Shown: positions 1 through 64,000 of the stretch, in pieces
How positions within the stretch are numbered: the stretch's first letter is position 1
Layout of the letters: the number at the start of each line of letters is the position of its first letter
From: Escherichia coli
GTDB lineage: Bacteria; Pseudomonadota; Gammaproteobacteria; Enterobacterales; Enterobacteriaceae
Assembly (NCBI RefSeq): GCF_048403405.1
Contig: NZ_CP183129.1
Reading direction: 5' to 3' (one strand)
Length of the DNA: 64,000 nucleotides
Program-made: the position numbers and the translations under genes
The notes under the pieces: model-generated
Told to the model about the DNA's origin: nothing
The model's input: the letters and a program-made list of their open reading frames with translations, nothing else
Database searches by the model: none

Positions 1-291
1 GGCCTGACCGTGACTCCGGGTATTGGTGTGCAGTGGAACAGCGAAAACCAGAACGAATACTATTATGGCGTATCGCGCAAAGAGTCCGCTCGCAGCGGTC
101 TGCGTGGCTATAACCCGAACGACAGCTGGAGCCCTTACCTGGAGCTGAGCGCCAGCTACAACTTCCTCGGCGACTGGAGTGTTTACGGTACCGCGCGCTA
201 CACCCGTCTGTCTGATGAAGTTACTGACAGCCCGATGGTGGATAAATCCTGGACTGGCCTGATTTCTACCGGGATCACCTACAAATTCTGA
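1..291 (+). CDS. mipA: MltA-interacting outer-membrane protein MipA, C-terminal fragment (5' end lies outside the window)
   Basis: ORF in frame with window start; beta-barrel-like C-terminus ending in aromatic residue (..ITYKF); sits next to yeaE as in E. coli. Confidence 0.7.
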   Translation, partial: GLTVTPGIGVQWNSENQNEYYYGVSRKESARSGLRGYNPNDSWSPYLELSASYNFLGDWSVYGTARYTRLSDEVTDSPMVDKSWTGLISTGITYKF

Positions 292-380
292 TAATGCATC
301 TTTCCAGGGCATTTTGTGCATAAAAACAGGGCGTCACGCCCTGTTTTGCATTACGGTGGTGCAATACCTGGGAGGAAACA

Positions 381-1235
381 ATGCAACAAAAAATGATTCA
401 ATTTAGTGGCGATGTCTCACTGCCAGCCATAGGGCAGGGAACATGGTATATGGGCGAAGATGCCAGTCAGCGCAAAACAGAAGTAGCTGCACTACGCGCG
501 GGCATTGAACTCGGTTTAACCCTCATTGATACCGCCGAAATGTATGCCGATGGTGGTGCCGAAAAGGTGGTTGGGGAAGCATTAACCGGTCTGCGAGAGA
601 AGGTCTTTCTCGTCTCTAAAGTCTATCCGTGGAATGCTGGCGGGCAAAAAGCGATAAATGCATGCGAAGCCAGTTTACGCCGTCTCAATACTGATTATCT
701 CGATCTCTACTTATTACACTGGTCTGGCAGTTTCGCTCTCGAAGAGACTGTCGCAGCGATGGACAAATTGGTCGCCCAGGGCAAAATCCGCCGCTGGGGC
801 GTTTCTAACCTTGATTATGCCGATATGCAGGAACTCTGGCAGCTGCCGGGGGGAAATCAGTGTGCCACTAATCAGGTACTTTACCATCTCGGTTCACGAG
901 GGATTGAGTACGATCTACTTCCCTGGTGCCAGCAACAGCAGATACCGGTGATGGCTTACAGTCCGTTAGCTCAGGCCGGGCGGTTGCGCAATGGGCTGCT
1001 AAAAAACGCAGTAGTCAACGAAATTGCACATGCTCACAATATCAGCTCGGCACAAGTATTGTTGGCGTGGGTAATCAGCCATCAGGGTGTGATGGCGATT
1101 CCAAAAGCGGCCACGATTGCCCATGTCCAACAGAATGCGGCTGTGCTTGAGGTCGAACTTTCTCCAGCGGAATTAGCTATGCTGGATAAAGCGTATCCGG
1201 CACCAAAAGGAAAAACTGCGCTGGATATGGTGTGA
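381..1235 (+). CDS. yeaE: aldo-keto reductase (methylglyoxal reductase-like)
   Basis: 284-aa ORF with AKR-family sequence; conserved gene order. Confidence 0.85.
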   Translation: MQQKMIQFSGDVSLPAIGQGTWYMGEDASQRKTEVAALRAGIELGLTLIDTAEMYADGGAEKVVGEALTGLREKVFLVSKVYPWNAGGQKAINACEASLRRLNTDYLDLYLLHWSGSFALEETVAAMDKLVAQGKIRRWGVSNLDYADMQELWQLPGGNQCATNQVLYHLGSRGIEYDLLPWCQQQQIPVMAYSPLAQAGRLRNGLLKNAVVNEIAHAHNISSAQVLLAWVISHQGVMAIPKAATIAHVQQNAAVLEVELSPAELAMLDKAYPAPKGKTALDMV

Positions 1236-1244
1236 TGTTGATAC

Positions 1245-1269
1245 GTGCCGGATGCATCGCACCCGGCAC
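1245..1269. repeat. REP-like palindromic unit between convergent yeaE and yeaD (GTGCCGG...CCGGCAC)
   Basis: 7-bp inverted repeat with GCCGGATG core typical of enterobacterial REP sequences. Confidence 0.5.
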
Positions 1270-1285
1270 ACAACATTAACGCAAA

Positions 1286-2170
1286 TTAACGTTTGGCAAC
1301 GCGAATGGATTGCGCCAGATGTGCAGGTTTTTCTTTGGTGACTTTTTGCGTTTCTGAAGCGTAAGCCGTTTCTACACAAACAAAGGTCTTGTAGCCATCG
1401 TCCGGCATGTCGCCCATGCTAACTGAAAGCGCCGGTCCCGGATTCCAGCCTACAACGTTCAGATGATGCTGGTGACCTACGGCGATAATACGATTCAGCG
1501 CTTCATCATTAATCACGCTGCAATCTTGCGGATTCAGATACACGCGATCGGTACGGTCAGGGAAGGTCTGAATACCGTCGGTCAGTACATCTTCTTTCGC
1601 GTCATTCACTTTATCAATGAAGCGATCGCCCAGCCCACTGACGCTTACCTTAGCGATATCACCCACGTTAAAGTAGGTATGCAGGGCAGAGGTGGTTTCA
1701 AATTCGCCGTGTGCTTCAAGATCGATTTCACAGGTTTTACCCACGCGGAAATACGCTAACAGCGTAAAGTCGTGCGGCCAGAATTTTTTCGTCTCTTCGC
1801 TTTGCGTCAATTCAAAAGTCAGCGCTACGCCATCAGCATCTTCATGATGTGATTTCAGCGTCCACGGCAGGTTGCGGGCAAAACCGTGCGCAGGCAGGCC
1901 TTGTTGTGCAGCCGGACCAAACCACGGCCAGCAAACCGGTACGCCACCGCGAATAGCGACGCCATTTTTGAACGGTGTGTTGTTACTCAACCACAGAACT
2001 TCTTCTTCACCCGCAGGTTTCCATGAGAGAAGGTGTGCGCCCTGTAATGCAAAAGAGGCTTTTACCTGGGGATGATCGACCACAATGAGGTCCAGTTCAT
2101 CCAGTTTACGACGGGAGAGGACAGGGGAGATTTGTTCGATGACCGGAAGGGCAAAAATTTTCTTAATCAT
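1286..2170 (-). CDS. yeaD: aldose 1-epimerase family protein (glucose-6-phosphate 1-epimerase)
   Basis: 294-aa product when started at internal Met MIKKIFALPV; ORF track gives 7 extra upstream codons. Confidence 0.85.
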   Translation of the reverse strand: MIKKIFALPVIEQISPVLSRRKLDELDLIVVDHPQVKASFALQGAHLLSWKPAGEEEVLWLSNNTPFKNGVAIRGGVPVCWPWFGPAAQQGLPAHGFARNLPWTLKSHHEDADGVALTFELTQSEETKKFWPHDFTLLAYFRVGKTCEIDLEAHGEFETTSALHTYFNVGDIAKVSVSGLGDRFIDKVNDAKEDVLTDGIQTFPDRTDRVYLNPQDCSVINDEALNRIIAVGHQHHLNVVGWNPGPALSVSMGDMPDDGYKTFVCVETAYASETQKVTKEKPAHLAQSIRVAKR

Positions 2171-2201
2171 GACGCAGTCCTTTAACTTCATTTTATCAGG
2201 T

Positions 2202-2232
2202 AAAAAAAAGAGCGACCGAAGTCGCTCTTTTT
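2202..2232 (-). terminator. rho-independent terminator downstream of gapA (hairpin GAGCGAC-CGAA-GTCGCTC flanked by A and T runs, so potentially bidirectional)
   Basis: perfect 7-bp stem at 2210-2228 with A8 upstream and T5 downstream on the plus strand. Confidence 0.7.
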
Positions 2233-2253
2233 AGATCACAGTGTCATCTCAAC

Positions 2254-3261
<1,008 letters not shown>

Positions 3262-3590
3262 CTATTTGTTAGTGAATAAAAGGTTGCCTGTAAAATTACA
3301 AAAACCTTACGCAGCGTCAAGCGGAATCGTGTCAATCATTGCGACAAATCAATCCTGTGCCTAAGCATTACGCGACTGACTCGCCTCACTCTTCCTTTGG
3401 GCTTGAGACCACATGGGGTCGGCGTCCCGAATTTTAAAGGGCAATTACGATAAAAATGTGATTTTCATCACGATTTAGGTGCAGCCATTTCGTCGAGATC
3501 AAGTTTAGGACAAATTTTTGCCAGTTGGTGTTAATGTTTTGTTAGAATCAGTCACGTAATGTGAGCACGATTAAAGTGAGATGTGAGCAA

Positions 3591-4004
3591 ATGGCTAATA
3601 AACCTTCGGCAGAAGAACTGAAAAAAAATTTGTCCGAGATGAAGTTCTACGTGACGCAGAATCATGGGACAGAGCCGCCATTTACGGGTCGTTTACTGCA
3701 TAACAAGCGTGACGGCGTATATCACTGTTTGATCTGCGATGCCCCGCTGTTTCATTCCCAAACCAAGTATGATTCCGGCTGTGGCTGGCCCAGTTTCTAC
3801 GAACCGGTGAGTGAAGAATCCATTCGTTATATCAAAGACTTGTCACATGGAATGCAGCGCATAGAAATTCGTTGCGGTAACTGTGATGCCCATCTGGGGC
3901 ATGTCTTCCCCGACGGGCCGCAGCCAACGGGTGAACGTTATTGTGTTAACTCAGCCTCTTTACGCTTTACCGATGGCGAAAACGGCGAAGAAATCAACGG
4001 TTGA
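3591..4004 (+). CDS. msrB: peptide methionine-(R)-sulfoxide reductase MsrB
   Basis: 137-aa product from internal Met [10 protein letters not shown]; two CxxC zinc motifs ([16 protein letters not shown]) and catalytic RYCVNSA. Confidence 0.9.
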
Positions 4005-4045
4005 AAAAACGATTCAGCAACTTATTCCACAGGAGCGGAAAAATT

Positions 4046-4318
4046 ATGAATCTTGATGACATTATCAACAGCATGACGCTTGAGGTATACCAGCGTTTGT
4101 CGACCGCCGTTGAATTGGGCAAATGGCCTGATGGCGTTGCGTTGACCGAGGAACAAAAAGAGAACTGCCTGCAACTGGTGATGCTGTGGCAAGCCCGCAA
4201 TAATACCGAAGCACAGCATATGACAATTGACACAAATGGTCAGATGGTCATGAAGAGCAAACAACAGTTAAAAGAAGATTTTGGTATCTCAGCAAAGGCT
4301 ATTGCCATGTTTAAGTAA
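4046..4318 (+). CDS. yeaC: DUF1315 family protein YeaC
   Basis: 90-aa product starting MNLDDIINS, preceded by AGGAG Shine-Dalgarno at 4031-4035. Confidence 0.8.
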   Translation: MNLDDIINSMTLEVYQRLSTAVELGKWPDGVALTEEQKENCLQLVMLWQARNNTEAQHMTIDTNGQMVMKSKQQLKEDFGISAKAIAMFK

Positions 4319-4576
4319 GTGGTTTGTCCCCTTTTTGCCGCGGTTATAAAGGGGATAGCCAACAATAACCCCACGACTCATCTCAATTATCTCGTCACGA
4401 CCAGGCTAAGTCCCAGCCCGGTCTCTTGCAGTCGCGTTCACGCCTGAATGACTTCTCCTGAACTTAAGTCTCAGACCTATTTGGCCGGTAATCCCTCTCA
4501 AATTTGCTCATTTTGCGTTCCGCCTTCCATCAACCTGTAACAGATCCAGCCATTTTCTGCGTAATTGTGATCTGAG

Positions 4577-4610
4577 TTGTAAAACGCAGATCATTATCTG
4601 TGTTTTACAG
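4577..4610. promoter_or_regulatory. 34-bp imperfect palindrome (TGTAAAAC-N16-GTTTTACA with nested CAGAT-CATT-ATCTG) upstream of ydjL; candidate operator
   Basis: 8-bp perfect inverted repeat at 4578-4585 and 4602-4609 plus inner palindrome 4587-4600, about 80 bp upstream of the ydjL start. Confidence 0.4.
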
Positions 4611-4618
4611 ATTTAATG

Positions 4619-4649
4619 TTGACCTCAAAAATCATGTGGGTAAGTATGA
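4619..4649 (+). promoter_or_regulatory. putative sigma70 promoter of the ydjL operon (-35 TTGACC, -10-like TAAGTAT/TATGAT)
   Basis: consensus-like TTGACC at 4619-4624 followed 16-19 bp later by A/T-rich -10 candidates. Confidence 0.3.
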
Positions 4650-4687
4650 TGACCATCTAAGCAAAACAAAACACAGAGGATGACGCA

Positions 4688-5764
4688 ATGAAAGCACTGG
4701 CTCGGTTTGGCAAAGCCTTTGGCGGCTACAAGATGATCGATGTCCCACAACCCATTTGTGGCCCGGAAGATGTAGTGATTGAAATTAAAGCCGCGGCAAT
4801 CTGCGGCGCAGACATGAAGCACTACAATGTCGATAGCGGTTCTGATGAGTTTAACTCTATCCGCGGCCATGAGTTCGCAGGTTGTATTGCGCAGGTTGGT
4901 GAAAAAGTCAAAGACTGGAAAGTGGGGCAACGCGTCGTGTCGGATAACAGCGGTCACGTCTGCGGCGTTTGTCCGGCCTGTGAACAAGGTGATTTTCTGT
5001 GTTGTACAGAAAAAGTAAACCTTGGTCTGGATAACAATACCTGGGGCGGTGGTTTTTCCAAATATTGTCTGGTTCCTGGTGAAATTCTCAAAATTCATCG
5101 TCATGCATTGTGGGAAATCCCTGATGGTGTTGATTATGAGGACGCAGCCATACTTGACCCTATCTGTAATGCCTATAAATCCATCGCGCAGCAATCGAAA
5201 TTCCTCCCTGGTCAGGATGTGGTCGTCATCGGCACTGGCCCACTCGGGCTGTTCTCCGTACAAATGGCGCGGATTATGGGGGCGGTAAATATCGTCGTCG
5301 TTGGTCTACAAGAAGATGTGGCGGTCCGCTTCCCGGTTGCAAAAGAACTGGGTGCGACGGCAGTAGTAAATGGTTCTACCGAAGATGTGGTGGCGCGCTG
5401 CCAGCAAATTTGTGGCAAAGACAATCTGGGACTGGTGATTGAATGCTCCGGTGCCAATATCGCACTGAAACAAGCCATCGAAATGCTCCGTCCGAACGGG
5501 GAAGTGGTACGCGTTGGAATGGGCTTCAAACCTCTTGATTTCTCGATTAATGACATTACCGCCTGGAACAAAAGCATCATTGGGCATATGGCCTATGACT
5601 CCACCTCATGGCGTAACGCTCTCCGGCTATTAGCCAGCGGCGCTATCAAAGTCAAACCGATGATCACGCATCGTATCGGCCTGTCGCAATGGCGCGAAGG
5701 GTTTGATGCGATGGTCGATAAAACCGCAATCAAAGTGATCATGACTTACGACTTTGATGAATAA
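4688..5764 (+). CDS. ydjL: zinc-dependent alcohol/polyol dehydrogenase (MDR family)
   Basis: 358 aa; GHEFAG and Cys-rich structural zinc motif CGVCPACEQGDFLCC; first gene of compact ydj cluster. Confidence 0.85.
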   Translation: MKALARFGKAFGGYKMIDVPQPICGPEDVVIEIKAAAICGADMKHYNVDSGSDEFNSIRGHEFAGCIAQVGEKVKDWKVGQRVVSDNSGHVCGVCPACEQGDFLCCTEKVNLGLDNNTWGGGFSKYCLVPGEILKIHRHALWEIPDGVDYEDAAILDPICNAYKSIAQQSKFLPGQDVVVIGTGPLGLFSVQMARIMGAVNIVVVGLQEDVAVRFPVAKELGATAVVNGSTEDVVARCQQICGKDNLGLVIECSGANIALKQAIEMLRPNGEVVRVGMGFKPLDFSINDITAWNKSIIGHMAYDSTSWRNALRLLASGAIKVKPMITHRIGLSQWREGFDAMVDKTAIKVIMTYDFDE

Positions 5765-5790
5765 CTACTCTCCTGAAGGAACGTTATCGC

Positions 5791-7170
5791 ATGGAACAGA
5801 TAACAAAACCGCATTGTGGTGCACGGCTGGATCGCTTACCGGATTGCCGCTGGCATTCGTCAATGTTTGCCATCGTCTCGTTTGGCTTGCTTGTCTGCTG
5901 GAGTAATGCCGTTGGTGGCTTGATCCTCGCGCAGCTGAAAGAGTTGGGCTGGACAGATAATTCCACCACTGCCACATTCTCAGCAATCACGACCGCCGGA
6001 ATGTTTCTCGGTGCGCTGGTTGGCGGCATCATCGGTGACAAAACCGGTCGCAGAAATGCGTTCATCCTCTATGAGGCCATTCATATTGCCTCGATGGTGG
6101 TCGGTGCTTTTTCACCGAATATGGATTTCCTTATTGCCTGCCGTTTTGTGATGGGCGTTGGGCTGGGAGCTTTACTGGTGACGCTGTTTGCTGGTTTCAC
6201 CGAATATATGCCCGGTAGAAATCGCGGAACGTGGTCCAGTCGGGTTTCTTTTATTGGCAACTGGTCATATCCGCTCTGTTCATTGATTGCGATGGGACTC
6301 ACGCCGCTGATTAGTGCAGAGTGGAACTGGCGAGTACAACTGCTTATCCCTGCAATATTGTCGCTTATCGCTACGGCGCTGGCCTGGCGCTACTTTCCTG
6401 AATCCCCGCGCTGGCTGGAATCGCGCGGACGGTATCAGGAAGCCGAGAAAGTCATGCGGAGTATAGAAGAAGGCGTCATACGCCAGACGGGAAAACCTTT
6501 GCCGCCCGTGGTTATTGCTGATGACGGTAAAGCGCCACAAGCGGTGCCGTATTCAGCCTTAATGACAGGAGTATTACTGAAACGCGTGATATTAGGCTCT
6601 TGTGTGCTGATTGCCATGAACGTTGTGCAGTACACACTAATTAACTGGTTGCCAACAATATTCATGACCCAGGGGATTAATTTAAAAGACTCGATTGTTT
6701 TAAATACCATGAGTATGTTTGGCGCGCCATTTGGTATTTTTATTGCTATGCTGGTGATGGATAAAATTCCGCGTAAAACAATGGGTGTGGGGCTATTAAT
6801 CCTGATTGCGGTGCTCGGATATATCTATTCACTGCAAACCAGTATGTTGCTCATAACGTTGATTGGTTTCTTCCTGATTACTTTCGTCTATATGTACGTT
6901 TGCTATGCCTCGGCAGTGTATGTCCCTGAGATCTGGCCGACAGAGGCCAAATTACGTGGCTCCGGTCTGGCGAATGCAGTAGGGCGAATCAGTGGTATTG
7001 CCGCACCTTATGCCGTTGCAGTGCTGCTCAGTAGTTATGGCGTAACGGGAGTCTTTATTCTTCTGGGGGCGGTTTCAATTATTGTCGCAATTGCTATCGC
7101 CACCATTGGAATTGAAACCAAAGGTGTCTCCGTTGAAAGTTTAAGTATTGATGCAGTAGTCAATAAATAA
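5791..7170 (+). CDS. ydjK: MFS transporter (sugar/metabolite:H+ symporter type)
   Basis: 459 aa, about 12 predicted TM segments, MFS motif GDKTGRR; paralogous to YdjE in the same cluster. Confidence 0.85.
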   Translation: MEQITKPHCGARLDRLPDCRWHSSMFAIVSFGLLVCWSNAVGGLILAQLKELGWTDNSTTATFSAITTAGMFLGALVGGIIGDKTGRRNAFILYEAIHIASMVVGAFSPNMDFLIACRFVMGVGLGALLVTLFAGFTEYMPGRNRGTWSSRVSFIGNWSYPLCSLIAMGLTPLISAEWNWRVQLLIPAILSLIATALAWRYFPESPRWLESRGRYQEAEKVMRSIEEGVIRQTGKPLPPVVIADDGKAPQAVPYSALMTGVLLKRVILGSCVLIAMNVVQYTLINWLPTIFMTQGINLKDSIVLNTMSMFGAPFGIFIAMLVMDKIPRKTMGVGLLILIAVLGYIYSLQTSMLLITLIGFFLITFVYMYVCYASAVYVPEIWPTEAKLRGSGLANAVGRISGIAAPYAVAVLLSSYGVTGVFILLGAVSIIVAIAIATIGIETKGVSVESLSIDAVVNK

Positions 7171-7186
7171 TACTGGTGGATTCAAA

Positions 7187-8230
7187 ATGAAAAATTCAAA
7201 AGCAATATTGCAGGTGCCGGGCACAATGAAAATTATTTCAGCAGAAATACCTGTGCCTAAAGAAGATGAAGTTTTGATTAAAGTGGAATATGTCGGTATT
7301 TGTGGTTCAGATGTACATGGTTTTGAATCAGGCCCGTTTATTCCGCCTAAAGACCCAAATCAAGAAATTGGCTTGGGTCATGAATGCGCCGGGACGGTTG
7401 TGGCTGTGGGAAGCCGTGTGCGCAAATTTAAAGCGGGGGATCGGGTAAATATCGAACCTGGCGTTCCTTGCGGTCACTGTCGTTACTGTCTGGAAGGCAA
7501 ATATAACATCTGCCCGGACGTTGATTTTATGGCGACACAACCTAACTACCGCGGCGCATTAACGCACTATCTGTGTCATCCGGAGAGCTTTACTTACAAA
7601 CTGCCCGACAATATGGACATGATGGAAGGGGCGCTGGTGGAGCCTGCTGCAGTCGGGATGCATGCCGCGATGCTGGCAGATGTTAAACCGGGTAAGAAGA
7701 TAATTATTCTGGGAGCGGGTTGTATTGGTTTGATGACGTTGCAAGCGTGCAAATGCCTGGGAGCTACGGATATTGCCGTCGTTGATGTACTGGATAAACG
7801 TCTGACAATGGCGGAACAGCTCGGCGCGACAGTGGTTATTAACGGTGCAAAAGAAGACACTATTGCACGCTGTCAGCAATTTACCGAAGAAATGGGCGCA
7901 GATATTGTTTTCGAAACAGCGGGTTCTGCGGTCACCGTTAAACAGGCACCTTATCTGGTAATGCGCGGCGGTAAAATTATGATTGTTGGTACTGTACCGG
8001 GCGATTCGGCAATCAATTTCCTCAAAATCAATCGCGAAGTCACTATTCAGACAGTATTCCGCTATGCCAATCGTTATCCGGTCACGATTGAAGCTATTTC
8101 CTCAGGGCGATTCGATGTGAAATCGATGGTGACACATATTTACGATTATCAGGATGTACAACAGGCATTTGAAGAGTCGGTTAACAACAAACGCGACATT
8201 ATTAAAGGCGTTATTAAAATTAGCGATTAA
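7187..8230 (+). CDS. ydjJ: zinc-dependent alcohol/polyol dehydrogenase (MDR family)
   Basis: 347 aa; GHECAG and CGHCRYC zinc motifs; paralogue of YdjL. Confidence 0.85.
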   Translation: MKNSKAILQVPGTMKIISAEIPVPKEDEVLIKVEYVGICGSDVHGFESGPFIPPKDPNQEIGLGHECAGTVVAVGSRVRKFKAGDRVNIEPGVPCGHCRYCLEGKYNICPDVDFMATQPNYRGALTHYLCHPESFTYKLPDNMDMMEGALVEPAAVGMHAAMLADVKPGKKIIILGAGCIGLMTLQACKCLGATDIAVVDVLDKRLTMAEQLGATVVINGAKEDTIARCQQFTEEMGADIVFETAGSAVTVKQAPYLVMRGGKIMIVGTVPGDSAINFLKINREVTIQTVFRYANRYPVTIEAISSGRFDVKSMVTHIYDYQDVQQAFEESVNNKRDIIKGVIKISD

Positions 8231-8250
8231 TTAATACGGGAGAACAGAAT

Positions 8251-9087
8251 ATGCTCGCAGATATCAGATATTGGGAAAACGATGCCACAAATAAACATTA
8301 TGCAATTGCCCATTTTAACGTATGGAATGCAGAAATGTTGATGGGCGTTATCGACGCAGCCGAAGAAGCGAAATCACCGGTTATTATTTCTTTTGGTACA
8401 GGTTTTGTCGGGAACACCTCATTTGAAGATTTCTCTCACATGATGGTATCAATGGCAAAAAAAGCAACGGTGCCGGTAATAACTCATTGGGATCATGGTC
8501 GGAGTATGGAAATTATTCATAACGCCTGGACTCATGGTATGAATTCATTAATGCGTGATGCTTCCGCATTTGATTTCGAAGAAAATATTCGTTTAACCAA
8601 AGAGGCTGTTGATTTCTTCCATCCGCTGGGTATTCCGGTAGAGGCAGAATTAGGGCATGTCGGTAATGAAACCGTTTATGAAGAAGCGCTGGCGGGCTAT
8701 CACTATACCGATCCTGACCAGGCGGCTGAATTTGTTGAACGTACGGGCTGTGACTCATTGGCTGTCGCCATCGGCAACCAACATGGGGTTTATACGTCAG
8801 AGCCACAATTGAATTTTGAGGTCGTCAAACGCGTACGCGATGCCGTTTCTGTTCCGCTGGTTTTGCACGGCGCATCGGGGATCAGTGATACCGACATTAA
8901 AACTGCAATTTCGTTGGGTATCGCGAAAATCAACATTCATACGGAGCTCTGTCAGGCCGCAATGGTAGCAGTGAAAGAAAACCAGGATCAGCCTTTCCTG
9001 CATTTAGAACGTGAAGTACGTAAAGCTGTAAAAGAACGGGCATTGGAAAAAATTAAACTGTTCGGTTCTGATGGCAAAGCGGAATAA
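8251..9087 (+). CDS. ydjI: class II (metal-dependent) ketose-bisphosphate aldolase family protein
   Basis: 278 aa TIM-barrel aldolase-like sequence with HWDHG motif. Confidence 0.8.
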   Translation: MLADIRYWENDATNKHYAIAHFNVWNAEMLMGVIDAAEEAKSPVIISFGTGFVGNTSFEDFSHMMVSMAKKATVPVITHWDHGRSMEIIHNAWTHGMNSLMRDASAFDFEENIRLTKEAVDFFHPLGIPVEAELGHVGNETVYEEALAGYHYTDPDQAAEFVERTGCDSLAVAIGNQHGVYTSEPQLNFEVVKRVRDAVSVPLVLHGASGISDTDIKTAISLGIAKINIHTELCQAAMVAVKENQDQPFLHLEREVRKAVKERALEKIKLFGSDGKAE

Positions 9088-9091
9088 TGAT

Positions 9092-10039
9092 ATGGATAAT
9101 CTCGACGTTATTTGTATAGGTGCCGCTATTGTTGATATTCCATTGCAACCGGTCAGTAAAAATATCTTTGATGTGGATTCTTATCCTCTTGAAAGAATCG
9201 CAATGACCACCGGGGGTGATGCAATAAATGAAGCAACAATTATTTCTCGTCTGGGCCATCGCACAGCATTAATGAGTCGTATTGGTAAAGATGCCGCCGG
9301 GCAATTTATTCTCGACCATTGCCGCAAAGAGAATATTGATATTCAAAGCCTGAAGCAGGACGTCAGCATAGATACCTCAATTAACGTTGGACTGGTGACG
9401 GAGGATGGCGAGCGGACGTTTGTCACAAACTGTAACGGCAGTCTGTGGAAATTGAATATTGACGATGTTGATTTTTCGCGGTTTTCTCAGGCGAAATTAT
9501 TATCTCTGGCCAGTATTTTCAACAGTCCTCTATTGGATGGTAAAGCGCTAACAGAAATTTTTACGCAAGCTAAAGCCCGGCAGATGATTATCTGTGCCGA
9601 TATGATCAAACCGCGGTTGAATGAAACGCTGGATGATATTTGCGAAGCATTGAGTTATGTCGATTATCTGTTTCCTAATTATGCCGAGGCAAAATTACTC
9701 ACCGGGAAAGAGACACTGGAGGAAATTGCTGACTGCTTTCTTGCGTGCGGCGTAAAAACGGTGGTGATTAAAACGGGTAAAGACGGCTGCTTTATCAAGC
9801 GTGGTGACATGACGATGAAGGTGCCGGCGGTCGCAGGAATAACCGCCATCGACACCATTGGCGCGGGCGATAACTTTGCTTCAGGTTTTATTGCGGCACT
9901 GTTAGAAGGCAAAAATCTGCGTGAATGCGCACGCTTTGCCAATGCAACGGCGGCTATCTCGGTTCTAAGCGTCGGTGCCTCCACCGGCGTAAAAAACAGA
10001 AAGCTGGTCGAACAATTGCTGGAAGAATACGAAGGATAA
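9092..10039 (+). CDS. ydjH: sugar kinase of the ribokinase/PfkB family
   Basis: 315 aa from Met MDNLDVICIG; PfkB signature GAGDNFASGF; ORF track start 9071 would overlap ydjI. Confidence 0.8.
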   Translation: MDNLDVICIGAAIVDIPLQPVSKNIFDVDSYPLERIAMTTGGDAINEATIISRLGHRTALMSRIGKDAAGQFILDHCRKENIDIQSLKQDVSIDTSINVGLVTEDGERTFVTNCNGSLWKLNIDDVDFSRFSQAKLLSLASIFNSPLLDGKALTEIFTQAKARQMIICADMIKPRLNETLDDICEALSYVDYLFPNYAEAKLLTGKETLEEIADCFLACGVKTVVIKTGKDGCFIKRGDMTMKVPAVAGITAIDTIGAGDNFASGFIAALLEGKNLRECARFANATAAISVLSVGASTGVKNRKLVEQLLEEYEG

Positions 10040-10048
10040 TGAAGGCAA

Positions 10049-11029
10049 ATGAAAAAGATACCTTTAGGCACAACGGATATTACGCTTTCGCGAATGGGGT
10101 TGGGGACATGGGCCATTGGCGGCGGTCCTGCATGGAATGGCGATCTCGATCGACAAATATGTATTGATACGATTCTTGAAGCCCATCGTTGCGGCATTAA
10201 CCTGATTGATACTGCGCCAGGATATAACTTTGGCAATAGTGAAGTTATCGTCGGTCAGGCGTTAAAAAAACTGCCCCGTGAACAGGTTGTAGTAGAAACC
10301 AAATGCGGCATTGTCTGGGAACGAAAAGGGAGTTTATTCAACAAAGTTGGCGATCGGCAGTTGTATAAAAACCTTTCCCCGGAATCTATCCGCAAAGAGG
10401 TAGAAGCCAGCTTGCAACGTCTGGGTATTGATTACATCGATATCTACATGACGCACTGGCAGTCGGTGCCGCCATTTTTTACGCCGATCGCTGAAACTGT
10501 CGCAGTGCTCAATGAGTTAAAGGACGAAGGGAAAATTCGCGCTATAGGCGCTGCTAACGTCGATGCTGACCATATCCGCGAGTATCTGCAATATGGTGAA
10601 CTGGATATTATTCAGGCGAAATACAGTATCCTCGACCGGGCAATGGAAAGCGAACTGCTGCCGCTATGTCGTGATAATGGCATTGTGGTACAGGTTTATT
10701 CGCCGTTAGAGCAGGGATTGTTGACCGGTACCATCACTCGTGATTACGTTCCGGGCGGCGCTCGGGCAAATAAAGTCTGGTTCCAGCGTGAAAACATGCT
10801 GAAAGTGATTGATATGCTTGAACAGTGGCAGCCACTCTGTGCTCGTTATCAGTGCACAATTCCCACTCTGGCACTGGCGTGGATATTAAAACAGAGTGAT
10901 TTAATCTCCATTCTTAGTGGGGCTACTGCACCGGAACAGGTACGCGAAAATGTCGCGGCATTGAATATCAACTTATCGGATGCAGACGCAACATTGATGA
11001 GGGAAATGGCAGAGGCCCTGGAGCGTTAA
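10049..11029 (+). CDS. ydjG: aldo-keto reductase (NADH-dependent methylglyoxal reductase type)
   Basis: 326 aa AKR-family ORF, 9 bp after ydjH. Confidence 0.85.
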   Translation: MKKIPLGTTDITLSRMGLGTWAIGGGPAWNGDLDRQICIDTILEAHRCGINLIDTAPGYNFGNSEVIVGQALKKLPREQVVVETKCGIVWERKGSLFNKVGDRQLYKNLSPESIRKEVEASLQRLGIDYIDIYMTHWQSVPPFFTPIAETVAVLNELKDEGKIRAIGAANVDADHIREYLQYGELDIIQAKYSILDRAMESELLPLCRDNGIVVQVYSPLEQGLLTGTITRDYVPGGARANKVWFQRENMLKVIDMLEQWQPLCARYQCTIPTLALAWILKQSDLISILSGATAPEQVRENVAALNINLSDADATLMREMAEALER

Positions 11030-11165
11030 ATACTCAACACGATTCACCTCTGTTTCTGTGAAAACTGTGATGAAAATCTGTGATTCAAACAGGTTATTTT
11101 GAAAGTAAACATCGGTTATGCGATAATCGCGCTAATGTGATGTAAAAAGATACAGGGGTGTAATC

Positions 11166-11923
11166 GTGGCGGCAAAAGACAGGATTCAGGCAATTAAGCA
11201 AATGGTTGCCAACGATAAAAAGGTGACAGTCTCAAATTTGAGTGGGATTTTTCAGGTAACCGAAGAAACCATTCGCCGCGATCTCGAGAAGCTGGAAGAT
11301 GAAGGCTTTTTGACCAGAACCTATGGTGGTGCTGTTTTAAATACAGCGATGTTGACGGAGAATATCCATTTTTATAAGCGCGCTTCATCGTTTTATGAAG
11401 AGAAGCAGCTTATTGCACGCAAGGCACTACCCTTTATCGACAATAAAACCACTATGGCAGCCGATTCCAGTAGTACCGTTATGGAATTGCTCAAATTGTT
11501 GCAGGACCGTAGTGACCTGACGTTGCTAACTAACTCGGCGGAAGCGATTCATGTTCTGGCTCAATCAGAAATTAAAGTCGTTTCAACGGGGGGGAACTAA
11601 ACAAAAATACACTTTCCCTGCAAGGAAGAATTACTAAAGAGATCATCAGCCGCTACCATGTCGATATCATGGTAATGAGTTGTAAAGGTCTTGATATTAA
11701 CAGCGGCGCGCTGGACTCTAACGAAGCGGAAGCTGAAATCAAAAAGACAATGATCCGTCAGGCGACAGAGGTTGCGTTATTGGTTGATCACTCTAAGTTT
11801 GATCGCAAAGCTTTTGTCCAGTTAGCTGACTTTAGTCATATTAATTACATAATAACTGATAAATCACCGGGTGCAGAGTGGATAGCATTTTGCAAAGACA
11901 ATAATATCCAGCTGGTGTGGTAA
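11166..11923 (+). pseudogene. ydjF: DeoR-family transcriptional regulator interrupted by a -1 frameshift in a G7 tract (11588-11594)
   Basis: N-terminal HTH ORF 11166-11600 (GTG start) and C-terminal sugar-binding-domain ORF 11669-11923 are in different frames; reading continues as ..VVSTGG/GELNKNTLSLQGR.. if one nucleotide is added in the G run. Confidence 0.6.
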
Positions 11924-12040
11924 TTTAAGCACACGTTGTCAATATTATTTGTTCCTGCGCCTGGAAAATAAAATGATGATAAAGATGCGGCAAGTGAATT
12001 TGCCGCAATTGCTACCTTTTTAGCAAATCCGAGGCACCTA

Positions 12041-13399
12041 ATGGAACAATATGATCAAATTGGCGCAAGACTGGACCGCTTGCCTTTGGCCCGGTTTCAT
12101 TATCGTATATTTGGTATTATAAGCTTTAGTCTGTTATTAACGGGTTTTTTGAGTTATTCAGGCAATGTTGTTTTAGCAAAGCTGGTAAGCAATGGATGGT
12201 CAAATAATTTCCTCAATGCCGCCTTTACCTCGGCATTAATGTTTGGTTATTTCATCGGCTCTCTTACCGGTGGGTTCATCGGTGATTATTTTGGGCGGCG
12301 CAGGGCTTTTCGCATAAATCTTCTCATCGTCGGTATTGCGGCAACAGGGGCCGCTTTTGTCCCTGATATGTACTGGCTCATCTTCTTTCGCTTCCTGATG
12401 GGCACAGGAATGGGGGCGCTGATTATGGTTGGCTATGCTTCGTTTACGGAGTTTATCCCCGCGACGGTGCGTGGAAAATGGTCCGCGCGGCTCTCATTTG
12501 TCGGTAACTGGTCGCCCATGTTGTCTGCGGCGATAGGCGTGGTGGTTATCGCTTTTTTTAGTTGGCGGATAATGTTTCTGCTGGGTGGTATTGTCATACT
12601 GTTAGCCTGGTTTCTCTCAGGTAAATACTTTATTGAGTCGCCTCGATGGTTGGCGGGGAAAGGACAAATCGCAGGTGCAGAAAGCCAACTTCGTGAAGTA
12701 GAGCAGCAAATTGAAAGAGAGAAGAGTGTTCGTTTACCCCCGCTTACTTTGAATCAGAGCAACAGCAAGGCTAACGTAATCAATGGTACTTTCTGGCTGC
12801 TGTTTAAAGGGGAAATGTTACGACGTACATTAGTCGCGATTACTGTTTTAATTGCAATGAATATTTCACTTTATACCATCACCGTATGGATACCGACCAT
12901 ATTTGTTAACTCCGGCATTGATGTCGATAAATCAATATTAATGACTGCTGTTATTATGATTGGCGCTCCGGTAGGAATATTTATTGCGGCATTAATTATT
13001 GATCATTTTCCTCGTCGATTATTTGGCTCCGCCTTACTTATTATTATTGCCGTGTTAGGCTATATCTATTCAATTCAGACTACAGAGTGGGCGATTTTAA
13101 TCTATGGCCTGGTGATGATCTTCTTTTTATACATGTATGTTTGCTTCGCGTCGGCGGTTTATATCCCGGAGCTCTGGCCAACGCATTTACGCTTGCGCGG
13201 TTCGGGTTTCGTTAATGCCGTCGGACGGATCGTCGCGGTCTTCACGCCTTATGGCGTTGCGGCACTATTAACGCATTATGGGTCAATCACGGTGTTTATG
13301 GTGCTTGGCGTGATGTTAGTGCTCTGTGCGCTGGTTCTCTCCATTTTTGGCATCGAAACGCGGAAGGTGTCGCTGGAAGAGATTTCTGAGGTGAATTAA
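12041..13399 (+). CDS. ydjE: MFS transporter, paralogue of YdjK
   Basis: 452 aa; N-terminus MEQ..ARLDRLP and motif GDYFGRR parallel YdjK. Confidence 0.85.
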   Translation: MEQYDQIGARLDRLPLARFHYRIFGIISFSLLLTGFLSYSGNVVLAKLVSNGWSNNFLNAAFTSALMFGYFIGSLTGGFIGDYFGRRRAFRINLLIVGIAATGAAFVPDMYWLIFFRFLMGTGMGALIMVGYASFTEFIPATVRGKWSARLSFVGNWSPMLSAAIGVVVIAFFSWRIMFLLGGIVILLAWFLSGKYFIESPRWLAGKGQIAGAESQLREVEQQIEREKSVRLPPLTLNQSNSKANVINGTFWLLFKGEMLRRTLVAITVLIAMNISLYTITVWIPTIFVNSGIDVDKSILMTAVIMIGAPVGIFIAALIIDHFPRRLFGSALLIIIAVLGYIYSIQTTEWAILIYGLVMIFFLYMYVCFASAVYIPELWPTHLRLRGSGFVNAVGRIVAVFTPYGVAALLTHYGSITVFMVLGVMLVLCALVLSIFGIETRKVSLEEISEVN

Positions 13400-13449
13400 A
13401 TCTTTCGTTGATGGCGTCAATTGCCAGATGTACCACTGACGTGTTTTAT

Positions 13450-13484
13450 CTGGCCTACAATGGCAGTACAGAATTGTAGGCCAG
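13450..13484. terminator. bidirectional terminator-like hairpin between convergent ydjE and pncA
   Basis: perfect 12-bp inverted repeat CTGGCCTACAAT / ATTGTAGGCCAG with 11-nt loop. Confidence 0.5.
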
Positions 13485-13491
13485 CATAAAA

Positions 13492-14133
13492 TTACTCCTG
13501 CGTCTCTTCCCAGTCTGCCAGCGTATATAGCGTTGCCCCAGCTGCTGACATCTCCATAAACGCGTGCGCACTGTCCTGTGGCTGGATATTCACACCACGA
13601 CAACCATCGGTAATCACATTAACCTTATAACCTAACTGTAACGCGTCCAGTACGGTAAACTTCACGCAATAGTCAGTAGCCAGGCCCATAATGATCAATT
13701 CATCGATTTCATGATCGCGTAACCAGTCATCGAGCGTGGTTTTCTGCCGACGGCCGTTATCAAAAAAGGCACTGTAACTGTCAACTAAAGGATTTTCGCC
13801 TTTATGGAACACCGCTGCGATCGCTTTTTGGTTCAGTAACGGATGTAATTGTGCGCCTTCACTGTTCTGCACACAGTGATCTGGCCAGAAGGTTTGTGGC
13901 AAACCGTCGAGTTGGCCTGGCGTATAAGGCTCTACACCGTGCTGACTGGCAAAACTGCCGTGATTCGCCGGGTGCCAGTCCTGACTGGCGATAACCGCTT
14001 CACCGCGCGACTGGCACCAGTCAATCAGGCGGTTAGCGACATCCACCGTACTGTCACCTTCCGGCACGGCGAGCGCGCCACCAGCACAGAAATCATTTTG
14101 TAAATCGACCAGTAACAGGGCGCGAGGGGGCAT
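13492..14133 (-). CDS. pncA: nicotinamidase/pyrazinamidase
   Basis: 213 aa from Met MPPRALLLVDLQNDF; isochorismatase-like fold motifs. Confidence 0.85.
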   Translation of the reverse strand: MPPRALLLVDLQNDFCAGGALAVPEGDSTVDVANRLIDWCQSRGEAVIASQDWHPANHGSFASQHGVEPYTPGQLDGLPQTFWPDHCVQNSEGAQLHPLLNQKAIAAVFHKGENPLVDSYSAFFDNGRRQKTTLDDWLRDHEIDELIIMGLATDYCVKFTVLDALQLGYKVNVITDGCRGVNIQPQDSAHAFMEMSAAGATLYTLADWEETQE

Positions 14134-14143
14134 TGCAGTCTCC

Positions 14144-15160
14144 TTAATCATCCGGCGTCAGTTCGCCGCGCAGGTTTTGGCTCATGGCCTTGCGAATGGT
14201 TTCAGTATCCAGTTCCTGGCTAAGCAGGTAATGCAGTTTGGTTAGTGTGGCTTCTACAGTCATATCTGCACCGCCAATAACGCCGGCATGGGCGAGGGCG
14301 TTACCGGTGGCATAACCACCCATGTTCACTTTACCGGACATACATTGTGTCAGGTTGACCACCACAATACCGCGATCGCTGGCTTCTTGTAATTCCTGCA
14401 GGAAGGCTTTGTTTTGTGGCGCATTACCCACGCCATATGAGCGCAGAATCAATGCTTTCACCGGTTGGCGCAGAAAATTGCGCACGACGTCAGCAGAAAT
14501 CCCTGGATAAATCGTCACTACGCCAATCGGTTGTGGGGTGATTGGATGAACGATCAATTCCCCTTCACCGTGCGGGGCGGGTGGCGTATTCAAACGACGA
14601 ATATGGATACCTGCTTCCAGTAACGGAGGAAGGTTTGGAGAGGCAAACGCATCAAAACCATCGGCATGGGCTTTGGTGGTACGGTTGCCACGATAAAGTC
14701 GATTATTAAAAAAGAGAGTTACTTCGTTGATAGGATAATTCGCCGCAACGTACAACGCATTCAGCAGATTAATTTGTCCGTCAGAGCGTAACTCAGCTAG
14801 CGGGATTTGTGACCCTGTCACAATGACCGGTTTACCGAGATTCTCGAGCATGAACGACAGCGCAGAGGCGGTATACGCCATCGTGTCGGTGCCGTGCAGA
14901 ATGACAAAACCATCATAGTCGTCATAATGCGCTTTAATATCTTCAGCAATATGCTGCCAGTCTTCTGGCGTCATATCTGAAGAGTCCATCAGCGGCGTAT
15001 ATTCATGAATGGTGAAATCTGGCATCTCCGGGCGATGGAATTCCGGCATCAGCGCCAGTTGGCGCTGTAGATGACCTGACACCGGAATATAACCCTGCTC
15101 GGAACGCTGCATCCCGATGGTCCCGCCCGTGTAGGCGACGTAAATTGATTTCTTTTGCAT
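14144..15160 (-). CDS. ansA: cytoplasmic L-asparaginase I
   Basis: 338 aa from Met MQKKSIYVAYTGGTIG (asparaginase TGGTIG motif); long upstream extension in ORF track rejected. Confidence 0.9.
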   Translation of the reverse strand: MQKKSIYVAYTGGTIGMQRSEQGYIPVSGHLQRQLALMPEFHRPEMPDFTIHEYTPLMDSSDMTPEDWQHIAEDIKAHYDDYDGFVILHGTDTMAYTASALSFMLENLGKPVIVTGSQIPLAELRSDGQINLLNALYVAANYPINEVTLFFNNRLYRGNRTTKAHADGFDAFASPNLPPLLEAGIHIRRLNTPPAPHGEGELIVHPITPQPIGVVTIYPGISADVVRNFLRQPVKALILRSYGVGNAPQNKAFLQELQEASDRGIVVVNLTQCMSGKVNMGGYATGNALAHAGVIGGADMTVEATLTKLHYLLSQELDTETIRKAMSQNLRGELTPDD

Positions 15161-15324
15161 GATATTGATATGAATGATATCGAAAGAGCAAAAGTATATA
15201 CGTGAGGCAGGGGGAGCGCACCTGATACTATGCGGATAAGGAAATATGGGGCGAGACAGCGGGAAGAGGATTCGTCGAGGTAAAAAAATGTGGCCGACGA
15301 TCTGTCGGCCACTCAGTACAAGAC

Positions 15325-17181
15325 TTAACGCACGTTGGCGCAGGTCAGGCAAAACGCATAACGGTTTTGTGGGTCGTTAAACGCGGCCAGCTTGTCGCTT
15401 TCACTTTTAACGGTAGAGGCTACCGAGGCCAGCGGTGCAGGTAACATGGCCTGGAACGCATCTGGCAACATTGCCCGGACAGAACCAGACATGTTGTCCA
15501 TCACTTTGTCGAAGAAGGTCGGTTCATCAACGTAGTATTCCAGATGCCACTGTTTCACTTTTGCCAGCTCTGCTGCTTTGGCGACCGCATCATCGAAATC
15601 CCCGAGACTATCGACCAGCCCGTTAGCTTTTGCATCCTGACCGGTCCAGACGTGGCCCTGGGCGATTTTATCAATCTGCTCCGGCGTCGAATGACGCGCA
15701 TCAGCAACCAGCGTGATAAAGCGTTTATAGCCATTCTCAATGCTTAACTGCATCATCTGCTGCGCTTCCGGCGGCAGTGCCCTGGTGATAGAAACATCCG
15801 CCAGCGGTGAAGTTGAGACACCATCAGTATGAACACCAATCGAATCCAGACTATTTTCTACGGTGGTGATCACGCCGAAGATACCGATAGAACCGGTCAG
15901 GGTGCTGGGGTTAGCCACAATGTAATTAGCTGGCGTGGAAATCCAGTAACCACCAGATGCTGCCATGCCACCCATCGATACAACCACAGGCTTACCCGCT
16001 GCCCGGGCTGCTGCCAGTTCAGCGCGAATCACTTCAGACGCGGTAACGCTGCCGCCTGGGCTATTAACACGCAGGACAATCGCTTTCACTTTCGGGTCAA
16101 GGCGAGCGTCGCGGATTTGTGCCGCAGTGGTATCACCGCCAACATTCCCCTGAGTTTCCTCGCCATCCATAATTGCGCCATTAGCGAAGACGACACCGAT
16201 ACTGTCACCGGTATCTGCCGGCGTTTTCAATGCGTAATCGTAATAACTGATGGCGCGATAATTTTTATCAGTTTTACTCCAGCCGAACTCTTTGGTCAGA
16301 GTTTTTTCGATTTCGGCACTCGATGCCAGTGCATCGACCAGCTTGTTTTCCAGCGCATATTTCGCGGTATCGCCACCGGTTTTGGTTAAACCCTCAAGCA
16401 CCCCTTGCGCGCCAGGGAATACCTGCTGAGCAGGGATCTGCCGGTTAGCGGCAACAGTATTCAGATAGTTTTGCCACAGCTCACCAATCCAGCGGCTGTC
16501 AGCTTCGCGGGCTGCAGGCGACATATCATCACGAATAAACGGTTCAACGGCAGATTTATACGTACCCACGCGGAACACATGGGTGGAAACTTTCAGCTTA
16601 TCCAGCAACGATTTGTAGTACAGACCGTTGGTGGCAAAGCCGTGCAGATCCACCACGCCTTGCGGTGACAGCCAAATTTTATTGGCGAAACTGGCGAGAT
16701 AATATTGCCCCTGGCTGTAGTTCTCGCCAACGGCATAAACCGGTTTCCCGCTGTCACGAAACTCTTTCAGAGCTTTGCCGATGTACTGCATAGACGGCTG
16801 GTCGCCACCTGCGAAGTTTTTCAGATCCATCACGATACCGGTGATATTGCGGTCATCCTTCGCCTGGCGAATGGTATTGACGATATCAAACAGTGAGTTT
16901 TCCTGCAGACGATCGGAACTGGCACCAAGCAGTTGGCGGCTTAATTTACTAAACCGCTGAGAACTGTCGGGTTTATCGACGATCACACCAGAAATGTCCA
17001 GCAGCAGTGCGCCACGACTGGCCGTTTCTTTCGAATCACCACCACTGACCTGCATCCAAATCCCCACACCAACCAGTACGAGAAAAATAAAGAACAGGTT
17101 AAGTACCATTTCACGGACGAAATTCAGCAGACGCCACGTCCATTTAAAAAATCCGGCAATAAATCGCCAAAGGGTTCGCAT
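15325..17181 (-). CDS. sppA: signal peptide peptidase A (protease IV, S49 family)
   Basis: 618 aa from MRTLWRF; N-terminal TM segment and tandem S49 peptidase domains. Confidence 0.9.
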
Positions 17182-17341
17182 GTATTCTCCCAACTAAAGG
17201 TCACACCTGTCACAGGCGCAATAGATGTGGTTATCGTAATGACCCAACCGGCACTTGTCAGCAGGAATTGCGGACTGGGCTGTAACAAAATCCACTCTCG
17301 TGTTAATTTTGTGAATAAATATCACGACAGGAGTTAATCAA

Positions 17342-17893
17342 ATGGATGCACTCGAACTATTGATCAATCGCCGTAGCGCCTCCCGCCTGGCTGAACCTGC
17401 GCCAACGGGTGAACAACTGCAAAACATCCTGCGTGCGGGTATGCGTGCGCCGGACCATAAGTCCATGCAACCGTGGCATTTTTTTGTGATTGAAGGGGAA
17501 GGGCGCGAGCGTTTCAGCGCCGTTCTGGAGCAGGGGGCGATTGCTGGCGGTAGTGATGACAAAGCCATCGACAAAGCCCGTAATGCGCCGTACCGCGCAC
17601 CGCTCATCATAACGGTGGTGGCAAAATGCGAAGAAAATCATAAAGTCCCGCGCTGGGAACAGGAAATGTCTGCGGGATGCGCGGTCATGGCGATGCAAAT
17701 GGCAGCAGTTGCCCAGGGGTTTGGCGGCATCTGGCGCAGTGGCGCATTAACTGAAAGTCCGGTAGTGCGTGAAGCATTCGGTTGCCGTGAGCAGGATAAA
17801 ATTGTCGGTTTTCTCTACCTTGGTACGCCGCAGCTGAAAGCATCTACGTCGATTAACGTCCCGGACCCGACGCCGTTTGTCACTTATTTCTGA
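17342..17893 (+). CDS. ydjA: NAD(P)H nitroreductase family protein
   Basis: 183 aa nitroreductase-like ORF upstream of selD. Confidence 0.8.
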
Positions 17894-18009
17894 TAATTGT
17901 CGCGAAACTGTCTGGATTGTGAGCAAAGGCGCAGGAATTCAGACACTCTCACTTATCACTTCACGGAATGAGGGTTACCATACCCGGATTGCATTGACAG
18001 GAGATGTCC

Positions 18010-19053
18010 ATGAGCGAGAACTCGATTCGTTTGACCCAATACAGCCACGGAGCTGGTTGCGGCTGTAAAATTTCCCCAAAAGTGTTGGAAACCATCCTGC
18101 ACAGTGAGCAGGCGAAGTTTGTTGATCCGAATTTGCTTGTGGGTAATGAAACCCGCGACGATGCGGCGGTGTACGATCTGGGCAATGGCACCAGCGTTAT
18201 CAGTACCACCGACTTCTTTATGCCGATCGTTGATAATCCTTTCGATTTTGGCCGCATTGCGGCGACTAACGCCATCAGCGATATCTTCGCGATGGGGGGC
18301 AAACCGATTATGGCGATTGCGATCCTCGGCTGGCCGATTAACAAACTTTCCCCGGAAATTGCCCGCGAAGTAACCGAAGGTGGACGCTATGCATGCCGTC
18401 AGGCGGGTATTGCGCTGGCTGGCGGTCACTCCATCGATGCGCCGGAGCCGATTTTTGGTCTGGCGGTAACGGGGATCGTACCGACCGAGCGGGTGAAGAA
18501 AAACAGTACCGCACAAGCCGGATGCAAACTGTTCCTGACGAAACCGCTGGGGATCGGCGTTCTTACCACGGCTGAGAAAAAATCACTGCTGAAACCAGAA
18601 CATCAGGGACTGGCGACGGAAGTGATGTGCCGGATGAACATCGCAGGCGCGTCCTTTGCCAACATCGAAGGCGTAAAAGCGATGACCGACGTTACGGGCT
18701 TTGGTCTGCTGGGGCATTTAAGCGAAATGTGTCAGGGTGCTGGTGTGCAGGCGCGCGTCGACTATGAAGCGATCCCGAAACTGCCGGGGGTTGAAGAGTA
18801 CATTAAGTTGGGCGCAGTGCCTGGCGGCACCGAACGTAACTTTGCCAGCTACGGTCATCTGATGGGTGAAATGCCGCGTGAAGTGCGCGATCTGCTGTGC
18901 GATCCGCAAACTTCTGGCGGTCTGCTGCTGGCGGTCATGCCGGAAGCAGAAAATGAGGTCAAAGCTACAGCCGCCGAGTTTGGCATTGAACTGACGGCGA
19001 TTGGCGAACTGGTGCCAGCGCGCGGCGGTCGTGCCATGGTTGAGATCCGTTAA
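18010..19053 (+). CDS. selD: selenide, water dikinase (selenophosphate synthetase)
   Basis: 347 aa from [20 protein letters not shown] (Cys-containing glycine-rich N-terminal loop); AGGAG SD 8 nt upstream. Confidence 0.9.
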
Positions 19054-19057
19054 TTCA

Positions 19058-21013
19058 ATGCGGTTGTTTATTGCCGAAAAACCGAGTCTGGCGCGCGCCA
19101 TTGCTGATGTCCTGCCCAAACCGCACCGGAAAGGCGATGGCTTTATCGAGTGCGGTAATGGTCAGGTGGTGACCTGGTGTATCGGTCACCTGCTTGAGCA
19201 GGCGCAGCCAGACGCCTACGACAGCCGCTATGCGCGCTGGAATCTTGCTGATTTGCCGATTGTCCCGGAAAAGTGGCAATTACAGCCCCGACCCTCCGTG
19301 ACCAAACAACTTAATGTCATCAAACGCTTCCTGCATGAAGCCAGCGAAATCGTTCACGCCGGTGACCCGGATCGCGAAGGGCAATTACTGGTGGATGAAG
19401 TGCTGGACTATCTGCAACTGGCACCGGAAAAGCGCCAGCAGGTGCAGCGTTGCTTGATAAACGACCTGAACCCGCAGGCGGTTGAGCGGGCGATCGACCG
19501 TCTTCGTTCCAACAGTGAGTTTGTGCCGTTGTGCGTTTCTGCACTGGCGCGAGCCCGAGCCGACTGGCTGTACGGCATCAATATGACCCGCGCTTACACC
19601 ATTCTCGGTCGCAATGCGGGTTATCAGGGCGTACTTTCCGTGGGACGCGTGCAGACGCCCGTACTCGGACTGGTGGTGCGCCGCGACGAAGAGATTGAAA
19701 ACTTCGTGGCGAAAGATTTCTTTGAAGTCAAAGCGCATATCGTGACACCTGCCGATGAGCGGTTTACCGCTATCTGGCAACCGAGCGAAGCGTGTGAACC
19801 TTATCAGGATGAAGAAGGGCGCTTGTTACATCGTCCGCTGGCGGAGCATGTGGTCAACCGCATCAGCGGCCAACCGGCTATTGTCACCAGCTATAACGAT
19901 AAACGGGAATCAGAATCCGCACCGCTGCCGTTTTCGCTTTCGGCGTTGCAGATTGAAGCGGCAAAACGCTTTGGTCTGAGTGCGCAGAACGTGCTTGATA
20001 TCTGCCAGAAGTTGTACGAAACGCACAAGCTAATCACTTATCCGCGTTCCGATTGTCGCTATCTGCCGGAAGAGCATTTTGCCGGACGCCACGCAGTGAT
20101 GAATGCCATCAGCGTTCATGCACCGGACTTGTTACCGCAGCCAGTGGTCGATCCAGATATACGCAACCGCTGCTGGGATGACAAAAAGGTCGATGCGCAC
20201 CACGCCATCATCCCGACCGCACGGAGTTCTGCGATCAACCTGACGGAGAACGAAGCGAAGGTCTATAACCTGATTGCCCGTCAGTATTTGATGCAGTTCT
20301 GCCCGGATGCGGTGTTCCGCAAGTGTGTTATCGAACTGGATATTGCCAAAGGCAAATTTGTCGCTAAAGCGCGTTTTCTTGCTGAAGCAGGCTGGCGCAC
20401 GCTGTTAGGCAGCAAAGAGCGCGATGAAGAAAACGACGGTACGCCATTGCCTGTGGTGGCGAAAGGCGATGAGTTGCTGTGTGAAAAAGGTGAAGTGGTA
20501 GAGCGGCAAACCCAGCCGCCGCGTCATTTTACCGATGCAACACTGCTTTCGGCGATGACCGGGATAGCACGTTTTGTGCAGGACAAAGATCTGAAAAAGA
20601 TCCTTCGTGCGACCGATGGTCTGGGGACAGAAGCGACTCGCGCCGGGATTATTGAACTGCTGTTCAAGCGAGGCTTCCTGACCAAAAAAGGGCGCTATAT
20701 CCACTCCACCGACGCCGGAAAAGCATTATTCCATTCGCTGCCAGAGATGGCGACGCGACCGGACATGACCGCGCACTGGGAATCGGTGCTGACGCAAATC
20801 AGCGAAAAGCAGTGTCGCTACCAGGACTTTATGCAACCGCTGGTGGGGACATTGTACCAGTTGATTGATCAGGCAAAGCGCACGTCGGTAAGGCAGTTTC
20901 GGGGAATAATGGCTCCCGGCGGTGGAGAAGGGAAGAAAAAGGATTCGCCACGCAAGAGAGCGCCGAAAAAAAGCCCGCCATCAGAAGAGGCGGGCAATGG
21001 AGTGATAACATAA
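19058..21013 (+). CDS. topB: DNA topoisomerase III
   Basis: starts [10 protein letters not shown] (Toprim) 4 nt after selD stop; type IA topoisomerase domains; lysine-rich C-terminal tail. Confidence 0.9.
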
Positions 21014-21050
21014 AGGTTCTTTCAACCATCTGATACTGAAGATTTTTATG

Positions 21051-21080
21051 GCCGGATTAGGCGTTTGCGCTGTATCCGGC
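21051..21080. repeat. REP-like palindromic unit in the 77-bp topB-gdhA junction
   Basis: GCCGGAT...ATCCGGC inverted repeat resembling REP consensus. Confidence 0.5.
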
Positions 21081-21089
21081 ACAATTGTC

Positions 21090-22433
21090 TTAAATCACGC
21101 CCTGGCTTAACATCGCATCCGCAACCTTCACAAAACCGGCAATGTTCGCGCCCTGCACGTAGTTGGTTTGCTCACCTTCACCACCATGCTCAACACAGGC
21201 ATGGTGGATATCCAGCATGATGTGATGCAAACGTGCGTCAACTTTCTCGGCTTTCCAGCCCAGGCGCGCAGCGTTTTGCGCCATTTCCAGGCCCGATGTT
21301 GCTACACCGCCAGCATTAGCCGCTTTACCCGGTGCAAACAGTACGCCTGCCTGCTGGAACAGTTCAGTCGCTTCGATGGTGGTCGGCATATTTGCCCCTT
21401 CGGCGACGGCTTTAACGCCATTGGCGATAAGCTGATGCGCGGCGTCAACATCCAGTTCGTTCTGGGTGGCGCAAGGCAGGGCGATATCAACTGGTACAGA
21501 CCACGGCTGTTGGCCTTCGAGATAGACCAGACCAAATTCTTTGGCGTAATCTGCCACTCGACCATCGCGGCTGGCTTTGATTTCGATAAGACGCGCCAGT
21601 TTCTCTTTCGTGAATCCGCTTTCATCAACTACAGTGCCACTGGAGTCTGACGCAGTGATCACACGAGCACCAAATTCCATCGCTTTTTCGATAGCGTACT
21701 GGGCGACGTTGCCGGAGCCAGAAACGGAAACGCGCATTCCTTCAAAACCCATACCGTGGCGTTTTAGCATTGCTTCTGTGAAATAAACCAGACCGTAGCC
21801 GGTAGCTTCCGGGCGAATAAGACTGCCGCCAAATGAAAGGCCCTTACCGGTGAAGACGCAGGCGGTATTGTTGGAGAGCTTTTTCATCATCCCCGCCATA
21901 AAGCCGACTTCACGACCACCAACCCCGATATCACCTGCCGGAACGTCGGTATCCGCGCCCAGGTGGCGATACAGTTCAGTCATCAGCGCCTGGCAAAAAC
22001 GCATCACTTCACCTTCGCTTTTTCCTTTCGGATCGAAATCGCTGCCGCCTTTACCACCGCCCATCGGCAGAGTAGTCAGGGCATTTTTGAAGGTTTGTTC
22101 GAAGCCGAGGAATTTGAGAATGGAAAGGTTAACTGACGGATGGAAGCGCATACCGCCTTTGTACGGGCCGATGGCAGAGCTGAACTGCACACGCCATGCA
22201 CGGTTGACCTGTACCTGGTTGCGATCATCAACCCATACCACGCGAAACTGGATCACGCGCTCCGGTTCAACCAGACGCTCCAGTAATGACATCTGGCGAT
22301 ATTTTGGATTTTGTTCAAGAAAAGGCCAGAGTGTGGTCATTACTTCACGAACGGCTTGCGCGAACTCGGTTTGATTCGGGTCGCGCTTTTGGACATGGTT
22401 GAGGAATGACTCCAGAGAATATGTCTGATCCAT
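21090..22433 (-). CDS. gdhA: NADP-specific glutamate dehydrogenase
   Basis: 447 aa; GDH catalytic region motif PMGGGKGG. Confidence 0.95.
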   Translation of the reverse strand: MDQTYSLESFLNHVQKRDPNQTEFAQAVREVMTTLWPFLEQNPKYRQMSLLERLVEPERVIQFRVVWVDDRNQVQVNRAWRVQFSSAIGPYKGGMRFHPSVNLSILKFLGFEQTFKNALTTLPMGGGKGGSDFDPKGKSEGEVMRFCQALMTELYRHLGADTDVPAGDIGVGGREVGFMAGMMKKLSNNTACVFTGKGLSFGGSLIRPEATGYGLVYFTEAMLKRHGMGFEGMRVSVSGSGNVAQYAIEKAMEFGARVITASDSSGTVVDESGFTKEKLARLIEIKASRDGRVADYAKEFGLVYLEGQQPWSVPVDIALPCATQNELDVDAAHQLIANGVKAVAEGANMPTTIEATELFQQAGVLFAPGKAANAGGVATSGLEMAQNAARLGWKAEKVDARLHHIMLDIHHACVEHGGEGEQTNYVQGANIAGFVKVADAMLSQGVI

Positions 22434-22668
22434 AGATATAAAACCCTTATATATTAATACGATTGTGCTTATGTTGTTTATGTCATGTGCTTTTGCAGTT
22501 TTCGACTATACCATCAAGAATGTGACGGTAAGCAAGAAAAAAATGACCCAGGAAAGCAAATTAATAACGAGAGTAATCTCATAACCAAATGCGATAACTC
22601 AGACGCTAAAGTTTTGCCACCCGGCTACCGTTATCAGTAGCAGAGACAATAACGTTAAGGAGTTCCCT

Positions 22669-22941
22669 GTGAGTCGAGCATTGTTCGCCGTAGTATTAGC
22701 ATTTCCATTAATTGCACTGGCTAACCCGCATTATCGTCCGGACGTGGAGGTAAACGTACCGCCAGAAGTGTTCAGTTCAGGCGGGCAGTCAGCGCAGCCC
22801 TGTACTCAGTGCTGCATTTATCAGGATCAAAATTATTCTGAAGGGGCGGTAATTAAAGCCGAAGGAATACTGCTGCAATGCCAGCGTGATGACAAAACCC
22901 TTAGCACTAATCCGCTGGTCTGGCGGCGCGTAAAGCCATAA
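22669..22941 (+). CDS. ynjH: DUF1496 family small secreted protein
   Basis: 90 aa with N-terminal signal-like segment; 3' end overlaps nudG convergently. Confidence 0.7.
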   Translation: MSRALFAVVLAFPLIALANPHYRPDVEVNVPPEVFSSGGQSAQPCTQCCIYQDQNYSEGAVIKAEGILLQCQRDDKTLSTNPLVWRRVKP

Positions 22942-23314
22942 ACGCCTCTAATAATGGAATGTCAGCAGGGGCCAGCGGATATTGCAGCGCCTCTTCAGGT
23001 GAGCACCAGACCAGCGCCTGATGTTCATGTGCCTGTAACGTCCCGTGGAAGTCGGGTACGTGCCAGGCATGAAGATGGATAATCCGCCCCGAAACTTCTC
23101 GCTGATGGCTGGCAACATATTCACCCACAGCTGCTTCGATGCCCAGTTCTTCGCGTAACTCACGCACCAGCGCCTGCCGCTGGCTTTCATCCGGCTCGAC
23201 TTTACCACCGGCAAACTCCCATAATCCCGCCTGATCGCTATGGGCGGGGCGTTGCGCGAGTAAAATTTTGCCATCACGTTCGATGATGGCGGCAACAACT
23301 TCAACCATTTTCAT
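22907..23314 (-). CDS. nudG: Nudix hydrolase (CTP/dCTP pyrophosphohydrolase)
   Basis: 135 aa; Nudix box GGKVEPDESQRQALVRELREELGI. Confidence 0.85.
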   Translation of the reverse strand: MKMVEVVAAIIERDGKILLAQRPAHSDQAGLWEFAGGKVEPDESQRQALVRELREELGIEAAVGEYVASHQREVSGRIIHLHAWHVPDFHGTLQAHEHQALVWCSPEEALQYPLAPADIPLLEAFMALRAARPAD

Positions 23315-23400
23315 AAATTACACACGGGTAGATAAGCGAAAAATGCCATAATATCCGCACTGTTGCTCAATCAGAAAGGCTTTATATTTAAGGAGTGCCT

Positions 23401-24021
23401 GTGCTAGACCGCCATCTTCATCCCCGAATTAAACCTTTGTTGCATCAGTGTGTGAAGGTGCTGGATAAACCCGGCATCACGCCAGATGGTTTAACATTAG
23501 TGGGATTTGCCATCGGTGTGCTGGCACTGCCTTTTCTGGCGCTGGGCTGGTATCTGGCGGCGCTTGTCGTCATTTTGTTAAACAGGCTGCTTGATGGTCT
23601 GGACGGTGCGCTGGCGCGGCGCAGAGGGCTTACCGACGCGGGCGGCTTTCTCGATATTTCTCTCGATTTTCTCTTTTACGCGCTGGTGCCGTTTGGTTTT
23701 ATTCTTGCTGCACCGGAGCAAAATGCGCTGGCAGGCGGCTGGCTGCTGTTTGCGTTTATCGGTACGGGCAGCAGTTTTCTCGCCTTTGCTGCACTGGCAG
23801 CAAAACATCAGATTGATAACCCCGGTTATGCACATAAGTCGTTTTACTATCTGGGGGGATTAACCGAAGGCACTGAAACGATCTTACTGTTTGTGCTGGG
23901 ATGTTTATTCCCTGCATGGTTTGTGTGGTTTGCGTGGATCTTCGGTGCGTTGTGCTGGATGACGACCTTTACGCGGGTGTGGAGTGGGTATCTGACGCTG
24001 AAGTCGCTCCAGCGTCAGTAA
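23401..24021 (+). CDS. ynjF: CDP-alcohol phosphatidyltransferase family membrane protein
   Basis: motif DGLDGALARRRGLTDAGGFLDISLD; GTG start 6 nt after AAGGAG (ORF track start 23395 also GTG). Confidence 0.75.
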   Translation: MLDRHLHPRIKPLLHQCVKVLDKPGITPDGLTLVGFAIGVLALPFLALGWYLAALVVILLNRLLDGLDGALARRRGLTDAGGFLDISLDFLFYALVPFGFILAAPEQNALAGGWLLFAFIGTGSSFLAFAALAAKHQIDNPGYAHKSFYYLGGLTEGTETILLFVLGCLFPAWFVWFAWIFGALCWMTTFTRVWSGYLTLKSLQRQ

Positions 24022-24029
24022 TTGCAATG

Positions 24030-25337
24030 TTATTTGCTGCTGTCCGGGCCGCGTTCACCGGTTGCAACCGGATTTTTTGGATCGCTGCTCCATTCGTACC
24101 AGCCGCCGTCGTAAACGGAGACGTTATTCCAGCCCATTGCTCGTGCGTACATAAAGGTTTCGGATGCGCGCCAGCCGGTGCCGCAGTAGAATGAAACTTG
24201 CTGATCTGGCTTGATATTCCATGCTTTCCACATAGCGGTAATATCATCGGCGCTACGCATGGTGCCATCCGGGTTATGGAAATCTTCCATATGCGTCGAG
24301 TCGCTACCAGCGTGTCCCCAACGTGCTCCGGCTATTTCACCTTTTGGTTTAATATAGCTGTAACCGCTGGTCGTACCGATAAATTCTGGCCACGAACGAA
24401 TGCTCACCAGCGATGCATCCTGGCGATGCAGCAGTCCACGCGCCTGTTCCATATCAAGCATCAGTTGCGGTTGTGCCGGGATCTTCACGCCGAAATCCGG
24501 TTCCGCTTTCACTTTCGGTGGCGTTCCGCGCTCAACAGGCAGTCCCGCGTCGGACCAGGTTTGCCAGCCGCCATCCAGCAGGCGCACATCTTTCACGCCG
24601 GCATAAAGCATTATCTGCGCCACACGCGCTGCAGCGTATACGTCACGCCCGTACAGAATGACCGTGGTGTCATGGCGAATGCCGTGTTTTGCCAGCATCG
24701 CTTTTAGTTGTTCATCAGAAACTTTGTTCCACAGCGGTTCGCTTTCCACTTCGTTGGTATCGATGTAGTCAGCGCCGGGAATATGACTGATAAGGTAAAG
24801 CTTAGGAGCGCCCCAGGCCGCTTCAATGACTTTCCAGTCACCGGCAGGTTTCGCCGTAACCTCTTTACCTTGTTGCAGGTCGTGCAGCCATTGCGGATAA
24901 ACCAGCTGCTCAAAGTGCGGCAGTTTTTGCAGACGGGAAGGTTCACTTAGCGCGTCACTCAGGATGGAGATATGCGTAAAACCTGCTTTTTGCAGACGCG
25001 TTTTGACGGCATCGACATCTTTGTCATTACCGTACAGCGCAACCGGAGCATCGGCTTTCAGGTTATGTAGCTTGATCCACGCGTTAAGCTGTTCGGTGCT
25101 CATTTTGTCGAGCCAGCTGGCAGAGAGGTTTAAGGCGGCAGGCTCATGACCAGAAGGGCCATTTAAGATTTGTGGCCAGCCGTTATAAAACGCGCTGGGG
25201 CGAGTATCTATCGCTTTGCCATTTTGTTGTTGAAGCTGGTCAAGTGTAAGAGGCTTCGCCAGTTCAGCGGCCCACGAAGAAGCGCAAGCCAGCCCTAAAG
25301 CCATTGCCAGCGCGGTCATTTGAGAAACACGTTTCAT
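24030..25337 (-). CDS. ynjE: periplasmic multi-domain rhodanese (thiosulfate/3-mercaptopyruvate sulfurtransferase family)
   Basis: 435 aa from MKRVSQMTALAMALGLACASSWA (signal peptide); rhodanese domains with active-site CGTGWRAS. Confidence 0.85.
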   Translation of the reverse strand: MKRVSQMTALAMALGLACASSWAAELAKPLTLDQLQQQNGKAIDTRPSAFYNGWPQILNGPSGHEPAALNLSASWLDKMSTEQLNAWIKLHNLKADAPVALYGNDKDVDAVKTRLQKAGFTHISILSDALSEPSRLQKLPHFEQLVYPQWLHDLQQGKEVTAKPAGDWKVIEAAWGAPKLYLISHIPGADYIDTNEVESEPLWNKVSDEQLKAMLAKHGIRHDTTVILYGRDVYAAARVAQIMLYAGVKDVRLLDGGWQTWSDAGLPVERGTPPKVKAEPDFGVKIPAQPQLMLDMEQARGLLHRQDASLVSIRSWPEFIGTTSGYSYIKPKGEIAGARWGHAGSDSTHMEDFHNPDGTMRSADDITAMWKAWNIKPDQQVSFYCGTGWRASETFMYARAMGWNNVSVYDGGWYEWSSDPKNPVATGERGPDSSK

Positions 25338-25403
25338 CGAAAATCCCGACATTGTAGTTTTGAGTGCGCCATTCTGAACTGACGCATTGGGAAAAACTTT
25401 GCG

Positions 25404-26057
25404 TTATCGCAGTTTGTTGTAATTTTCTGACCACTGCGCCATATCCAGAACAGAACTATCAGCAGGAACATCCTGGAGATCGTGCGTTACCTGAACGACT
25501 GGGATCGCCTGGGCGCGAACTTCGCTGAACACCCACTGGCGAAAATTATCGCGCAGAGCTACATCAAGACGGCTGAATGGCTCATCCAGTAGCAACGCTT
25601 TTGGCTGAGCGAGAAGAGCGCGAAGCAGAGCAACGCGCGCTCGCTGACCGCCAGACAAAGTGGCAGGATCCTGATGGAACATACCGCCAAGCCCCGCACG
25701 CTCCAGCGCATCATTTACCGCATCGCGCCTTGCAACACCTTTGAGTGCCGCTGGCAGAGCCAGCAGTAAATTTTGCCCGACGCTGAACTGGTCAAATAAC
25801 AGTGCATCCTGGAAAAGAATGCCAATCTGACGCTCTGCGGTGGGTAGCATGTCAATCCGTTGCTCATTGAGCCATAGCTCACCTGTACAAGAAAACTGTC
25901 CGGCCAGCGCACCAATCATCCATGAAAACAGAGTGGATTTTCCACAGCCAGACGGCCCCATTAACGTGACAATGTCACATTTATCCACCGTAAAGTTAAC
26001 GTTTGTCAGCAAGCAGCTTTCTGGTAAACGTAGCGAAACATTTTTCACGCAGAGCAT
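25404..26057 (-). CDS. ynjD: ABC transporter ATP-binding protein
   Basis: 217 aa from MLCVKNVSL; Walker A GPSGCGKST; start overlaps ynjC stop (ATG/TAA sharing one nt). Confidence 0.85.
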   Translation of the reverse strand: MLCVKNVSLRLPESCLLTNVNFTVDKCDIVTLMGPSGCGKSTLFSWMIGALAGQFSCTGELWLNEQRIDMLPTAERQIGILFQDALLFDQFSVGQNLLLALPAALKGVARRDAVNDALERAGLGGMFHQDPATLSGGQRARVALLRALLAQPKALLLDEPFSRLDVALRDNFRQWVFSEVRAQAIPVVQVTHDLQDVPADSSVLDMAQWSENYNKLR

Positions 26058-27592
26058 TAGCGGAGTCCTTGTCTGACATAACCTACCCATTTTGCGACTA
26101 ACGCGGTCAGGGCAAAAATAATAAGCGGCAACAGTAGTTGCCATAAAGCCTGGGCGGCGAGAATACCGTTGCTGCCGCCGCTGCTTAATGCCACCGCTTC
26201 AGTGGTGAGCGTCGGAAAACGCCCCGCGCCCAGCCACAGCGTCGGCATATACTGTGCAATACTGACTGAAAATCCCACCGCGAAGACAATCAGCGCAGGG
26301 CGTAGCATGAGTGGGCATTTCACGTAAAAGAAGATTTTGGCCCGCGACCAGCCCAGTGTTTGCGCAATCAAAATTAACCGTGAATCAATGCGCTGCCAGG
26401 CGGGTTGCAGGATAAACAGCATCCACGGCATTACCCACAGCAGATGCCCCCAGACCACCGCCGTCCAGCTTCCATCCAGGTTTAGCCATAGCGCCAGCGT
26501 GTACTGGCCCGCCACCAGTGGCAGAGCGGGTAATAAAATGGGCAACCATAGCCACAACTGGCGACGTTGTGGCCCCCATTCCAGCCACAGCAGTAACAGG
26601 AGCAAAGCGATGAATGTCGCCACCAGCCCCATTGTCAGGCTGTTGATGAGCGCTTCACTATTGATCGTCGACTGATCCGCGAGGATCGCCAGCAGAACCA
26701 CACACAGCACACCGGTCAAGGGTAAAAAACTCGCCAGCGTATTGCCTGGCAATAAAGACGTGGCAGGCTTACGAACGCCATCTACGCGGGGAATATTACG
26801 CCGCCAGCCACGCCATAGCAGATAGCCCAGCAAAACGTAGGCGGCGAGTAACAGCATCAGCAGCAGGCTGGCGAGTGCGCCTTTCGTTTGTTGATCGGCG
26901 TCGCCCTGAGTTAACCACTGCCAGCTAATTACTGCCAGCGTCGGGGGATTACCTGGCCCAAGGATAATCGCCACATCCACGACCGACAGCGACCAGGCGA
27001 CAATCGCCAGCATCGCCATTGCCAGTGCAGGTGCGACGGAGGGCAACAACAGCCAGTTCAGGCATTGCCAGCGGCTGTAGCCCAGCGAATCCAGTACAAT
27101 GACCTGCTGCAACAGCCGTTTTTCGCTCAATACTGCTGCTAAGATCCACAGCAGAAATGCGCTTTCTTTCACTGCAAGGGTGAGGCCCAGCCCAATACCC
27201 AATTTGTCCATTGGCGGAGTGAAATACGGGAAATAGTCATAAAGCAGCCCTCCGTCAGCAAAGAGCAGAAGGGCGCTGGTGGCAAAAGCCACATGGGGAA
27301 TGGCGAGCAGCCACGGCAGACGGGCGCACATACGCTGCCATTTCGGCCCTGGCCACAGCGCCACAATCACCAGCAGGGCAATCAACAACGCCCCGACCGC
27401 CGCGATGGTTGTCGACACCAGCGTTGCCAGTAATGCCTGCGGTAACTGTGGATCGGCAAATAACGTCTGCCAGTGTGTCAACGACAAAGCAGGCGATATC
27501 AGCGTGAGAGCTGCCGGGATCAGCGGTGCATAAATCACCGCCACCATCGCCCACAGCAAAAAGATTAATGCGTACCGTAACGGTGTAGCCAT
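26057..27592 (-). CDS. ynjC: ABC transporter permease with duplicated transmembrane domain (thiamine/iron-type fused permease)
   Basis: 511 aa highly hydrophobic ORF between the binding-protein and ATPase genes. Confidence 0.8.
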   Translation of the reverse strand: MATPLRYALIFLLWAMVAVIYAPLIPAALTLISPALSLTHWQTLFADPQLPQALLATLVSTTIAAVGALLIALLVIVALWPGPKWQRMCARLPWLLAIPHVAFATSALLLFADGGLLYDYFPYFTPPMDKLGIGLGLTLAVKESAFLLWILAAVLSEKRLLQQVIVLDSLGYSRWQCLNWLLLPSVAPALAMAMLAIVAWSLSVVDVAIILGPGNPPTLAVISWQWLTQGDADQQTKGALASLLLMLLLAAYVLLGYLLWRGWRRNIPRVDGVRKPATSLLPGNTLASFLPLTGVLCVVLLAILADQSTINSEALINSLTMGLVATFIALLLLLLWLEWGPQRRQLWLWLPILLPALPLVAGQYTLALWLNLDGSWTAVVWGHLLWVMPWMLFILQPAWQRIDSRLILIAQTLGWSRAKIFFYVKCPLMLRPALIVFAVGFSVSIAQYMPTLWLGAGRFPTLTTEAVALSSGGSNGILAAQALWQLLLPLIIFALTALVAKWVGYVRQGLR

Positions 27593-28731
27593 TCTTGTTC
27601 CAGCGCATTTACCCAACCTGCGTGCGGTTCAGCCAGTACCGGCGGCAGATCCTGCGGCATTCTCGATTGCAATGTTTCGCGCTGCCCGTCAGGCAGTTTT
27701 TGCGGATCGAGAACAGAAGGATCGCCCCAGACAGCGGGATCTGCTTTACGCAATTGCGCATCGGGTGAGAGCAGGAAATTGGCAACTACCTTCGCCGCAG
27801 CACTGGCATTCGCGTTGGCAGGAATGGTGACGAAATGGACGTTGCCAATCATCCCCTCGCGAAAACCAAAACTGTAACTGCTTGCAGGCAAATCGCCGCT
27901 GGCGATTTTTTGCTGCGCATGAGCAGGATTAAAGGTCAGCGACAGGCGCAATGTGCCGGCTTTCAGCAGAGCATCCATCCGCGCGGGCGAAGGCGGGAAA
28001 TCCTTTCCTTCGCGCCATAAATACGGATGCAGTGCATCAAGATATTGCCACAAGGGCGCAGTGACACGGGCGAAAGTCGCAACGTCCGGGGTTTCTTTTA
28101 AAGCTGCGGGATCGGGCGTCAGCATAATCAGCAACTGTTCAAGAAACGCCGTGCCGGTAAAGTCCGGTGGGCGCGGATAGGTAACCGTGCCAGGATTGGC
28201 TTTAGCAAACTCCAGCAACGCTTGCGGCGTTTGTGGTGGCTGTGGCGTAACATCGCGGCGGGCGATAAACGTCAGTTGTGCGCCACCCCAGGGCGATTCA
28301 GCCCCTTCTGTAGGCACTGAAAAATCTTCCCGCACCGGCAGCTGTGTGTCGACATAGCGCCAGTTGGGCAGAGTCTCCACCCAGCCCGTTTGTAATAAAT
28401 TGGCCTCTTTTAAGGTGCGGAAGTTTTCGCCGTTCACCCAGAGCAGATCCACCGAACCGCCTGTTTTGCGTCCGGCAGCAGCTTCGGTCTGAATGCGCTT
28501 CACCGCGTCTGCGGCATCCGCGAGACGAACAATCTTCAGGTTTATAGCGTAATGGGTTTTCATCTCGCCGCTAACCCAGTCGAGATAGCGGTTAATTGCC
28601 GTATCGCCGCCCCAGGCGTTAAACCAGACGGTTTGCCCTTTGGCGTCGTTTTTGATTTCCTGCCAGTCACTGGCATGTGTTGCCAAAGAAAACAGCGATA
28701 ACAATCCCAGCAACCACACACAATGGCGCAT
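27565..28731 (-). CDS. ynjB: ABC transporter periplasmic substrate-binding protein
   Basis: 388 aa with N-terminal signal peptide (MRHCVWLLGLLSLFSLATHA); 3' end overlaps ynjC start. Confidence 0.8.
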   Translation of the reverse strand: MRHCVWLLGLLSLFSLATHASDWQEIKNDAKGQTVWFNAWGGDTAINRYLDWVSGEMKTHYAINLKIVRLADAADAVKRIQTEAAAGRKTGGSVDLLWVNGENFRTLKEANLLQTGWVETLPNWRYVDTQLPVREDFSVPTEGAESPWGGAQLTFIARRDVTPQPPQTPQALLEFAKANPGTVTYPRPPDFTGTAFLEQLLIMLTPDPAALKETPDVATFARVTAPLWQYLDALHPYLWREGKDFPPSPARMDALLKAGTLRLSLTFNPAHAQQKIASGDLPASSYSFGFREGMIGNVHFVTIPANANASAAAKVVANFLLSPDAQLRKADPAVWGDPSVLDPQKLPDGQRETLQSRMPQDLPPVLAEPHAGWVNALEQEWLHRYGTH

Positions 28732-28740
28732 CATCTCTCC

Positions 28741-29289
28741 TTAAGAACGTTTTTCAGGAATACGGCACAGCCCCTGAGCGGGAATGTCCATGGCAGAATT
28801 AAAACGGGCTGACAGGTTTTGCAGTCCGATCAATGCCGTCAGTTCGGTGAGCGCCTGGGCGTCAAAATGCGCAGCCAGTCGGGTACGCAGGGCATCATCG
28901 ACCGTTGGCGGCGTTACGCTTGCGGCTTCGGCGTACTCCAGCGCCAGCCGTTCTTCATCGCTAAAAAGCGGGCTTTGCCGCCAGTCAGCCACTGCCAGCA
29001 GTTTATCGGTGCTGCCAGTGCGCTCGGCGACTTTCATACTGGTGATATCCACGCAAAACTCACACAGACACATTTGCGCAATGCGCGCGCTGACAAGCGA
29101 TCGCACTACTGGATCCAGCGGTGAGCGTTTGCGCTCCAGCCAGCCGACAAACATCGACACCAGATAAAAGATAAACGGGATCCGCCCCCACCAGCGAATC
29201 GGGCTTAGCACCTCGCCGTAATGGCGACGATGCAGCCACGCCTGCGGACGTAAAATGAAAGGAATTTTGCTAAGCGGCGGTAAACCCAT
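28741..29289 (-). CDS. ynjA: carboxymuconolactone decarboxylase (AhpD-like) family protein
   Basis: 182 aa; Cys cluster MCLCEFC typical of AhpD/CMD-fold redox proteins. Confidence 0.7.
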   Translation of the reverse strand: MGLPPLSKIPFILRPQAWLHRRHYGEVLSPIRWWGRIPFIFYLVSMFVGWLERKRSPLDPVVRSLVSARIAQMCLCEFCVDITSMKVAERTGSTDKLLAVADWRQSPLFSDEERLALEYAEAASVTPPTVDDALRTRLAAHFDAQALTELTALIGLQNLSARFNSAMDIPAQGLCRIPEKRS

Positions 29290-29996
29290 CAGGCATTCCT
29301 CTTCTGGCGCTCAAGCCATATTTTCTTCGCCATAAAAATCACCACGGTCAGGGCAAACAGAATAAACAGTCCGGTGATAAACCAGAAAGTACCGCCTGTT
29401 AACATGCTGCCCGCCCAGGAATAAACAATAGTCGCCGGTAACTGACCAAGCCCGGTGGCGATAATAAACGAGCGAAAACGTATTGAAGTCAAACCGGCAG
29501 CATAGCTTACGGGATCAAAAGGCACAAAAGGCAATAATCGGCATACCAGAATGGTGTGTTTACCATAGCGGGTAAAAAAGCCGTCCATACTATTGAGTAC
29601 CGTTTTACCCGTTAACTTTTCCACCACTTCGCGGCCCATCACTCTGGCGATAAAAAAGCACAGCGCCGCGCCGGCCATCGAACTGGTCCACGACAGCAAG
29701 CCGCCCCAGAGCGCGCCAAACAGCGACGCATTGGCAAAGGTGATCAAAAACGCAGGTAGCGGTGCAGCAATGGCCTGTAAAATCATCAACAAGAACGAGA
29801 CAACTGCCGCCAGTGCGCCGTAAGACTGAATAAAGCGTTCTATACCCTGTTGGTCCACGGCGGCAAACGCCGCAACGCTGCGATTGATAAACTCATGGAC
29901 GCCGGGAAGCAGCGCCCATGCCAGCAGCATAGCGAACAACAGGATGATGAGGGTTATACGGTAATACCAGATTTTTCGCGATTGCATCTTCATCAT
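29289..29996 (-). CDS. ydjZ: DedA/TVP38 family inner-membrane protein
   Basis: 235 aa polytopic membrane ORF; stop overlaps ynjA start by 1 nt. Confidence 0.75.
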   Translation of the reverse strand: MMKMQSRKIWYYRITLIILLFAMLLAWALLPGVHEFINRSVAAFAAVDQQGIERFIQSYGALAAVVSFLLMILQAIAAPLPAFLITFANASLFGALWGGLLSWTSSMAGAALCFFIARVMGREVVEKLTGKTVLNSMDGFFTRYGKHTILVCRLLPFVPFDPVSYAAGLTSIRFRSFIIATGLGQLPATIVYSWAGSMLTGGTFWFITGLFILFALTVVIFMAKKIWLERQKRNA

Positions 29997-30010
29997 CCTT
30001 TATTCTGGCT

Positions 30011-30688
30011 TTATTCGGTGATTTTAAAGGTAACCGTTGCCAGCGTGTTATCCGCCGGGAGAACCGAGGCATTGCCTTTGAATTTAACTTCACCTCGTTT
30101 TTCAACCGCACCATAAGTGTATGTTGCATTGCTGACGATGCCGACCGGGCAGCTATCCAGACACACCAGGCAGCCCGTTTTCTTCTCTTCTGCTGCCGTT
30201 AAATTACCGCCAAAGCGCATGTCCAGTTTCTTGCCATTACTGTCAACAATCACTTCATCGAAGGAATACGCTTTTGCCGCCCCTTGCCAGTTGACCGAAA
30301 TATCCAGTTTGCTGCCTGTGACATGAGTCGTTTCTTTATTATCCATCGTCATATTTTCGCCTGGCGTACCACCGACCTCTTTCAGGGCTTCATAAAATGC
30401 TTTCGGGGTCGCATAACCCATAAACAGCGATTTATGTCCGTTGGAGCCATCTTTAAACACAATACCGTGACGAGTGTCGTCGGTAAGGAAACGACCATTA
30501 ATTTGCACCAGCATGGTTACCGTATGGTTATTGGCATCGACGCGCAGCGGTTGGCTGTTCGAAAGTTCGTCGTATTCCACTTTTGCCGCCGCATTCTCTT
30601 TTTGATCGCAGCCGCTAAGCCCGGCAACAGCCAGTAAGCAGAGTGCAGTCAGTCCTTTTTTCCATGACGCTGAATAATGTTGCAACAT
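30011..30688 (-). CDS. ydjY: lipoprotein with ferredoxin-like Cys motif
   Basis: 225 aa from MLQHYSASWKK; lipobox LSGC; C-terminal CLVCLDSCP motif. Confidence 0.7.
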   Translation of the reverse strand: MLQHYSASWKKGLTALCLLAVAGLSGCDQKENAAAKVEYDELSNSQPLRVDANNHTVTMLVQINGRFLTDDTRHGIVFKDGSNGHKSLFMGYATPKAFYEALKEVGGTPGENMTMDNKETTHVTGSKLDISVNWQGAAKAYSFDEVIVDSNGKKLDMRFGGNLTAAEEKKTGCLVCLDSCPVGIVSNATYTYGAVEKRGEVKFKGNASVLPADNTLATVTFKITE

Positions 30689-30692
30689 CGTT

Positions 30693-31403
30693 CTATCCTT
30701 CATTTTTTGGGTGAGTAAGTGGGCTGCGGCGCGAAGCAGACAGATCCACATGTTTGTGTCGAGCATAGAGTTTGGCGAGCTGGACGAGAATAAACAGCGC
30801 CAGGCCCGCCAGACAGAGTTGTAAAATAAAGCGCAGCGTAATGCCTTCATTGGCGAGATCGCTTGCCATCACGGTATAAATAACAATACCGGGCAGAGTC
30901 GTAAGTGCTGAAATAAGGGTATAAGGCCAGAAGGCGATTGTGGTTAATCCGTAAGCGTAATTTTGAATATTGTAAGGAAACAACGGGATTAAGCGGGTCA
31001 GAATAAGAAAATCAATACCGTTACGCGCAATGCCTTTCTCAATGGCCTGGAAGGTATGGCTATGGCCAACGTATTTCAGCAGTAAATCACGTCCCAGCCA
31101 GCGCGCCAGCAGGAATGAGCACGAGGAGGCCAGCGTGGCGGCAATTAATGATAGTAGTGTCCCTAAGAGCGGGCCAAAAACTATTCCTCCAGCGATCACC
31201 AGTATGCTTCCTGGTAACAGAAAGAGGGTGGCAATGATGAATAACAGAATATAGAGGCTATAACCGAACAATCCGCTCTGGCGAATGAGTGTCAGTAAAT
31301 GAGGTAAATCGGTGAGCAGCTCGAATAAACCGAAAGCGTGGAAAGCGTAAATGACCAGCGCAAAAATAAGACAGGCAAAAAGAAATTTACGCTCAGCGTT
31401 CAT
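30693..31403 (-). CDS. ydjX: DedA/TVP38 family inner-membrane protein
   Basis: 236 aa from MNAERKFLF; paralogous in fold to YdjZ. Confidence 0.75.
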   Translation of the reverse strand: MNAERKFLFACLIFALVIYAFHAFGLFELLTDLPHLLTLIRQSGLFGYSLYILLFIIATLFLLPGSILVIAGGIVFGPLLGTLLSLIAATLASSCSFLLARWLGRDLLLKYVGHSHTFQAIEKGIARNGIDFLILTRLIPLFPYNIQNYAYGLTTIAFWPYTLISALTTLPGIVIYTVMASDLANEGITLRFILQLCLAGLALFILVQLAKLYARHKHVDLSASRRSPLTHPKNEG

Positions 31404-31569
31404 TGTGGAGTTTCCTATATCAAACTTGATAATAGAGAAGTGGTCAGACAACTAAAAACGCAGTGACGGTATAACAAAGGGCGGCAGGCAACAAATCATT
31501 ACTGACAGTTTGTTGATTTTTCTCAAGGTTAATTCTCCTGACCCAGTTTGAGCCAGGAGAACAGCTAAA

Positions 31570-32376
31570 TTAGCGGCGGAAGGTCGCCCAGACGGGGGCG
31601 TGATCGGACGGTTTTTCCATGCTGCGGATTTCATAGTCGATGCCGGTTTCTACGCAACATTCTGCCAGCGGTTGGCTGGCGAGAAGCAGGTCGATACGCA
31701 GACCGCGGTTATCGTCAAAACCTTTTGAGCGGTAATCAAACCATGAGAAACGATCGGCTGTTTGCGGATTCGCATGGCGGAAGGTATCGACCAACCCCCA
31801 GCTCATCAGTCTCTCCATCCATTCGCGTTCTTCCGGAAGGAAAGAGCATTTTCCGGTACGCAGCCAGCGCTTACGGTTCTCTTCGCCAATGCCAATATCC
31901 AGGTCGCCAGGACTGATATTCATATCGCCCATAATCAGCACCGGATTTTCACGCTTGAGTTCGGTTTCCAGGTAGTTTTGCAGATTCTGATAAAACTGCG
32001 CCTTTGCCGGGAATTTTATCGGATGGTCGCGGCTTTCACCCTGCGGGAAGTAACCGTTGATCACGGTGACATTACCCAGCGGTGAGGGGATTTCCGCCAT
32101 AATAATCCGCCGCTGCGCCTCTTCGTCGTCACCGGGAAAACCGCGACGCACGGCAATCGGCGTCTCTTTGGTCAGCAGCGCCACGCCATAATGGCCTTTC
32201 TGCCCGTGATAAAACACGTTGTAGCCGAGCTTCGCCACCTCTTCGAGTGGAAACATATCGTCATGAACTTTTGTCTCCTGCAGGCCAATCACATCCGGCT
32301 GGTGCTTTTCGACGATGGCTTCAAGCTGGTGAGGTCTGGCGCGCAGGCCGTTGATATTAAAAGAGACAAATTTCAT
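31570..32376 (-). CDS. xthA: exodeoxyribonuclease III (AP endonuclease)
   Basis: 268 aa from [17 protein letters not shown]-family nuclease motifs. Confidence 0.95.
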
Positions 32377-32733
32377 AGTCGCTGCCATTTATTCAGATAA
32401 AGAGTGCGTGGATGGTAGCAGAATTTCGCTTTGCTTACCGCCTGTTGTTAAGTGATTTGATCGATGGTTGTTAATGATGTCAACGATGGCGCAAAAAATG
32501 CCCGCTTTTGGTGCGCGCTGCGTCAGAATGGCGCAGTAATTTCCAGTAAATTTCGTCAATGATCACAATTCCAGAATTATATTTTACTTCTGCATAACAT
32601 TGCGTTTTTTATTCTTTTTATTCACCCATATCGCAAACGTATTCACTTTATATGCACTTTAAATGCATATGGTTTGGTTATAACTCCTTGATTTCCAGTT
32701 AGCCACCGCGGTTTATGCACTTTTATCACTGGC

Positions 32734-32749
32734 TGGCACGAACCCTGCA
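32734..32749 (+). promoter_or_regulatory. sigma54 (-24/-12) promoter of the ast operon
   Basis: TGGCACG-N4-CTGCA at 32734-32749, about 75 bp upstream of astC, close match to TGGCACG-N4-TTGCW. Confidence 0.7.
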
Positions 32750-32785
32750 ATCTACATTTACAGCGCAAACATTACTTATTATTAA

Positions 32786-38849
<6,064 letters not shown>

Positions 38850-39178
38850 TACTTACCCGCAGAAATCATTCTGCGGGTATTAAGTTACTTTCTTATAAAT
38901 TAATACAGATTAATCCTGGTTATTTGCTTTATTAATCACCAGTCATCCGGTATAGTTCTTCATAATCTCTGCAAAATCATCGTGTTGTAATATTCTCTCA
39001 TTACTCTCCATCAAATTTTCTTTTTTTCTCCATAATTGGCGCAAAAGTGTTTTTTACACTTTCATTGTTTTACCGTTGCTCTGATTAATTGACGCTAAAG
39101 TCAGTAAAGTTAATCTCGTCAACACGGCACGCTACTTAAGAAAGCCGTAATAAATAACTGAAAGGAAGGATATAGAAT

Positions 39179-39664
39179 ATGCGTAAATTAACTGCACTGT
39201 TTGTTGCCTCTACCCTGGCTCTTGGCGCGGCTAACCTGGCCCATGCCGCAGACACCACTACCTCAGCACCGGCTGACGCGAAGCCGATGATGCACCACAA
39301 AGGCAAGTTCGGTCCGCATCAGGACATGATGTTCAAAGACCTGAACCTGACCGACGCGCAGAAACAGCAGATCCGCGAAATCATGAAAGGCCAGCGTGAC
39401 CAGATGAAACGTCCGCCGCTGGAAGAACGCCGCGCAATGCATGACATCATTGCCAGCGATACCTTCGATAAAGCAAAAGCTGAAGCGCAGATCGCAAAAA
39501 TGGAAGAACAGCGCAAAGCTAACATGCTGGCGCACATGGAAACCCAGAACAAGATTTACAACATCCTGACGCCGGAACAGAAAAAGCAATTTAATGCTAA
39601 TTTTGAGAAGCGTCTGACAGAACGTCCAGCGGCAAAAGGTAAAATGCCTGCAACTGCTGAATAA
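39179..39664 (+). CDS. spy: periplasmic ATP-independent chaperone Spy
   Basis: 161 aa with signal peptide and two LTxxQ motifs (LNLTDAQKQQI, LTPEQKKQF). Confidence 0.9.
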   Translation: MRKLTALFVASTLALGAANLAHAADTTTSAPADAKPMMHHKGKFGPHQDMMFKDLNLTDAQKQQIREIMKGQRDQMKRPPLEERRAMHDIIASDTFDKAKAEAQIAKMEEQRKANMLAHMETQNKIYNILTPEQKKQFNANFEKRLTERPAAKGKMPATAE

Positions 39665-39686
39665 TCTTTCAGCCAAAAAACTTAAG

Positions 39687-39750
39687 ACCGCCGGTCTTGT
39701 CCACTACCTTGCAGTAATGCGGTGGACAGGATCGGCGGTTTTCTTTTTTG
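39687..39750 (+). terminator. rho-independent terminator after spy (long GC-rich stem followed by T run)
   Basis: inverted repeat ACCGCCGGTCTTGTCCAC...GTGGACAGGATCGGCGGT then TTTTCTTTTTT. Confidence 0.65.
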
Positions 39751-39788
39751 TTCTCAAACAGATGCAAAAAAAGCCTGATCGCCACTAA

Positions 39789-41289
<1,501 letters not shown>

Positions 41290-41441
41290 TGTTGACTCCG
41301 AATGCTGGTTATCTATCCAGTGTAACAGGCGGGGAGCGATTAAAAAAGAGGCGGGTCGATGACAAAGGTTACACCGTGAGACGTGCTACGCCTGTCAGTC
41401 CTATTCGACTCATGCAATATATTGAATTTGCCTAGTTTTGT

Positions 41442-41479
41442 GGGGCGAATAAGGCGTTCACGCCGCATCCGGCGTGAAC
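41442..41479. repeat. REP element between cho and nadE
   Basis: reverse complement reads GCCGGATGCGGCGTGAACGCCTTATTCGCCCC, near-identical to E. coli REP consensus. Confidence 0.7.
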
Positions 41480-41518
41480 AAAGTACTCTTTTTCGCACAA
41501 ACCAATATGTGCAAATTA

Positions 41519-42346
41519 TTACTTTTTCCAGAAATCATCGAAAACGGTAATTGGCGGACGGCGTTTATGTTCGGTTTTCAGATACCAGTTCTCTATTGTT
41601 CTGGCGACCTGTTCAGGTAGGTTTTTCCCTTCCAGATAGTCGTCGATATTGTCATAGGTCACGCCGAGTGCCACTTCATCTGGCAGAGAAGGGCGATCAT
41701 CTTCCAGATCGGCCGTTGGGGCTTTCTTATAAAGGTGTTCCGGGCAACCTAATGCCGCCAGTAACTGTTTACCCTGGCGTTTGTTGAGACGATACAGCGG
41801 ATTAATGTCCGTACCGCCGTCACCATATTTAGTGAAGAATCCGGTAATGGCTTCTGCTGCATGATCGGTGCCCACCACGACACCGCTGGTCATACCCGCA
41901 ATGCTATATTGTGCTTTCATCCGCTCACGCGCTTTTTCATTGCCACGGACAAAATCGCTCAGTTCAATGCCTGCTTCCCGCAATGCCTGCTCGCTAGCCA
42001 ATACCGCGCCCTTGATATTAACGGTTAATACGCGATCCGGTTGAATAAAGGCAATGGCATCCTGGCAATCTTGTTCGTCGGCCTGAACACCATAGGGCAG
42101 GCGTACGGCAATAAATTGCAGTGATTCGTTGCCGGTCTCCTGGCGCAGCTCATTAATCGTCATCTGGCACAGCTTTCCGGCAAGCGTGGAGTCCTGACCG
42201 CCGCTGATCCCGAGCACCAATGATTTAATGAACGGATAAGTTTGCAGGTAGCTTTTCAGAAAATCGACACTACGACGAATTTCCTCTTCAGCATTAATCT
42301 GCGGTTTTGCGCCCAGCGCCTTTATTATTTGTTGTTGCAATGTCAT
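41519..42346 (-). CDS. nadE: NH3-dependent NAD+ synthetase
   Basis: 275 aa; PP-loop motif SGGQDS. Confidence 0.9.
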
Positions 42347-42547
42347 TGAACCCCTCCAGACAGAAAAGACAAAACTTCCTTAAAGCTAACCCGTTGCTAC
42401 TGAAACGACAAGCGACAGCGGGCTGAATGGTGGTTAAAACGTCATACAGGAATCCTCTGAAAGCGGAGCCGTTTCGTTCACGGGCTTGAAAAAGCGCCCA
42501 ATGTATTCCAGGCTTATCTAACACGCTGATAAACAAGAGGACGGAAT

Positions 42548-42886
42548 ATGAACAAGAATATGGCAGGAATTCTGAGTGCAGCGGCGGTATTAACCATGCT
42601 GGCGGGTTGTACGGCTTATGATCGTACCAAAGACCAGTTTGTACAGCCTGTGGTGAAAGACGTCAAAAAAGGCATGAGCCGGGCGCAGGTTGCACAAATT
42701 GCAGGTAAACCTTCGTCTGAAGTGAGCATGATCCATGCTCGTGGTACTTGCCAGACCTACATCCTGGGTCAACGTGATGGTAAAGCAGAAACCTACTTTG
42801 TCGCGTTAGATGATACCGGGCATGTCATCAACTCCGGTTATCAGACCTGTGCTGAATACGACACTGATCCACAGGCTGCGAAGTAA
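42548..42886 (+). CDS. osmE: osmotically inducible lipoprotein E
   Basis: 112 aa; lipobox LAGC after signal peptide. Confidence 0.85.
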
Positions 42887-42916
42887 TCACTTCGCCTGAA
42901 AGCTTGAGTTACAACG

Positions 42917-42945
42917 GAAACCGGCCATTGCGCCGGTTTTTTTTG
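42917..42945 (+). terminator. rho-independent terminator after osmE
   Basis: hairpin AACCGGC-CATTGC-GCCGGTT followed by T8. Confidence 0.8.
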
Positions 42946-42986
42946 GCCTGAGTTCTTAATTATCTTCGCGAATTATTTGCCCGAAA

Positions 42987-43002
42987 TGTGAAGAGGGTCA
43001 TA
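42987..43002. promoter_or_regulatory. CRP-binding-site-like sequence in chb promoter region
   Basis: TGTGA-N6-TCATA (9/10 match to TGTGA-N6-TCACA); adjacent TTCGCGAA palindrome at 42965-42972 resembles a NagC-type operator core. Confidence 0.45.
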
Positions 43003-43184
43003 ACCGCAGGTCAAGGAGAGACAATTTATAAGGTCAAAGAAATACTATTGCTCAGGTCTATACCGTATACTCCTTTCAGCCACAAAAAAAGTCATGTTGG
43101 TTTCGCAAGTTACCCAGAGCATGGAAGCAGGTTAAGGCTTGCGGAGTGTCTGGCTGACAGATAATCGTCGATGAGGGCAGTTTT

Positions 43185-43505
43185 ATGGAAAAGAAACACA
43201 TTTATCTGTTTTGTTCTGCGGGCATGTCTACCTCTTTACTGGTATCAAAAATGCGCGCACAGGCAGAAAAATATGAAGTTCCGGTCATTATTGAAGCATT
43301 TCCGGAAACACTGGCTGGTGAAAAAGGTCAGAATGCCGATGTCGTGTTATTAGGGCCGCAGATTGCTTATATGTTGCCCGAAATCCAGCGTTTGTTACCC
43401 AACAAACCGGTTGAAGTAATTGACTCGCTGCTTTATGGCAAAGTCGATGGTTTAGGCGTGCTTAAGGCTGCGGTTGCAGCGATTAAAAAAGCCGCAGCAA
43501 ATTAA
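43185..43505 (+). CDS. chbB: PTS chitobiose/cellobiose-type EIIB component
   Basis: 106 aa; phosphorylatable Cys in [12 protein letters not shown]. Confidence 0.9.
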
Positions 43506-43589
43506 TTTATTTTAAATTTTCCCGTCAAAGAGTTATTTCATAAATCAATACCGCAATATTTAAATTGCGGTTTTTAAGGGTATTTTTCT

Positions 43590-44948
43590 ATGAGTAATGT
43601 TATTGCATCGCTTGAAAAGGTACTCCTCCCTTTTGCAGTTAAAATAGGAAAGCAGCCACACGTTAATGCAATCAAAAATGGCTTTATTCGCTTAATGCCG
43701 TTAACCCTTGCGGGGGCCATGTTTGTATTAATTAACAACGTTTTTCTAAGCTTTGGGGAGGGGTCGTTTTTTTATTCCTTAGGTATTCGCCTGGATGCCT
43801 CAACCATTGAAACACTTAATGGTCTGAAAGGTATTGGCGGCAACGTATATAACGGAACATTAGGGATAATGTCTTTAATGGCACCGTTCTTTATTGGCAT
43901 GGCGCTGGCAGAAGAGCGTAAAGTCGATGCGCTGGCGGCTGGGTTGTTATCCGTTGCAGCATTTATGACCGTCACCCCATATAGTGTCGGTGAGGCCTAT
44001 GCGGTTGGCGCAAACTGGTTAGGTGGGGCGAATATCATCTCCGGGATTATTATTGGCCTGGTGGTGGCAGAAATGTTTACCTTTATTGTCCGCCGCAATT
44101 GGGTCATTAAATTGCCCGATAGCGTACCTGCTTCAGTATCGCGTTCCTTCTCGGCTTTAATTCCCGGCTTTATTATTCTTTCCGTGATGGGGATTATTGC
44201 CTGGGCGTTGAATACCTGGGGCACCAACTTCCATCAGATCATTATGGATACCATCTCAACCCCACTGGCATCGTTGGGTAGCGTGGTGGGCTGGGCCTAT
44301 GTGATCTTTGTTCCACTGCTCTGGTTCTTCGGTATTCATGGTGCGCTGGCGCTGACCGCACTGGACAACGGCATTATGACGCCTTGGGCGCTGGAAAATA
44401 TCGCGACCTATCAGCAATATGGTTCCGTCGAAGCGGCGCTGGCAGCCGGTAAGACCTTCCATATCTGGGCCAAGCCGATGCTGGACTCCTTTATTTTCCT
44501 CGGTGGCAGTGGTGCGACTTTAGGCCTGATCCTGGCTATCTTTATCGCCTCTCGCCGTGCTGATTATCGTCAGGTGGCAAAACTGGCGCTGCCGTCCGGC
44601 ATCTTCCAGATTAACGAACCGATTCTGTTTGGTCTGCCAATTATCATGAACCCGGTGATGTTTATCCCGTTTGTACTGGTACAACCGATTCTGGCGGCAA
44701 TCACCCTCGCAGCGTACTACATGGGCATTATTCCTCCGGTGACCAATATTGCACCGTGGACCATGCCAACCGGTCTGGGAGCCTTCTTTAATACCAACGG
44801 TAGCGTCGCCGCATTGCTGGTCGCACTCTTCAACCTTGGCATCGCAACGTTAATTTATCTGCCCTTTGTTGTGGTCGCTAACAAAGCACAAAATGCGATT
44901 GATAAAGAAGAGAGCGAAGAAGATATCGCTAACGCCCTGAAATTTTAA
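43590..44948 (+). CDS. chbC: PTS lactose/cellobiose-family EIIC permease
   Basis: 452 aa polytopic membrane protein between IIB and IIA genes. Confidence 0.9.
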
Positions 44949-44998
44949 TCGATGCCGGTACGGGTAATCGTGCCGGTAAGAAAAGAGAGGAACGATGT

Positions 44999-45349
44999 AT
45001 GATGGATCTCGATAACATTCCCGATACGCAAACGGAAGCTGAAGAGCTGGAAGAAGTGGTGATGGGGCTTATCATCAACTCCGGACAAGCGCGCAGCCTG
45101 GCGTATGCGGCACTGAAACAGGCGAAGCAGGGCGATTTTGCCGCAGCAAAAGCCATGATGGATCAGTCACGGATGGCATTGAATGAAGCGCATCTGGTAC
45201 AGACGAAACTGATTGAAGGCGATGCGGGTGAAGGTAAGATGAAAGTGAGTCTGGTGCTGGTCCACGCTCAGGATCATTTAATGACGTCCATGCTTGCGCG
45301 TGAACTGATTACTGAATTAATTGAGCTTCATGAAAAACTGAAGGCATAA
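44999..45349 (+). CDS. chbA: PTS EIIA component (lactose/cellobiose family)
   Basis: 116 aa helical IIA-type ORF. Confidence 0.9.
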
Positions 45350-45356
45350 GGAGTCG

Positions 45357-46199
45357 ATGATGCAGCCAGTGATTAACGCGCCGGAAATTGCTACTGCCCG
45401 AGAACAGCAGTTGTTTAATGGCAAAAACTTCCATGTGTTTATCTATAACAAAACTGAGAGTATCAGCGGACTGCATCAGCACGACTATTATGAATTTACT
45501 CTGGTATTAACCGGGCGTTATTTCCAGGAGATTAACGGTAAGCGCGTGTTACTGGAACGGGGCGATTTTGTTTTTATTCCGTTAGGTTCGCACCATCAAA
45601 GTTTTTATGAGTTTGGTGCCACGCGCATATTGAACGTTGGGATCAGTAAACGCTTTTTTGAGCAGCATTACCTGCCGTTGTTGCCTTATTGCTTTGTAGC
45701 TTCGCAGGTATACCGGACCAATAACGCTTTTCTCACCTATGTGGAAACAGTGATTTCTTCATTGAATTTCCGCGAAACAGGGCTGGAAGAGTTTGTTGAG
45801 ATGGTTACTTTTTATGTCATTAACCGTTTACGTCATTACCGCGAAGAACAGGTGATTGATGATGTACCGCAGTGGCTGAAAAGTACGGTAGAAAAGATGC
45901 ATGATAAAGAGCAGTTTAGTGAATCGGCGCTGGAGAATATGGTGACGTTGTCAGCCAAATCACAGGAATATTTGACGCGAGCGACTCAACGATATTATGG
46001 CAAAACACCAATGCAGATTATTAATGAGATTCGTATTAATTTTGCCAAAAAACAACTGGAAATGACCAACTATTCCGTGACGGATATTGCGTTTGAGGCC
46101 GGTTATAGTAGCCCGAGCTTGTTTATTAAAACGTTTAAAAAATTAACGTCCTTTACGCCTAAGAGCTATCGTAAGAAATTGACTGAATTTAATCAGTAA
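45357..46199 (+). CDS. chbR: AraC-family dual regulator of the chb operon
   Basis: 280 aa; N-terminal cupin-like domain and C-terminal AraC HTH. Confidence 0.85.
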
Positions 46200-46301
46200 G
46201 TCGTTATACCTGACAATTCACATATCTGTCCTGTTGCTGGATTATTTATGTCCGGGGGCAGATATGCCAGATATCAGTATTCTGTACTGAAGGGAGAAAT
46301 T

Positions 46302-47654
46302 ATGAGCCAGAAATTAAAAGTCGTCACTATTGGTGGCGGGAGCAGCTATACCCCGGAGTTACTGGAAGGATTTATTAAGCGTTATCACGAATTGCCGGTC
46401 AGCGAATTATGGCTGGTGGATGTCGAAGGTGGTAAAGCTAAACTGGATATTATTTTTGATCTCTGCCAACGGATGATTGATAACGCTGGCATCCCGATGA
46501 AGCTATATAAAACGCTGGATCGCCGCGAAGCATTGAAAGATGCTGATTTCGTTACTACCCAACTGCGCGTAGGCCAATTACCGGCGCGCGAACTGGATGA
46601 ACGTATTCCATTAAGTCATGGTTATCTTGGTCAGGAAACCAACGGCGCGGGCGGTCTGTTTAAAGGTCTGCGTACCATTCCGGTGATTTTTGACATCGTA
46701 AAAGATGTCGAAGAACTTTGTCCGAATGCATGGGTGATTAACTTCACTAACCCGGCGGGAATGGTCACTGAAGCCGTTTATCGTCATACCGGATTTAAAC
46801 GCTTTATCGGCGTGTGTAATATTCCGATCGGCATGAAGATGTTTATTCGCGATGTTCTGATGCTGAAAGACAGCGATGATTTATCTATCGATCTGTTCGG
46901 CCTCAACCATATGGTGTTCATTAAGGATGTGCTGGTAAATGGCAAATCTCGCTTTGCCGAATTACTTGATGGTGTGGCATCCGGGCAGTTAAAAGCATCT
47001 GGCGTTAAAAATATTTTCGATCTGCCATTTAGCGAAGGCTTAATTCGTTCTCTGAATCTGTTGCCGTGTTCTTATTTGCTTTATTACTTCAAGCAAAAAG
47101 AGATGCTGGCTATTGAAATGGGCGAATACTACAAAGGCGGCGCACGAGCACAGGTAGTACAGAAAGTCGAGAAACAACTTTTTGAGCTGTATAAAAACTC
47201 GGAGTTGAAAGTTAAGCCGAAAGAACTGGAACAGCGCGGTGGGGCTTATTACTCTGATGCAGCGTGCGAAGTGATCAACGCTATCTACAACGACAAGCAA
47301 GCTGAACATTACGTTAATATCCCGCATCATGGGCATATTGATAATATTCCGGCAGACTGGGCGGTAGAAATGACCTGTACGCTGGGGCGCGATGGCGCGA
47401 CGCCACATCCGCGCATTACGCATTTCGATGATAAAGTGATGGGGCTGATTCACACCATTAAAGGCTTCGAGATTGCTGCCAGCAACGCTGCACTTAGCGG
47501 AGAATTTAACGATGTGTTACTGGCGCTAAACCTTAGTCCGTTGGTGCATTCCGATCGCGATGCTGAGCTGCTGGCACGCGAGATGATTCTGGCGCACGAG
47601 AAATGGCTGCCAAATTTTGCCGACTGCATCGCAGAGCTTAAAAAAGCACATTAA
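46302..47654 (+). CDS. chbF: NAD- and Mn-dependent 6-phospho-beta-glucosidase (GH4)
   Basis: 450 aa from MSQKLKVVTIGGGSSYTPEL (GH4 N-terminal NAD-binding motif); AGGGAG SD upstream. Confidence 0.9.
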   Translation: MSQKLKVVTIGGGSSYTPELLEGFIKRYHELPVSELWLVDVEGGKAKLDIIFDLCQRMIDNAGIPMKLYKTLDRREALKDADFVTTQLRVGQLPARELDERIPLSHGYLGQETNGAGGLFKGLRTIPVIFDIVKDVEELCPNAWVINFTNPAGMVTEAVYRHTGFKRFIGVCNIPIGMKMFIRDVLMLKDSDDLSIDLFGLNHMVFIKDVLVNGKSRFAELLDGVASGQLKASGVKNIFDLPFSEGLIRSLNLLPCSYLLYYFKQKEMLAIEMGEYYKGGARAQVVQKVEKQLFELYKNSELKVKPKELEQRGGAYYSDAACEVINAIYNDKQAEHYVNIPHHGHIDNIPADWAVEMTCTLGRDGATPHPRITHFDDKVMGLIHTIKGFEIAASNAALSGEFNDVLLALNLSPLVHSDRDAELLAREMILAHEKWLPNFADCIAELKKAH

Positions 47655-48425
<771 letters not shown>

Positions 48426-48435
48426 GTAAGGTGGT

Positions 48436-48463
48436 AAGGTCACTCCCCAGGGGGCGTGACCTT
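48436..48463. terminator. bidirectional terminator-like hairpin between convergent chbG and katE
   Basis: inverted repeat AAGGTCACTCCCC / GGGGGCGTGACCTT. Confidence 0.5.
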
Positions 48464-48471
48464 ATCCATAT

Positions 48472-50733
48472 TTACGCCGGAATTTTGTCAATCTTAGGAA
48501 TGCGTGACCACACGCGGTGTGCTGCCATCAGCGTTAACAGTTCATCCATAAAACTACCATCGGCGCTGTCAGCTTCCACAATCCCTTCTTCACCCTGGTC
48601 AGCGACCTTGATTGTTGCTTTAAACTTGCGCGCGTCTCCTGCCAGCGCAATCGGTTTAAGGTGTTTGTAGGCTTCCATCAGGTAGTAGTTGGCATCGCCG
48701 TTGTCAGCGATATCCGCGATATTGCCGCAAGGGACAATAACCGCATCGACCGTCAGCGAAGGCGCTCCGGCAAAGGTAGCAGCTATAGGCAGCACCGTAC
48801 CGTCATCCGCAGTCACTTCACCCATTCGGGAGTAGAGCAGTTTGGCATGAACGCCTTTGGCCTTCAGCGCCTTGAGAATGGTCATAAGGTCTGCCGATCT
48901 CACTTCATCATTAAGCAAAATCGCTACCACGCGACCTTTTACATCACCGTCAGGAATGGCGTACAGACTTAAGGATGGATCCTTTTTCAGACCGTTGACG
49001 TCCGGAGGCGGGGAGATATTCAGCTGGTCGTCAGTCAGTTCGATACCGAGATTTTTCGCCACCGCCTGGGCCAGAGTGAGATCAATATGCGCCAGCTGGT
49101 CAACAACGCGCTCACGAATATACGGCCGAACTACTTTGCTTAATTCAAAACTGAAACCATCGACAATATGGCGCTGCTCGAATGGCGTCTGACTTAGCCA
49201 GAACAGACGCGGATGGGAATAATATTCGCCAAACGATGGACTGCGCTCGCGAACTTTATTGCCTTCCACGCGTTCCTGGTATGATTCAAAACCGCCACGT
49301 TTCGGCCCCGGCGGTGTTTCGCGCGGCCAGTTATCGTTGATCGAGTTCGGTTCGTAATTCGCCGGGTTAGTGTCGATCCCCATACGATGCATGCCGTCAC
49401 GCTGGAAATTATGGTAAGGGCAGGTCGGGCGGTTAATCGGAATCTCATGGAAATTTGGTCCGCCAAGACGACTGATTTGTGTATCGGTATAAGAGAACAA
49501 ACGCCCCTGCAACAGCGGATCGTTGGTGAAATCCAGACCGGGGACAATATGCCCAGGATGGAAAGCCGCCTGTTCGTTTTCGGCAAAGAAGTTATCCGGG
49601 TTGCGATTGAGCACCATTTTGCCAACACGCTGAACGGGTACCAGTTCTTCCGGGATGAGTTTGGTTGGATCGAGAAGATCGAAGTCAAACTTGAATTCAT
49701 CTTCTTCAGGAATCAACTGGAAGCCCAGTTCGTATTCCGGAAAATCGCCTGCTTCGATGGCTTCCCACAACTCGCGGCGGTGGAAGTCCGGGTCACGTCC
49801 GGTTAGTTTTTGTGCTTCATCCCAAACGAGTGAGGCTTTACCTGCCAGTGGTTTCCAGTGGAAACGTACGAACGTTGCCTTCCCTTCGGCATTAATCAGG
49901 CGGAAGGTGTGAATACCGAAGCCTTCCATGGTGCGGTAACTGCGCGGTATACCGCGATCCGACATCGCCCACATCACGTTGTGCAGAGTTTCAGGTTGCA
50001 GAGAAACATAATCCCAGAAAGTATCGTGGGCGCTTTGCCCTTGTGGAATTGCCCAATGCGGTTCTGGTTTTACCGCATGAACAAAATCGGGGAATTTATG
50101 CGCATCCTGGATAAAGAAGATTGGCGTGTTATTGCCAACGAGGTCAAAAATACCCTCTTCGGTATAGAACTTGGTGGCAAAGCCACGGATATCACGCACG
50201 GTATCGGCAGAGCCAGCACCACCCTGAACGGTAGAGAAACGTACAAATACTGGGGTGATTTTGTTCGGATCTGAGAGGAAATCCGCTTTGGTGATATCGC
50301 TTAAGCTTTTATATGGCTGGAAATAACCGTGAGCGGCTGATCCGCGTGCATGAACAATACGTTCCGGGATGCGCTCATGGTCAAAGTGAGTGATTTTCTC
50401 GCGCAGAATAAAATCTTCCAGCAGCGTTGGACCACGGCTACCGGCACGCAGTGAGTTTTGATCATCGGCGATGCGCACGCCCTGATTAGTGGTCAGCGCA
50501 AAATTTTCACTGCCTTTGCGTACGTCTTCCAGAGAATTAAGTTTTTCGTTACGCGTATCAGGGGCTTTCAGGCTCCCAGGGGCGGTAGGTTGTGCACCTG
50601 GCGGTGTTGGTTCAGCCGCTGGACGATGAGATCCGTCTTCAGGTGCCAGTGAGTCCATCCCCGGTTTCGCTTCGCTGGAATCGTGTAGTGGTGACTGGTG
50701 CTGATGTGGGTTCTTTTCGTTATGTTGCGACAT
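48472..50733 (-). CDS. katE: catalase HPII (large-subunit monofunctional catalase)
   Basis: 753 aa; catalase core plus C-terminal flavodoxin-like domain; AAGGAGAC SD. Confidence 0.95.

Positions 50734-64000: not shown

Follow-up and report, generated by a model that had tools for sequence, protein, structure and literature searches.

A predicted YdjF operator array upstream of the ydjL promoter of Escherichia coli

Results

The ydj locus and the ydjL promoter

The window analysed here, a 64,000-nucleotide stretch of Escherichia coli DNA, carries yeaC, a 369-bp spacer and the sugar-acid gene cluster ydjLKJIHG-ydjF in that order; gene identities were taken from the RefSeq annotation of a strain that is identical over a 372-nt intergenic query. 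The first gene of ydjLKJIHG is ydjL (4688..5764, plus strand), annotated as a zinc-dependent dehydrogenase. At the 3' end of the cluster, ydjF (11166..11923, plus strand) is assigned to the DeoR/GlpR family of regulators by annotation and protein models, and in the window it appears frameshifted at a run of seven G residues (11588-11594). The natural substrate of the ydj pathway is unsettled (PMC9602453). In an in vivo promoter screen, a ydjL promoter fragment was off in culture and on in the mouse gut, and it was among the two most consistent 'healthy gut' sensors (PMC6561318).

The sequence-only reading of this stretch had taken TTGACC (4619..4624, plus strand) for a -35 hexamer, and comparison bears this out: the hexamer is conserved across Enterobacterales, TTGAC being invariant or nearly so, and the spacer to the -10 hexamer AAGTAT (4642..4647, plus strand; AATTAT or AACTAT in distant genera) is fixed at 17 bp. 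A promoter proposed by a scan, TTTACA-17-AAAAAT, was rejected as it is not the conserved one, whereas TTGACC-17-AAGTAT holds its register in all genera. Judged from the geometry of the hexamers, transcription would start near 4654 and leave a 5' UTR of about 34 nt; the sequence places a Shine-Dalgarno motif, GAGGA, at 4676..4680 on the plus strand.

A single-copy palindrome upstream of ydjL

The palindrome described in the sequence-only reading lies just upstream of this promoter. Its 8-bp repeat arms, TGTAAAAC (4578-4585) and GTTTTACA (4602-4609), and its inner palindrome CAGAT-CATT-ATCTG (4587-4600) were read exactly where they had been placed, and the ydjL ATG at 4688 is 79 nt past the dyad, in agreement with the earlier figure of about 80 bp. 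The palindrome itself therefore stood but its length of 34 bp did not, as the true span is 32 bp (4578..4609; TGTAAAACGCAGAT-CATT-ATCTGTGTTTTACA; the dyad and the boxes below are given without strand). A length of 34 bp is reached only when the non-complementary T4577 and G4610 are included, as in a terminator scan that tolerates G-T pairs. By inverted-repeat search the arms (4578-4591 and 4596-4609) are 14 nt each, lie 4 nt apart and are 93% complementary, with G4586/T4601 as the sole mismatch.

The dyad is confirmed as genuine and far above chance expectation. Just two inverted repeats with 14-nt arms, at most one mismatch and no more than 10 nt between the arms occur in the 64-kb window, against an expectation of 0.35 per 64 kb in first-order Markov resamples, and none of 2000 resamples of the 369-nt intergenic region contained one. 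Each of 4327-4333 E. coli genomes has it at a single location; a repetitive extragenic palindrome or miniature mobile element, either of which would require many copies, was thereby ruled out.

Candidate operator boxes and their conservation

We compared the region with 40 ydjL loci from other species; the counts below refer to 23 enterobacterial sequences and 14 non-enteric loci. Across the 23 enterobacterial sequences the promoter and boxes are conserved as blocks, and DNA further upstream cannot be aligned between genera. The dyad joins parts of two 17-bp boxes, O1 and O2: its left arm is the inner 14 nt of O2, its right arm the first 14 nt of O1, and 4 bp lie in between. The promoter-proximal box O1 (4596..4612; ATCTGTG-TTT-TACAGAT) is a pseudo-palindrome conserved in all 23 enterobacterial sequences, and a scanning matrix trained on enterobacterial O1 alone scores it highest of all positions in the window (26.1). 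Between its end and the ydjL -35 hexamer there are 6 bp, and its centre is at about -50 from the predicted start. Box O2 (4575..4591; AGTTGTA-AAA-CGCAGAT) is an inverted copy of O1 (reverse complement ATCTGCGTTTTACAACT) whose centre lies 21 bp, or about two helical turns, upstream of that of O1, near -71. It is weaker than O1, being the second-best matrix match in 128 kb (both strands; score 17.7), and while Escherichia, Citrobacter, Klebsiella, Raoultella and Yokenella have kept it, Serratia, Enterobacillus and Symbiopectobacterium have not.

Conservation of the dyad as a whole, which the sequence-only reading had made a test of function, thus holds in part: the right arm with 3 further nt, that is O1, is found in Enterobacterales and beyond, whereas Serratia, Enterobacillus and Symbiopectobacterium no longer have the left arm. 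Compared as DNA, the arms disagree at 4 or more of 14 positions in most genera. The comparison shows that the conserved, and probably the functional, unit is the 17-bp box ATCTGTG-N3-yACAGAT rather than the 32-34-bp palindrome.

Among 12 E. coli sequences, all polymorphisms of the 90-nt promoter region fall at 4572-4616, in and around the boxes, and 4617-4649 is invariant, so that constraint is weaker on some box positions than on the core promoter. In O157:H7 the right half of O1 is changed from GA to TG. Strain A29 carries a perfect 32-bp palindrome, reached via intermediates (4607 A>G; then 4586 G>A; then 4580 T>C and 4592 C>A), and of its five changes three bring the palindrome closer to perfection. 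No more than 7 of 4327 E. coli genomes are as divergent as A29.

Upstream of the boxes, a TGTGA block (4565..4573; TTGTGATCT) has the invariant columns T19, G20, T21, G22, A23 and C25. The TGTGA itself (4566-4570) is invariant in 23 of 23 Enterobacterales sequences at a constant distance to the -35 hexamer, and no TCACA-like partner is conserved in these 23. The block would be either a further TGTGA-type half-site of the operator array or a CRP half-site.

A third candidate box, O3 (4995..5011; TTCTGTG-TTG-TACAGAA), was identified inside ydjL by matrix and conservation. It is the third-best matrix match in the window (score 16.1), with its centre 399 bp downstream of that of O1, and the 6-codon windows of ydjL in which it lies are, at the nucleotide level, the best conserved among Enterobacterales (top 0.8% of windows; codon identity 0.92 at the O3 windows versus a ydjL mean of 0.47, sd 0.16). 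Synonymous change is suppressed in a block at about 4991-5014 that coincides with O3. The box is absent from Firmicutes ydjL.

The ydjF promoter and the YdjF protein

The layout at ydjL, namely box, 6 bp, -35, 17 bp and -10, recurs at the ydjF promoter (TTGAAA-17-GATAAT; 11099..11127, plus strand), whose hexamers are also listed for a constitutive RpoD promoter between ydjG and ydjF found by genomic SELEX (PMC3946193). The ydjF-promoter box (11076..11092; ATCTGTG-ATT-CAAACAG) ends 6 bp before the -35 hexamer, ranks seventh of about 128,000 positions by matrix (score 11.9) and is conserved as ATCTGTGATTCAGACAT in other Enterobacterales. An upstream half-site (11054..11070; TTCTGTGAAAA), 22 bp from the proximal box, agrees with the motif in its left half alone; TTTCTGTGTAAAA is conserved there across Enterobacterales, and the site is absent from the 17-bp matrix matches, so that this distal box is at best a weak candidate for membership of the array.

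YdjF has full-length, sub-threshold matches to the GlpR, AgaR, SrlR, FucR and DeoR models, that to DeoR reaching 87.5 bits, below the curated cut-off of 244; the sub-threshold NCBIfam matches include the L-fucose operon activator model. Its sole match among solved structures is the C-terminal domain of a 'Deoxyribose operon repressor' (7l6l). Most non-enteric orthologs share 60-88% identity with it in the helix-turn-helix (residues 18-57) and 37-53% elsewhere in the protein, although much of this conservation, TIRRDL, is generic to the DeoR family. The most divergent helix-turn-helix (47%) is that of Anaerococcus, whose locus is among those without a convincing box. YdjF is classed as an uncharacterised transcription factor of E. 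coli K-12 (PMC4797297), and our literature search for YdjF sites, ChIP-exo data or the ydjL transcription start found nothing beyond 'uncharacterised'.

The ydj cassette outside the Enterobacterales

A ydjL-J-I-H-G-F cassette, usually with ydjK, is present in Lachnospiraceae, Eubacteriaceae, Ruminococcus, Anaerococcus, Megamonas and Atopobiaceae (76-84% YdjL identity), and wherever a contig carries the complete cluster a ydjF ortholog is present, in all phyla sampled. At 8 of the 14 non-enteric loci the best matrix match in about 17 kb falls within 300 nt upstream of ydjL, a number that none of 1000 column-permuted matrices reached (mean 1.2, maximum 6), with the qualification that the motif is AT-rich and degenerate in these loci, which are not all phylogenetically independent. 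At the remaining 6 of 14 the best match lies outside this zone. The top words found de novo in the non-enteric upstream regions alone were CTGTGAA, TCTGTGA and TCTGTG.

In most Firmicutes and Atopobiaceae ydj loci a box lies 6-9 bp before the -35 hexamer of a TTGnnn-17-TAnnnT promoter, a geometry that is partly fitted, as promoter-box pairs were picked by score allowing gaps of 0-15 bp. Boxes repeat at a spacing of 20-22 bp in E. coli and at six of the other loci, two of which have a box pair ahead of a transporter operon just after ydjF; at one further locus the best match lies 9 bp before the -35 hexamer of an ABC-transporter operon that runs into ydjL. In Atopobiaceae a box overlaps the -35 hexamer, and in Megamonas two boxes lie over the -10 hexamer and the 5' UTR.

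Discussion

Given the sequence anatomy, conservation, promoter geometry and co-occurrence with ydjF that we observed, we think it rather likely that YdjF has an operator array immediately upstream of the ydjLKJIHG sigma-70 promoter, that the dyad belongs to it, and that this array is probably repressive. As is characteristic of DeoR/GlpR operators, a regulator of the family is encoded in the cluster, sites occur at the promoters of both the operon and the regulator, repeated sites are in helical phase (21 bp at ydjL, 22 bp at ydjF), and motif and regulator co-occur. The suggestion of an operator-like geometry at the promoter edge thus survives as a DNA element of the protein-operator type, but not its overlap with the core promoter, since 6 bp separate O1 from the -35 hexamer. 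Of the two proteins named as possible binders in the sequence-only reading, YdjF is the best candidate on comparative evidence alone, its role as repressor being an interpretation; for CRP the invariant TGTGA at 4566-4570 speaks in favour, but the second half-site is missing.

Our model for the array is as follows. YdjF would recognise two 17-bp boxes of the type ATCTGTG-N3-CACAGAT, O1 and O2, and most likely binds them cooperatively as an oligomer, so that the promoter is kept off. It would probably act likewise on its own promoter, where a box has the same placement, and may possibly loop to the intragenic box about 400 bp downstream. An intermediate of the pathway would free YdjF from the DNA; by family precedent this may be a sugar acid phosphorylated by the kinase YdjH. 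Repression is favoured because the box positions in Atopobiaceae and Megamonas fit repression alone, and the behaviour of the ydjL promoter, off in culture and on in the gut, fits that of an inducible, repressed promoter (PMC6561318). A box centred near -50 is, however, not at the classical position for occlusion and could suit an activator. The E. coli polymorphism in and around the boxes, the lack of O2 conservation in the most distant Enterobacterales and the 6 of 14 non-enteric loci with their best match elsewhere likewise count against the array.

It is accordingly conceivable, albeit improbable, that YdjF binds the boxes as an activator, which from sites at about -50 and -71 would recruit RNA polymerase to a promoter with a poor -10 hexamer once inducer is present. 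FucR is an activator within the DeoR/GlpR family, and the L-fucose operon activator model is among the sub-threshold matches of YdjF. The centres of O1 and O2, upstream of the -35 hexamer, are at typical activator positions, and AAGTAT matches the -10 consensus at three of six positions. However, members of the DeoR family are mostly repressors, a box on the -35 hexamer in Atopobiaceae and boxes on the -10 hexamer and 5' UTR in Megamonas are incompatible with activation, and the ydjF promoter, with the same box geometry, is recognised in vitro by RNA polymerase alone (PMC3946193). We give still less weight to the reading in which another protein binds the boxes, be it CRP via the TGTGA motifs or another global regulator, with YdjF acting elsewhere or not at all. 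Besides the invariant TGTGA, this reading can point to ydjF, whose promoter has three TGTGA words, as a predicted target in CRP genomic SELEX, although the paper that names ydjF makes no mention of ydjL (PMC3105977). Scored against the consensus, the CRP 22-mer at 4563-4584 fits at 10 of 11 positions in its left half but at 2 of 11 in its right half, which is not conserved, and the dyad arms do not fit TGTGA-N6-TCACA; neither the dyad nor 4563-4584 was accepted as a CRP site, the second half-site being missing. Moreover, box motif and placement persist in Firmicutes and Actinobacteria, where the YdjF ortholog is the only regulator that travels with the cassette.

The palindrome might instead act as RNA, that is as a hairpin in transcripts that read through from msrB-yeaC or start inside yeaC, serving as a terminator or attenuator, as a modulator of Rho termination or as a pairing partner of the ydjL Shine-Dalgarno sequence. 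This we regard as unlikely, including the variant in which the dyad is in addition a hairpin in Rho-terminated read-through transcripts from yeaC. In its favour, a ydjL '5' UTR + ORF' fusion starting at about 4211, inside yeaC, was more than 2-fold higher in a rho mutant, and a Rho-termination region was called inside ydjL (bioRxiv 10.1101/2020.07.18.207399). The stretch 4350-4550 is C-rich and G-poor, and a terminator scan picks out 4577-4610 together with ATTTAATGTT. The right arm could pair with the Shine-Dalgarno region over 16 nt (88% complementary), most of the changes that separate the arms of different genera are G-U-compatible on the plus strand, and one E. coli lineage has palindrome-perfecting changes. 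However, the dyad lies outside the transcript of the ydjL promoter because the predicted start near 4654 is downstream of it, and it stays with ydjL, upstream of a conserved promoter, where yeaC is about 2 kb off or absent. Across the 23 Enterobacterales sequences the hairpin is paired in 83.9% of cells versus 84.0% after shuffling, with a covariation score that likewise equals the shuffled one, which reflects column conservation and not covariation, and distant genera keep the right arm and lose the left. An intrinsic terminator was rejected given a G+C-poor stem (4 G-C pairs of 15), a T tract, ATTTAATGTT, that is interrupted, an element tied to ydjL rather than yeaC and the loss of the left arm in distant genera. 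A structured cis-regulatory RNA was likewise rejected: besides the lack of covariation and the position of the dyad upstream of the -35 and -10 hexamers, an Rfam scan of 4000-5000 with E up to 10 returned only sub-threshold eukaryotic snoRNA-type noise, and the fold of 4560-4700 is no more stable than shuffles (z = -0.65). Pairing between the right arm and the Shine-Dalgarno region fares no better, since 61.8% paired versus 61.3% shuffled, near the slid controls, indicates no covariation, and the alternative hairpin 4568-4578 / 4583-4593 is broken by the natural variants G4574A and G4586A with no compensation. Nor was the apparent compensatory change in A29 accepted as evidence of RNA structure, as it is rare (at most 7 of 4327 genomes) and equally explained by quasi-palindrome template switching.

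Least probable of all, in our judgement, is that the long palindrome has no function of its own and either results incidentally from two boxes in inverted orientation or is a quasi-palindrome that template-switch errors of replication maintain and perfect. The stepwise perfection of the palindrome in A29, where three of five changes perfect it, and the concentration of polymorphism in the dyad are in keeping with such a view. This view, however, explains the symmetry of the E. coli arms but not the conservation of O1, its constant distance to the -35 hexamer, its recurrence at the ydjF promoter and its presence across phyla.

The proposed YdjF operator array has its closest parallels within the DeoR/GlpR family. 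The deo operators (O1, O2 and OE) of E. coli DeoR are palindromic, about 16-17 bp long and several in number, including a distant one, and respond to a sugar-phosphate effector; the ydj array resembles them in regulator family, in palindromic boxes of about 17 bp, in several sites with possibly a distant one, and in the sugar-phosphate effector that would be expected. In contrast, the ydj box ATCTGTG-N3-CACAGAT differs in sequence from the DeoR operator, TGTTAGAA-TTCTAACA, and at deoP1 and deoP2 it is the -10 region that the DeoR operators overlap, while the proximal ydj box ends 6 bp upstream of the -35 hexamer. GlpR, a repressor of the same family that serves the glp regulon, uses tandem operators on one helix face, and auxiliary GlpR operators reportedly lie inside the glpD coding region, a parallel to candidate O3 in ydjL; the half-site sequence differs, however, and YdjF falls below threshold for GlpR models. 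In lac, a main operator, O1, is joined by an auxiliary O2 at +401 inside lacZ, and ydj similarly has a main box and a weaker pseudo-palindrome about 400 bp downstream in the first gene (399 bp), although the LacI/GalR repressor is of an unrelated family and looping at ydj is conjectural. Conservation and matrix match mark O3 as a candidate auxiliary site, which may act by looping; as 5' UTR lengths differ, O1 and O3 are expected to lie a few bp closer or further apart from genus to genus. Finally, an invariant TGTGA about 85 bp upstream of the predicted start recalls CRP class I and CytR-CRP composite promoters, with the difference from class I that the second CRP half-site is missing at ydjL, for which the literature searched reports no CRP binding. 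Since this TGTGA overlaps the edge of O2, repressor and CRP could compete or cooperate.

A bolder and more tentative proposal, which we consider possible but somewhat doubtful, is that the cassette moves between phyla as a self-contained unit of regulator, operator and promoter (box-6/7 bp-TTGnnn-17-TAnnnT) that would still work in each host, namely Gram-positive gut anaerobes, Actinobacteria and Enterobacterales, with the Enterobacterales having gained a third, intragenic operator about 400 bp downstream for looped repression. If true, this would explain an operon that is silent in culture and induced in the gut. The conservation of promoter and operator across phyla would neatly illustrate how regulatory DNA can travel along with catabolic genes.

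In conclusion, the predicted YdjF array is best read as an ordinary kind of DeoR-type switch, undescribed for the gut-induced ydj operon; it is a familiar sort of switch and would not overturn current understanding. For this operon, the operator model specifies the exact bases at two promoters, names one candidate auxiliary site and predicts the repressor, and the loss of YdjF-DNA binding would offer a route to the inducer and hence to the substrate of the pathway.

Results

The dyad upstream of ydjL, TGTAAAAC-G-CAGAT-CATT-ATCTG-T-GTTTTACA, has exactly the position and sequence that the sequence-only reading had given it (4578-4609), and lies ahead of the hexamer TTGACC (4619-4624, + strand) and the ydjL ATG (4688, + strand). 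By RefSeq annotation of a matching strain, the gene order is msrB, yeaC, ydjL-K-J-I-H-G, ydjF and ydjE, all on the + strand, and several RefSeq strains match a 372-nt yeaC-ydjL spacer query identically. Only two comparable inverted repeats (14-nt arms, at most 1 mismatch, loop of at most 10 nt) occur in the 64 kb, Markov resamples yielding 0.35 per window and 0 of 2000 resamples of the 369-nt spacer containing one; the dyad is beyond chance. The second such repeat, AAGGTCAC(T/G)CCCC...GGGG (48435-48464), sits between convergent ORFs (47667-48425, + strand; 48472-50733, - strand) and looks like an ordinary bidirectional terminator. The yeaC-ydjL spacer also holds a direct repeat, TAAGTCCCAGCCC (4407-4419) and TAAGTCTCAGACC (4465-4477), 58 nt apart, a short two-copy family that is quite possibly due to chance. 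A hairpin, TCCCCTTT...AAAGGGGA (4327-4355), lies 9 nt past the yeaC stop without a T tract; its loop varies between E. coli strains, and possible roles are weak termination of yeaC or stabilisation of RNA.

Scanning for YdjL with one genome per species gave 58 loci. The ydjL-J-I-H-G-F cassette, usually with ydjK, is present in Escherichia, Citrobacter, Klebsiella, Raoultella, Yokenella, Budvicia, Serratia, Enterobacillus and Symbiopectobacterium. Upstream of ydjL, 23 enterobacterial sequences align as discrete conserved blocks, namely TTGTGATCT, GTTGTGAAAT-CAGAT, ATCTGTGTTTTAAAGATTT and TTGAC(C/T)-17 bp-AAGTAT, the last hexamer being AATTAT or AACTAT in distant genera; further upstream there is no alignment between genera. 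Since the blocks align and the sequence beyond them does not, TTGACC, proposed earlier as a -35 element, belongs to a conserved promoter, the geometry of which predicts a ydjL transcription start near 4654.

Conservation of the dyad, suggested as a check on its function, held for one side only. Its right arm plus 3 nt, a 17-bp box that we term O1 (ATCTGTG-TTT-TACAGAT, 4596-4612), is the sole part kept throughout, and in Serratia and Enterobacillus it reads ATCTGTG-TTT-CACAGAT inside a perfect 21-bp palindrome. The left arm, lost in distant genera, falls within O2 (4575-4591; reverse complement ATCTGCGTTTTACAACT), a weaker inverted copy of O1 centred 21 bp from it and missing in Serratia, Enterobacillus and Symbiopectobacterium. 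Because one arm comes from each box, the long palindrome consists of the inner parts of two adjoining inverted boxes. An operator at the promoter edge appears correct in kind, the anatomy being two boxes and not one long palindrome.

Using a position weight matrix built from enterobacterial O1 sites, we scanned both strands of the window. O1 ranked first (score 26.1), O2 second (17.7), a site inside ydjL third (4995-5011; 16.1) and a box upstream of ydjF seventh (11076-11092; 11.9). The ydjF box ends 6 bp ahead of TTGAAA-17-GATAAT, a geometry equal to that of O1 at ydjL, and the same hexamers are listed for a constitutive RpoD promoter between ydjG and ydjF found by genomic SELEX (PMC3946193). 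In the ydjF 5' UTR, TGATGTAAAAAGATACAGGG (11141-11160) is the reverse complement of the site given for the LexA ChIP-chip target 'ydjF,ydjK', which is listed as degenerate and unconventional (PMC3542263).

TTCTGTG-TTG-TACAGAA (4995-5011), the match inside ydjL, has its centre 399 bp from that of O1. Across Enterobacterales, ydjL third-codon positions are ~50% identical to E. coli, and 6-codon windows over the site have a codon identity of 0.92 against a gene mean of 0.47 (sd 0.16), placing them in the top 0.8%; synonymous change is suppressed in a block (~4991-5014) that coincides with the box. Firmicutes ydjL, in which the protein sequence differs, lacks the site. Auxiliary operators inside genes are known from glpD and lacZ; this site resembles them, and we conjecture that it is a third operator.

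The cassette also occurs, with YdjL at 76-84% identity, in Lachnospiraceae, Eubacteriaceae, Ruminococcus, Anaerococcus, Megamonas and Atopobiaceae. In 14 non-enteric loci of ~17 kb each, a matrix trained on Enterobacterales only placed its single best match within 300 nt upstream of ydjL in 8, a number reached by 0 of 1000 column-permuted matrices (mean 1.2, maximum 6), a control that keeps the AT bias of the matrix. An unbiased word count in the non-enteric upstream regions alone returned CTGTGAA, TCTGTGA and TCTGTG as top words. A TTGnnn-17-TAnnnT promoter follows the proximal box after 6-9 bp in most lineages (pairs chosen by score, gaps of 0-15 bp allowed). The top three matches in a GC-rich Atopobiaceae locus (17.3, 15.8 and 15.7; next 6.9) form a tandem array with a spacing of 20-21 bp, and the last of these boxes overlaps the -35. 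In locus L052 ydjL lies inside an operon, and the best match is found 9 bp upstream of the -35 for the ABC-transporter operon leading into ydjL; in two loci without ydjK (L030, L042) a box pair precedes a transporter operon directly after ydjF.

At the Megamonas locus (L046, 7948-7985), two perfect palindromes ATGTTTA-N3-TAAACAT, 21 bp apart, lie over the ydjL -10 and 5' UTR; the half-site ATGTTTA is a variant of ATCTGTG, and the E. coli ydjF promoter has TAAACAT (11106-11112) in its spacer. Some Lachnospiraceae carry a LivH/LivM-type ABC transporter in place of the MFS transporter YdjK. The whole ydj cassette (4688-11923 in the window) is common to Enterobacterales and gut Firmicutes, Negativicutes and Atopobiaceae (loci L029-L052), and the unusually high identity (YdjI 72-82%, besides YdjL) points to a fairly recent cross-phylum horizontal transfer.

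Within E. coli, the yeaC-ydjL spacer region is single-copy and was found in about 4330 of 5426 complete genomes; 1093 (~20%) have no match to the spacer. In strain KTa005, IS1 lies 131 nt after yeaC and ydjL to most of ydjE is deleted. Over the 90 nt at 4560-4649, 1593 genomes equal the window, 2727 have 1-4 differences and 7 have at least 5. All polymorphisms in 12 compared sequences fall within 4572-4616, and 4617-4649 (-35 to -10) is invariant among them. A perfect 32-bp palindrome, TGCAAAACACAGATAATTATCTGTGTTTTGCA, is present in a rare lineage, A29; intermediates are observable and 3 of its 5 changes perfect the symmetry. Quasi-palindrome template switching is a known mechanism that perfects palindromes. 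As it explains these changes equally well, and as the lineage is rare, we dropped them as a hint of RNA structure.

Discussion

Lying upstream of the predicted start, the dyad would be absent from the transcript of this promoter, and a role as a functional RNA element would concern read-through transcripts. A published study assigned ydjL a long 5' UTR starting inside yeaC, found a ydjL fusion >2-fold up in a rho mutant, and called a Rho-dependent termination region inside ydjL at MG1655 coordinate 1861188 (bioRxiv 10.1101/2020.07.18.207399). The forward primer of that fusion maps to about 4211, and between 4350 and 4550 the spacer is rich in C and poor in G, with a GC skew of -0.26 to -0.35 resembling that of a Rho-loading site. 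We estimate that coordinate 1861188 lies 124 nt into the ydjL ORF (about 4812), given an assumed start-codon coordinate. Given the fusion starting in yeaC and the C-rich spacer, read-through RNA with the hairpin exists, and Rho seems to insulate the ydj operon from msrB-yeaC read-through. However, the case for an RNA element is weak: there were 0 Rfam matches, the hairpin and the pairing with the Shine-Dalgarno region had no covariation and both equalled shuffled controls, and the fold was no more stable than shuffled sequence. Moreover, the element accompanies ydjL even with yeaC ~2 kb off or absent, and one dyad arm is dispensable in distant genera.

We favour reading the dyad, on comparative grounds, as an operator of a well-known class. 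YdjF, listed as uncharacterised (PMC4797297), belongs over its full length to the DeoR/GlpR family and scores below all curated equivalog cut-offs. An ortholog stands at the 3' end of every cluster complete on its contig. In most non-enteric orthologs the helix-turn-helix (residues 18-57) is 60-88% identical, against 37-53% elsewhere in the protein, a conservation partly generic to the family; Anaerococcus is the exception, with 47% in the helix-turn-helix and no convincing box at the locus. By these comparisons YdjF, earlier named as a possible binder, is the likely one. The window's own ydjF (11166-11923) has G7 at 11588-11594 where other E. coli have G8, so that its product ends after 144 aa with the rest in another frame. 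G7 occurs in one of 947 matching genomes (strain B1.H1.39, NZ_CP146556.1), and sister Escherichia species have CCGGTGGGG here, without a long G run. G7 reflects either a true loss of the candidate repressor or a sequencing error in the homopolymer.

We consider it reasonably likely that O2 and O1 form a YdjF operator array, with the matching ydjF-promoter box serving autoregulation. YdjF would bind O2 and O1 at the ydjL promoter and the matching box at its own, and would repress at these boxes. Repression is favoured because most DeoR-family members are repressors and because boxes in Atopobiaceae overlap the -35 and those in Megamonas lie over the -10 and 5' UTR. It is favoured also because transcription from the ydjF promoter requires no activator in vitro (PMC3946193) and because the ydjL promoter, silent in culture, is active in the mouse gut (PMC6561318). 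Going by family precedent only, YdjH probably makes the effector, as a phosphorylated intermediate. Two roles are possible for the invariant TGTGA at 4566-4570, one more half-site of the array or half of a CRP site; ydjF, though not ydjL, is listed in a CRP SELEX paper.

The proposed system is of moderate interest, as regulator, site and inducer are all uncharacterised and as the operator-promoter layout would have been carried with the cassette across phyla.

Follow-up and report, generated by a model that had tools for sequence, protein, structure and literature searches.

The ydjLKJIHG-ydjF-ydjE cluster of Escherichia coli, a probable module for anionic ketose catabolism with a candidate YdjF operator and a broken ydjF frame

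Which substrate does the ydj gene cluster of Escherichia coli serve, and how is the cluster controlled? The window analysed here is a stretch of 64,000 nucleotides of E. coli chromosome. Open reading frame (ORF) calling places eight genes at 4688-13399, all on the plus strand and with exactly the extent flagged in the initial annotation; RefSeq labels them ydjL through ydjE. The tight same-strand block described there is borne out by the ORF coordinates and the spacer lengths, and it is the known, already annotated and partly studied ydj catabolic cluster of E. coli. The genes, their order and their spacing are those of ydjLKJIHG-ydjF-ydjE in K-12 (b1776-b1769 region), and the flanks are shared as well, with msrB-yeaC on one side and pncA-ansA on the other. 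The block is 97.8% identical to K-12 in DNA, and its proteins are 98-99% identical. The seven frames other than ydjF are intact in the window. An Rfam scan of the whole 64 kb returned no RNA families. Among the orphan pathways of E. coli it is one of the better known, with two enzyme structures, odd in vitro specificities and a promoter induced in the mouse gut. Recognising it adds nothing to prior knowledge; it is the operator, the spread and the ydjF alleles that ease the substrate question. We consider it likely that the cluster is a three-unit module for catabolism of an anionic ketose, controlled by YdjF through a palindrome upstream of ydjL. The features of the locus are collected in Table 1.

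Table 1. Features of the ydj locus, in window coordinates
Feature	Position	Strand	Remarks
Presence/absence block	~4354-13390		Promoter region through ydjE; yeaC abuts pncA where the block is missing
TGTGA	4566-4570	+	Possible CRP half-site; invariant in an Enterobacterales alignment; right half poor
Imperfect upstream box copy	4577-4591	+	Inverted repeat with the exact copy
Exact 15-bp palindrome TCTKTRAAACAMAGA	4597-4611	-	Proposed YdjF operator
TTGACC, -35-like	4619-4624	+	Follows the palindrome box at 7 nt; part of the putative ydjL promoter
Putative ydjL -10 element	~4642-4647	+	Tentative
ydjL	4688-5764	+	Zn-dependent medium-chain dehydrogenase, threonine-dehydrogenase-like
One-mismatch box copy inside ydjL	4996-5010	-	Possible auxiliary operator; kept in Enterobacterales only
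ydjK	5791-7170	+	MFS transporter; GDKTGRR at residues 82-88
ydjJ	7187-8230	+	Zn-dependent polyol dehydrogenase, sorbitol-dehydrogenase-like; matches PDB 5VM2 at 767 bits
ydjI	8251-9087	+	Class II (metal-dependent) DHAP aldolase; TIGR00167, PDB 6OFU and His motifs
ydjH	9092-10039	+	PfkB-family sugar kinase; PGAP start (longest ORF begins at 9071)
ydjG	10049-11029	+	Aldo-keto reductase
Two-mismatch box copy	11077-11091	-	Precedes the ydjF -35 by 7 nt; possible autoregulation
ydjF promoter TTGAAA-17-GATAAT	11099-11127	+	Sigma-70 scan; same hexamers in PMC3946193
ydjF	11166-11923	+	DeoR-family regulator, frameshifted in the window
G7 run	11588-11594	+	G8 in intact alleles of the same lineage; GGTGGGG in K-12
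ydjE	12041-13399	+	Paralogue of ydjK and the second MFS transporter of the cluster
REP-like perfect 12-bp inverted repeat	13450-13484		Right edge of the block

The families assigned to the ydj products in the initial annotation are upheld by profile, PDB, Pfam and motif matches. YdjI passes TIGR00167 (324.5 bits; cut-off 215.6), matches PDB entry 6OFU, titled 'YdjI aldolase', at 622 bits, and carries the histidine motifs HWDHG (residues 79-83), ELGHVG (133-138), IGNQHG (174-179) and LHGASG (205-210), which we take to be metal ligands. Its scores against every FBA and tagatose-bisphosphate aldolase model are under the cut-off. YdjH contains PF00294 and the GAGD anion-hole motif within DTIGAGDNF (254-262), has PDB entries (3H49/3IN1) and passes none of the specific kinase equivalog models. 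YdjG passes the NCBIfam equivalog NF049922 (626.6 bits; cut-off 550). YdjK and YdjE combine MFS/Sugar_tr domains with the GDxxGRR loop motif, and score best against aromatic-acid:H+ symporter models. Both dehydrogenases have the GHExxG catalytic-zinc motif, a four-Cys structural-zinc loop and the GxGxxG Rossmann motif; in YdjL these are GHEFAG (60-65), a Cys cluster (92-106) and GTGPLG (182-187), and YdjJ has the Pfam domains ADH_N and ADH_zinc_N. No substrate-specific equivalog model is passed by either.

The cluster had been described as built from paralogue pairs. This holds for YdjK and YdjE, with 44% identity over 455 aa and with MEQ..ARLDRLP as well as GDxxGRR in common. It does not hold for YdjL and YdjJ, said to be clear paralogues, which are 28% identical and fall in different dehydrogenase subfamilies. 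The nearest relatives of YdjL are L-threonine 3-dehydrogenases, and those of YdjJ are ketose reductase and sorbitol dehydrogenase; YdjJ matches ketose reductase at 1.9e-75 and YdjL at only 3.1e-35. Across phyla, YdjL and YdjJ are 70-86% or 54-80% identical, each to its own orthologue. Judged by sequence, the two belong to one superfamily and are no duplicate pair.

The summaries in PMC9602453 and PMC11194214 describe YdjH and YdjI as acting in vitro on long-chain ketoses that end in a carboxylate. The substrate used best, L-glycero-L-galacto-octuluronate(-1-phosphate), is without a known natural source according to PMC9602453, and the physiological pathway is therefore only putative. These two sources agree with what the initial annotation says of activity on unusual long-chain ketose or sugar-acid substrates and of an obscure natural substrate; together, the protein families and the literature on YdjH and YdjI support the core of its reading as a cryptic catabolic cluster. 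The sole activity tested for YdjG is methylglyoxal reduction (PMC6561318). The citing literature surveyed gives no activity for YdjL, YdjJ, YdjK or YdjE.

In the pathway we propose, YdjK and perhaps YdjE would import a charged polyol or ketose of at least six carbons, probably carboxylate-ended, which the oxidoreductases YdjL, YdjJ and YdjG would interconvert to a 2-ketose. YdjH would then phosphorylate C1 of the ketose, and YdjI would split the ketose-1-phosphate, giving dihydroxyacetone phosphate and an aldehyde-acid, two steps taken from the in vitro work of others; the aldehyde-acid would be processed by one of the ydj reductases. The ydjL promoter would be governed by YdjF via the 15-bp palindrome that precedes the -35 element by 7 nt, for which we infer both the operator role and the sign, and cAMP-CRP would assist expression.

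In the sulfo-EMP (yihS/V/T/U) and fructose-1-phosphate routes, a PfkB kinase acts on C1 of a 2-ketose whose tail is anionic or neutral, the product is split to DHAP and an aldehyde, and a reductase deals with the aldehyde. The ydj proposal resembles this logic as an analogy of mechanism, not of membership: the ydj aldolase is class II, and the ketose presumably comes from polyol dehydrogenases rather than from an isomerase. The gat/aga clusters (GatY/KbaY, GatD, GatR/AgaR) are similar in combining a class II ketose-bisphosphate-type aldolase with a Zn-dependent dehydrogenase and a regulator of the DeoR type. Unlike them, ydj has neither a PTS nor a GatZ/KbaZ partner, YdjI reaches 240-246 bits against tagatose-bisphosphate aldolase models with cut-offs of 383-384, and its substrate is the 1-phosphate of long uronate ketoses, according to PMC9602453 and PMC11194214.

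Three transcription units, ydjLKJIHG, ydjF and ydjE, are the best explanation of the layout. The coding-sequence gaps from ydjL to ydjG are 26, 16, 20, 4 and 9 bp in turn, and because they span only 4-26 bp there is no room for promoters between these genes; no intrinsic terminator is predicted on the plus strand in these spacers. Plus-strand terminator-scan matches near 10453-10471 fall within ydjG. In front of ydjF there are 136 bp and in front of ydjE 117 bp. The block is not a single transcript, since ydjF owns a sigma-70 promoter, listed elsewhere as a constitutive RpoD promoter (PMC3946193). At the ydjL promoter, the GTTGA of the -35 region is invariant in the Enterobacterales alignment. 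In vitro this promoter is off; in the mouse gut it comes on, and YdjG is higher in the germ-free mouse cecum (PMC6561318). The operon is listed under 'Crp activation', an inferred assignment (PMC8085971).

We propose the exact palindrome upstream of ydjL as the candidate YdjF operator. With the imperfect copy beside it, it forms an inverted repeat (4578-4591 / 4596-4609) that is 93% complementary, and three of the four best matches to the box in the 64-kb window fall in the ydj cluster. Across several phyla the box stands upstream of ydjL at 60 of 77 loci against 0.02 expected per 230 nt, an enrichment that is partly circular, the consensus having been built from the same upstream regions that were later counted; at 50 of the 60, TTGA comes 6-8 nt after it. 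In Firmicutes, further copies precede ydjF and an associated transporter, and the box is absent from three loci that lack ydjF. Coding conservation could account for the retention of the ydjL-internal copy within Enterobacterales. There is no box upstream of ydjE in the window, and position alone ties ydjE to the module. CRP was considered as the protein that binds the palindrome and is unlikely, since Firmicutes and Actinobacteria keep the box just as well and it accompanies ydjF; the TGTGA at 4566-4570 is separate from the palindrome and specific to Enterobacterales. YdjF is still catalogued as an uncharacterised transcription factor. At the box it would probably act as a repressor freed by a pathway intermediate. 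A place upstream of the -35 element is one that activators use too, and FucR, of the same regulator family, is an activator. As a candidate shared across phyla, the operator is usable for binding and ligand-release assays.

The ydj block is one presence/absence unit. In genomes without it, homology to the window stops near 4353 and restarts near 13388, and the whole block is cleanly missing from ~1160 of 5425 complete E. coli genomes (~21%). Gut Firmicutes, Actinobacteria and Synergistaceae have the genes in the same order, and their YdjI is 74-87% identical to that of E. coli. Recent cross-phylum transfer does not explain this identity: identity at third codon positions is only 25-50%, and gene GC follows each host, from 31% to 67%. 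The 5-oxoprolinase, aminotransferase and LysR genes beside some Firmicutes loci look like unrelated neighbours. A well-conserved module in many gut anaerobes, with alternative transporters and an extra epimerase, opens routes to the substrate.

Could that substrate be a neutral polyol or ketose, such as a dietary hexitol or heptitol, and the carboxylate C8 preference an in vitro side activity? The kinship of YdjJ with sorbitol dehydrogenase and ketose reductase points to a neutral polyol, and in many Firmicutes loci ydjL and ydjK are separated by a gene for an AlsE-like sugar-phosphate 3-epimerase; some ydj versions have a CUT1-type sugar ABC transporter. We nevertheless find this unlikely: according to PMC9602453 both YdjH and YdjI prefer a negatively charged terminus, the alternative transporters of other phyla belong to carboxylate or amino-acid types (DAACS, LIV/Urt-type ABC), and the best scores of YdjK and YdjE, to aromatic-acid:H+ symporters, speak against a neutral substrate. 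A detoxification or stress module, for reduction of aldehydes (e.g. methylglyoxal) and transport of stress-related solutes, is highly improbable in our judgement. It would fit the reduction of methylglyoxal by YdjG (PMC6561318), which the NCBIfam name echoes, and the better growth in high salt on ydjK overexpression cited in PMC6561318, but a kinase and DHAP aldolase together with a DeoR regulator, under CRP control, are the signature of sugar catabolism, and YdjH and YdjI have a defined sugar specificity according to PMC9602453 and PMC11194214. The presence of ydj did track lactic-acid resistance in meat-plant isolates, but this link is confounded by phylogroup, ydj being found in 29.9% of B1 isolates but in 97-100% of those from A, B2, D and E (PMC9602453).

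Anionic ketose catabolism being the preferred reading, there remains the state of its regulator in the window. Here a change from G8 to G7 in ydjF brings a stop at 11598-11600 and a product of 144 aa, and the rest of the gene lies on a second ORF of 84 aa (11669-11923). The Pfam domains HTH_DeoR and DeoRC are both found, divided between the two ORFs; in an intact allele, both lie in one 252-aa protein. The DeoR regulator gene of the initial annotation is thus present with both its domains, but its frame is broken, at a G run absent from K-12. Either ydjF is a frameshifted pseudogene in the window or the sequence has a homopolymer error. An error of sequencing or assembly, with the regulator intact in the living strain, has a substantial chance of being the answer, if somewhat below even. 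The G7 is the only G/C run of at least seven in the first 50 kb and of an error-prone type, and five public contigs (L089, L090, L092, L093, L095) combine it with other homopolymer indels splitting ydjE or ydjG. Yet over 50 kb the window differs from the G8 sister strain TUM14771 at 7 positions and by the ydjF indel alone, with all 15 A/T runs of at least seven in agreement, and G7 also occurs in five otherwise indel-free contigs (L087, L088, L091, L094, L096) on haplotypes that are 3 to 154 SNPs apart per 6.4 kb. The sole RefSeq complete genome with the G7 allele is B1.H1.39, where PGAP labels the gene 'frameshifted'; it differs from the window at 491 positions in 50 kb. Should the deletion be genuine and YdjF act as a repressor, constitutive expression of the ydj operon is expected; if YdjF is an activator, the frameshift could silence the operon instead of derepressing it. 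Natural ydjF frameshift alleles exist, and they are of use for the substrate question.

Tentatively, and with slightly more doubt than confidence, we suggest that ydj is an ancient, self-contained regulon, equipped with its regulator and the operator of that regulator, and under unusually strong purifying selection. It would then break down a probably anionic carbohydrate that is common in animal guts, and the ydjF G run would give rise to recurrent regulator-null variants such as the strain of the window. If so, natural ydjF-null variants are usable directly in the hunt for the substrate. The regulon so conceived would span Enterobacterales as well as gut Clostridia, Veillonellaceae, Actinobacteria and Synergistaceae.

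The window comes from the chromosome of Escherichia coli: 5425 of the 5426 complete RefSeq E. coli genomes match a 10.5-kb query taken around the ydj block, and the annotation under the matches reads ydjL, ydjK, ydjJ, ydjI, ydjH, ydjG, ydjF and ydjE. The block is flanked by gapA-msrB-yeaC on one side and by pncA-ansA-sppA on the other. Reading frames were found exactly where the initial annotation had placed the ydj genes, and their proteins are 98-99% identical to the K-12 counterparts. The spacers in the order ydjL/K/J/I/H/G are 26, 16, 20, 4 and 9 bp, with 136 bp ahead of ydjF and 117 bp ahead of ydjE. The 4-bp gap ahead of ydjH follows from the ATG at 9092, the start used by PGAP and in the PDB construct; the longest ydjH ORF begins at 9071, before ydjI has ended. 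The initial annotation correctly recognised a cluster that is already known, annotated and in part characterised, and the finding is not novel. What is added (a broken regulator, a candidate operator, block-wise loss in about a fifth of E. coli genomes, and a conserved module found across phyla along with its accessory genes) is modest, yet it renders the old question of the ydj substrate more testable.

Genes of the ydj block (+ strand) and boxes in the window, with protein identity to E. coli in loci beyond Enterobacterales
Feature	Window position	Identity	Remark
ydjL	4688-5764	68-86%	
ydjK	5791-7170	50-75%	
ydjJ	7187-8230	54-80%	
ydjI	8251-9087	74-87%	
ydjH	9092-10039	46-74%	
ydjG	10049-11029	57-69%	
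ydjF	11166-11923	31-62%	frameshifted in window
ydjE	12041-13399		
box upstream of ydjL	4597-4611		exact; TTGACC 4619-4624 after 7 nt
box upstream of ydjF	11077-11091		two mismatches; TTGAAA at 11099 after 7 nt

YdjI, in essence the protein deposited as PDB 6OFU ('YdjI aldolase'), passes the curated ketose-bisphosphate aldolase model and none of the specific fructose- or tagatose-bisphosphate aldolase models. YdjH is the protein of PDB 3H49/3IN1 and retains the PfkB GAGD motif, YdjG passes its own NCBIfam equivalog, and the DeoR/GlpR protein YdjF passes none of the specific regulator models. The initial annotation described the cluster as built from paralogue pairs. This is true only for the MFS carriers YdjK and YdjE, which are 44% identical and have their N-terminus and GDxxGRR loop in common. 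Both YdjL and YdjJ carry zinc-dehydrogenase motifs, but they are only 28% identical, their nearest relatives differ (L-threonine 3-dehydrogenases for YdjL; ketose reductase and sorbitol dehydrogenase for YdjJ, PDB 5VM2), and each resembles its orthologues in other phyla far more than the two resemble each other.

A YdjI scan of one genome per species returned 80 loci, onto which all eight Ydj proteins were mapped. The order ydjL-(K)-J-I-H-G-F is kept in Lachnospiraceae, Mediterraneibacter, Blautia, Clostridium puniceum, Veillonella, Megamonas, Anaerococcus, Erysipelotrichaceae, Atopobiaceae, Parafannyhessea and one Synergistaceae genome; it is rearranged in Gilliamella, and ydjE is almost wholly restricted to Enterobacterales. 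Third codon positions of the cross-phylum genes are just 25-50% identical and GC content tracks the host, from 31% to 67%, which rules out recent transfer across phyla. The picture from these comparisons is of an old module with a patchy distribution, its core enzymes under very strong constraint. In 28 Firmicutes loci an AlsE-like sugar-phosphate 3-epimerase lies between ydjL and ydjK (e.g., 4304-4999 of locus L026, 254.5 bits, below the cut-off of 271), and a DAACS-family carrier follows ydjF in 28 (e.g., 10731-12095 of locus L041). In other versions a LIV/Urt-type ABC transporter, in some cases accompanied by an FGGY kinase, or a CUT1-type ABC system takes the place of ydjK. Taken with the best family matches of YdjK and YdjE, which are aromatic-acid:H+ symporters, these transporter types fit, weakly, an anionic substrate.

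Two 2019 papers in Biochemistry reportedly describe a preference of YdjH and YdjI for long carboxylate-ended ketoses. Papers citing this work (PMC9602453, PMC11194214) likewise have both enzymes favouring long ketoses with a carboxylate terminus, which agrees, for these two proteins, with the activity on unusual long-chain ketoses or sugar acids given in the initial annotation. The mechanism that we consider most likely would comprise uptake of the substrate, its redox conversion to a 2-ketose, phosphorylation at C1, and aldol cleavage to DHAP and an aldehyde-acid, resembling the fructose-1-phosphate and sulfo-EMP routes. A ydjL promoter reporter was silent in culture and on in the mouse gut, and YdjG was more abundant in germ-free mouse cecum than in vitro (PMC6561318). 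Such gut expression suggests either simple catabolite derepression or an inducer supplied by the diet or the host. The operon ydjLKJIHG appears as CRP-activated in one transcriptome study (PMC8085971), and an invariant, Enterobacterales-specific TGTGA at 4566-4570 may be half of a CRP site.

About 1160 of the 5425 matching genomes match in the flanks only and have pncA immediately after yeaC. Homology of these genomes to the window ends near 4353 and restarts near 13388, so that the promoter region and all eight genes are present or absent together. The synteny comparison proposed in the initial annotation places the block at the same site in relatives (Escherichia whittamii, Citrobacter, the Klebsiella oxytoca group, Raoultella, Yokenella and Intestinirhabdus), which makes loss the best reading of its absence in E. 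coli. Among meat-plant isolates, ydjI was present in 29.9% of phylogroup B1 versus 97-100% of A, B2, D and E (PMC9602453). A REP-like perfect 12-bp inverted repeat (CTGGCCTACAAT / ATTGTAGGCCAG, 13450-13484) at the right edge is kept in genomes without the block. IS elements (IS3 family, IS5, IS1) occur inside the block, beside or within the MFS genes, in some E. coli, such as O157:H7 F6294 (H62) and HeN100 (H72). The Citrobacter, Klebsiella and Raoultella loci L009-L021 have about 2 kb extra between yeaC and ydjL (about 2400-4400), absent from E. coli. In Klebsiella michiganensis (L073, about 5500-6900) ydjK is apparently split into ORFs of 220 and 238 codons, the other cluster genes being intact.

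The DeoR regulator of the initial annotation belongs to the family assigned but is not intact here. At 11588-11594 ydjF has seven G where intact alleles have eight, so translation ends at 11598-11600, after 144 residues, and what is left of the sensor domain is encoded by a separate frame of 84 codons. Compared with strain TUM14771, the first 50 kb of the window show 7 substitutions and a single indel, the ydjF G run, which is also the only G/C run of at least 7 in that stretch. K-12 has GGTGGGG at the site, and the slippage-prone run is thus limited to one allele group of about 947 complete genomes; it arose by a synonymous GGT-to-GGG change absent from K-12. B1.H1.39, whose ydjF PGAP marks as frameshifted, is the only complete RefSeq genome that also has seven G; with 491 differing positions in 50 kb, it is distinct from the genome of the window. 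Among public contigs, 34 encode exactly this 144-residue product, and at least 1000 encode the intact protein of that allele. Ten contigs inspected carry the seven-G run on haplotypes that are 3 to 158 substitutions per 6.4 kb away from the window; some of them are free of other indels, and others contain several in homopolymers. The change is therefore recurrent, and reflects either a genuine hotspot of slippage in a regulator gene or a homopolymer error made systematically in sequencing.

The 369-bp region upstream of ydjL holds a stretch conserved in an alignment across Enterobacterales, and within it an inverted repeat (4578-4591 / 4596-4609) whose right arm is an exact copy of a 15-bp palindrome, TCTKTRAAACAMAGA, the consensus of which was derived from Firmicutes upstream regions. 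Exact copies occur in 40 of 86 loci, nearly always some 90-250 nt ahead of ydjL. If up to two mismatches are allowed, 60 of 77 loci have the palindrome between -250 and -20 relative to ydjL, against a background of 0.02 per 230 nt, an enrichment that is partly circular because the consensus was drawn from the regions counted. Less exposed to this circularity are the exact Enterobacterales match, the extra Firmicutes copies that precede ydjF and the DAACS gene, and the lack of the palindrome in three loci without ydjF (L052, L054, L057). TTGA follows the box at a distance of exactly 7 nt in 33 of the 60 loci, and of 6-8 nt in 50. We propose the palindrome as a candidate operator of YdjF, still an uncharacterised regulator in the literature searched. 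Near-consensus promoters, together with spacer half-sites in Firmicutes, point to repression by YdjF; the position of the box upstream of the -35 element would also suit activation. A promoter scan finds TTGAAA-17-GATAAT for ydjF, listed as a constitutive RpoD promoter (PMC3946193), which makes ydjF a separate transcription unit. The leader just ahead of the ydjL ribosome-binding site (4668-4683, AAAACACAGAGGATGA) contains a palindrome half-site and shows complementarity to 4591-4606. This leader may serve as another half-site of the operator or form a hairpin in the RNA.

Follow-up and report, generated by a model that had tools for sequence, protein, structure and literature searches.

The ydjG-ydjF spacer and its CTGTGA repeats

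The genes ydjG and ydjF are separated by 136 nt in the window (the whole stretch of Escherichia coli DNA analyzed here, 64,000 nucleotides), with the ydjG stop at 11029 and the GTG start of ydjF at 11166. Both gene names were confirmed by the RefSeq annotation of identical DNA. ydjF (11166-11923) is a pseudogene in this sequence, where a single T is deleted in ACGGGTGGGG and the reading frame ends at 11600. The lesion was found in one of 4328 E. coli genomes, that of B1.H1.39 (NZ_CP146556.1), which is identical to the window from 10880 to 12320 and in which RefSeq marks ydjF as frameshifted. The features of the spacer are the following.

11046-11057, plus strand: 5' arm ACCTCTGTTTCT of a predicted helix, complementary to the ydjF ribosome-binding region and overlapping the first 2 nt of CTGTGA copy 1
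11056-11061, plus strand: CTGTGA copy 1, within the distal conserved box TCTGTGAAAA (11055-11064)
11065-11070, plus strand: CTGTGA copy 2, specific to E. coli, which gives the strong half-site TGTGA of a CRP box
11066-11081, plus strand: weak CRP box TGTGATGAAAATCTGT, made of copy 2 and the first four bases of copy 3, 8.27 bits
11076-11092, plus strand: proximal box ATCTGTGATTCAAACAG, conserved, starting 23 nt before the -35 hexamer; putative operator half-site whose right half is degenerate
11078-11083, plus strand: CTGTGA copy 3, within the proximal conserved box, its columns invariant or nearly invariant across genera
11099-11127, plus strand: ydjF promoter, with -35 TTGAAA (11099-11104), a 17-nt spacer and the TG-extended -10 GATAAT (11122-11127)
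11148-11159, plus strand: 3' arm of the predicted helix, the ydjF Shine-Dalgarno region AGATACAGGGGT (GGAAACAGAGGT in other genera)
11166-11600, plus strand: ydjF, encoding a DeoR/GlpR-family regulator, truncated to 144 aa by the 1-nt deletion at 11590

The promoter scan returned one promoter-like site in the spacer, with 10 of 12 hexamer matches, and this promoter is conserved in the alignment of orthologous spacers. A genomic SELEX study that used RNA polymerase holoenzyme by itself catalogued the identical ydjF hexamers as a constitutive RpoD promoter (PMC3946193). From the position of the -10 hexamer, transcription would start near 11134 (11134-11135), placing the CTGTGA hexamers at about -79 to -52 and the conserved boxes at about -79 to -42; the literature searched contained no mapped transcription start for ydjF or ydjL. 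The scan of the spacer predicted no terminator between ydjG and ydjF, and an Rfam search of 10900-11300 gave no credible match.

A reading made from the sequence alone had reported three CTGTGA copies between the two genes, and they are present on the plus strand at 11056, 11065 and 11078. The -35 hexamer of the ydjF promoter lies 16-43 nt downstream of them, 16 nt after copy 3. The distances from start to start are 9 and 13 nt, and the helical-turn spacing that had been attributed to the repeats is found between copies 1 and 3 (22 nt, about two helical turns) and in no other pair. In the window CTGTGA matches 16 times where 25 are expected, so it is not enriched. Under a first-order Markov null, 0.375 triplets of any one hexamer (non-overlapping, within at most 28 nt) are expected per 64 kb against three observed, the ydjF cluster among them, so the cluster by itself is only mildly unusual. 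The two further same-strand triplets within 28 nt are of TTTCTC and of TGATAT (23647-23673 and 15160-15180). A search with the extended repeat TGTGATGAAAAT, at up to three mismatches, found nothing specific besides 11066, 11079 and 11136. On the sequence comparisons below, conservation and a common motif at a second promoter carry the argument, and not the cluster itself.

Conserved boxes at the ydjF and ydjL promoters

One genome per species was scanned with YdjF, which gave 22 orthologous ydjG-ydjF loci and an alignment of 23 spacers. The loci belong to Escherichia, Citrobacter, Klebsiella, Raoultella, Yokenella, Intestinirhabdus, Symbiopectobacterium, Serratia and a record labelled Budvicia (about nine genera). 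Two stretches of the spacer are nearly invariant, AAATCTGTGATTCAGACA, which holds copy 3, and CCTCTGTTTCTGTGTAAAA. Copy 3 stands in the nearly invariant block AAATCTGTGATTCAGACATGT, which runs into the conserved -35 hexamer, and copy 1 in a second conserved block, ACCTCTGTTTCTGTGTAAAA; outside E. coli this copy is kept as TCTGTGTAAAA, with TGTGT and not TGTGA. Between the two blocks are 10-12 nt that vary freely and contain copy 2. Among the 22 orthologous loci copy 2 is confined to E. coli, E. whittamii having TATGA in its place, and by this alignment it is a substitution-derived feature of E. coli. Conservation among orthologues, the lack of which, together with mutations that leave ydjF expression unchanged, the sequence-only reading had named as refuting its suggestion, was found over the 22 loci for copies 1 and 3 and was missing for copy 2. 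The repeated CTGTGA did not survive as a unit; the conserved core is TCTGTG at copies 1 and 3, and copy 2 is separate.

The segment 11040-11110 is identical in 3311 of 4329 E. coli genomes. Polymorphisms sampled in the species fall at 11076, 11088, 11091 and 11097, none of them in the hexamers. The spacer itself is present in 4329 of 5426 complete E. coli genomes, so about a fifth of the strains are without this part of the cluster. E. coli LZYWN_4 has a 12-bp deletion between two TGAAAA repeats, equivalent to 11059-11070, which fuses copies 1 and 2; this slippage deletion reduces the spacing of the boxes from 22 to 10 bp and is a natural spacing mutant. Serratia sp. H1w carries phage tail genes in place of ydjL to ydjI (positions 1-6500 of its locus), with only a remnant of ydjH. 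It retains ydjG, ydjF and ydjE, and the distal box upstream of its ydjF is lost.

The motif recurs at ydjL, where the features are as follows.

4577-4612, plus strand: putative palindromic operator region of the ydjL promoter, with the core TCTGTGTTTTACAGA at 4597-4611, a perfect dyad
4619-4624, plus strand: ydjL -35 hexamer TTGACC, conserved
4996-5010, plus strand: palindrome TCTGTGTTGTACAGA inside ydjL, an exact TCTGT-N5-ACAGA, putative auxiliary operator

Upstream of E. coli ydjL, ATCTGTGTTTTACAGAT (4596-4612) belongs to an inverted repeat of 14 nt, with arms at 4578-4591 and 4596-4609, set in a denser array of ATCTG/CAGAT half-sites. In an alignment of seven upstream regions (E. coli and six other enteric genomes), TGTGATC and ATCTGTGTTT..AGATTT..TGTTGAC are invariant and the flanks diverge. 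The register relative to the promoter is the same at both genes: from the start of ATCTGTG to the -35 hexamer there are 23 nt at ydjL (4596 to 4619) and at ydjF (11076 to 11099), and a second TGTG-AAA box lies 21-22 nt farther upstream in each case. The assignment of the ydjL promoter is not certain. Its control region (4566-4624) has a weak -10, AAGTAT, with 3 of 6 matches, it does not appear in the list of the consensus scan, and the scan proposed a different promoter overlapping the palindrome.

The relation between the two promoters was examined reciprocally, with one matrix built solely from the ydjL-promoter boxes of species other than E. coli and one built in reverse from ydjF boxes. 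The first puts the proximal box of E. coli ydjF second among about 128,000 positions; of its six top matches five lie in ydj control regions, and TCTGTGTTGTACAGA comes third. The reverse matrix places the ydjL box 6th of about 128,000 positions. The full form of the motif, TCTGTGTT(T/G)TACAGA, is found just upstream of the ydjL -35 and again about 300 bp inside ydjL, and TCTGT-N5-ACAGA has exactly two occurrences in 64 kb, one at the ydjL promoter and one inside ydjL. By the matrix and the exact-palindrome searches together, the motif is common to the ydj promoters yet rare elsewhere in the 64 kb.

The intragenic palindrome lies about 400 bp downstream of the ydjL promoter operator. In five genera the stretch that contains it, TTTTCTGTGTTGTACAGAAAA (4993-5013), is the most synonymously constrained of ydjL: the fraction of taxa that differ synonymously is 0.031 in the 8-codon window with the palindrome and 0.542 on average over the gene, which places this window first of 249. 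Non-enteric YdjL homologues have the same DFLCC peptide in other codons, and the palindrome is absent from them. It is likely to be an auxiliary operator, with an RNA hairpin as the alternative. Intragenic auxiliary operators some 400 bp from the promoter operator are familiar in sugar repressors that act by looping.

Other candidates in this region were discarded. A putative operator inside ydjH, GCAGATGATTATCTGTG (9581-9597), is identical at 16 of 17 positions to the ydjL promoter sequence 4586-4602; it was rejected because synonymous sites there vary freely in other genera, and the resemblance is probably a coincidence. The complementarity of 4591-4606 to 4668-4683 (ydjL promoter box and ribosome-binding region) is also probably coincidental, since the pairing is lost in other genera. 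A role of the ydjL palindrome as terminator of the upstream gene was rejected, since Citrobacter, Klebsiella and Yokenella keep the palindrome although their upstream gene is divergent. Firmicutes, Brachyspira and Coriobacterium encode proteins that share 80-85% identity with E. coli YdjL, at six loci with different gene contexts, which suggests recent horizontal transfer of ydjL.

The CRP site and alternative readings of the repeats

TGTGA is a half-site for CRP, whose full site is TGTGA-N6-TCACA, and the class I CRP site of the lac type is centered at -61.5. In the ydjF spacer, the box at 11066-11081 has a perfect left half, TGTGA, an N6 spacer and a right half, TCTGT, with 2 of 5 matches to TCACA. 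Its center, 11073.5, would have a class I position, -60.5 to -61.5 relative to the predicted start, although this geometry follows from the start as placed by the -10 hexamer. A cAMP-CRP SELEX-chip study counted ydjF among its new targets, with a peak in the ydjG-ydjF spacer, and its Table S3 gives for this spacer the box ACAGATTTTCATCACA at 1.85297 Mb (Shimada 2011, PMC3105977), which is the reverse complement of 11066-11081. The resolution of the method is a few hundred bp (60-nt probes per 105 bp, fragments of about 300 bp), and the box was chosen by sequence (PMC3105977).

A simple CRP consensus search with three mismatches was uninformative (215 matches against 228 by chance), and a matrix was used, built from the 38 boxes of Table S3 whose targets were already in RegulonDB. 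With it the ydjF box scores 8.27 bits (about 8.3-8.5) and ranks 19 in the window. For known CRP sites recovered by SELEX the same matrix gives scores from 5.5 bits upward (lower quartile 9.8, median 12.7), and the ydjF box is near the 95th percentile for shuffled spacers of 140 nt (8.2 bits). The top match of the window is TGTGATTTTCATCACG (3457-3472, 16.9 bits), between msrB and gapA, which is the gapA site of Table S3. In the spacer alignment of the 22 loci the strong CRP half-site is absent outside Escherichia. In the 22 orthologues the best matches lie at inconsistent positions and have a mean of 4.2 bits (shuffled null 2.6 +/- 3.0); with scores so low and so inconsistently placed, the conserved blocks are not CRP sites and the CRP site is lineage-specific. 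The available supplement of a Crp ChIP-exo study (PMC5957442) has no entry for ydjF, ydjG, ydjL or ydjE. The controls ydjN and mglB are present in it, but gapA and manX are likewise missing, so that the absence is only a weak negative.

The site resembles class I promoters of the lac type in its one perfect TGTGA half, 6-bp spacer, predicted center and published cAMP-dependent binding in vitro. It differs from them in its second half, its low score and its lack of conservation outside E. coli, and the ydjF promoter is in itself strong and needs no factor to bind RNA polymerase. Copy 2 and the TCTGT of copy 3 form a weak, E. coli-specific cAMP-CRP site, for which binding in vitro is published and which CRP may use in vivo.

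It is quite unlikely that CRP accounts for the whole arrangement, with all three TGTGA elements as half-sites of a CRP-dependent promoter that binds at least one CRP dimer and has no local regulator. TGTGA is indeed a CRP half-site, the SELEX-chip peak is cAMP-dependent with its box over copies 2 and 3, the center falls near -61 from the predicted start, and the known manX site, ACGGATCTTCATCACA, is of similar form. However, one TGTGA-N6 frame alone reaches 8.3 bits, and frames that take their strong half from copy 1 or copy 3 never exceed 2 bits. The strong half is not conserved, the orthologues have a mean best score of 4.2 bits (null 2.6 +/- 3.0), inconsistently placed, and the conserved blocks are direct TCTGTG repeats and not TGTGA-N6-TCACA. 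In addition, RNA polymerase alone binds the promoter in vitro, and ydj entries are absent from the available ChIP-exo supplement. As YdjF is an inferred binder, the TCTGT boxes might instead be bound by another regulator, global or unlinked, which we regard as unlikely. LexA is one candidate: its half-site is CTGT, YdjF belongs to its expression cluster (PMC6055005), and a LexA ChIP-chip signal at ydjF led to the proposal of a degenerate box, CCCTGTATCTTTTTACATCA, CTGT-N8-ACAT, at 11140-11159 on the minus strand (PMC3542263). But the motif is confined to the ydj cluster within the 64 kb and occurs together with ydjF in every orthologous cluster examined. For LexA itself, the spacing CTGT-N8-ACAG is not kept (CTGT-N7-ACAG at 11078-11092, N6 in the ydjL palindrome), and the proposed box is conserved within Escherichia only. 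The region of that box includes a fourth TGTGAT (11136-11141). That the set as a whole is without function, a short motif that came together by chance in AT-rich intergenic DNA, is hardly credible. About 0.4 triplets of any hexamer are expected per 64 kb, so that one is unremarkable, CTGTGA is not enriched in the window, and copy 2 arose in Escherichia alone, through point substitutions. Chance is already contradicted for copies 1 and 3, however, by blocks conserved over about nine genera amid variable neighbors, and a second promoter carries the motif in the same register.

The conservation may also be read at the level of RNA. The spacer gave a single-sequence fold with z = -3.9, and RNAalifold independently predicted a 12-bp helix between 11046-11057 and 11148-11159, in which 97.8% of the cells of the alignment pair, against 47-62% with the partner slid. 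Covariation is nearly absent (two cells changed on both sides, covariation term -0.45 kcal/mol), because both arms are almost invariant. As the 5' arm is upstream of the ydjF promoter, only transcripts that read through from ydjG carry it, and in these the predicted helix could block translation of YdjF from the operon mRNA. It resembles long-range anti-Shine-Dalgarno pairing in its conserved complementarity to the ribosome-binding site and in an upstream arm outside the transcript from the gene's own promoter; it differs in that the helix is without covariation, its arms overlap a DNA motif and it is known from sequence alone. The arms contain TCTGT and ACAGA and could be, in DNA, inverted half-sites flanking the promoter; because they coincide with this motif, the DNA and RNA readings are inseparable here. 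That anti-Shine-Dalgarno pairing in read-through transcripts explains the conservation, the hexamers being incidental, seems to us very improbable. The helix, its pairing frequency and the fold score favor it, as do the lack of a predicted terminator between ydjG and ydjF and the Serratia Shine-Dalgarno, which by eye is still paired in a shifted register; the helix explains the 5' part of the distal block equally well. On the other hand, it takes in just 2 nt of copy 1 and does not touch copies 2 and 3, its arms offer essentially no covariation, and the same complementarity can be read as inverted half-sites in DNA. It also leaves unexplained the invariant proximal box and its identity with the palindromes at the ydjL promoter and inside ydjL.

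YdjF as candidate binder and the regulation of the ydj cluster

The repeats had been suggested to be an autoregulatory or a CRP-related site, and each of the two hypotheses is partly right, for different copies. On the best reading of the sequence the three repeats are unequal, with copies 1 and 3 in a conserved putative operator and copy 2 in a weak CRP site. Autoregulation is plausible for copies 1 and 3, which lie in conserved boxes and have their core repeated at the ydjL promoter and inside ydjL, and not for copy 2. The CRP suggestion is partly supported by copy 2 with the start of copy 3, the published SELEX box, a weak site whose strong half is absent outside Escherichia.

The binder of this putative cluster-specific operator is most likely YdjF. 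Its orthologues carry HTH_DeoR and DeoRC domains, and ydjF accompanies the motif in every orthologous cluster examined. The searchable literature that mentions ydjF contains no YdjF binding site or regulon. Distant homologues of YdjF (Clostridia, Mucilaginibacter; 28-39% identity) were set aside, being in a different gene context. We give a probability of about 0.6 to the whole explanation, in which copies 1 and 3 would be operator half-sites with YdjF as the likely binder and copy 2 a lineage-specific CRP site. It draws on data presented here or cited: the sequence, the promoter and its conservation, the motif and its register at both promoters, the synonymous constraint, and the binding of CRP and of RNA polymerase in vitro.

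By this mechanism, the TCTGTG cores of copies 1 and 3, 22 bp apart, would be half-sites of the ydj-cluster operator. YdjF, encoded immediately downstream, would bind the ydjL operators and control ydjLKJIHG, a sugar-phosphate inducer would release it, and the operators might be joined by looping. If YdjF is the binder, ydjF would be autoregulated, and YdjF would act more weakly on its own promoter, through half-sites only, as a negative autoregulator. In E. coli only, copy 2 with the TCTGT of copy 3 would add a weak cAMP-CRP input of class I, centered near -61. At ydjF there are direct TCTGTG half-sites alone, separated by 22 bp, the right half reads AAACA or AGACA and not ACAGA, and the boxes are upstream of the -35 and -10 hexamers and not over them. 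This is not the classic repressor position, and an activator could use it as well; half-sites upstream of the -35 of a factor-independent promoter suggest a weaker autoregulation. We infer repression rather than activation, and looping between the operators likewise. In culture the ydjL promoter stays silent, and in the mouse gut it is switched on (PMC6561318); this behavior fits a repressed, inducible operon.

The architecture is conventional: putative local repressor operators with a CRP site, as in ordinary regulation. Sugar repressors of the DeoR/GlpR family with described operators in E. coli include DeoR (deoO1/O2/OE), GlpR (glpD/glpK), AgaR and UlaR. The ydj cluster resembles these systems in a regulator gene adjoining a sugar-catabolic operon, in several operator copies, one of them lying within a structural gene some hundreds of bp away from the operator at the promoter, and in a TGT-rich palindrome or repeat accompanied by a CRP site. 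The ydj motif, TCTGTGTTKTACAGA, differs from the consensus of DeoR (TGTTAGAA.TTCTAACA) and from that of GlpR, and ydjF differs from the operators of the family in having half-sites only, upstream of the -35, with putative binding by YdjF. The operator assignment appears to be new in the searchable literature; the CRP part was already published. A more elaborate arrangement is tentative and rather doubtful, a three-operator system (at the ydjL promoter, about 400 bp inside ydjL and at the ydjF half-sites), all bound by YdjF, together with the anti-Shine-Dalgarno block and the CRP input of E. coli. If it were true, YdjF would be made only from a small autoregulated promoter, and its synthesis would not follow the induction of the operon.

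The listing of ydjF as a CRP target in the literature should not be extended to other enterobacteria, since the site is weak and specific to E. coli. If YdjF is a repressor, the strain with the frameshift should express the ydj operon constitutively. The ydj cluster is among the remaining sugar-catabolic clusters of E. coli without a known natural substrate or regulator, and its main promoter was among the most consistent sensors, on in the gut and off in culture, of a promoter-library screen (PMC6561318). The motif TCTGTGTTKTACAGA and the ydjF half-sites offer a cheap and concrete handle for tests of YdjF binding. The motif can also be used to engineer a gut sensor and to screen for inducers by loss of binding, which could help to identify the substrate of the pathway.

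Follow-up and report, generated by a model that had tools for sequence, protein, structure and literature searches.

The DeoR-type regulator gene ydjF is split into two reading frames at a run of seven Gs (G7) in the window, the whole 64-kb stretch of E. coli DNA that was analysed. The allele as written reads as a one-base contraction, from G8 to G7, of a lineage-specific homopolymer, and the gene in this form is a pseudogene of a DeoR/GlpR family member. The nearest relatives all have G8, and G7 or G9 recurs sporadically in public genomes in a way that is tied to error-bearing assemblies. From this pattern we infer that the G7 in the window may be technical, and we lean slightly towards a miscount over genuine slippage.

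The break in ydjF

The three parts of the gene in the window are as follows.

11166..11600, + strand: 5' part of ydjF, with a GTG start, 144 codons and a premature TAA at 11598-11600 (from the ORF list)
11588..11594, + strand: G7 homopolymer, the frameshift site; G8 in the nearest relatives, GGGTGGGG in K-12 and most E. coli, GGTGGT in Citrobacter
11594..11923, + strand: rest of ydjF in the other frame, corresponding to residues 144-252 (ELNKNTL...IQLVW) and covering the latter half of DeoRC

The run was read directly from the sequence. The window has caacGGGGGGGaactaa around the tract, with ...GTTTCAAC before the seven Gs and AACTAAAC... after them, and this is the only G/C run of seven or more bases in the 64 kb. 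The 144-aa ORF in the list ends in ...VVSTGGN*. In the C-terminal frame the first ATG-initiated ORF is 11669-11923 on the + strand, 84 aa long, and that frame is open already from 11576. The offset between the two frames, (11669-11166) mod 3, is 2, and base 11588 closes an ACG codon. A sequence-only reading had described this split, with an HTH part and a C-terminal part separated by a 1-nt frameshift in the G7 run, and all its coordinates agree with the sequence and the ORF list. It had also expected a fusion of about 252 aa on addition of one nucleotide, and inserting one G does give 252 aa that match WP_000719088.1, the intact protein in close relatives, at every residue (...IKVVSTGGELNKNTLSLQGRITKEI...); reading base 11594 twice gives the same product. 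The junction quoted in that reading, 'VVSTGG then GELNK', is accurate except that, taken literally, it contains a surplus G.

The split is not a chance ORF pattern, because the region is 862 nt long in all 39 other listed genomes, against 861 nt in the window, and because K-12 ydjF (b1770) is one continuous 759-nt CDS with the tract codons ACG GGT GGG GAA. Intact homologues might have ended near 11600 and left no lesion to explain, but they run on to 252 aa. The closest intact allele is that of CFSAN061763, which differs from the window within the gene only in having ACG GGG GGG GAA (G8) at the tract. In a three-way alignment with the ydjF genes of K-12 and CFSAN061763 the mean column identity was 99%, and the gene has the same neighbours as K-12 ydjF, lying between ydjG and ydjE.

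The repaired 252-aa protein was used to place the break within the known domains. Pfam finds HTH_DeoR (PF08220) at residues 6-60 with E = 5e-17, and DeoRC at residues 77-233. No single polypeptide in the window holds the complete DeoRC sensor/oligomerisation domain: the 144-aa ORF holds the DeoR-type HTH and the first ~67 residues of the sensor domain, and the 84-aa ORF (11669-11923) is assigned to DeoRC by Pfam on its own. Since the frameshift cuts at residue 144, over half of the sensor domain is gone, and since translation ends inside the effector-binding domain, the written allele encodes no functional DeoR-type regulator. The break point falls on a GGE (Gly-Gly-Glu) motif which, by alignment, is shared with the structure of the E. 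coli DeoR C-terminal domain (7L6L). The repaired YdjF thus looks like other members of the DeoR/GlpR family of sugar-phosphate-responsive regulators (E. coli DeoR, GlpR, AgaR, SrlR, UlaR and FucR) in its combination of HTH_DeoR and DeoRC within 252 aa, in the alignment of its remainder with 7L6L including the GGE, and in adjoining kinase and aldolase catabolic genes, but the YdjF of the window differs from them in its truncated sensor domain.

One way for such a gene to remain partly functional would be recoding, in which a -1 ribosomal slip on G_GGG_GGG or transcriptional slippage restores the frame and yields wild-type YdjF. The heptamer at 11588-11594 is in the register X_XXY_YYZ, the product of the slip is WP_000719088.1, and the 0-frame stop lies one codon after the heptamer. 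Against this, no stable structure was found downstream: the minimum free energy of 11595-11680 is -12.3 kcal/mol (z = -0.91), and 42 of 200 shuffled sequences fold as well or better. The frameshifted layout is also not conserved, the gene being in frame in ~97% of the alleles with an uninterrupted run and in all of the interrupted ones. G_GGG_GGG is not among the efficient slippery heptamers of E. coli, which are of the A_AAA_AAG kind, and slippage by RNA polymerase needs longer runs, usually of A/T. In the programmed -1 frameshift of dnaX, A_AAA_AAG is followed by a hairpin; ydjF resembles it in having a heptamer that is formally in register and a -1 slip that leads to the full-length protein, but it has a poor heptamer and no stimulatory structure, and its frameshifted layout is the rare state. 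Recoding of ydjF would give a per-cent-level leak at best, and we regard it as extremely unlikely.

Tract length in E. coli and Citrobacter

The ydjF region is present in 4,329 of 5,426 complete E. coli genomes, and around the tract it occurs in four local haplotypes, two with G8 and two with the interrupted run GGGTGGGG. The two G8 haplotypes account for 171 and 63 complete genomes by exact 88-nt matches. The GGGTGGGG haplotypes include K-12, BL21, ATCC 8739 and the great majority of the ~4,330 complete genomes that carry ydjF, so that the run is interrupted in ~95% of ydjF-bearing E. coli and uninterrupted in ~240 of ~4,330 complete genomes (~5%). Citrobacter orthologues encode the same T-G-G-E by ACC GGT GGT GAG. 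Taken together, the predominance of GGGTGGGG and the GGTGGT of Citrobacter show that G8 is derived, synonymous and specific to certain lineages, and not a conserved tract; the run arose by a synonymous GGT-to-GGG change. The comparison of tract length with other E. coli, which the sequence-only reading had proposed, therefore gives G8 in the nearest genomes and GGGTGGGG in K-12, and tells us what the intact state is, not what the true DNA of this strain is.

Complete RefSeq genomes with an uninterrupted run were then counted by its length.

G8: 234 genomes
G7: 5 genomes (B1.H1.39, 2013C-3264, 2014C-3061, UID2309220009 and UID2309220003)
G9: 2 genomes (Nord1 and H9)

Off-length alleles make up ~3% of these genomes, and PGAP labels ydjF 'frameshifted' in all seven of them (for example V8957_RS13570 in B1.H1.39). 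The lesion in the window belongs to an ordinary class of pseudogene that annotation already records, and it shares with those annotated by PGAP the gene, the site and the one-base change in length. The window itself is none of these seven genomes. In the public collection, at least 34 contigs, spread over 45 blocks, encode the exact 144-aa truncated product. A single ydjH allele belonging to the lineage of the window, by comparison, occurs in 2,007 blocks. Of its 27 longest contigs, 26 have an intact 252-aa YdjF, and the remaining one is from an NCTC assembly in which other genes are split as well. G8 is also the length in all four metagenome contigs that a G6-G9 pattern picked out. There was no match to the tract pattern among GTDB representatives, and no record of the window's YdjH variant in a large protein collection.

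The off-length alleles were compared pairwise with their relatives over ~20 kb around ydjF. G7 occurs in several separate haplotype groups, and relatives with G8 or G9 are equally or more similar to a G7 genome than other G7 genomes are. TUM14771 (G8) is 1-2 mismatches from the window, from B1.H1.39 and from the ENA contig L008, all three of which have G7. Nord1 (G9) and B1.H1.39 (G7) have no mismatch over 18.8 kb, with TUM14771 (G8) 2 mismatches away, and H9 (G9) and UID2309220009 (G7) have none over 20 kb. For the Logan contig L005 (G7), the nearest complete relative, UTAK-1, has G8. Because G8 and G9 relatives are as close as G7 ones, the off-length alleles sit on scattered tips and are fixed in no clade. 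Two of the five complete genomes with G7 come from one Bangkok project and have chromosomes of different size; among 60 listed (of 63) exact G8 genomes of the haplotype of the Bangkok cases, none comes from that project.

This spread of lengths bears on a further suggestion of the sequence-only reading, that the site may be phase-variable. G8 would then be a true switch, turning YdjF ON (G8) or OFF (G7 or G9) at high frequency and making expression of the ydj sugar-acid cluster heritably heterogeneous, and the window would be an OFF variant. The polymorphism gives the suggestion some support, as G7, G8 and G9 lie on near-identical haplotypes in two separate lineages, although part of this is perhaps technical. 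Against it, with the run uninterrupted in so few ydjF-bearing genomes and GGTGGT in Citrobacter, the tract is not kept by selection throughout E. coli and its relatives, and the few off-length alleles are in many cases plausibly technical. At eight bases, the tract would be among the shorter of the known switching tracts, and the usual targets of contingency loci are surface or restriction-modification functions, whereas YdjF is a cytoplasmic metabolic regulator. Homopolymer contingency loci are not known from E. coli. Like the poly-G/C contingency loci of Neisseria, Haemophilus, Campylobacter and Helicobacter pylori, ydjF has an intragenic G tract in which a change of one base shifts the frame, and several lengths of it are found among near-identical strains; unlike them, its tract is short, recently derived and present in ~5% of alleles, and both the gene class and the organism are atypical. 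We consider a true switch very unlikely. It is likewise very unlikely that the G8 of ~5% of E. coli is an accidental, newly born hypermutable ON/OFF contingency locus, with clonal populations heterogeneous for YdjF.

Miscount or replication slippage

The other two explanations of the G7 are a technical miscount and a genuine mutation, and the genomes nearest to the window bear on both. When window positions 1-25000 and 39001-64000 were compared with complete genomes, the best were TUM14771, 4621, MS 69-1, TUM1226 and GN02461. All five have G8, an intact ydjF and one base more than the window in the first segment; in TUM14771 this extra base is the eighth G. None of the complete RefSeq E. coli genomes matches the window over the compared segments without the gap. 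Among complete genomes of the window's haplotype, G7 is found only in B1.H1.39 (NZ_CP146556.1), which is also the only genome with an 861-nt ydjF region 100% identical to that of the window. The window is nevertheless a different genome from B1.H1.39: over 50 kb the two share 98.99% identity, and most of their 491 mismatches lie away from the ydj block.

TUM14771 differs from the window over 61,994 bp by 9 substitutions and 2 indels, and both indels are homopolymer changes that break a gene: ydjF G8 to G7, and espL1 T7 to T8. The espL1 change gives T8 instead of T7 at 60053-60060 and splits the gene into ORFs of 493 and 150 codons. An exact T8 match occurs in just 2 of 807 complete genomes, T7 being the length in the nearest relatives. 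It also recurs in five Logan contigs, and the three of these that were compared are all nearly identical to the window, so espL1 T8 may be inherited rather than technical. Among the 25 other runs of seven or more bases in the window, those that fall in the 62-kb alignment agree with the nearest relative in every case except espL1. With nearly all long runs concordant, the assembly of the window is not crudely error-ridden.

Among comparable sequences, eight of the nine substitutions occur in the window alone, and all seven that lie in ORFs are non-synonymous. Private coding changes that all alter proteins would fit uncorrected errors, and would equally fit a very young, unselected tip branch. 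A mismatch-repair mutator background was considered as a source of the two homopolymer frameshifts. The eight private substitutions divide into four transitions and four transversions, unlike the spectra of mismatch-repair, mutT or mutY defects, which makes a mutator less likely, though the repair genes themselves lie outside the window.

The case for a miscount comes from the company that G7 keeps. Seven of the 14 G7 loci with an uninterrupted tract that were surveyed have other private homopolymer indels relative to TUM14771 within 11-20 kb (L007, L009, L013, L019 and L020, and L005 and L011 with one A-run change each). In 20 kb of each of the two CDC genomes, 3 of 19 genes are labelled frameshifted; topB is one of them in 2014C-3061. 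At two further loci (L006 and L014) the equivalent deletion lies inside the interrupted GGGTGGGG and is clearly technical there; both assemblies abound in split genes. L009 is SNP-identical to B1.H1.39 over 17 kb and has three more homopolymer deletions, and it resembles noisy long-read data from B1.H1.39 itself or a sister strain. The L008 contig is named contig_3527, a form that we take to be associated with long-read assemblers, which is a weak hint. Long-read assemblies err mainly by homopolymer indels, which give rise to false pseudogenes (PMC12007338). The ydjF lesion resembles such false pseudogenes of long-read (ONT, PacBio CLR) assemblies in being a single-base change in the region's longest G/C run, sporadic across unrelated assemblies and often accompanied by other homopolymer indels, and it differs from them in that the window's other runs of seven or more bases nearly all agree with relatives. 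Two marks of an artefact are thus present, a difference of one base in a long homopolymer from near-identical genomes (G7 against G8) and, in public data, a variant that tracks error-prone assemblies and projects rather than phylogeny.

The most likely origin, in our view, is that the length was miscounted at a homopolymer hot spot during sequencing or assembly, by a long-read undercall of G8. The real ydjF of the strain would then be G8 and intact, and G7 would not be a stable property of any lineage. We put the chance that the G7 of the window is such a technical miscount at about even.

Genuine replication slippage would mean that the strain truly has G7, that its ydjF is a recent pseudogene and that regulation of the ydj genes is lost, with constitutive expression if YdjF is a repressor and silence if it is an activator. 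The indel rate of E. coli rises exponentially with run length, and G:C runs of 8 bp are hot spots (PMC8510543). Since such runs are genuine hot spots, real slippage predicts the same sporadic pattern on tips as a miscount does. A share of ~3% out of frame is in keeping with mutation-selection balance in a gene under weak selection, and the non-synonymous private substitutions are as expected of a young tip. Several off-length carriers are in otherwise clean assemblies: B1.H1.39 has 50 kb without another pseudogene, and L008, L010, L012, L021, Nord1 and H9 have no nearby anomaly. No paper on the sequencing technology of B1.H1.39 was found. The ydj cluster is also accessory: the ydjF region is without a match in ~1,100 of the 5,426 complete E. 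coli genomes, and the prevalence of the cluster differs among phylogroups (PMC9602453). Loss of the regulator of an accessory cluster should be tolerated. What speaks against slippage is the association of G7 with error-bearing assemblies, its clustering in one project, the presence within these 62 kb of another rare homopolymer frameshift, and the fact that G7 is fixed in no lineage. We hold slippage to be a serious alternative with somewhat less than an even chance. The caveat of the sequence-only reading, that a homopolymer indel could equally be a sequencing or assembly error, is borne out in that the error-bearing assemblies, espL1 and the clustering in one project make an error at least as likely as a real mutation.

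If the G7 is a miscount, the derived G8 of ydjF is a useful marker, a site where public E. coli assemblies repeatedly miscount, and calls of 'frameshifted ydjF' in these lineages should then be kept out of gene-loss counts in surveys of pangenomes or pseudogenes. Beyond such annotation hygiene the significance of the lesion is small.

The ydj neighbourhood

The features on either side of ydjF in the window are as follows.

4688..11029, + strand: ydjL-ydjK-ydjJ-ydjI-ydjH-ydjG, catabolic cluster directly upstream, all six genes intact; presumed target of YdjF
11099..11127, + strand: promoter-like element, TTGAAA-17-GATAAT with an upstream TG, ~40 nt before the ydjF start; a consensus match only
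12041..13399, + strand: ydjE, MFS transporter gene downstream of ydjF, intact

The annotation of the neighbours was taken from near-identical records, and apart from ydjF the ydj cluster has no indels relative to TUM14771. The products are dehydrogenases (ydjL and ydjJ), MFS transporters (ydjK and ydjE), an aldolase (ydjI), a kinase (ydjH) and a reductase (ydjG). The names of YdjH and YdjI in the K-12 record refer to L-glycero-L-galacto-octuluronate; according to a secondary source (PMC9602453), the best substrate in vitro is one without natural abundance. The promoter-like element matches the consensus at 10 of 12 positions, and the number of such sites in the region is not above shuffle expectation. 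An operator motif shared by the regions upstream of ydjL and ydjF was considered and dropped, as the strict pattern of the ydjL palindrome has no match upstream of ydjF.

That YdjF acts as the local repressor of ydjLKJIHG, as the sequence-only reading had proposed, is a reasonable inference from the habit of the family and the position of the gene. The possible derepression of the cluster that it raised for a ydjF null is no more than a prediction. FucR, a member of the DeoR family, is an activator, so loss of YdjF could silence ydjLKJIHG rather than derepress it. If the G7 is real, this strain would be without the only dedicated regulator adjoining ydjLKJIHG, the proposed L-glycero-L-galacto-octuluronate kinase/aldolase pathway, and once verified, such a natural ydjF-null isolate would be a convenient way to ask whether YdjF is a repressor or an activator. 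No experimental data on a repressor or sugar-phosphate role of YdjF were found in the literature, where it is counted among the uncharacterised DeoR-family factors (PMC4797297) and ydjF appears only within a list of predicted CRP targets from genomic SELEX (PMC3105977). A paper on evolution under silver nanoparticles mentions ydjF only for a synonymous K80K polymorphism.

Private substitutions and comparison of the window with B1.H1.39

The window carries eight substitutions that set it apart from every related sequence compared, at 3642, 9721, 22816, 29378, 32855, 47199, 54318 and 57162, and these are evenly divided between transitions and transversions (four of each). Seven of them fall within ORFs, and all seven are non-synonymous:

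msrB, Q to K
ydjH, D to E
ynjH, V to I
ydjZ, V to I
astC, E to Q
celF, P to S
ORF at 53798-54430, P to H

With every private ORF change non-synonymous, these substitutions gave no sign of purifying selection on the window's tip branch, and so they would be either errors or very recent changes.

B1.H1.39 (NZ_CP146556.1), the complete genome whose ydjF region is identical to that of the window and which shares its G7 run, forms a mosaic with the window when the two are compared along their length: they are near-identical from about 2 to 26 kb and diverge by about 1.5-2% at 26-50 kb. They also differ by an in-frame 3-nt (AGA) change in astB at 37663-37665, and in the chbR-celF spacer at 46253, where the window has G5 and B1.H1.39 has G6. 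A Logan contig bearing the G7 allele (L009, from ERR13298037) was compared with B1.H1.39 as well, and showed no mismatches across 17 kb and three extra homopolymer deletions (A5 to A4, T7 to T6 and G5 to G4). L009 resembles noisy long-read data from B1.H1.39 itself or from a sister strain. That is a hint that reads of this kind underlie the assembly of B1.H1.39.

Surroundings and distribution of ydjF

Repeats that are candidate operators for YdjF, or candidate sites for CRP, were found upstream of both ydjL and ydjF:

4578-4609, upstream of ydjL: 14-nt inverted repeat, TGTAAAACGCAGAT / ATCTGTGTTTTACA, arms separated by 4 nt
11056-11092, upstream of ydjF: three closely spaced CTGTGA repeats, at 11056, 11065 and 11078
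11136-11146, upstream of ydjF: TGTGATG, a fourth copy of the repeat, at 11136

The triple CTGTGA set directly precedes a promoter-like TTGAAA-17-GATAAT. A strict search for a motif common to the ydjL and ydjF upstream regions gave no link between the two. Of 5,426 complete E. coli genomes, about 1,100 lacked any match to the ydjF region, and one of its matches lies on a record labelled plasmid.

espL1 and the right end of the window

A second homopolymer frameshift was seen in the window, in the type III effector gene espL1:

60053-60060, minus strand: T8 in the window, T7 in the nearest complete genomes

The T8 run cuts espL1 into two minus-strand ORFs, 60019-61500 and 59601-60053, of 493 and 150 codons. 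Among 807 complete genomes the exact allele was present in only two, and it occurs in five Logan contigs as well; three of these five were compared with the window and were near-identical to it.

The right end of the window, on the thrS/infC side (61995-64000), does not align to TUM14771, a near-identical complete genome with G8 in ydjF. There, espL1 has as its neighbours a tyrosine recombinase gene together with small genes that are phage-like, in place of the thrS/infC-side sequence, and this gene content suggests an insertion in TUM14771 at that junction.

Follow-up and report, generated by a model that had tools for sequence, protein, structure and literature searches.

The closest described system is the ydjA-selD-topB operon of Escherichia coli K-12, which Sawers, Heider, Zehelein and Böck (J Bacteriol 1991) reportedly described under the name orf183 (ydjA)-selD-topB, and in which neither orf183 nor topB is said to be needed for selenoprotein synthesis. 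The unit was entered as selD-topB in a 2022 paper (PMC8803141), and a full-text literature search on selD together with topB, topoisomerase or ydjA returned one operon table as its sole match. The K-12 genes (b1765-b1764-b1763) lie on the minus strand, where topB ends at 1846960 and selD starts at 1846965, so the two are 4 nt apart.

The second point of comparison is the set of E. coli gene pairs in which Huber et al. examined termination-reinitiation, such as hyfHI, ydbH-ynbE, menDH and astDB. These pairs are co-oriented, share one transcript and have a stop-to-start distance between -8 and +6 nt. They overlap by -1 or -4 nt, usually have a Shine-Dalgarno (SD) sequence inside the upstream gene and often encode subunits of one complex. 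Such distances are common, since 707 of 2987 same-strand pairs in E. coli (24%) fall between -8 and +6 nt (Huber et al., PMC10666635). In E. coli, 30-95% of reinitiation survives at a spacing of +2 nt (a loss of 5-70%), while hardly any is left at +38 nt (PMC10666635). Removal of the SD lowers reinitiation by 60-100% in four of five E. coli pairs (PMC6728339), and still the SD is not strictly required for reinitiation in every pair (PMC12548453, PMC6728339). The relative translation efficiency (TE) of overlapping pairs spreads as widely as that of other pairs.

The window analysed here, a stretch of 64 kb of E. coli chromosome, carries the same three genes on its plus strand. Gene coordinates follow RefSeq for CFSAN061763, a strain that has the same sequence over 17200-21200 and differs from the window by indels outside that region, so that some annotated starts there are shifted. 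The unit begins with ydjA (17342-17893), a gene of the NAD(P)H nitroreductase family (NCBIfam NF008088, 374 bits), followed by a spacer of 116 nt (17894-18009), by selD, which encodes selenide, water dikinase (18010-19053; NF002098, 618.6 bits), and by topB as the last gene, which encodes a DNA topoisomerase III of 651 aa (19058-21013; TIGR01056, 1021.9 bits). All three proteins score above the NCBIfam curated cut-offs. Read directly in the sequence, the selD stop is the TAA at 19051-19053, the spacer is TTCA (19054-19057) and the topB ATG occupies 19058-19060, in the codon context GAG ATC CGT TAA TTCA ATG CGG TTG TTT. The gap of 4 nt and the position of ydjA upstream on the same strand are thus as given in the preliminary description of this DNA. 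For selD, a second in-frame ATG lies 6 nt upstream of the annotated start (18004-18012) and would give 349 aa instead of 347 aa; some gene callers take this longer form.

The unit is flanked by sppA (15325-17181, minus strand) and by gdhA (21090-22433, minus strand), which is convergent with topB and separated from it by a gap of 76 nt (21014-21089) that holds a REP-like palindrome, GCCGGAT...ATCCGGC (21051-21080). The order, the strand and both gaps (116 nt and 4 nt) are equal in K-12 and in the window, and sppA and gdhA flank the unit in both. The two strains differ at its 3' side, where K-12 has ynjI (b1762, DUF1266) between topB and gdhA, while the window strain lacks ynjI and has the 76-nt spacer instead. 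TopB has 653 aa in K-12 and 651 aa here, with a different C-terminal tail; this tail is variable (window 20830-21013), some Klebsiella entries having 672-674 aa, and the TopB of the window shares 97% identity with the form common in E. coli. Beyond the unit, the 3' ends of the convergent genes ynjH (plus strand) and nudG (minus strand) overlap by 35 nt at 22907-22941 in the RefSeq annotation, and espL1, a type III secretion effector gene, adjoins yniD at about 59.6-61.5 kb of the window. A scan of the full 64-kb window with Rfam gave no family at gathering score.

The junction is nearly invariant within the species. The region 17200-21200 matches several complete genomes at 100%, is present in 5420 of 5426 and has at least 95% identity in 5410 of 5425, and of the 5426 complete E. 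coli genomes 5425 contain a single copy of an 80-nt probe that spans the junction. The 4-nt gap is kept, too, in the most divergent of the E. coli matches. Such a gap is also ordinary in its surroundings: ydjI-ydjH and ydjY-ydjX are likewise separated by 4 nt, the genes of astCADBE (32822-38849) overlap by 4 nt, with 8 nt at astB-astE, and 14 of the 41 same-strand pairs of neighbours in the window are at most 10 nt apart. The selD-topB gap is not unusual and no rarer than chance. The astD-astB pair, overlapping in the window, is among those of the termination-reinitiation study of Huber et al. 2019 (PMC6728339).

A SelD scan over one genome per species gave 80 loci for comparison. The ydjA-selD-topB synteny is kept at all 31 loci of Enterobacterales and Photobacterium and is missing from the remaining 49, among them Pasteurellaceae, Aeromonas, Pseudomonas and Burkholderiales. 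The junction is the ordinary 3' junction of the already known E. coli ydjA-selD-topB operon, and the view that selenium metabolism and a decatenating topoisomerase make an unexpected pair does not hold, as the unit selD-topB is published (PMC8803141) and its synteny is kept across Enterobacterales. Judged from protein alignment, ATG 19058 is the true topB start, because TopB residue 1 aligns there at 31 of 31 related loci and several relatives have an in-frame stop upstream. The upstream candidates TTG 19001, GTG 19031 and TTG 19040 were rejected because in relatives this frame either is closed by a stop or offers no start codon, and because TopB homology sets in at the ATG.

The topB start has no functional SD at a usable spacing. 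Its best duplex with the 9-nt anti-SD tail, at a distance of 12 nt to the ATG, reaches -2.7 kcal/mol; the 62 annotated starts of the window, some of which are mis-registered by indels, have a median of -5.95. With the 13-nt 16S rRNA tail and an aligned spacing of 3-10 nt, topB reaches -0.3 kcal/mol and both selD and ydjA reach -8.4, the latter with AGGAG at an aligned spacing of 6. The published anti-SD scores agree, with -2.28 for topB and -7.78 for selD and ydjA (PMC5318159 supplement). The sole complementarity to the 16S rRNA 3' tail is GAGAUC in the final selD codons (19042-19047), at an aligned spacing of 14 nt, and its codons (I-E-I) are kept as protein sequence in relatives. Neither GAGAUC nor GAGG in these last codons qualifies as the topB SD, their aligned spacings of 12-20 nt being too far, and the duplex scan detected no functional SD in the selD 3' end. 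The preliminary description was thus right in denying topB a usable ribosome-binding site of its own, and wrong in arguing that there is no room for one, because the SDs of tightly packed genes sit inside the upstream coding sequence, as they do in relatives where topB follows mnmH.

In these relatives, Hafnia, two Serratia, two Edwardsiella and Budvicia, a gene of 364-377 aa lies between selD and topB. It is mnmH (selU, also ybbB), which encodes tRNA 2-selenouridine synthase (NF008749, E about 1e-185), and it was located at 5044-6177 of locus L019, at 5044-6162 of L021 and also in L023, L025 and L027. The mnmH start overlaps or abuts the selD stop in these Enterobacterales loci, and its stop overlaps the topB ATG by 1 nt (TGATG or TAATG) in five of the six, the stop in E. 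hoshinae (L027) being 8 nt upstream. Photobacterium (L030, L031, L034) also has mnmH between selD and topB, followed by a spacer of roughly 150-250 nt. The eight loci with mnmH or a relic of it, except Budvicia, have GGUGA at an aligned spacing of 5-6 before topB (-7.2 to -8.7 kcal/mol), and the Serratia-type SD motif upstream of the topB ATG is CGGUGAAU.

The relics are found in Yersinia, where the selD-topB spacer has 32-43 nt and its last ~12 nt, CGGTGAATG directly before the ATG, match the 3' end of Serratia mnmH. They are open reading frames of 7-18 codons that end in TGATG on the topB start (5042-5090 of L017 and 5042-5079 of L018), and each resembles a scar left by an mnmH deletion in which the SD of topB was spared. 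The gene mnmH directly follows selD in 46 of the 80 sampled loci, and because this adjacency is so widespread the ancestral order was probably selD-mnmH-topB.

In E. coli and other Enterobacteriaceae, by contrast, mnmH is absent from the locus, selD abuts topB and the GGUGA of the mnmH 3' end is gone. The two genes adjoin at 2-5 nt in 19 loci (14 Enterobacteriaceae, three Photorhabdus, Morganella and Arsenophonus), and selD also directly abuts topB in Kosakonia, Klebsiella oxytoca and Pseudescherichia, three further species among the matches of a TopB protein search, which were all Enterobacteriaceae with at least 87% identity. The spacer keeps its length and not its sequence, with the variants ttca, cccc, ttcg, ctcg, gtcg, accg, aaac, tcc, ttc, ttt, tatcc and ac. 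At all 19 selD-abutting loci topB is without a well-placed SD, so it appears that Enterobacteriaceae and Morganellaceae lost mnmH here and, with it, the SD of topB.

Transcription of the unit was examined by consensus scan, which found no sigma-70-like promoter on the plus strand in 16800-21600. No terminator with a T-tract came up after topB in the terminator scan, and the REP-like palindrome is likely the end of the transcript. The three co-oriented genes are on record as a transcription unit, entered as selD-topB in PMC8803141. Co-transcription of selD and topB is probable from this entry, from their comparable mRNA levels in K-12 (256 and 142) and from a gap of 4 nt that is too short for a terminator and a promoter. 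A second promoter for selD-topB probably lies in the ydjA-selD spacer or inside ydjA. This is suggested because selD mRNA in K-12 is 2.2-fold that of ydjA, because the unit is entered as selD-topB and because phoC splits the equivalent spacer elsewhere; the consensus scan shows no promoter in the ydjA-selD spacer of the window. In Klebsiella oxytoca, Kosakonia cowanii and several further Enterobacteriaceae (L006 2996-3745, L086 943-1689, L088 979-1725, and also L008, L012, L015 and L020), ydjA and selD are separated by phoC, a minus-strand gene for a class A acid phosphatase (NF045654), and selD-topB must therefore be transcribed separately there.

A promoter inside selD would give topB a separate transcript, uncoupled from selD in both transcription and translation. 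The somewhat uneven mRNA coverage of topB (Gini_mRNA 0.353) is in keeping with this, yet no plus-strand promoter-like site is seen in selD, coverage of selD is even (Gini_mRNA 0.265, under the even-coverage filter of 0.45; PMC5318159 supplement), and topB mRNA is 0.55 of selD mRNA and not higher. The unit is entered as selD-topB (PMC8803141), and a separate topB transcript would lack an SD all the same. An internal promoter is thus considered improbable. Of the two features that the preliminary description set against its own reading, an internal promoter and a functional SD within the selD 3' end, neither was seen.

Expression data for K-12 are available for the three genes (PMC5318159 supplement), with mRNA levels of 118 for ydjA, 256 for selD and 142 for topB, ribosome densities of 220, 266 and 39.6, and TE values of 1.87, 1.04 and 0.28, respectively. 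The ribosome density of topB is 6.7-fold lower than that of selD (15%), a level that would fit coupled and de novo initiation alike. If coupling between selD and topB operates, it would be weak and far from stoichiometric, because the ribosome density and the TE of topB are so far below those of selD, and such non-stoichiometric coupling fits the low abundance of topoisomerase III, which is 9.4 ppm against 134 ppm for topoisomerase I (PMC4125114).

Coupling may act by RNA unfolding, in which structure masks the downstream start until ribosomes translating the end of the upstream gene open it, a classical mechanism (review PMC12548453). At this junction one predicted fold has a 4-bp stem (CCGU/GCGG) that can bracket the stop and start codons, which is trivial, while the folds as a whole are no more stable than dinucleotide shuffles (120 nt, z = +1.35, with 189 of 200 shuffles at least as stable; 70 nt, z = -0.30). 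A hairpin occluding the topB start was rejected for this reason, no stable structure that sequesters the start was found, and these z-scores make coupling by unfolding very improbable here.

The distance between stop and start, +4 nt in co-oriented genes, lies within the range of about -8 to +6 nt for termination-reinitiation (PMC10666635), and it is estimated that there is roughly an even chance that topB is started by inefficient termination-reinitiation after selD, the likeliest of the mechanisms considered. In this mechanism the selD message would be the sole transcript of topB, which forms its distal part, and a minority of the ribosomes that stop at the selD UAA would start again at the AUG 4 nt further on. 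The ribosomes that start topB would thus be those that have just finished selD, and the inefficiency of the step would keep topoisomerase III at its characteristic low level. Compared with the pairs of Huber et al., selD-topB has a +4 spacing instead of an overlap, no SD, functionally unrelated products and a translation ratio far from 1:1. The missing SD (-0.3 kcal/mol; aSD -2.28) is unfavourable to reinitiation, and two published results count against it at topB, namely the loss of reinitiation on SD removal cited above and the bioBF pair, in which a very weak SD goes with de novo initiation and not with coupling (PMC6728339).

The same bioBF pair, overlapping and with a weak SD, favours SD-less de novo initiation, in which free 30S subunits would bind the unstructured A/U-rich start region of topB (UUAAUUCAAUGCGGUUGUUUAUU) regardless of selD, and the short gap would be the result of compaction after the loss of mnmH. 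The start region is indeed no more structured than shuffles, and its Gini index in vivo over -20 to +40 (0.416) is near that of ydjA (0.426; PMC5318159 supplement). The TE of 0.28 also fits a poor ribosome-binding site, and this low value is equally expected from weak de novo initiation and from the high structure of topB over its whole ORF (Gini 0.516; PMC5318159 supplement). Against de novo initiation stands the comparison of loci, in which the topB ATG lies at most 8 nt after a co-oriented upstream stop, or overlaps it, in 27 of 31 cases, the partner being selD in 19, mnmH in six and the mnmH relic in two. Abutment to selD and loss of the SD are, moreover, perfectly associated, which suggests that proximity to the terminating ribosome compensates for the missing SD. 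De novo initiation is thus possible, though not probable. The main argument for reinitiation remains that these 27 loci keep the short distance whatever the partner, from which nearness to the terminating ribosome would appear to matter for topB.

The fixed place of topB at the tail of a selenium-utilisation operon, ydjA-selD-[mnmH]-topB, in Enterobacterales and Photobacterium may be read further. Topoisomerase III has RNA-topoisomerase activity. It is conceivable that in Enterobacteriaceae TopB strictly depends on ribosomes that finish selD and that a bond in function, such as one linking tRNA selenation to this activity, underlies the linkage rather than hitch-hiking, a reading that is regarded as quite improbable.

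As a discovery the junction carries little weight, since both operon and tight junction belong to the textbook-level annotation of E. coli. Its modest interest lies in what the sequence says about the scarcity of topoisomerase III, with no SD, a distal position in the operon and a TE of about a quarter of that of selD, and in an evolutionary account in which the loss of mnmH would have taken the SD of topB and left topB abutting selD. The selD-topB pair is thereby a clean natural test case for SD-less reinitiation at a +4 spacing.

Follow-up and report, generated by a model that had tools for sequence, protein, structure and literature searches.

The window, the 64,000-nucleotide stretch of Escherichia coli DNA analysed here, carries the convergent genes topB and gdhA, whose stop codons (TAA at 21011-21013 on the plus strand for topB; TTA, as read on the plus strand, at 21090-21092 for gdhA) enclose a spacer within which no open-reading frame of at least 40 amino acids is contained. 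The initial annotation had described the two genes as 77 bp apart, with a REP palindrome between them and without ynjI. Coordinates, palindrome arms and fold confirm the short spacer, the REP palindrome and the missing ynjI; the figure of 77, however, is the difference between 21090 and 21013, and the spacer itself measures 76 bp. The features of the junction are as follows.

19058 to 21013, plus strand: topB (DNA topoisomerase III), 651 aa; the open frame ends at 21013, and the annotation is the same in the near-identical NZ_CP042899.1
20897 to 21013, plus strand: allele-specific 3′ tail of topB, of Escherichia type and linked to the empty spacer; 66% identity to the K-12 tail
21014 to 21089, no strand: spacer between convergent topB and gdhA, 76 bp, interpreted as the empty state of an accessory-gene site with several alleles
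21049 to 21083, plus strand: single y-type REP (palindromic unit) hairpin, from arms, fold and pattern scan
Within this REP: core arms 21051-57 and 21074-80, inner stem 21060-63/21068-71, loop 21064-67
21064 to 21068, no strand: REP loop, hit twice independently by IS1397 in other strains
21090 to 22433, minus strand: gdhA (NADP-specific glutamate dehydrogenase), 447 aa; stop codon 6-9 nt from the REP hairpin

The palindrome GCCGGAT/ATCCGGC has its arms at 21051-21057 and 21074-21080, 16 nt apart, and a scan for GCCGGAT-N12-20-ATCCGGC returned the spacer copy and nothing else in the 64-kb window, where shuffled sequences predict 0.00 matches. Folded as RNA, positions 21049-21083 form a bulged hairpin of -20.6 kcal/mol (z = -4.9) on the plus, topB-sense strand, with -16.4 kcal/mol (z = -4.1) on the minus, gdhA-sense strand. 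This REP hairpin is the sole strong structure in the spacer, 35 nt past the topB stop and 6-9 nt past the gdhA stop. A consensus scan of 20800-21300 on both strands found no intrinsic (Rho-independent) terminator, and the T-run is positioned 5′ of the hairpin on the plus strand.

The REP in the window reads TATGGCCGGATTAGGCGTTTGCGCTGTATCCGGCA, and its counterpart at the corresponding position of locus L007, from a divergent Escherichia genome that carries the label E. coli, reads GTAGGCCGGATAAGGCGTTTACGCCGCATCCGGCA. The y-type REP consensus, which we take to be GCCGGATAAGGCGTTTACGCCGCATCCGGC, is the exact sequence of the orthologous L007 copy and differs from the window REP by four mismatches, which is why a consensus search allowing up to three mismatches missed the spacer REP; the gapped-arm pattern found it. 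A second REP-like unit, GGCGAATAAGGCGTTCACGCCGCATCCGGC, lies at 41444-41473 of the window, with three mismatches to this consensus. The orthologous REPs of L007 and E. albertii read GTAGGCCGGATAAGG..., with GTAG intact, and the window has TATG at 21047-21050 where GTAG is usual, so that its unit is a decayed copy of the true REP seen in those two genomes.

As expected of a REP, the element is an imperfect, GC-rich palindrome of 30-40 nt with an internal mismatch, and it is extragenic, located between two convergent stop codons, the 3′ ends of transcription units being the typical site. Its membership in a dispersed repeat family is indicated by the copy at 41444-41473 within the 64-kb window, by near-identical units in E. 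albertii and L007, and by an Rfam match to naRNA4, presumably a REP325-derived RNA, that is sub-threshold (30.4 bits, E = 0.002), as are all other Rfam matches. The spacer does not hold a BIME, with one REP in its 76 bp; BIMEs are present at the topB-gdhA site in K-12, Pseudocitrobacter and Citrobacter. Also absent is GTAG, the conserved tetranucleotide on the 5′ side of the stem foot, which is among the criteria for a REP (PMC3333891). Since TnpA(REP), the REP-associated transposase, requires GTAG (PMC3333891), the degenerate TATG probably means that, by the criteria of that work, the window REP is no longer a substrate of this enzyme.

Recognition by the REP-specific element IS1397 is visible in other strains, in which two insertions occupy the same loop. 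In ETEC4079, IS1397 (L003:4668-6099) is flanked by a 4-bp target duplication, TTGC, corresponding to 21065-68, and in isolate 30859_5#32 (L088:4118-5549) by a 3-bp duplication, TTT, corresponding to 21064-66. Both insertions have the same orientation, at positions 2 bp apart, and the two IS1397 copies are 98.8% identical, differing at 14 positions and at 3 gapped positions. REP-specific insertion of this IS3-family element has been shown experimentally (PMC1525189, citing Clément 1999 and Wilde 2001, 2003). Given that specificity, two landings in one loop confirm that the hairpin is a real REP.

What the hairpin may do can be approached by analogy. Protection of mRNA from exonucleases is an established role of REPs, and the window REP probably forms the shared 3′ end of both convergent mRNAs, topB and gdhA, where it would guard each against 3′ exonucleases and could attenuate read-through. 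It may also dampen the translation of gdhA, because the hairpin starts only 6-9 nt past the gdhA stop: REPs within ~15 nt of a stop codon reportedly stall ribosomes and, by way of tmRNA, lower the translation of the gene that they follow, a result said to come from Liang, Rudd and Deutscher in Mol Cell in 2015. With a spacing of 9 nt in both, gdhA would belong to this REP-near-stop class in the empty allele as well as in K-12.

In MG1655, the gene order is gdhA (b1761), ynjI (b1762, 346 aa, DUF1266) and topB (b1763), and the K-12 derivative EC600 has the same arrangement, so the placement of ynjI given in the initial annotation was right. The DUF1266 domain of YnjI covers residues 167-338 by Pfam. 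The window is collinear with K-12 from 17 to 38804 except at topB-gdhA, where homology is interrupted from 20985, inside topB, to 21089; K-12 has 1,311 bp opposite this gap, and the window has a spacer without any ORF in the place of the DUF1266 gene. Both K-12 REPs, an inverted y-like unit and a z2 unit, sit between ynjI and gdhA, and the gdhA-proximal REP is thus z2-type in K-12 and y-type in the window. The topB-ynjI interval of K-12 contains only a non-REP hairpin followed by eight T residues, AAATATCCAGCGGAT…ATTCGTTGGATATTTTTTTT (L002:2755-2799), and no REP was found there; the suggestion that REP copies flank the indel therefore fails, as the K-12 copies are confined to the gdhA side of ynjI. 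This hairpin and T8 are conserved ahead of all the ynjI alleles compared (K-12, L093, L096, L098, L099), and they are probably a topB terminator carried along with the cassette. The GC content of ynjI is 41%, compared to 53-55% for its neighbours topB and gdhA, and BglJ-RcsB activates the gene and an hns stpA mutation relieves its repression to a moderate extent (PMC3950696), a regulation that fits acquired DNA. In EC600, gdhA (L002:4002-5345) is annotated as two ORFs of 1,203 nt and 123 nt, which points to either a disruptive mutation or an error close to its 5′ end.

The frequency of the alleles was determined in a census of 5,426 complete E. coli genomes.

Empty, with topB and gdhA next to each other as in the window: 1,516 genomes (28%)
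K-12-type ynjI segment: 3,457 genomes (64%)
Second ynjI allele (68% aa identity): 13 genomes
HscC-like Hsp70 (43% identity to HscC) with a J-domain/Sel1 fusion: 275 genomes
Remainder, including IS-interrupted or deleted versions: ~165 genomes

The 181-bp junction itself is present in 1,494 of the 5,426 genomes (at least 80% coverage, 98-100% identity), in several lineages. JJ1887 and MNCRE44 are empty and Nissle 1917 and 042 carry the Hsp70/J cargo; as JJ1887, MNCRE44 and Nissle 1917 belong to phylogroup B2 and 042 to phylogroup D, the alleles cut across lineages and do not follow them strictly. In K-12, BL21, O157:H7, O55:H7, O111 and O104:H4, either ynjI is present or topB and gdhA are separated. 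ynjI is an optional cassette and not a core gene. The absence of ynjI had been taken as a strain-specific indel, a reading that does not survive the finding of the same junction in 1,494-1,516 of 5,426 genomes and of similar ones in E. albertii and other enterics. Neither is the junction a clean indel, as divergence begins within the 3′ end of topB and to each cargo belongs a separate TopB tail.

Species-representative genomes that encode GdhA were scanned, and among the matches listed were 12 enteric loci with a readable gdhA-topB neighbourhood; Salmonella and E. fergusonii were not among the matches listed. At 10 of these 12 loci, the stops are 90-240 bp apart with REPs or short hairpins only and no ynjI, each outgroup species being represented by one genome, so that an empty representative does not prove the species to be without ynjI. 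Among the matches listed, the ten empty loci belong to E. albertii, L007, Pseudocitrobacter faecalis, Citrobacter werkmanii, Citrobacter sp., Kluyvera, 'Escherichia sp. ESNIH1', two Enterobacter spp. and a soil MAG; the remaining two (L013, L016) have larger inserts between gdhA and topB.

Empty outgroups do not decide the direction of change by themselves, on two counts: the YnjI family is very small, forming 8 clusters at 90% identity, and every ynjI allele with readable context, in at least four enteric lineages, lies between the 3′ ends of topB and gdhA. A Hadza-gut metagenome contig carries an 80%-identical ynjI at this site (L096:5001-6032), while its selD, topB and gdhA are 98-99% identical to those of P. 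faecalis DSM 27453 (L009), itself empty, making Pseudocitrobacter polymorphic for the presence of ynjI. Two further enterics have ynjI alleles at 60% and 58% identity at the same site, so that the alleles span 58-80% amino acid identity.

The direction of change was addressed by comparing the last 117-123 nt of topB between alleles. The window tail is 84% identical to that of L007 and 82% to that of E. albertii, and only 66% to that of K-12, which in turn is 80% identical to the Pseudocitrobacter tail, figures to be read with caution, since so short a TopB tail, rich in Lys and low in complexity, may evolve fast and mislead. Over the rest of topB, K-12 and the window share 95-97% identity, and this drops progressively toward the 3′ end, to ~90% in the last 500 nt and 66% in the last 117 nt. 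The empty and ynjI-containing alleles of Pseudocitrobacter have one common topB tail (99%). With an Escherichia-type tail in the window and a Pseudocitrobacter-like tail in K-12, the empty allele has the look of the native state and the ynjI cassette that of an import, the closest ynjI donor found being at ~80%. In place of a loss of ynjI in the window, the tail comparison thus points most likely to a gain of ynjI in the K-12-type allele. In E. albertii NBRC 107761 (L008), topB has an in-frame TAG 27 codons ahead of the usual stop (…APSSGE*KKKASPRK…) that truncates the Lys-rich tail, which suggests that this tail is dispensable.

These observations can be assembled into one account, in which topB and gdhA, two convergent core genes, would flank an old accessory-gene site with several alleles, of which the window would carry the empty one. 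The empty allele, consisting of the Escherichia-type tail and the y-type REP, would be native to the genus Escherichia and would have been kept by 28% of complete E. coli genomes. The K-12-type cassette would comprise a foreign-looking topB 3′ tail, the hairpin and T8 terminator, ynjI and the two-REP BIME; it would most likely have entered E. coli by homologous recombination, with crossovers inside topB and at the 3′ end of gdhA, and then spread. A third allele encodes the HscC-like Hsp70 and the J-domain/Sel1 protein. Taken as a whole, an empty native allele with a REP hairpin in its spacer, and a ynjI cassette that was most likely imported, is the best explanation and one that we consider probable.

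A first alternative, a lineage-specific deletion in which ynjI was lost from an ancestral topB-ynjI-gdhA arrangement, perhaps by REP-REP recombination that left the single REP as a scar, draws on the presence of ynjI in K-12 and in 64% of complete genomes and on a REP whose distance from the gdhA stop, 9 nt, is shared by the two alleles. On the topB side of ynjI, however, K-12 is without a REP and so offers no REP pair to recombine, and its gdhA-proximal unit is z2-type where the supposed scar is y-type. A deletion also cannot yield a topB tail of the E. albertii/Escherichia type from one of the K-12 type, and by this tail comparison the deletion reading is already largely refuted. Together with the empty state of the sampled outgroups (ten species representatives among the matches listed) and the 98-100% conservation of the junction in 1,494 genomes of several lineages, this makes a deletion very improbable. 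Loss of ynjI through collapse or mis-joining of the assembly at the REP has even less in its favour: two homopolymer-length differences from the nearest record point to some sequencing noise elsewhere in the window, but the identical junction occurs in at least 1,494 independently assembled complete genomes and the empty allele has a coherent topB tail of its own. An artefact is already refuted by these population data, and its likelihood is negligible.

An ancient trans-species polymorphism, with ynjI present in the ancestor of Escherichia, Pseudocitrobacter and Citrobacter, repeated independent losses, and the window as an old loss allele, accounts for the finding that all context-readable ynjI alleles (the two of E. 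coli, that of Pseudocitrobacter and those of two other enterics) share one site and a conserved upstream hairpin and T-run, as well as for the polymorphism within Pseudocitrobacter. The ynjI genes of K-12 and Pseudocitrobacter are, in addition, 80% identical, about as similar as core genes of the two (81%). The relationships among ynjI alleles nevertheless contradict those of their hosts. At the DNA level, the two E. coli ynjI alleles are 71% identical, less than the 80% between K-12 and Pseudocitrobacter, while the gdhA flanks are 97% identical between the two E. coli alleles and 80% between K-12 and Pseudocitrobacter; in L098, flanks that are 87% identical to Pseudocitrobacter accompany a ynjI of only 65%. 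In E. coli, the TopB tail that accompanies ynjI belongs to the Pseudocitrobacter type and not the Escherichia type, ynjI has a low GC content, and the ten species representatives named above are empty (among the matches listed), all of which speaks against this history and leaves it, in our estimation, fairly unlikely. On the import reading, which we prefer, ~35 residues at the C-terminal end of K-12 TopB appear to have arrived with the cassette.

The third cargo at topB-gdhA was located in Nissle 1917 (L087:1435-5945), at L006:4371-8011 and in strain 042 (L091), and it is linked to a TopB tail of its own (...VKKAPNKRVKKAAKP...). In Nissle 1917, an extra 266-aa ORF without any Pfam family precedes the Hsp70 and J-domain/Sel1 genes. 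In ECE170 (L004:5606-9085), the Hsp70/J cargo is truncated by IS1B and the next gene past IS1B is spy, not gdhA, indicating a large IS1-associated deletion or rearrangement beside the site. Similar components are found in K-12 at the hscC locus (L090, MG1655 675570-683393), ordered ybeQ/ybeR/djlB/ybeT/ybeU/djlC/hscC, which encodes Sel1 (ybeQ, ybeT), DUF1266 (ybeR, ybeU), J-domain (djlB, djlC) and Hsp70 (hscC) proteins. The occurrence of the same domain types at the hscC locus and in both topB-gdhA cargos hints that YnjI may work with an Hsp70/J system.

Several possible relationships among these proteins were considered and discarded. YnjI, considered as a possible remnant of the third allele's J-domain protein, has no similarity to that protein (E = 0.98), which consists of DnaJ and Sel1 domains, not DUF1266; nor is the 266-aa hypothetical protein of Nissle 1917 a YnjI homologue, as it has no Pfam family and its BLASTP match extends over 49 residues only (E = 5e-4). 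BLASTP of YnjI against YbeR and YbeU gave no match at E < 0.01. Among the PADLOC defence models, no match was obtained for YnjI or for the 266-aa protein, and the matches of the Hsp70 to PDC-M61B (1.9e-4) and of the J/Sel1 protein to PtuA (6e-6, with no stretch passing alone) were rejected as too weak. A broader proposal, which we regard as quite unlikely, is that the topB-gdhA spacer would be a long-lived, trans-species cassette site of the Enterobacteriaceae kept variable by selection, occupied by rapidly diverging alleles of YnjI, a membrane protein, by the Hsp70/J pair or by nothing, the YnjI and Hsp70/J cargos being interchangeable parts of one uncharacterised chaperone-based system, possibly of conflict or defence. 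If this were true, the window would be a natural null for that system.

The initial annotation had also concluded that the sequence is not K-12, and this is borne out by an identity of ~97.4% to MG1655, compared to 99.97% over 22.5 kb to E. coli CFSAN061763 (NZ_CP042899.1), isolated from raw-milk cheese in Egypt, whose sequence the window matches at 100% over the 1.3 kb surrounding the junction. In those first 22.5 kb, the differences from CFSAN061763 are at 3642, 6866, 9721, 10029, 15173 and 15282 and in a G-run of ydjF; five are substitutions and two are homopolymer-length changes, that at 15282 (A7 vs A6) lying between ansA and sppA. With so few differences, the window would be a very close relative of CFSAN061763 or another assembly of that strain, though not that exact record. 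The ydjF gene (11166-11924, plus strand) is broken by the loss of one G, at 11588, from a run of eight that has become G7 at window positions 11582-11588; NZ_CP042899.1 has G8 and an intact, annotated ydjF, and the identical G7 allele occurs in one of the 5,426 complete E. coli genomes (B1.H1.39). The frameshift is likely either a sequencing error in the homopolymer or a slip of very recent date. It had been argued that the absence of ynjI makes this frameshift more plausibly a natural allele, which does not follow for a one-nucleotide loss that is absent from the nearest genome and found once in 5,426; the state of ynjI is no argument on whether the frameshift is natural. The ydjF region of the window is closest to phylogroup-D-like strains such as 042, yet 042 has the Hsp70/J cargo.

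The empty topB-gdhA junction with one REP was correctly described and is ordinary, a known kind of feature both as a REP between convergent genes and as a polymorphic accessory-gene site, and in itself the finding matters little, the window being non-K-12 E. coli with a common allele. The multi-allelic site and the recurring set of Hsp70, J, Sel1 and DUF1266 genes could guide studies of the function of YnjI or HscC.

Compared to the topB-ynjI-gdhA locus of K-12 (b1761-b1763), the window has the same flanking genes, likewise convergent, and a REP at the same distance of 9 nt from the gdhA stop, but it is without ynjI, the hairpin and T8 terminator after topB and the second REP, and its TopB has 651 aa as opposed to 653 aa in K-12, with a C-terminal tail of 66% nucleotide identity. 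The hairpin resembles the y-type REP or palindromic unit of E. coli (Bachellier et al.; Ton-Hoang et al. 2012, PMC3333891) in its imperfect, GC-rich palindrome, its mismatch bulge and its extragenic position between convergent genes, and differs from typical REPs in standing alone, without a BIME pair, and in the change of GTAG to TATG. The number of REPs at the site is one in the window, two in K-12 and three in E. albertii. As a target of IS1397, the same loop was hit in other strains, and the window itself has no IS there. Chromosomal hotspots for accessory genes between core genes, exchanged through flanking homologous recombination, are a general concept of the pan-genome. The topB-gdhA site is like them in its alternative cargos (none, two ynjI alleles, Hsp70/J), in the raised divergence of the adjacent core gene and in its distribution across lineages, while differing in that its cargos are small, at 1-3 genes, and have no integrase, tRNA or att site.

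Follow-up and report, generated by a model that had tools for sequence, protein, structure and literature searches.

The interval between osmE and chbB in this Escherichia coli DNA is, with a probability that we put at about 0.93, the promoter/operator region of the chbBCARFG operon in its ordinary wild-type form. The operon provides the phosphotransferase system (PTS) and the catabolic functions for N,N'-diacetylchitobiose. We identify the region by its identity with K-12, its match to a published NagC operator, the conservation of its sites at fixed positions, and the intact genes that follow it. A preliminary description of the DNA had placed control by CRP, NagC and ChbR upstream of chbB, and this is borne out: three-regulator control is described in the literature and the sites are conserved. 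The region can be seen as a textbook promoter with three regulators (NagC, ChbR and CAP), it is already known in this common wild-type form, and identifying it matters little beyond correct annotation.

The DNA analysed ("the window", 64,000 nucleotides) is a segment of the E. coli chromosome with the gene order osmE-chbBCARFG-katE, as given by open reading frames and annotation. The 304 bases around the two motifs named in the preliminary description, a CRP-like site and a palindrome, match strains 7/2, APEC37 and CH4797 at 100% identity, and 5412 of the 5426 complete genomes of this species contain the chb control region. Two of the approximately 5415 matches lie on plasmid-labelled records, which could reflect wrongly assigned replicons or a plasmid's capture of chromosomal DNA.

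None of the six chb products is truncated or interrupted by an internal stop, and the operon runs from 43185 to 48425 on the + strand. ChbB, ChbC and ChbA are identical to their K-12 counterparts, ChbR carries A197T, ChbF carries seven substitutions, and ChbG has 252 aa here versus 249 aa in K-12. On the upstream side, OsmE is identical to K-12 OsmE, and its gene is followed by an intrinsic terminator whose stem is a perfect 8-bp inverted repeat (42918-42925 and 42932-42939). This hairpin and its T run are kept in Escherichia, Citrobacter, Salmonella and Enterobacter, and a consensus terminator scan missed them. We infer that the terminator keeps osmE read-through out of the chb promoter. Both motifs lie in the spacer between osmE and chbB (298 bp), and an Rfam scan of the whole window at gathering thresholds gave 0 hits.

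To compare the region across genera, a ChbB scan of species-representative genomes was used, which gave 80 loci (spanning Escherichia, Citrobacter, Salmonella, Enterobacter, Lelliottia, Raoultella, Cedecea, Buttiauxella, Proteus, Aeromonas and others). We aligned 23 upstream regions with MAFFT and also stacked 77 distinct promoters without gaps, anchored on CGTATACT, a sequence which lies upstream of chbB in 76 of the 80 loci. The resulting phylogenetic footprint marks out each element without drawing on footprinting experiments, and its register is fixed across Enterobacterales. Conservation values for each block are given with the coordinates below.

Features of the chb control region and operon, in window coordinates; conservation is in bits per column across the 77 stacked promoters
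Feature	Position	Strand	Bits per column	Basis
osmE CDS (112 aa), upstream neighbour	42548-42886	+		ORF; osmE annotation in K-12 and strain 7/2
osmE intrinsic terminator, stem AAACCGGC / GCCGGTTT then T8 run	42918-42945	+		Inverted repeat and direct reading
NagC distal operator CTTAATTATCTTCGCGAATTATT (23 bp, centre 42966)	42955-42977	.	1.22	Published site, matrix, conservation
Palindrome TTCGCGAA, inside AATTATCTTCGCGAATTATTTG (42958-42979)	42965-42972			Direct reading and coordinate script
Predicted CAP site AAATGTGAAGAGGGTCATAACC (core 42987-43002, centre 42994.5)	42984-43005	.	1.37	Consensus and conservation
CAP TGTGA	42987-42991		1.84	
CAP 6-bp spacer	42992-42997		1.01	
CAP TCATA	42998-43002		1.60	
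Predicted ChbR direct repeat 1, AGGTCAAGGAGAGACAATTTAT	43008-43029	+		Conservation, repeat layout, position
AGGTCAAnGAGAGACAATTT (repeat 1)	43008-43027		1.68	
Predicted ChbR direct repeat 2, AGGTCAAAGAAATACTATTGCT	43031-43052	+		16/22 match to repeat 1
GAAaTAc (core of repeat 2)	43038-43046		1.34	
Invariant CCGTATACT (-10)	43063-43071		1.86	
-10 hexamer TATACT, within CCGTATACT	43066-43071	+		Conservation
Candidate proximal NagC operator CTCCTTTCAGCCACAAAAAAAGT (centre 43081)	43070-43092	.		Matrix register; tentative
chbB leader (~107 nt)	43078-43184	+		Direct reading
Shine-Dalgarno GAGGG	43173-43177			
chbB	43185-43505	+		ORF; annotation of identical strain 7/2
chbC	43590-44948	+		ORF; annotation of identical strain 7/2
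chbA	44999-45349	+		ORF; annotation of identical strain 7/2
chbR	45357-46199	+		ORF; annotation of identical strain 7/2
chbF	46302-47654	+		ORF; annotation of identical strain 7/2
chbG	47667-48425	+		ORF; annotation of identical strain 7/2
Flanks and spacers			0.30-0.54	

Against K-12 MG1655 (NC_000913.3, approximately 1,821,620-1,821,917), the spacer is identical at 293 of 298 positions, equal in length and without indels. The differences between 42880 and 43200 (window/K-12) are 42890 C/A, 42895 C/T, 42910 T/A, 43006 G/A and 43020 G/A. These five SNPs all lie outside the NagC and CAP sites, and the sequence from 43021 to the ATG is identical. The K-12 promoter chbBp therefore has the same distal NagC operator, CAP site, ChbR repeat 2, -10 and leader as the window, whereas three of the SNPs lie upstream of or within the flank of the osmE terminator, one lies at 43006 and one lies in repeat 1 (43020). 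The preliminary description had called for a base-by-base comparison with reference alleles, and when this was run against K-12, which is Cel-, the NagC and CAP sites matched exactly. No IS element or other insertion was found in the spacer, which is collinear with that of K-12.

The window could nevertheless hold a regulatory variant of the chb control region, i.e., a Cel+-type allele that is activated or de-repressed. The SNPs at 43006 and 43020, the latter inside repeat 1, and the A197T change in ChbR are the differences from K-12 that would fit such a variant, but the wider comparison points the other way for each of them. The G of the window at 43020 agrees with the consensus across genera (74 of 77 promoters) and the A of K-12 is derived, so it is the K-12 reference, not the source strain, that is the odd one at this position of the ChbR site, while column 43006 is unconstrained among the 77 promoters. 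The window's haplotype (126 bp, 42950-43075) is present at 99% identity or more in 1929 of 5415 complete genomes, among them those of O157:H7 and E. coli B, and that of K-12 is present at the same threshold in 2346 of the 5415. Across the identity range, six E. coli haplotypes were compared: all have the same NagC operator and CAP site, with SNPs between the sites. ChbR residue 197 takes 13 different forms among 65 orthologues, and with the position this variable we rejected A197T as a gain of function. Asparagine 238, whose change to serine (N238S) is reportedly a Cel+ allele, is kept.

The reported routes to a Cel+ phenotype are of another kind: control by ChbR and NagC is reduced by insertions upstream of the start site, and mutations in nagC and chbR are further routes (PMC4488073; PMC13267602). 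The nagC gene is located elsewhere on the chromosome, outside the window. The earlier statement that cellobiose use is decided by variation at precisely these sites was too strong. Calling the operon normally cryptic is right for cellobiose but wrong for chitobiose, its natural substrate, which induces it normally (PMC4488073). With the NagC and CAP sites unchanged, the spacer length unaltered and no insertion, we consider a regulatory variant very unlikely. Because neither the NagC nor the CAP site is changed, nothing is inserted and ChbR differs only by A197T, the window is best read as carrying the standard allele, which is inducible by chitobiose and predicted to be cellobiose-negative: where phenotype is predicted from sequence, nothing in this allele points to the use of cellobiose.

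Two natural isolates, MB06021 and BS-01, contrast with this allele. In these, an IS1 end (GGTGATGCTGCCAACTTA...) is fused inside the control region, with junctions after the equivalents of 42975, which is inside the distal NagC operator, and of 43002, where the CAP core ends. Both isolates have lost chbBCAR and keep chbF-chbG downstream of the IS1, which is truncated in BS-01.

Returning to the standard allele, both motifs lie where the preliminary description had put them, as confirmed with a coordinate script, and its figure of about 200 bp upstream of chbB is a fair one: the palindrome is centred at 42968.5, 216.5 bp before the ATG at 43185, and the CRP-like core TGTGA-N6-TCATA (TGTGAAGAGGGTCATA) is centred 190.5 bp before it. 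The CRP-like site has a perfect left half (AAATGTGA) and a right half of TCATAACC, matching 9 of 10 core positions and 12 of 16 positions of the extended consensus. Counted over the window, such matches are close to what chance provides. There are 2 copies of TTCGCGAA versus 2.1 expected, 3 occurrences of TGTGA-N6-TCACA with at most one mismatch versus 1.8 expected, and 6 sites that agree with the 22-bp CRP consensus at 12 or more of its 16 specified positions versus 2.4 expected. Function must therefore be argued from context and comparison.

These counts are what one would expect if both motifs were chance matches in an AT-rich spacer, with no regulatory role, but position tells otherwise. 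Measured from the -10, TGTGA keeps its place in 75 of the 77 orthologous promoters and TCA in 74, while the 6-bp spacer between them is variable. CGCGAA (42967-42972), the right part of the palindrome, is in register in 56, and columns neighbouring the motifs are unconstrained. In addition, the NagC operator is identical to a published one and is the best match in the window. Positional conservation thus effectively refutes a chance origin, which we would give hardly any weight. The fixed register is independent evidence that both motifs belong to functional sites and that the array as a whole has a constant geometry.

We therefore regard TGTGA-N6-TCATA as a predicted CAP-type site that is conserved across genera and identical to that of K-12, which upholds the original reading of it as CRP-like. 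Class I CRP sites occupy helical positions at -61.5, -71.5, -82.5 and -92.5, and the centre of this one falls at -82.5 to -84.5, provided that the start site at 43077-43079 predicted below holds. Control of chb by CAP has been reported (PMC13267602), and a full-text literature search did not find the sequence of the CAP site.

The distal NagC operator is the element with the firmest identity. It is the same as the "chbB distal" operator in Table 1 of the FITBAR paper (PMC3098098), which compiled its operators from El Qaidi & Plumbridge 2008 and J. Plumbridge. The preliminary description had asked for agreement with footprinted NagC and CRP sites, and for the distal NagC operator the match to the published list is exact. 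We scored the window with a symmetrised, leave-one-out NagC matrix derived from the nine remaining operators, and the distal operator scored 16.2 bits, ranking first of approximately 64,000 positions. Of 22 other taxa, 19 have a NagC-type site (13-19.7 bits) at the identical offset from the -10 (-110, counted from the G of GTATACT); Proteus has it displaced and Kosakonia lacks it. Given the predicted start site, the operator centre would be near -111 to -113. High-affinity NagC sites typically have C/G at -11/+11 (PMC4288165), and the distal operator fits on one side, with C at -11 (42955) and T at +11 (42977).

The palindrome that first drew attention to this site is inside the operator, as had been proposed, but the 8-bp sequence is not itself the functional unit. 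TTCGCGAA is kept in only 5 of the 77 orthologous promoters, the commonest form at its position being TGCGCGAA (26 of 77). CGCGAA is the right half of the NagC operator, where other NagC sites have TCGAAA or GCGAAT. Because only CGCGAA is constrained and the operator is centred 2.5 bp to the left of the palindrome (42966 versus 42968.5), the palindrome is an incidental overlap of the operator's centre with its right half-site, with the 23-mer as the functional unit. That TTCGCGAA is a separate site for a factor other than NagC is scarcely credible, since its perfect symmetry and its invariance in the six compared E. coli haplotypes are set against a constrained part that belongs to the NagC operator and a dyad that lies elsewhere.

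A second NagC operator may lie at 43070-43092, and we list it as tentative. Its centre is 115 bp from the distal centre and near +2 to +4 relative to the predicted start site. In Escherichia, Citrobacter, Salmonella and Kosakonia, this is the best NagC-matrix position at the register, and in C. amalonaticus, C. sedlakii and Kosakonia it reads ATTTC-N7-GAAAT, scoring 9.8-9.9 bits. In the window and K-12, however, the match is weak, at approximately 0 bits. At 43078-43092, E. coli (the window and K-12) has AGCCA-CAAAAAAA, and an additional base is present in E. albertii, E. whittamii and the cryptic clades (AGCCACCAAAAAAA or AGCCACAAAAAAAA); the shorter E. coli form brings the matrix score down from 1-5 bits to approximately 0. 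Another matrix hit, at 43020-43042 (7.4 bits, rank 32), is the second-best locally, and we rejected it because it overlaps the ChbR repeats and its flanks are unconstrained.

Between the CAP site and the -10 are two direct repeats, 23 bp apart, the second of which overlies the -35 position. Repeat 1 is the most conserved regulatory block of the region, and AGGTCAAnGAGAGACAATT within it is nearly invariant as far as Proteus and Aeromonas. Position and repeat structure, and what Plumbridge & Pellegrini 2004 reportedly found, lead us to assign the repeats at 43008-43052 to ChbR, so they should be read as predicted ChbR sites. There is no usable -35 hexamer (only TACTAT at 17-bp spacing), and a sigma-70 consensus scan found no promoter match on the + strand, both of which fit a promoter that depends on an activator, although the empty scan does not count in favour of one. 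The only hit of that scan, on the - strand at 43001-42972, is within shuffle expectation and was discarded. From the -10, we infer a start site near 43077-43079.

The leader that would follow from this start site is better conserved than one might assume from the neighbouring gene. Its part from 43093 to 43184 is 95-99% identical within Escherichia and approximately 80% in Citrobacter and Salmonella, versus third-codon identities in chbB of 79-95% and 66-74%, respectively; in other genera it is unalignable. Folding of the leader gave an MFE z-score of -0.39, i.e., no significant stability. RNAalifold proposes a hairpin at approximately 43109-43159 that has no more than two compensatory pairs (covariation term -0.71), which does not establish a structure. 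It is conceivable, but we think improbable, that 43093-43184 holds a cis-regulatory element of its own (this hairpin, or a site for a protein or sRNA) besides the known transcription-factor sites. Separately, and at similarly low probability, the two common E. coli haplotypes could differ quantitatively in chitobiose induction, the rare derived A of K-12 at 43020 being in the most conserved ChbR block. The leader was also considered as a source of a distant, araO2-like ChbR half-site, and none was found: the downstream look-alike GGTTAAGG is not conserved, and GCAGGTTAAGG (43127-43137), as a half-site for araO2-like looping, is lost even in E. albertii and E. whittamii and is absent from other genera.

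Several observations concern other parts of the window. In the chbB-chbC spacer (43506-43589) there is CCCGTCAAAGAG (core 43521-43532), which we take to be the exact pairing site of the sRNA ChiX, followed by a hairpin-forming inverted repeat, ACCGCAATTTAAATATTGCGGT, at 43550-43571. The chbB-chbC spacer of the chb mRNA reportedly serves as a ChiX decoy (PMC4098024). At the far end of the operon (48000-48471, covering the 3' half of chbG and the chbG-katE spacer), the 3' half of chbG diverges from K-12 by approximately 17%, versus at most 1.6% across osmE-chbR, and the length difference in ChbG is a 3-aa indel. The chbG-katE spacer is 46 bp here versus 257 bp in K-12, and the extra K-12 DNA resembles a repeat at 41385-41483 of the window (83% identity). 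The pattern suggests a recombinant or old allele, with a REP-type insertion in K-12 in addition. The window's best match to the CRP consensus (14/16) is AAATGTGATTTTCATCACGATT at 3454-3475, in the msrB-gapA intergenic region as mapped via strain 7/2, and its second-best NagC-matrix hit is GCTTATTCAAAAAATGAAATAAG at 58366-58388 (13.9-14.4 bits).

According to secondary sources, including PMC13267602, NagC and ChbR both repress the operon without chitobiose, and induction needs both signals and CAP. Mapped onto the window from 5' to 3', the array would consist of the osmE terminator, a high-affinity NagC operator, the CAP site and two 22-bp ChbR repeats that reach the -35, and then the -10 TATACT, a second, weak NagC operator across the start site and a leader of approximately 107 nt. 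Under the K-12 model in the literature, which we follow, when chitobiose is absent, NagC (probably bridging two operators 115 bp apart) and ChbR would repress. When it is present, GlcNAc-6-P would remove NagC, and ChbR with bound inducer would activate from the -35-proximal repeats, with CRP-cAMP bound just upstream of these repeats also required. Outside the distal NagC operator, the regulator given to each block is a prediction from sequence, as are the start site and the phenotype.

This layout resembles that of araBAD, where the I1-I2 direct repeats bound by AraC reach the -35 and a CAP site is immediately upstream. ChbR, an AraC-family dual regulator encoded within the operon, would likewise act on direct repeats at a poor -35 with CAP just upstream. 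The chb promoter differs from araBAD in probably being bracketed by a second, unrelated repressor, NagC, of the ROK family. The NagC operators of nagE-nagBACD and chiP are likewise 23 bp long with AT-rich arms, TT/AA at fixed positions and a CG-containing centre. Looping by NagC is established at nag, and the approximately 11 helical turns between the chb operators suggest that it may occur here too. However, the proximal operator in E. coli chb is very weak compared with those systems, and NagC does not act alone at chb but together with ChbR.
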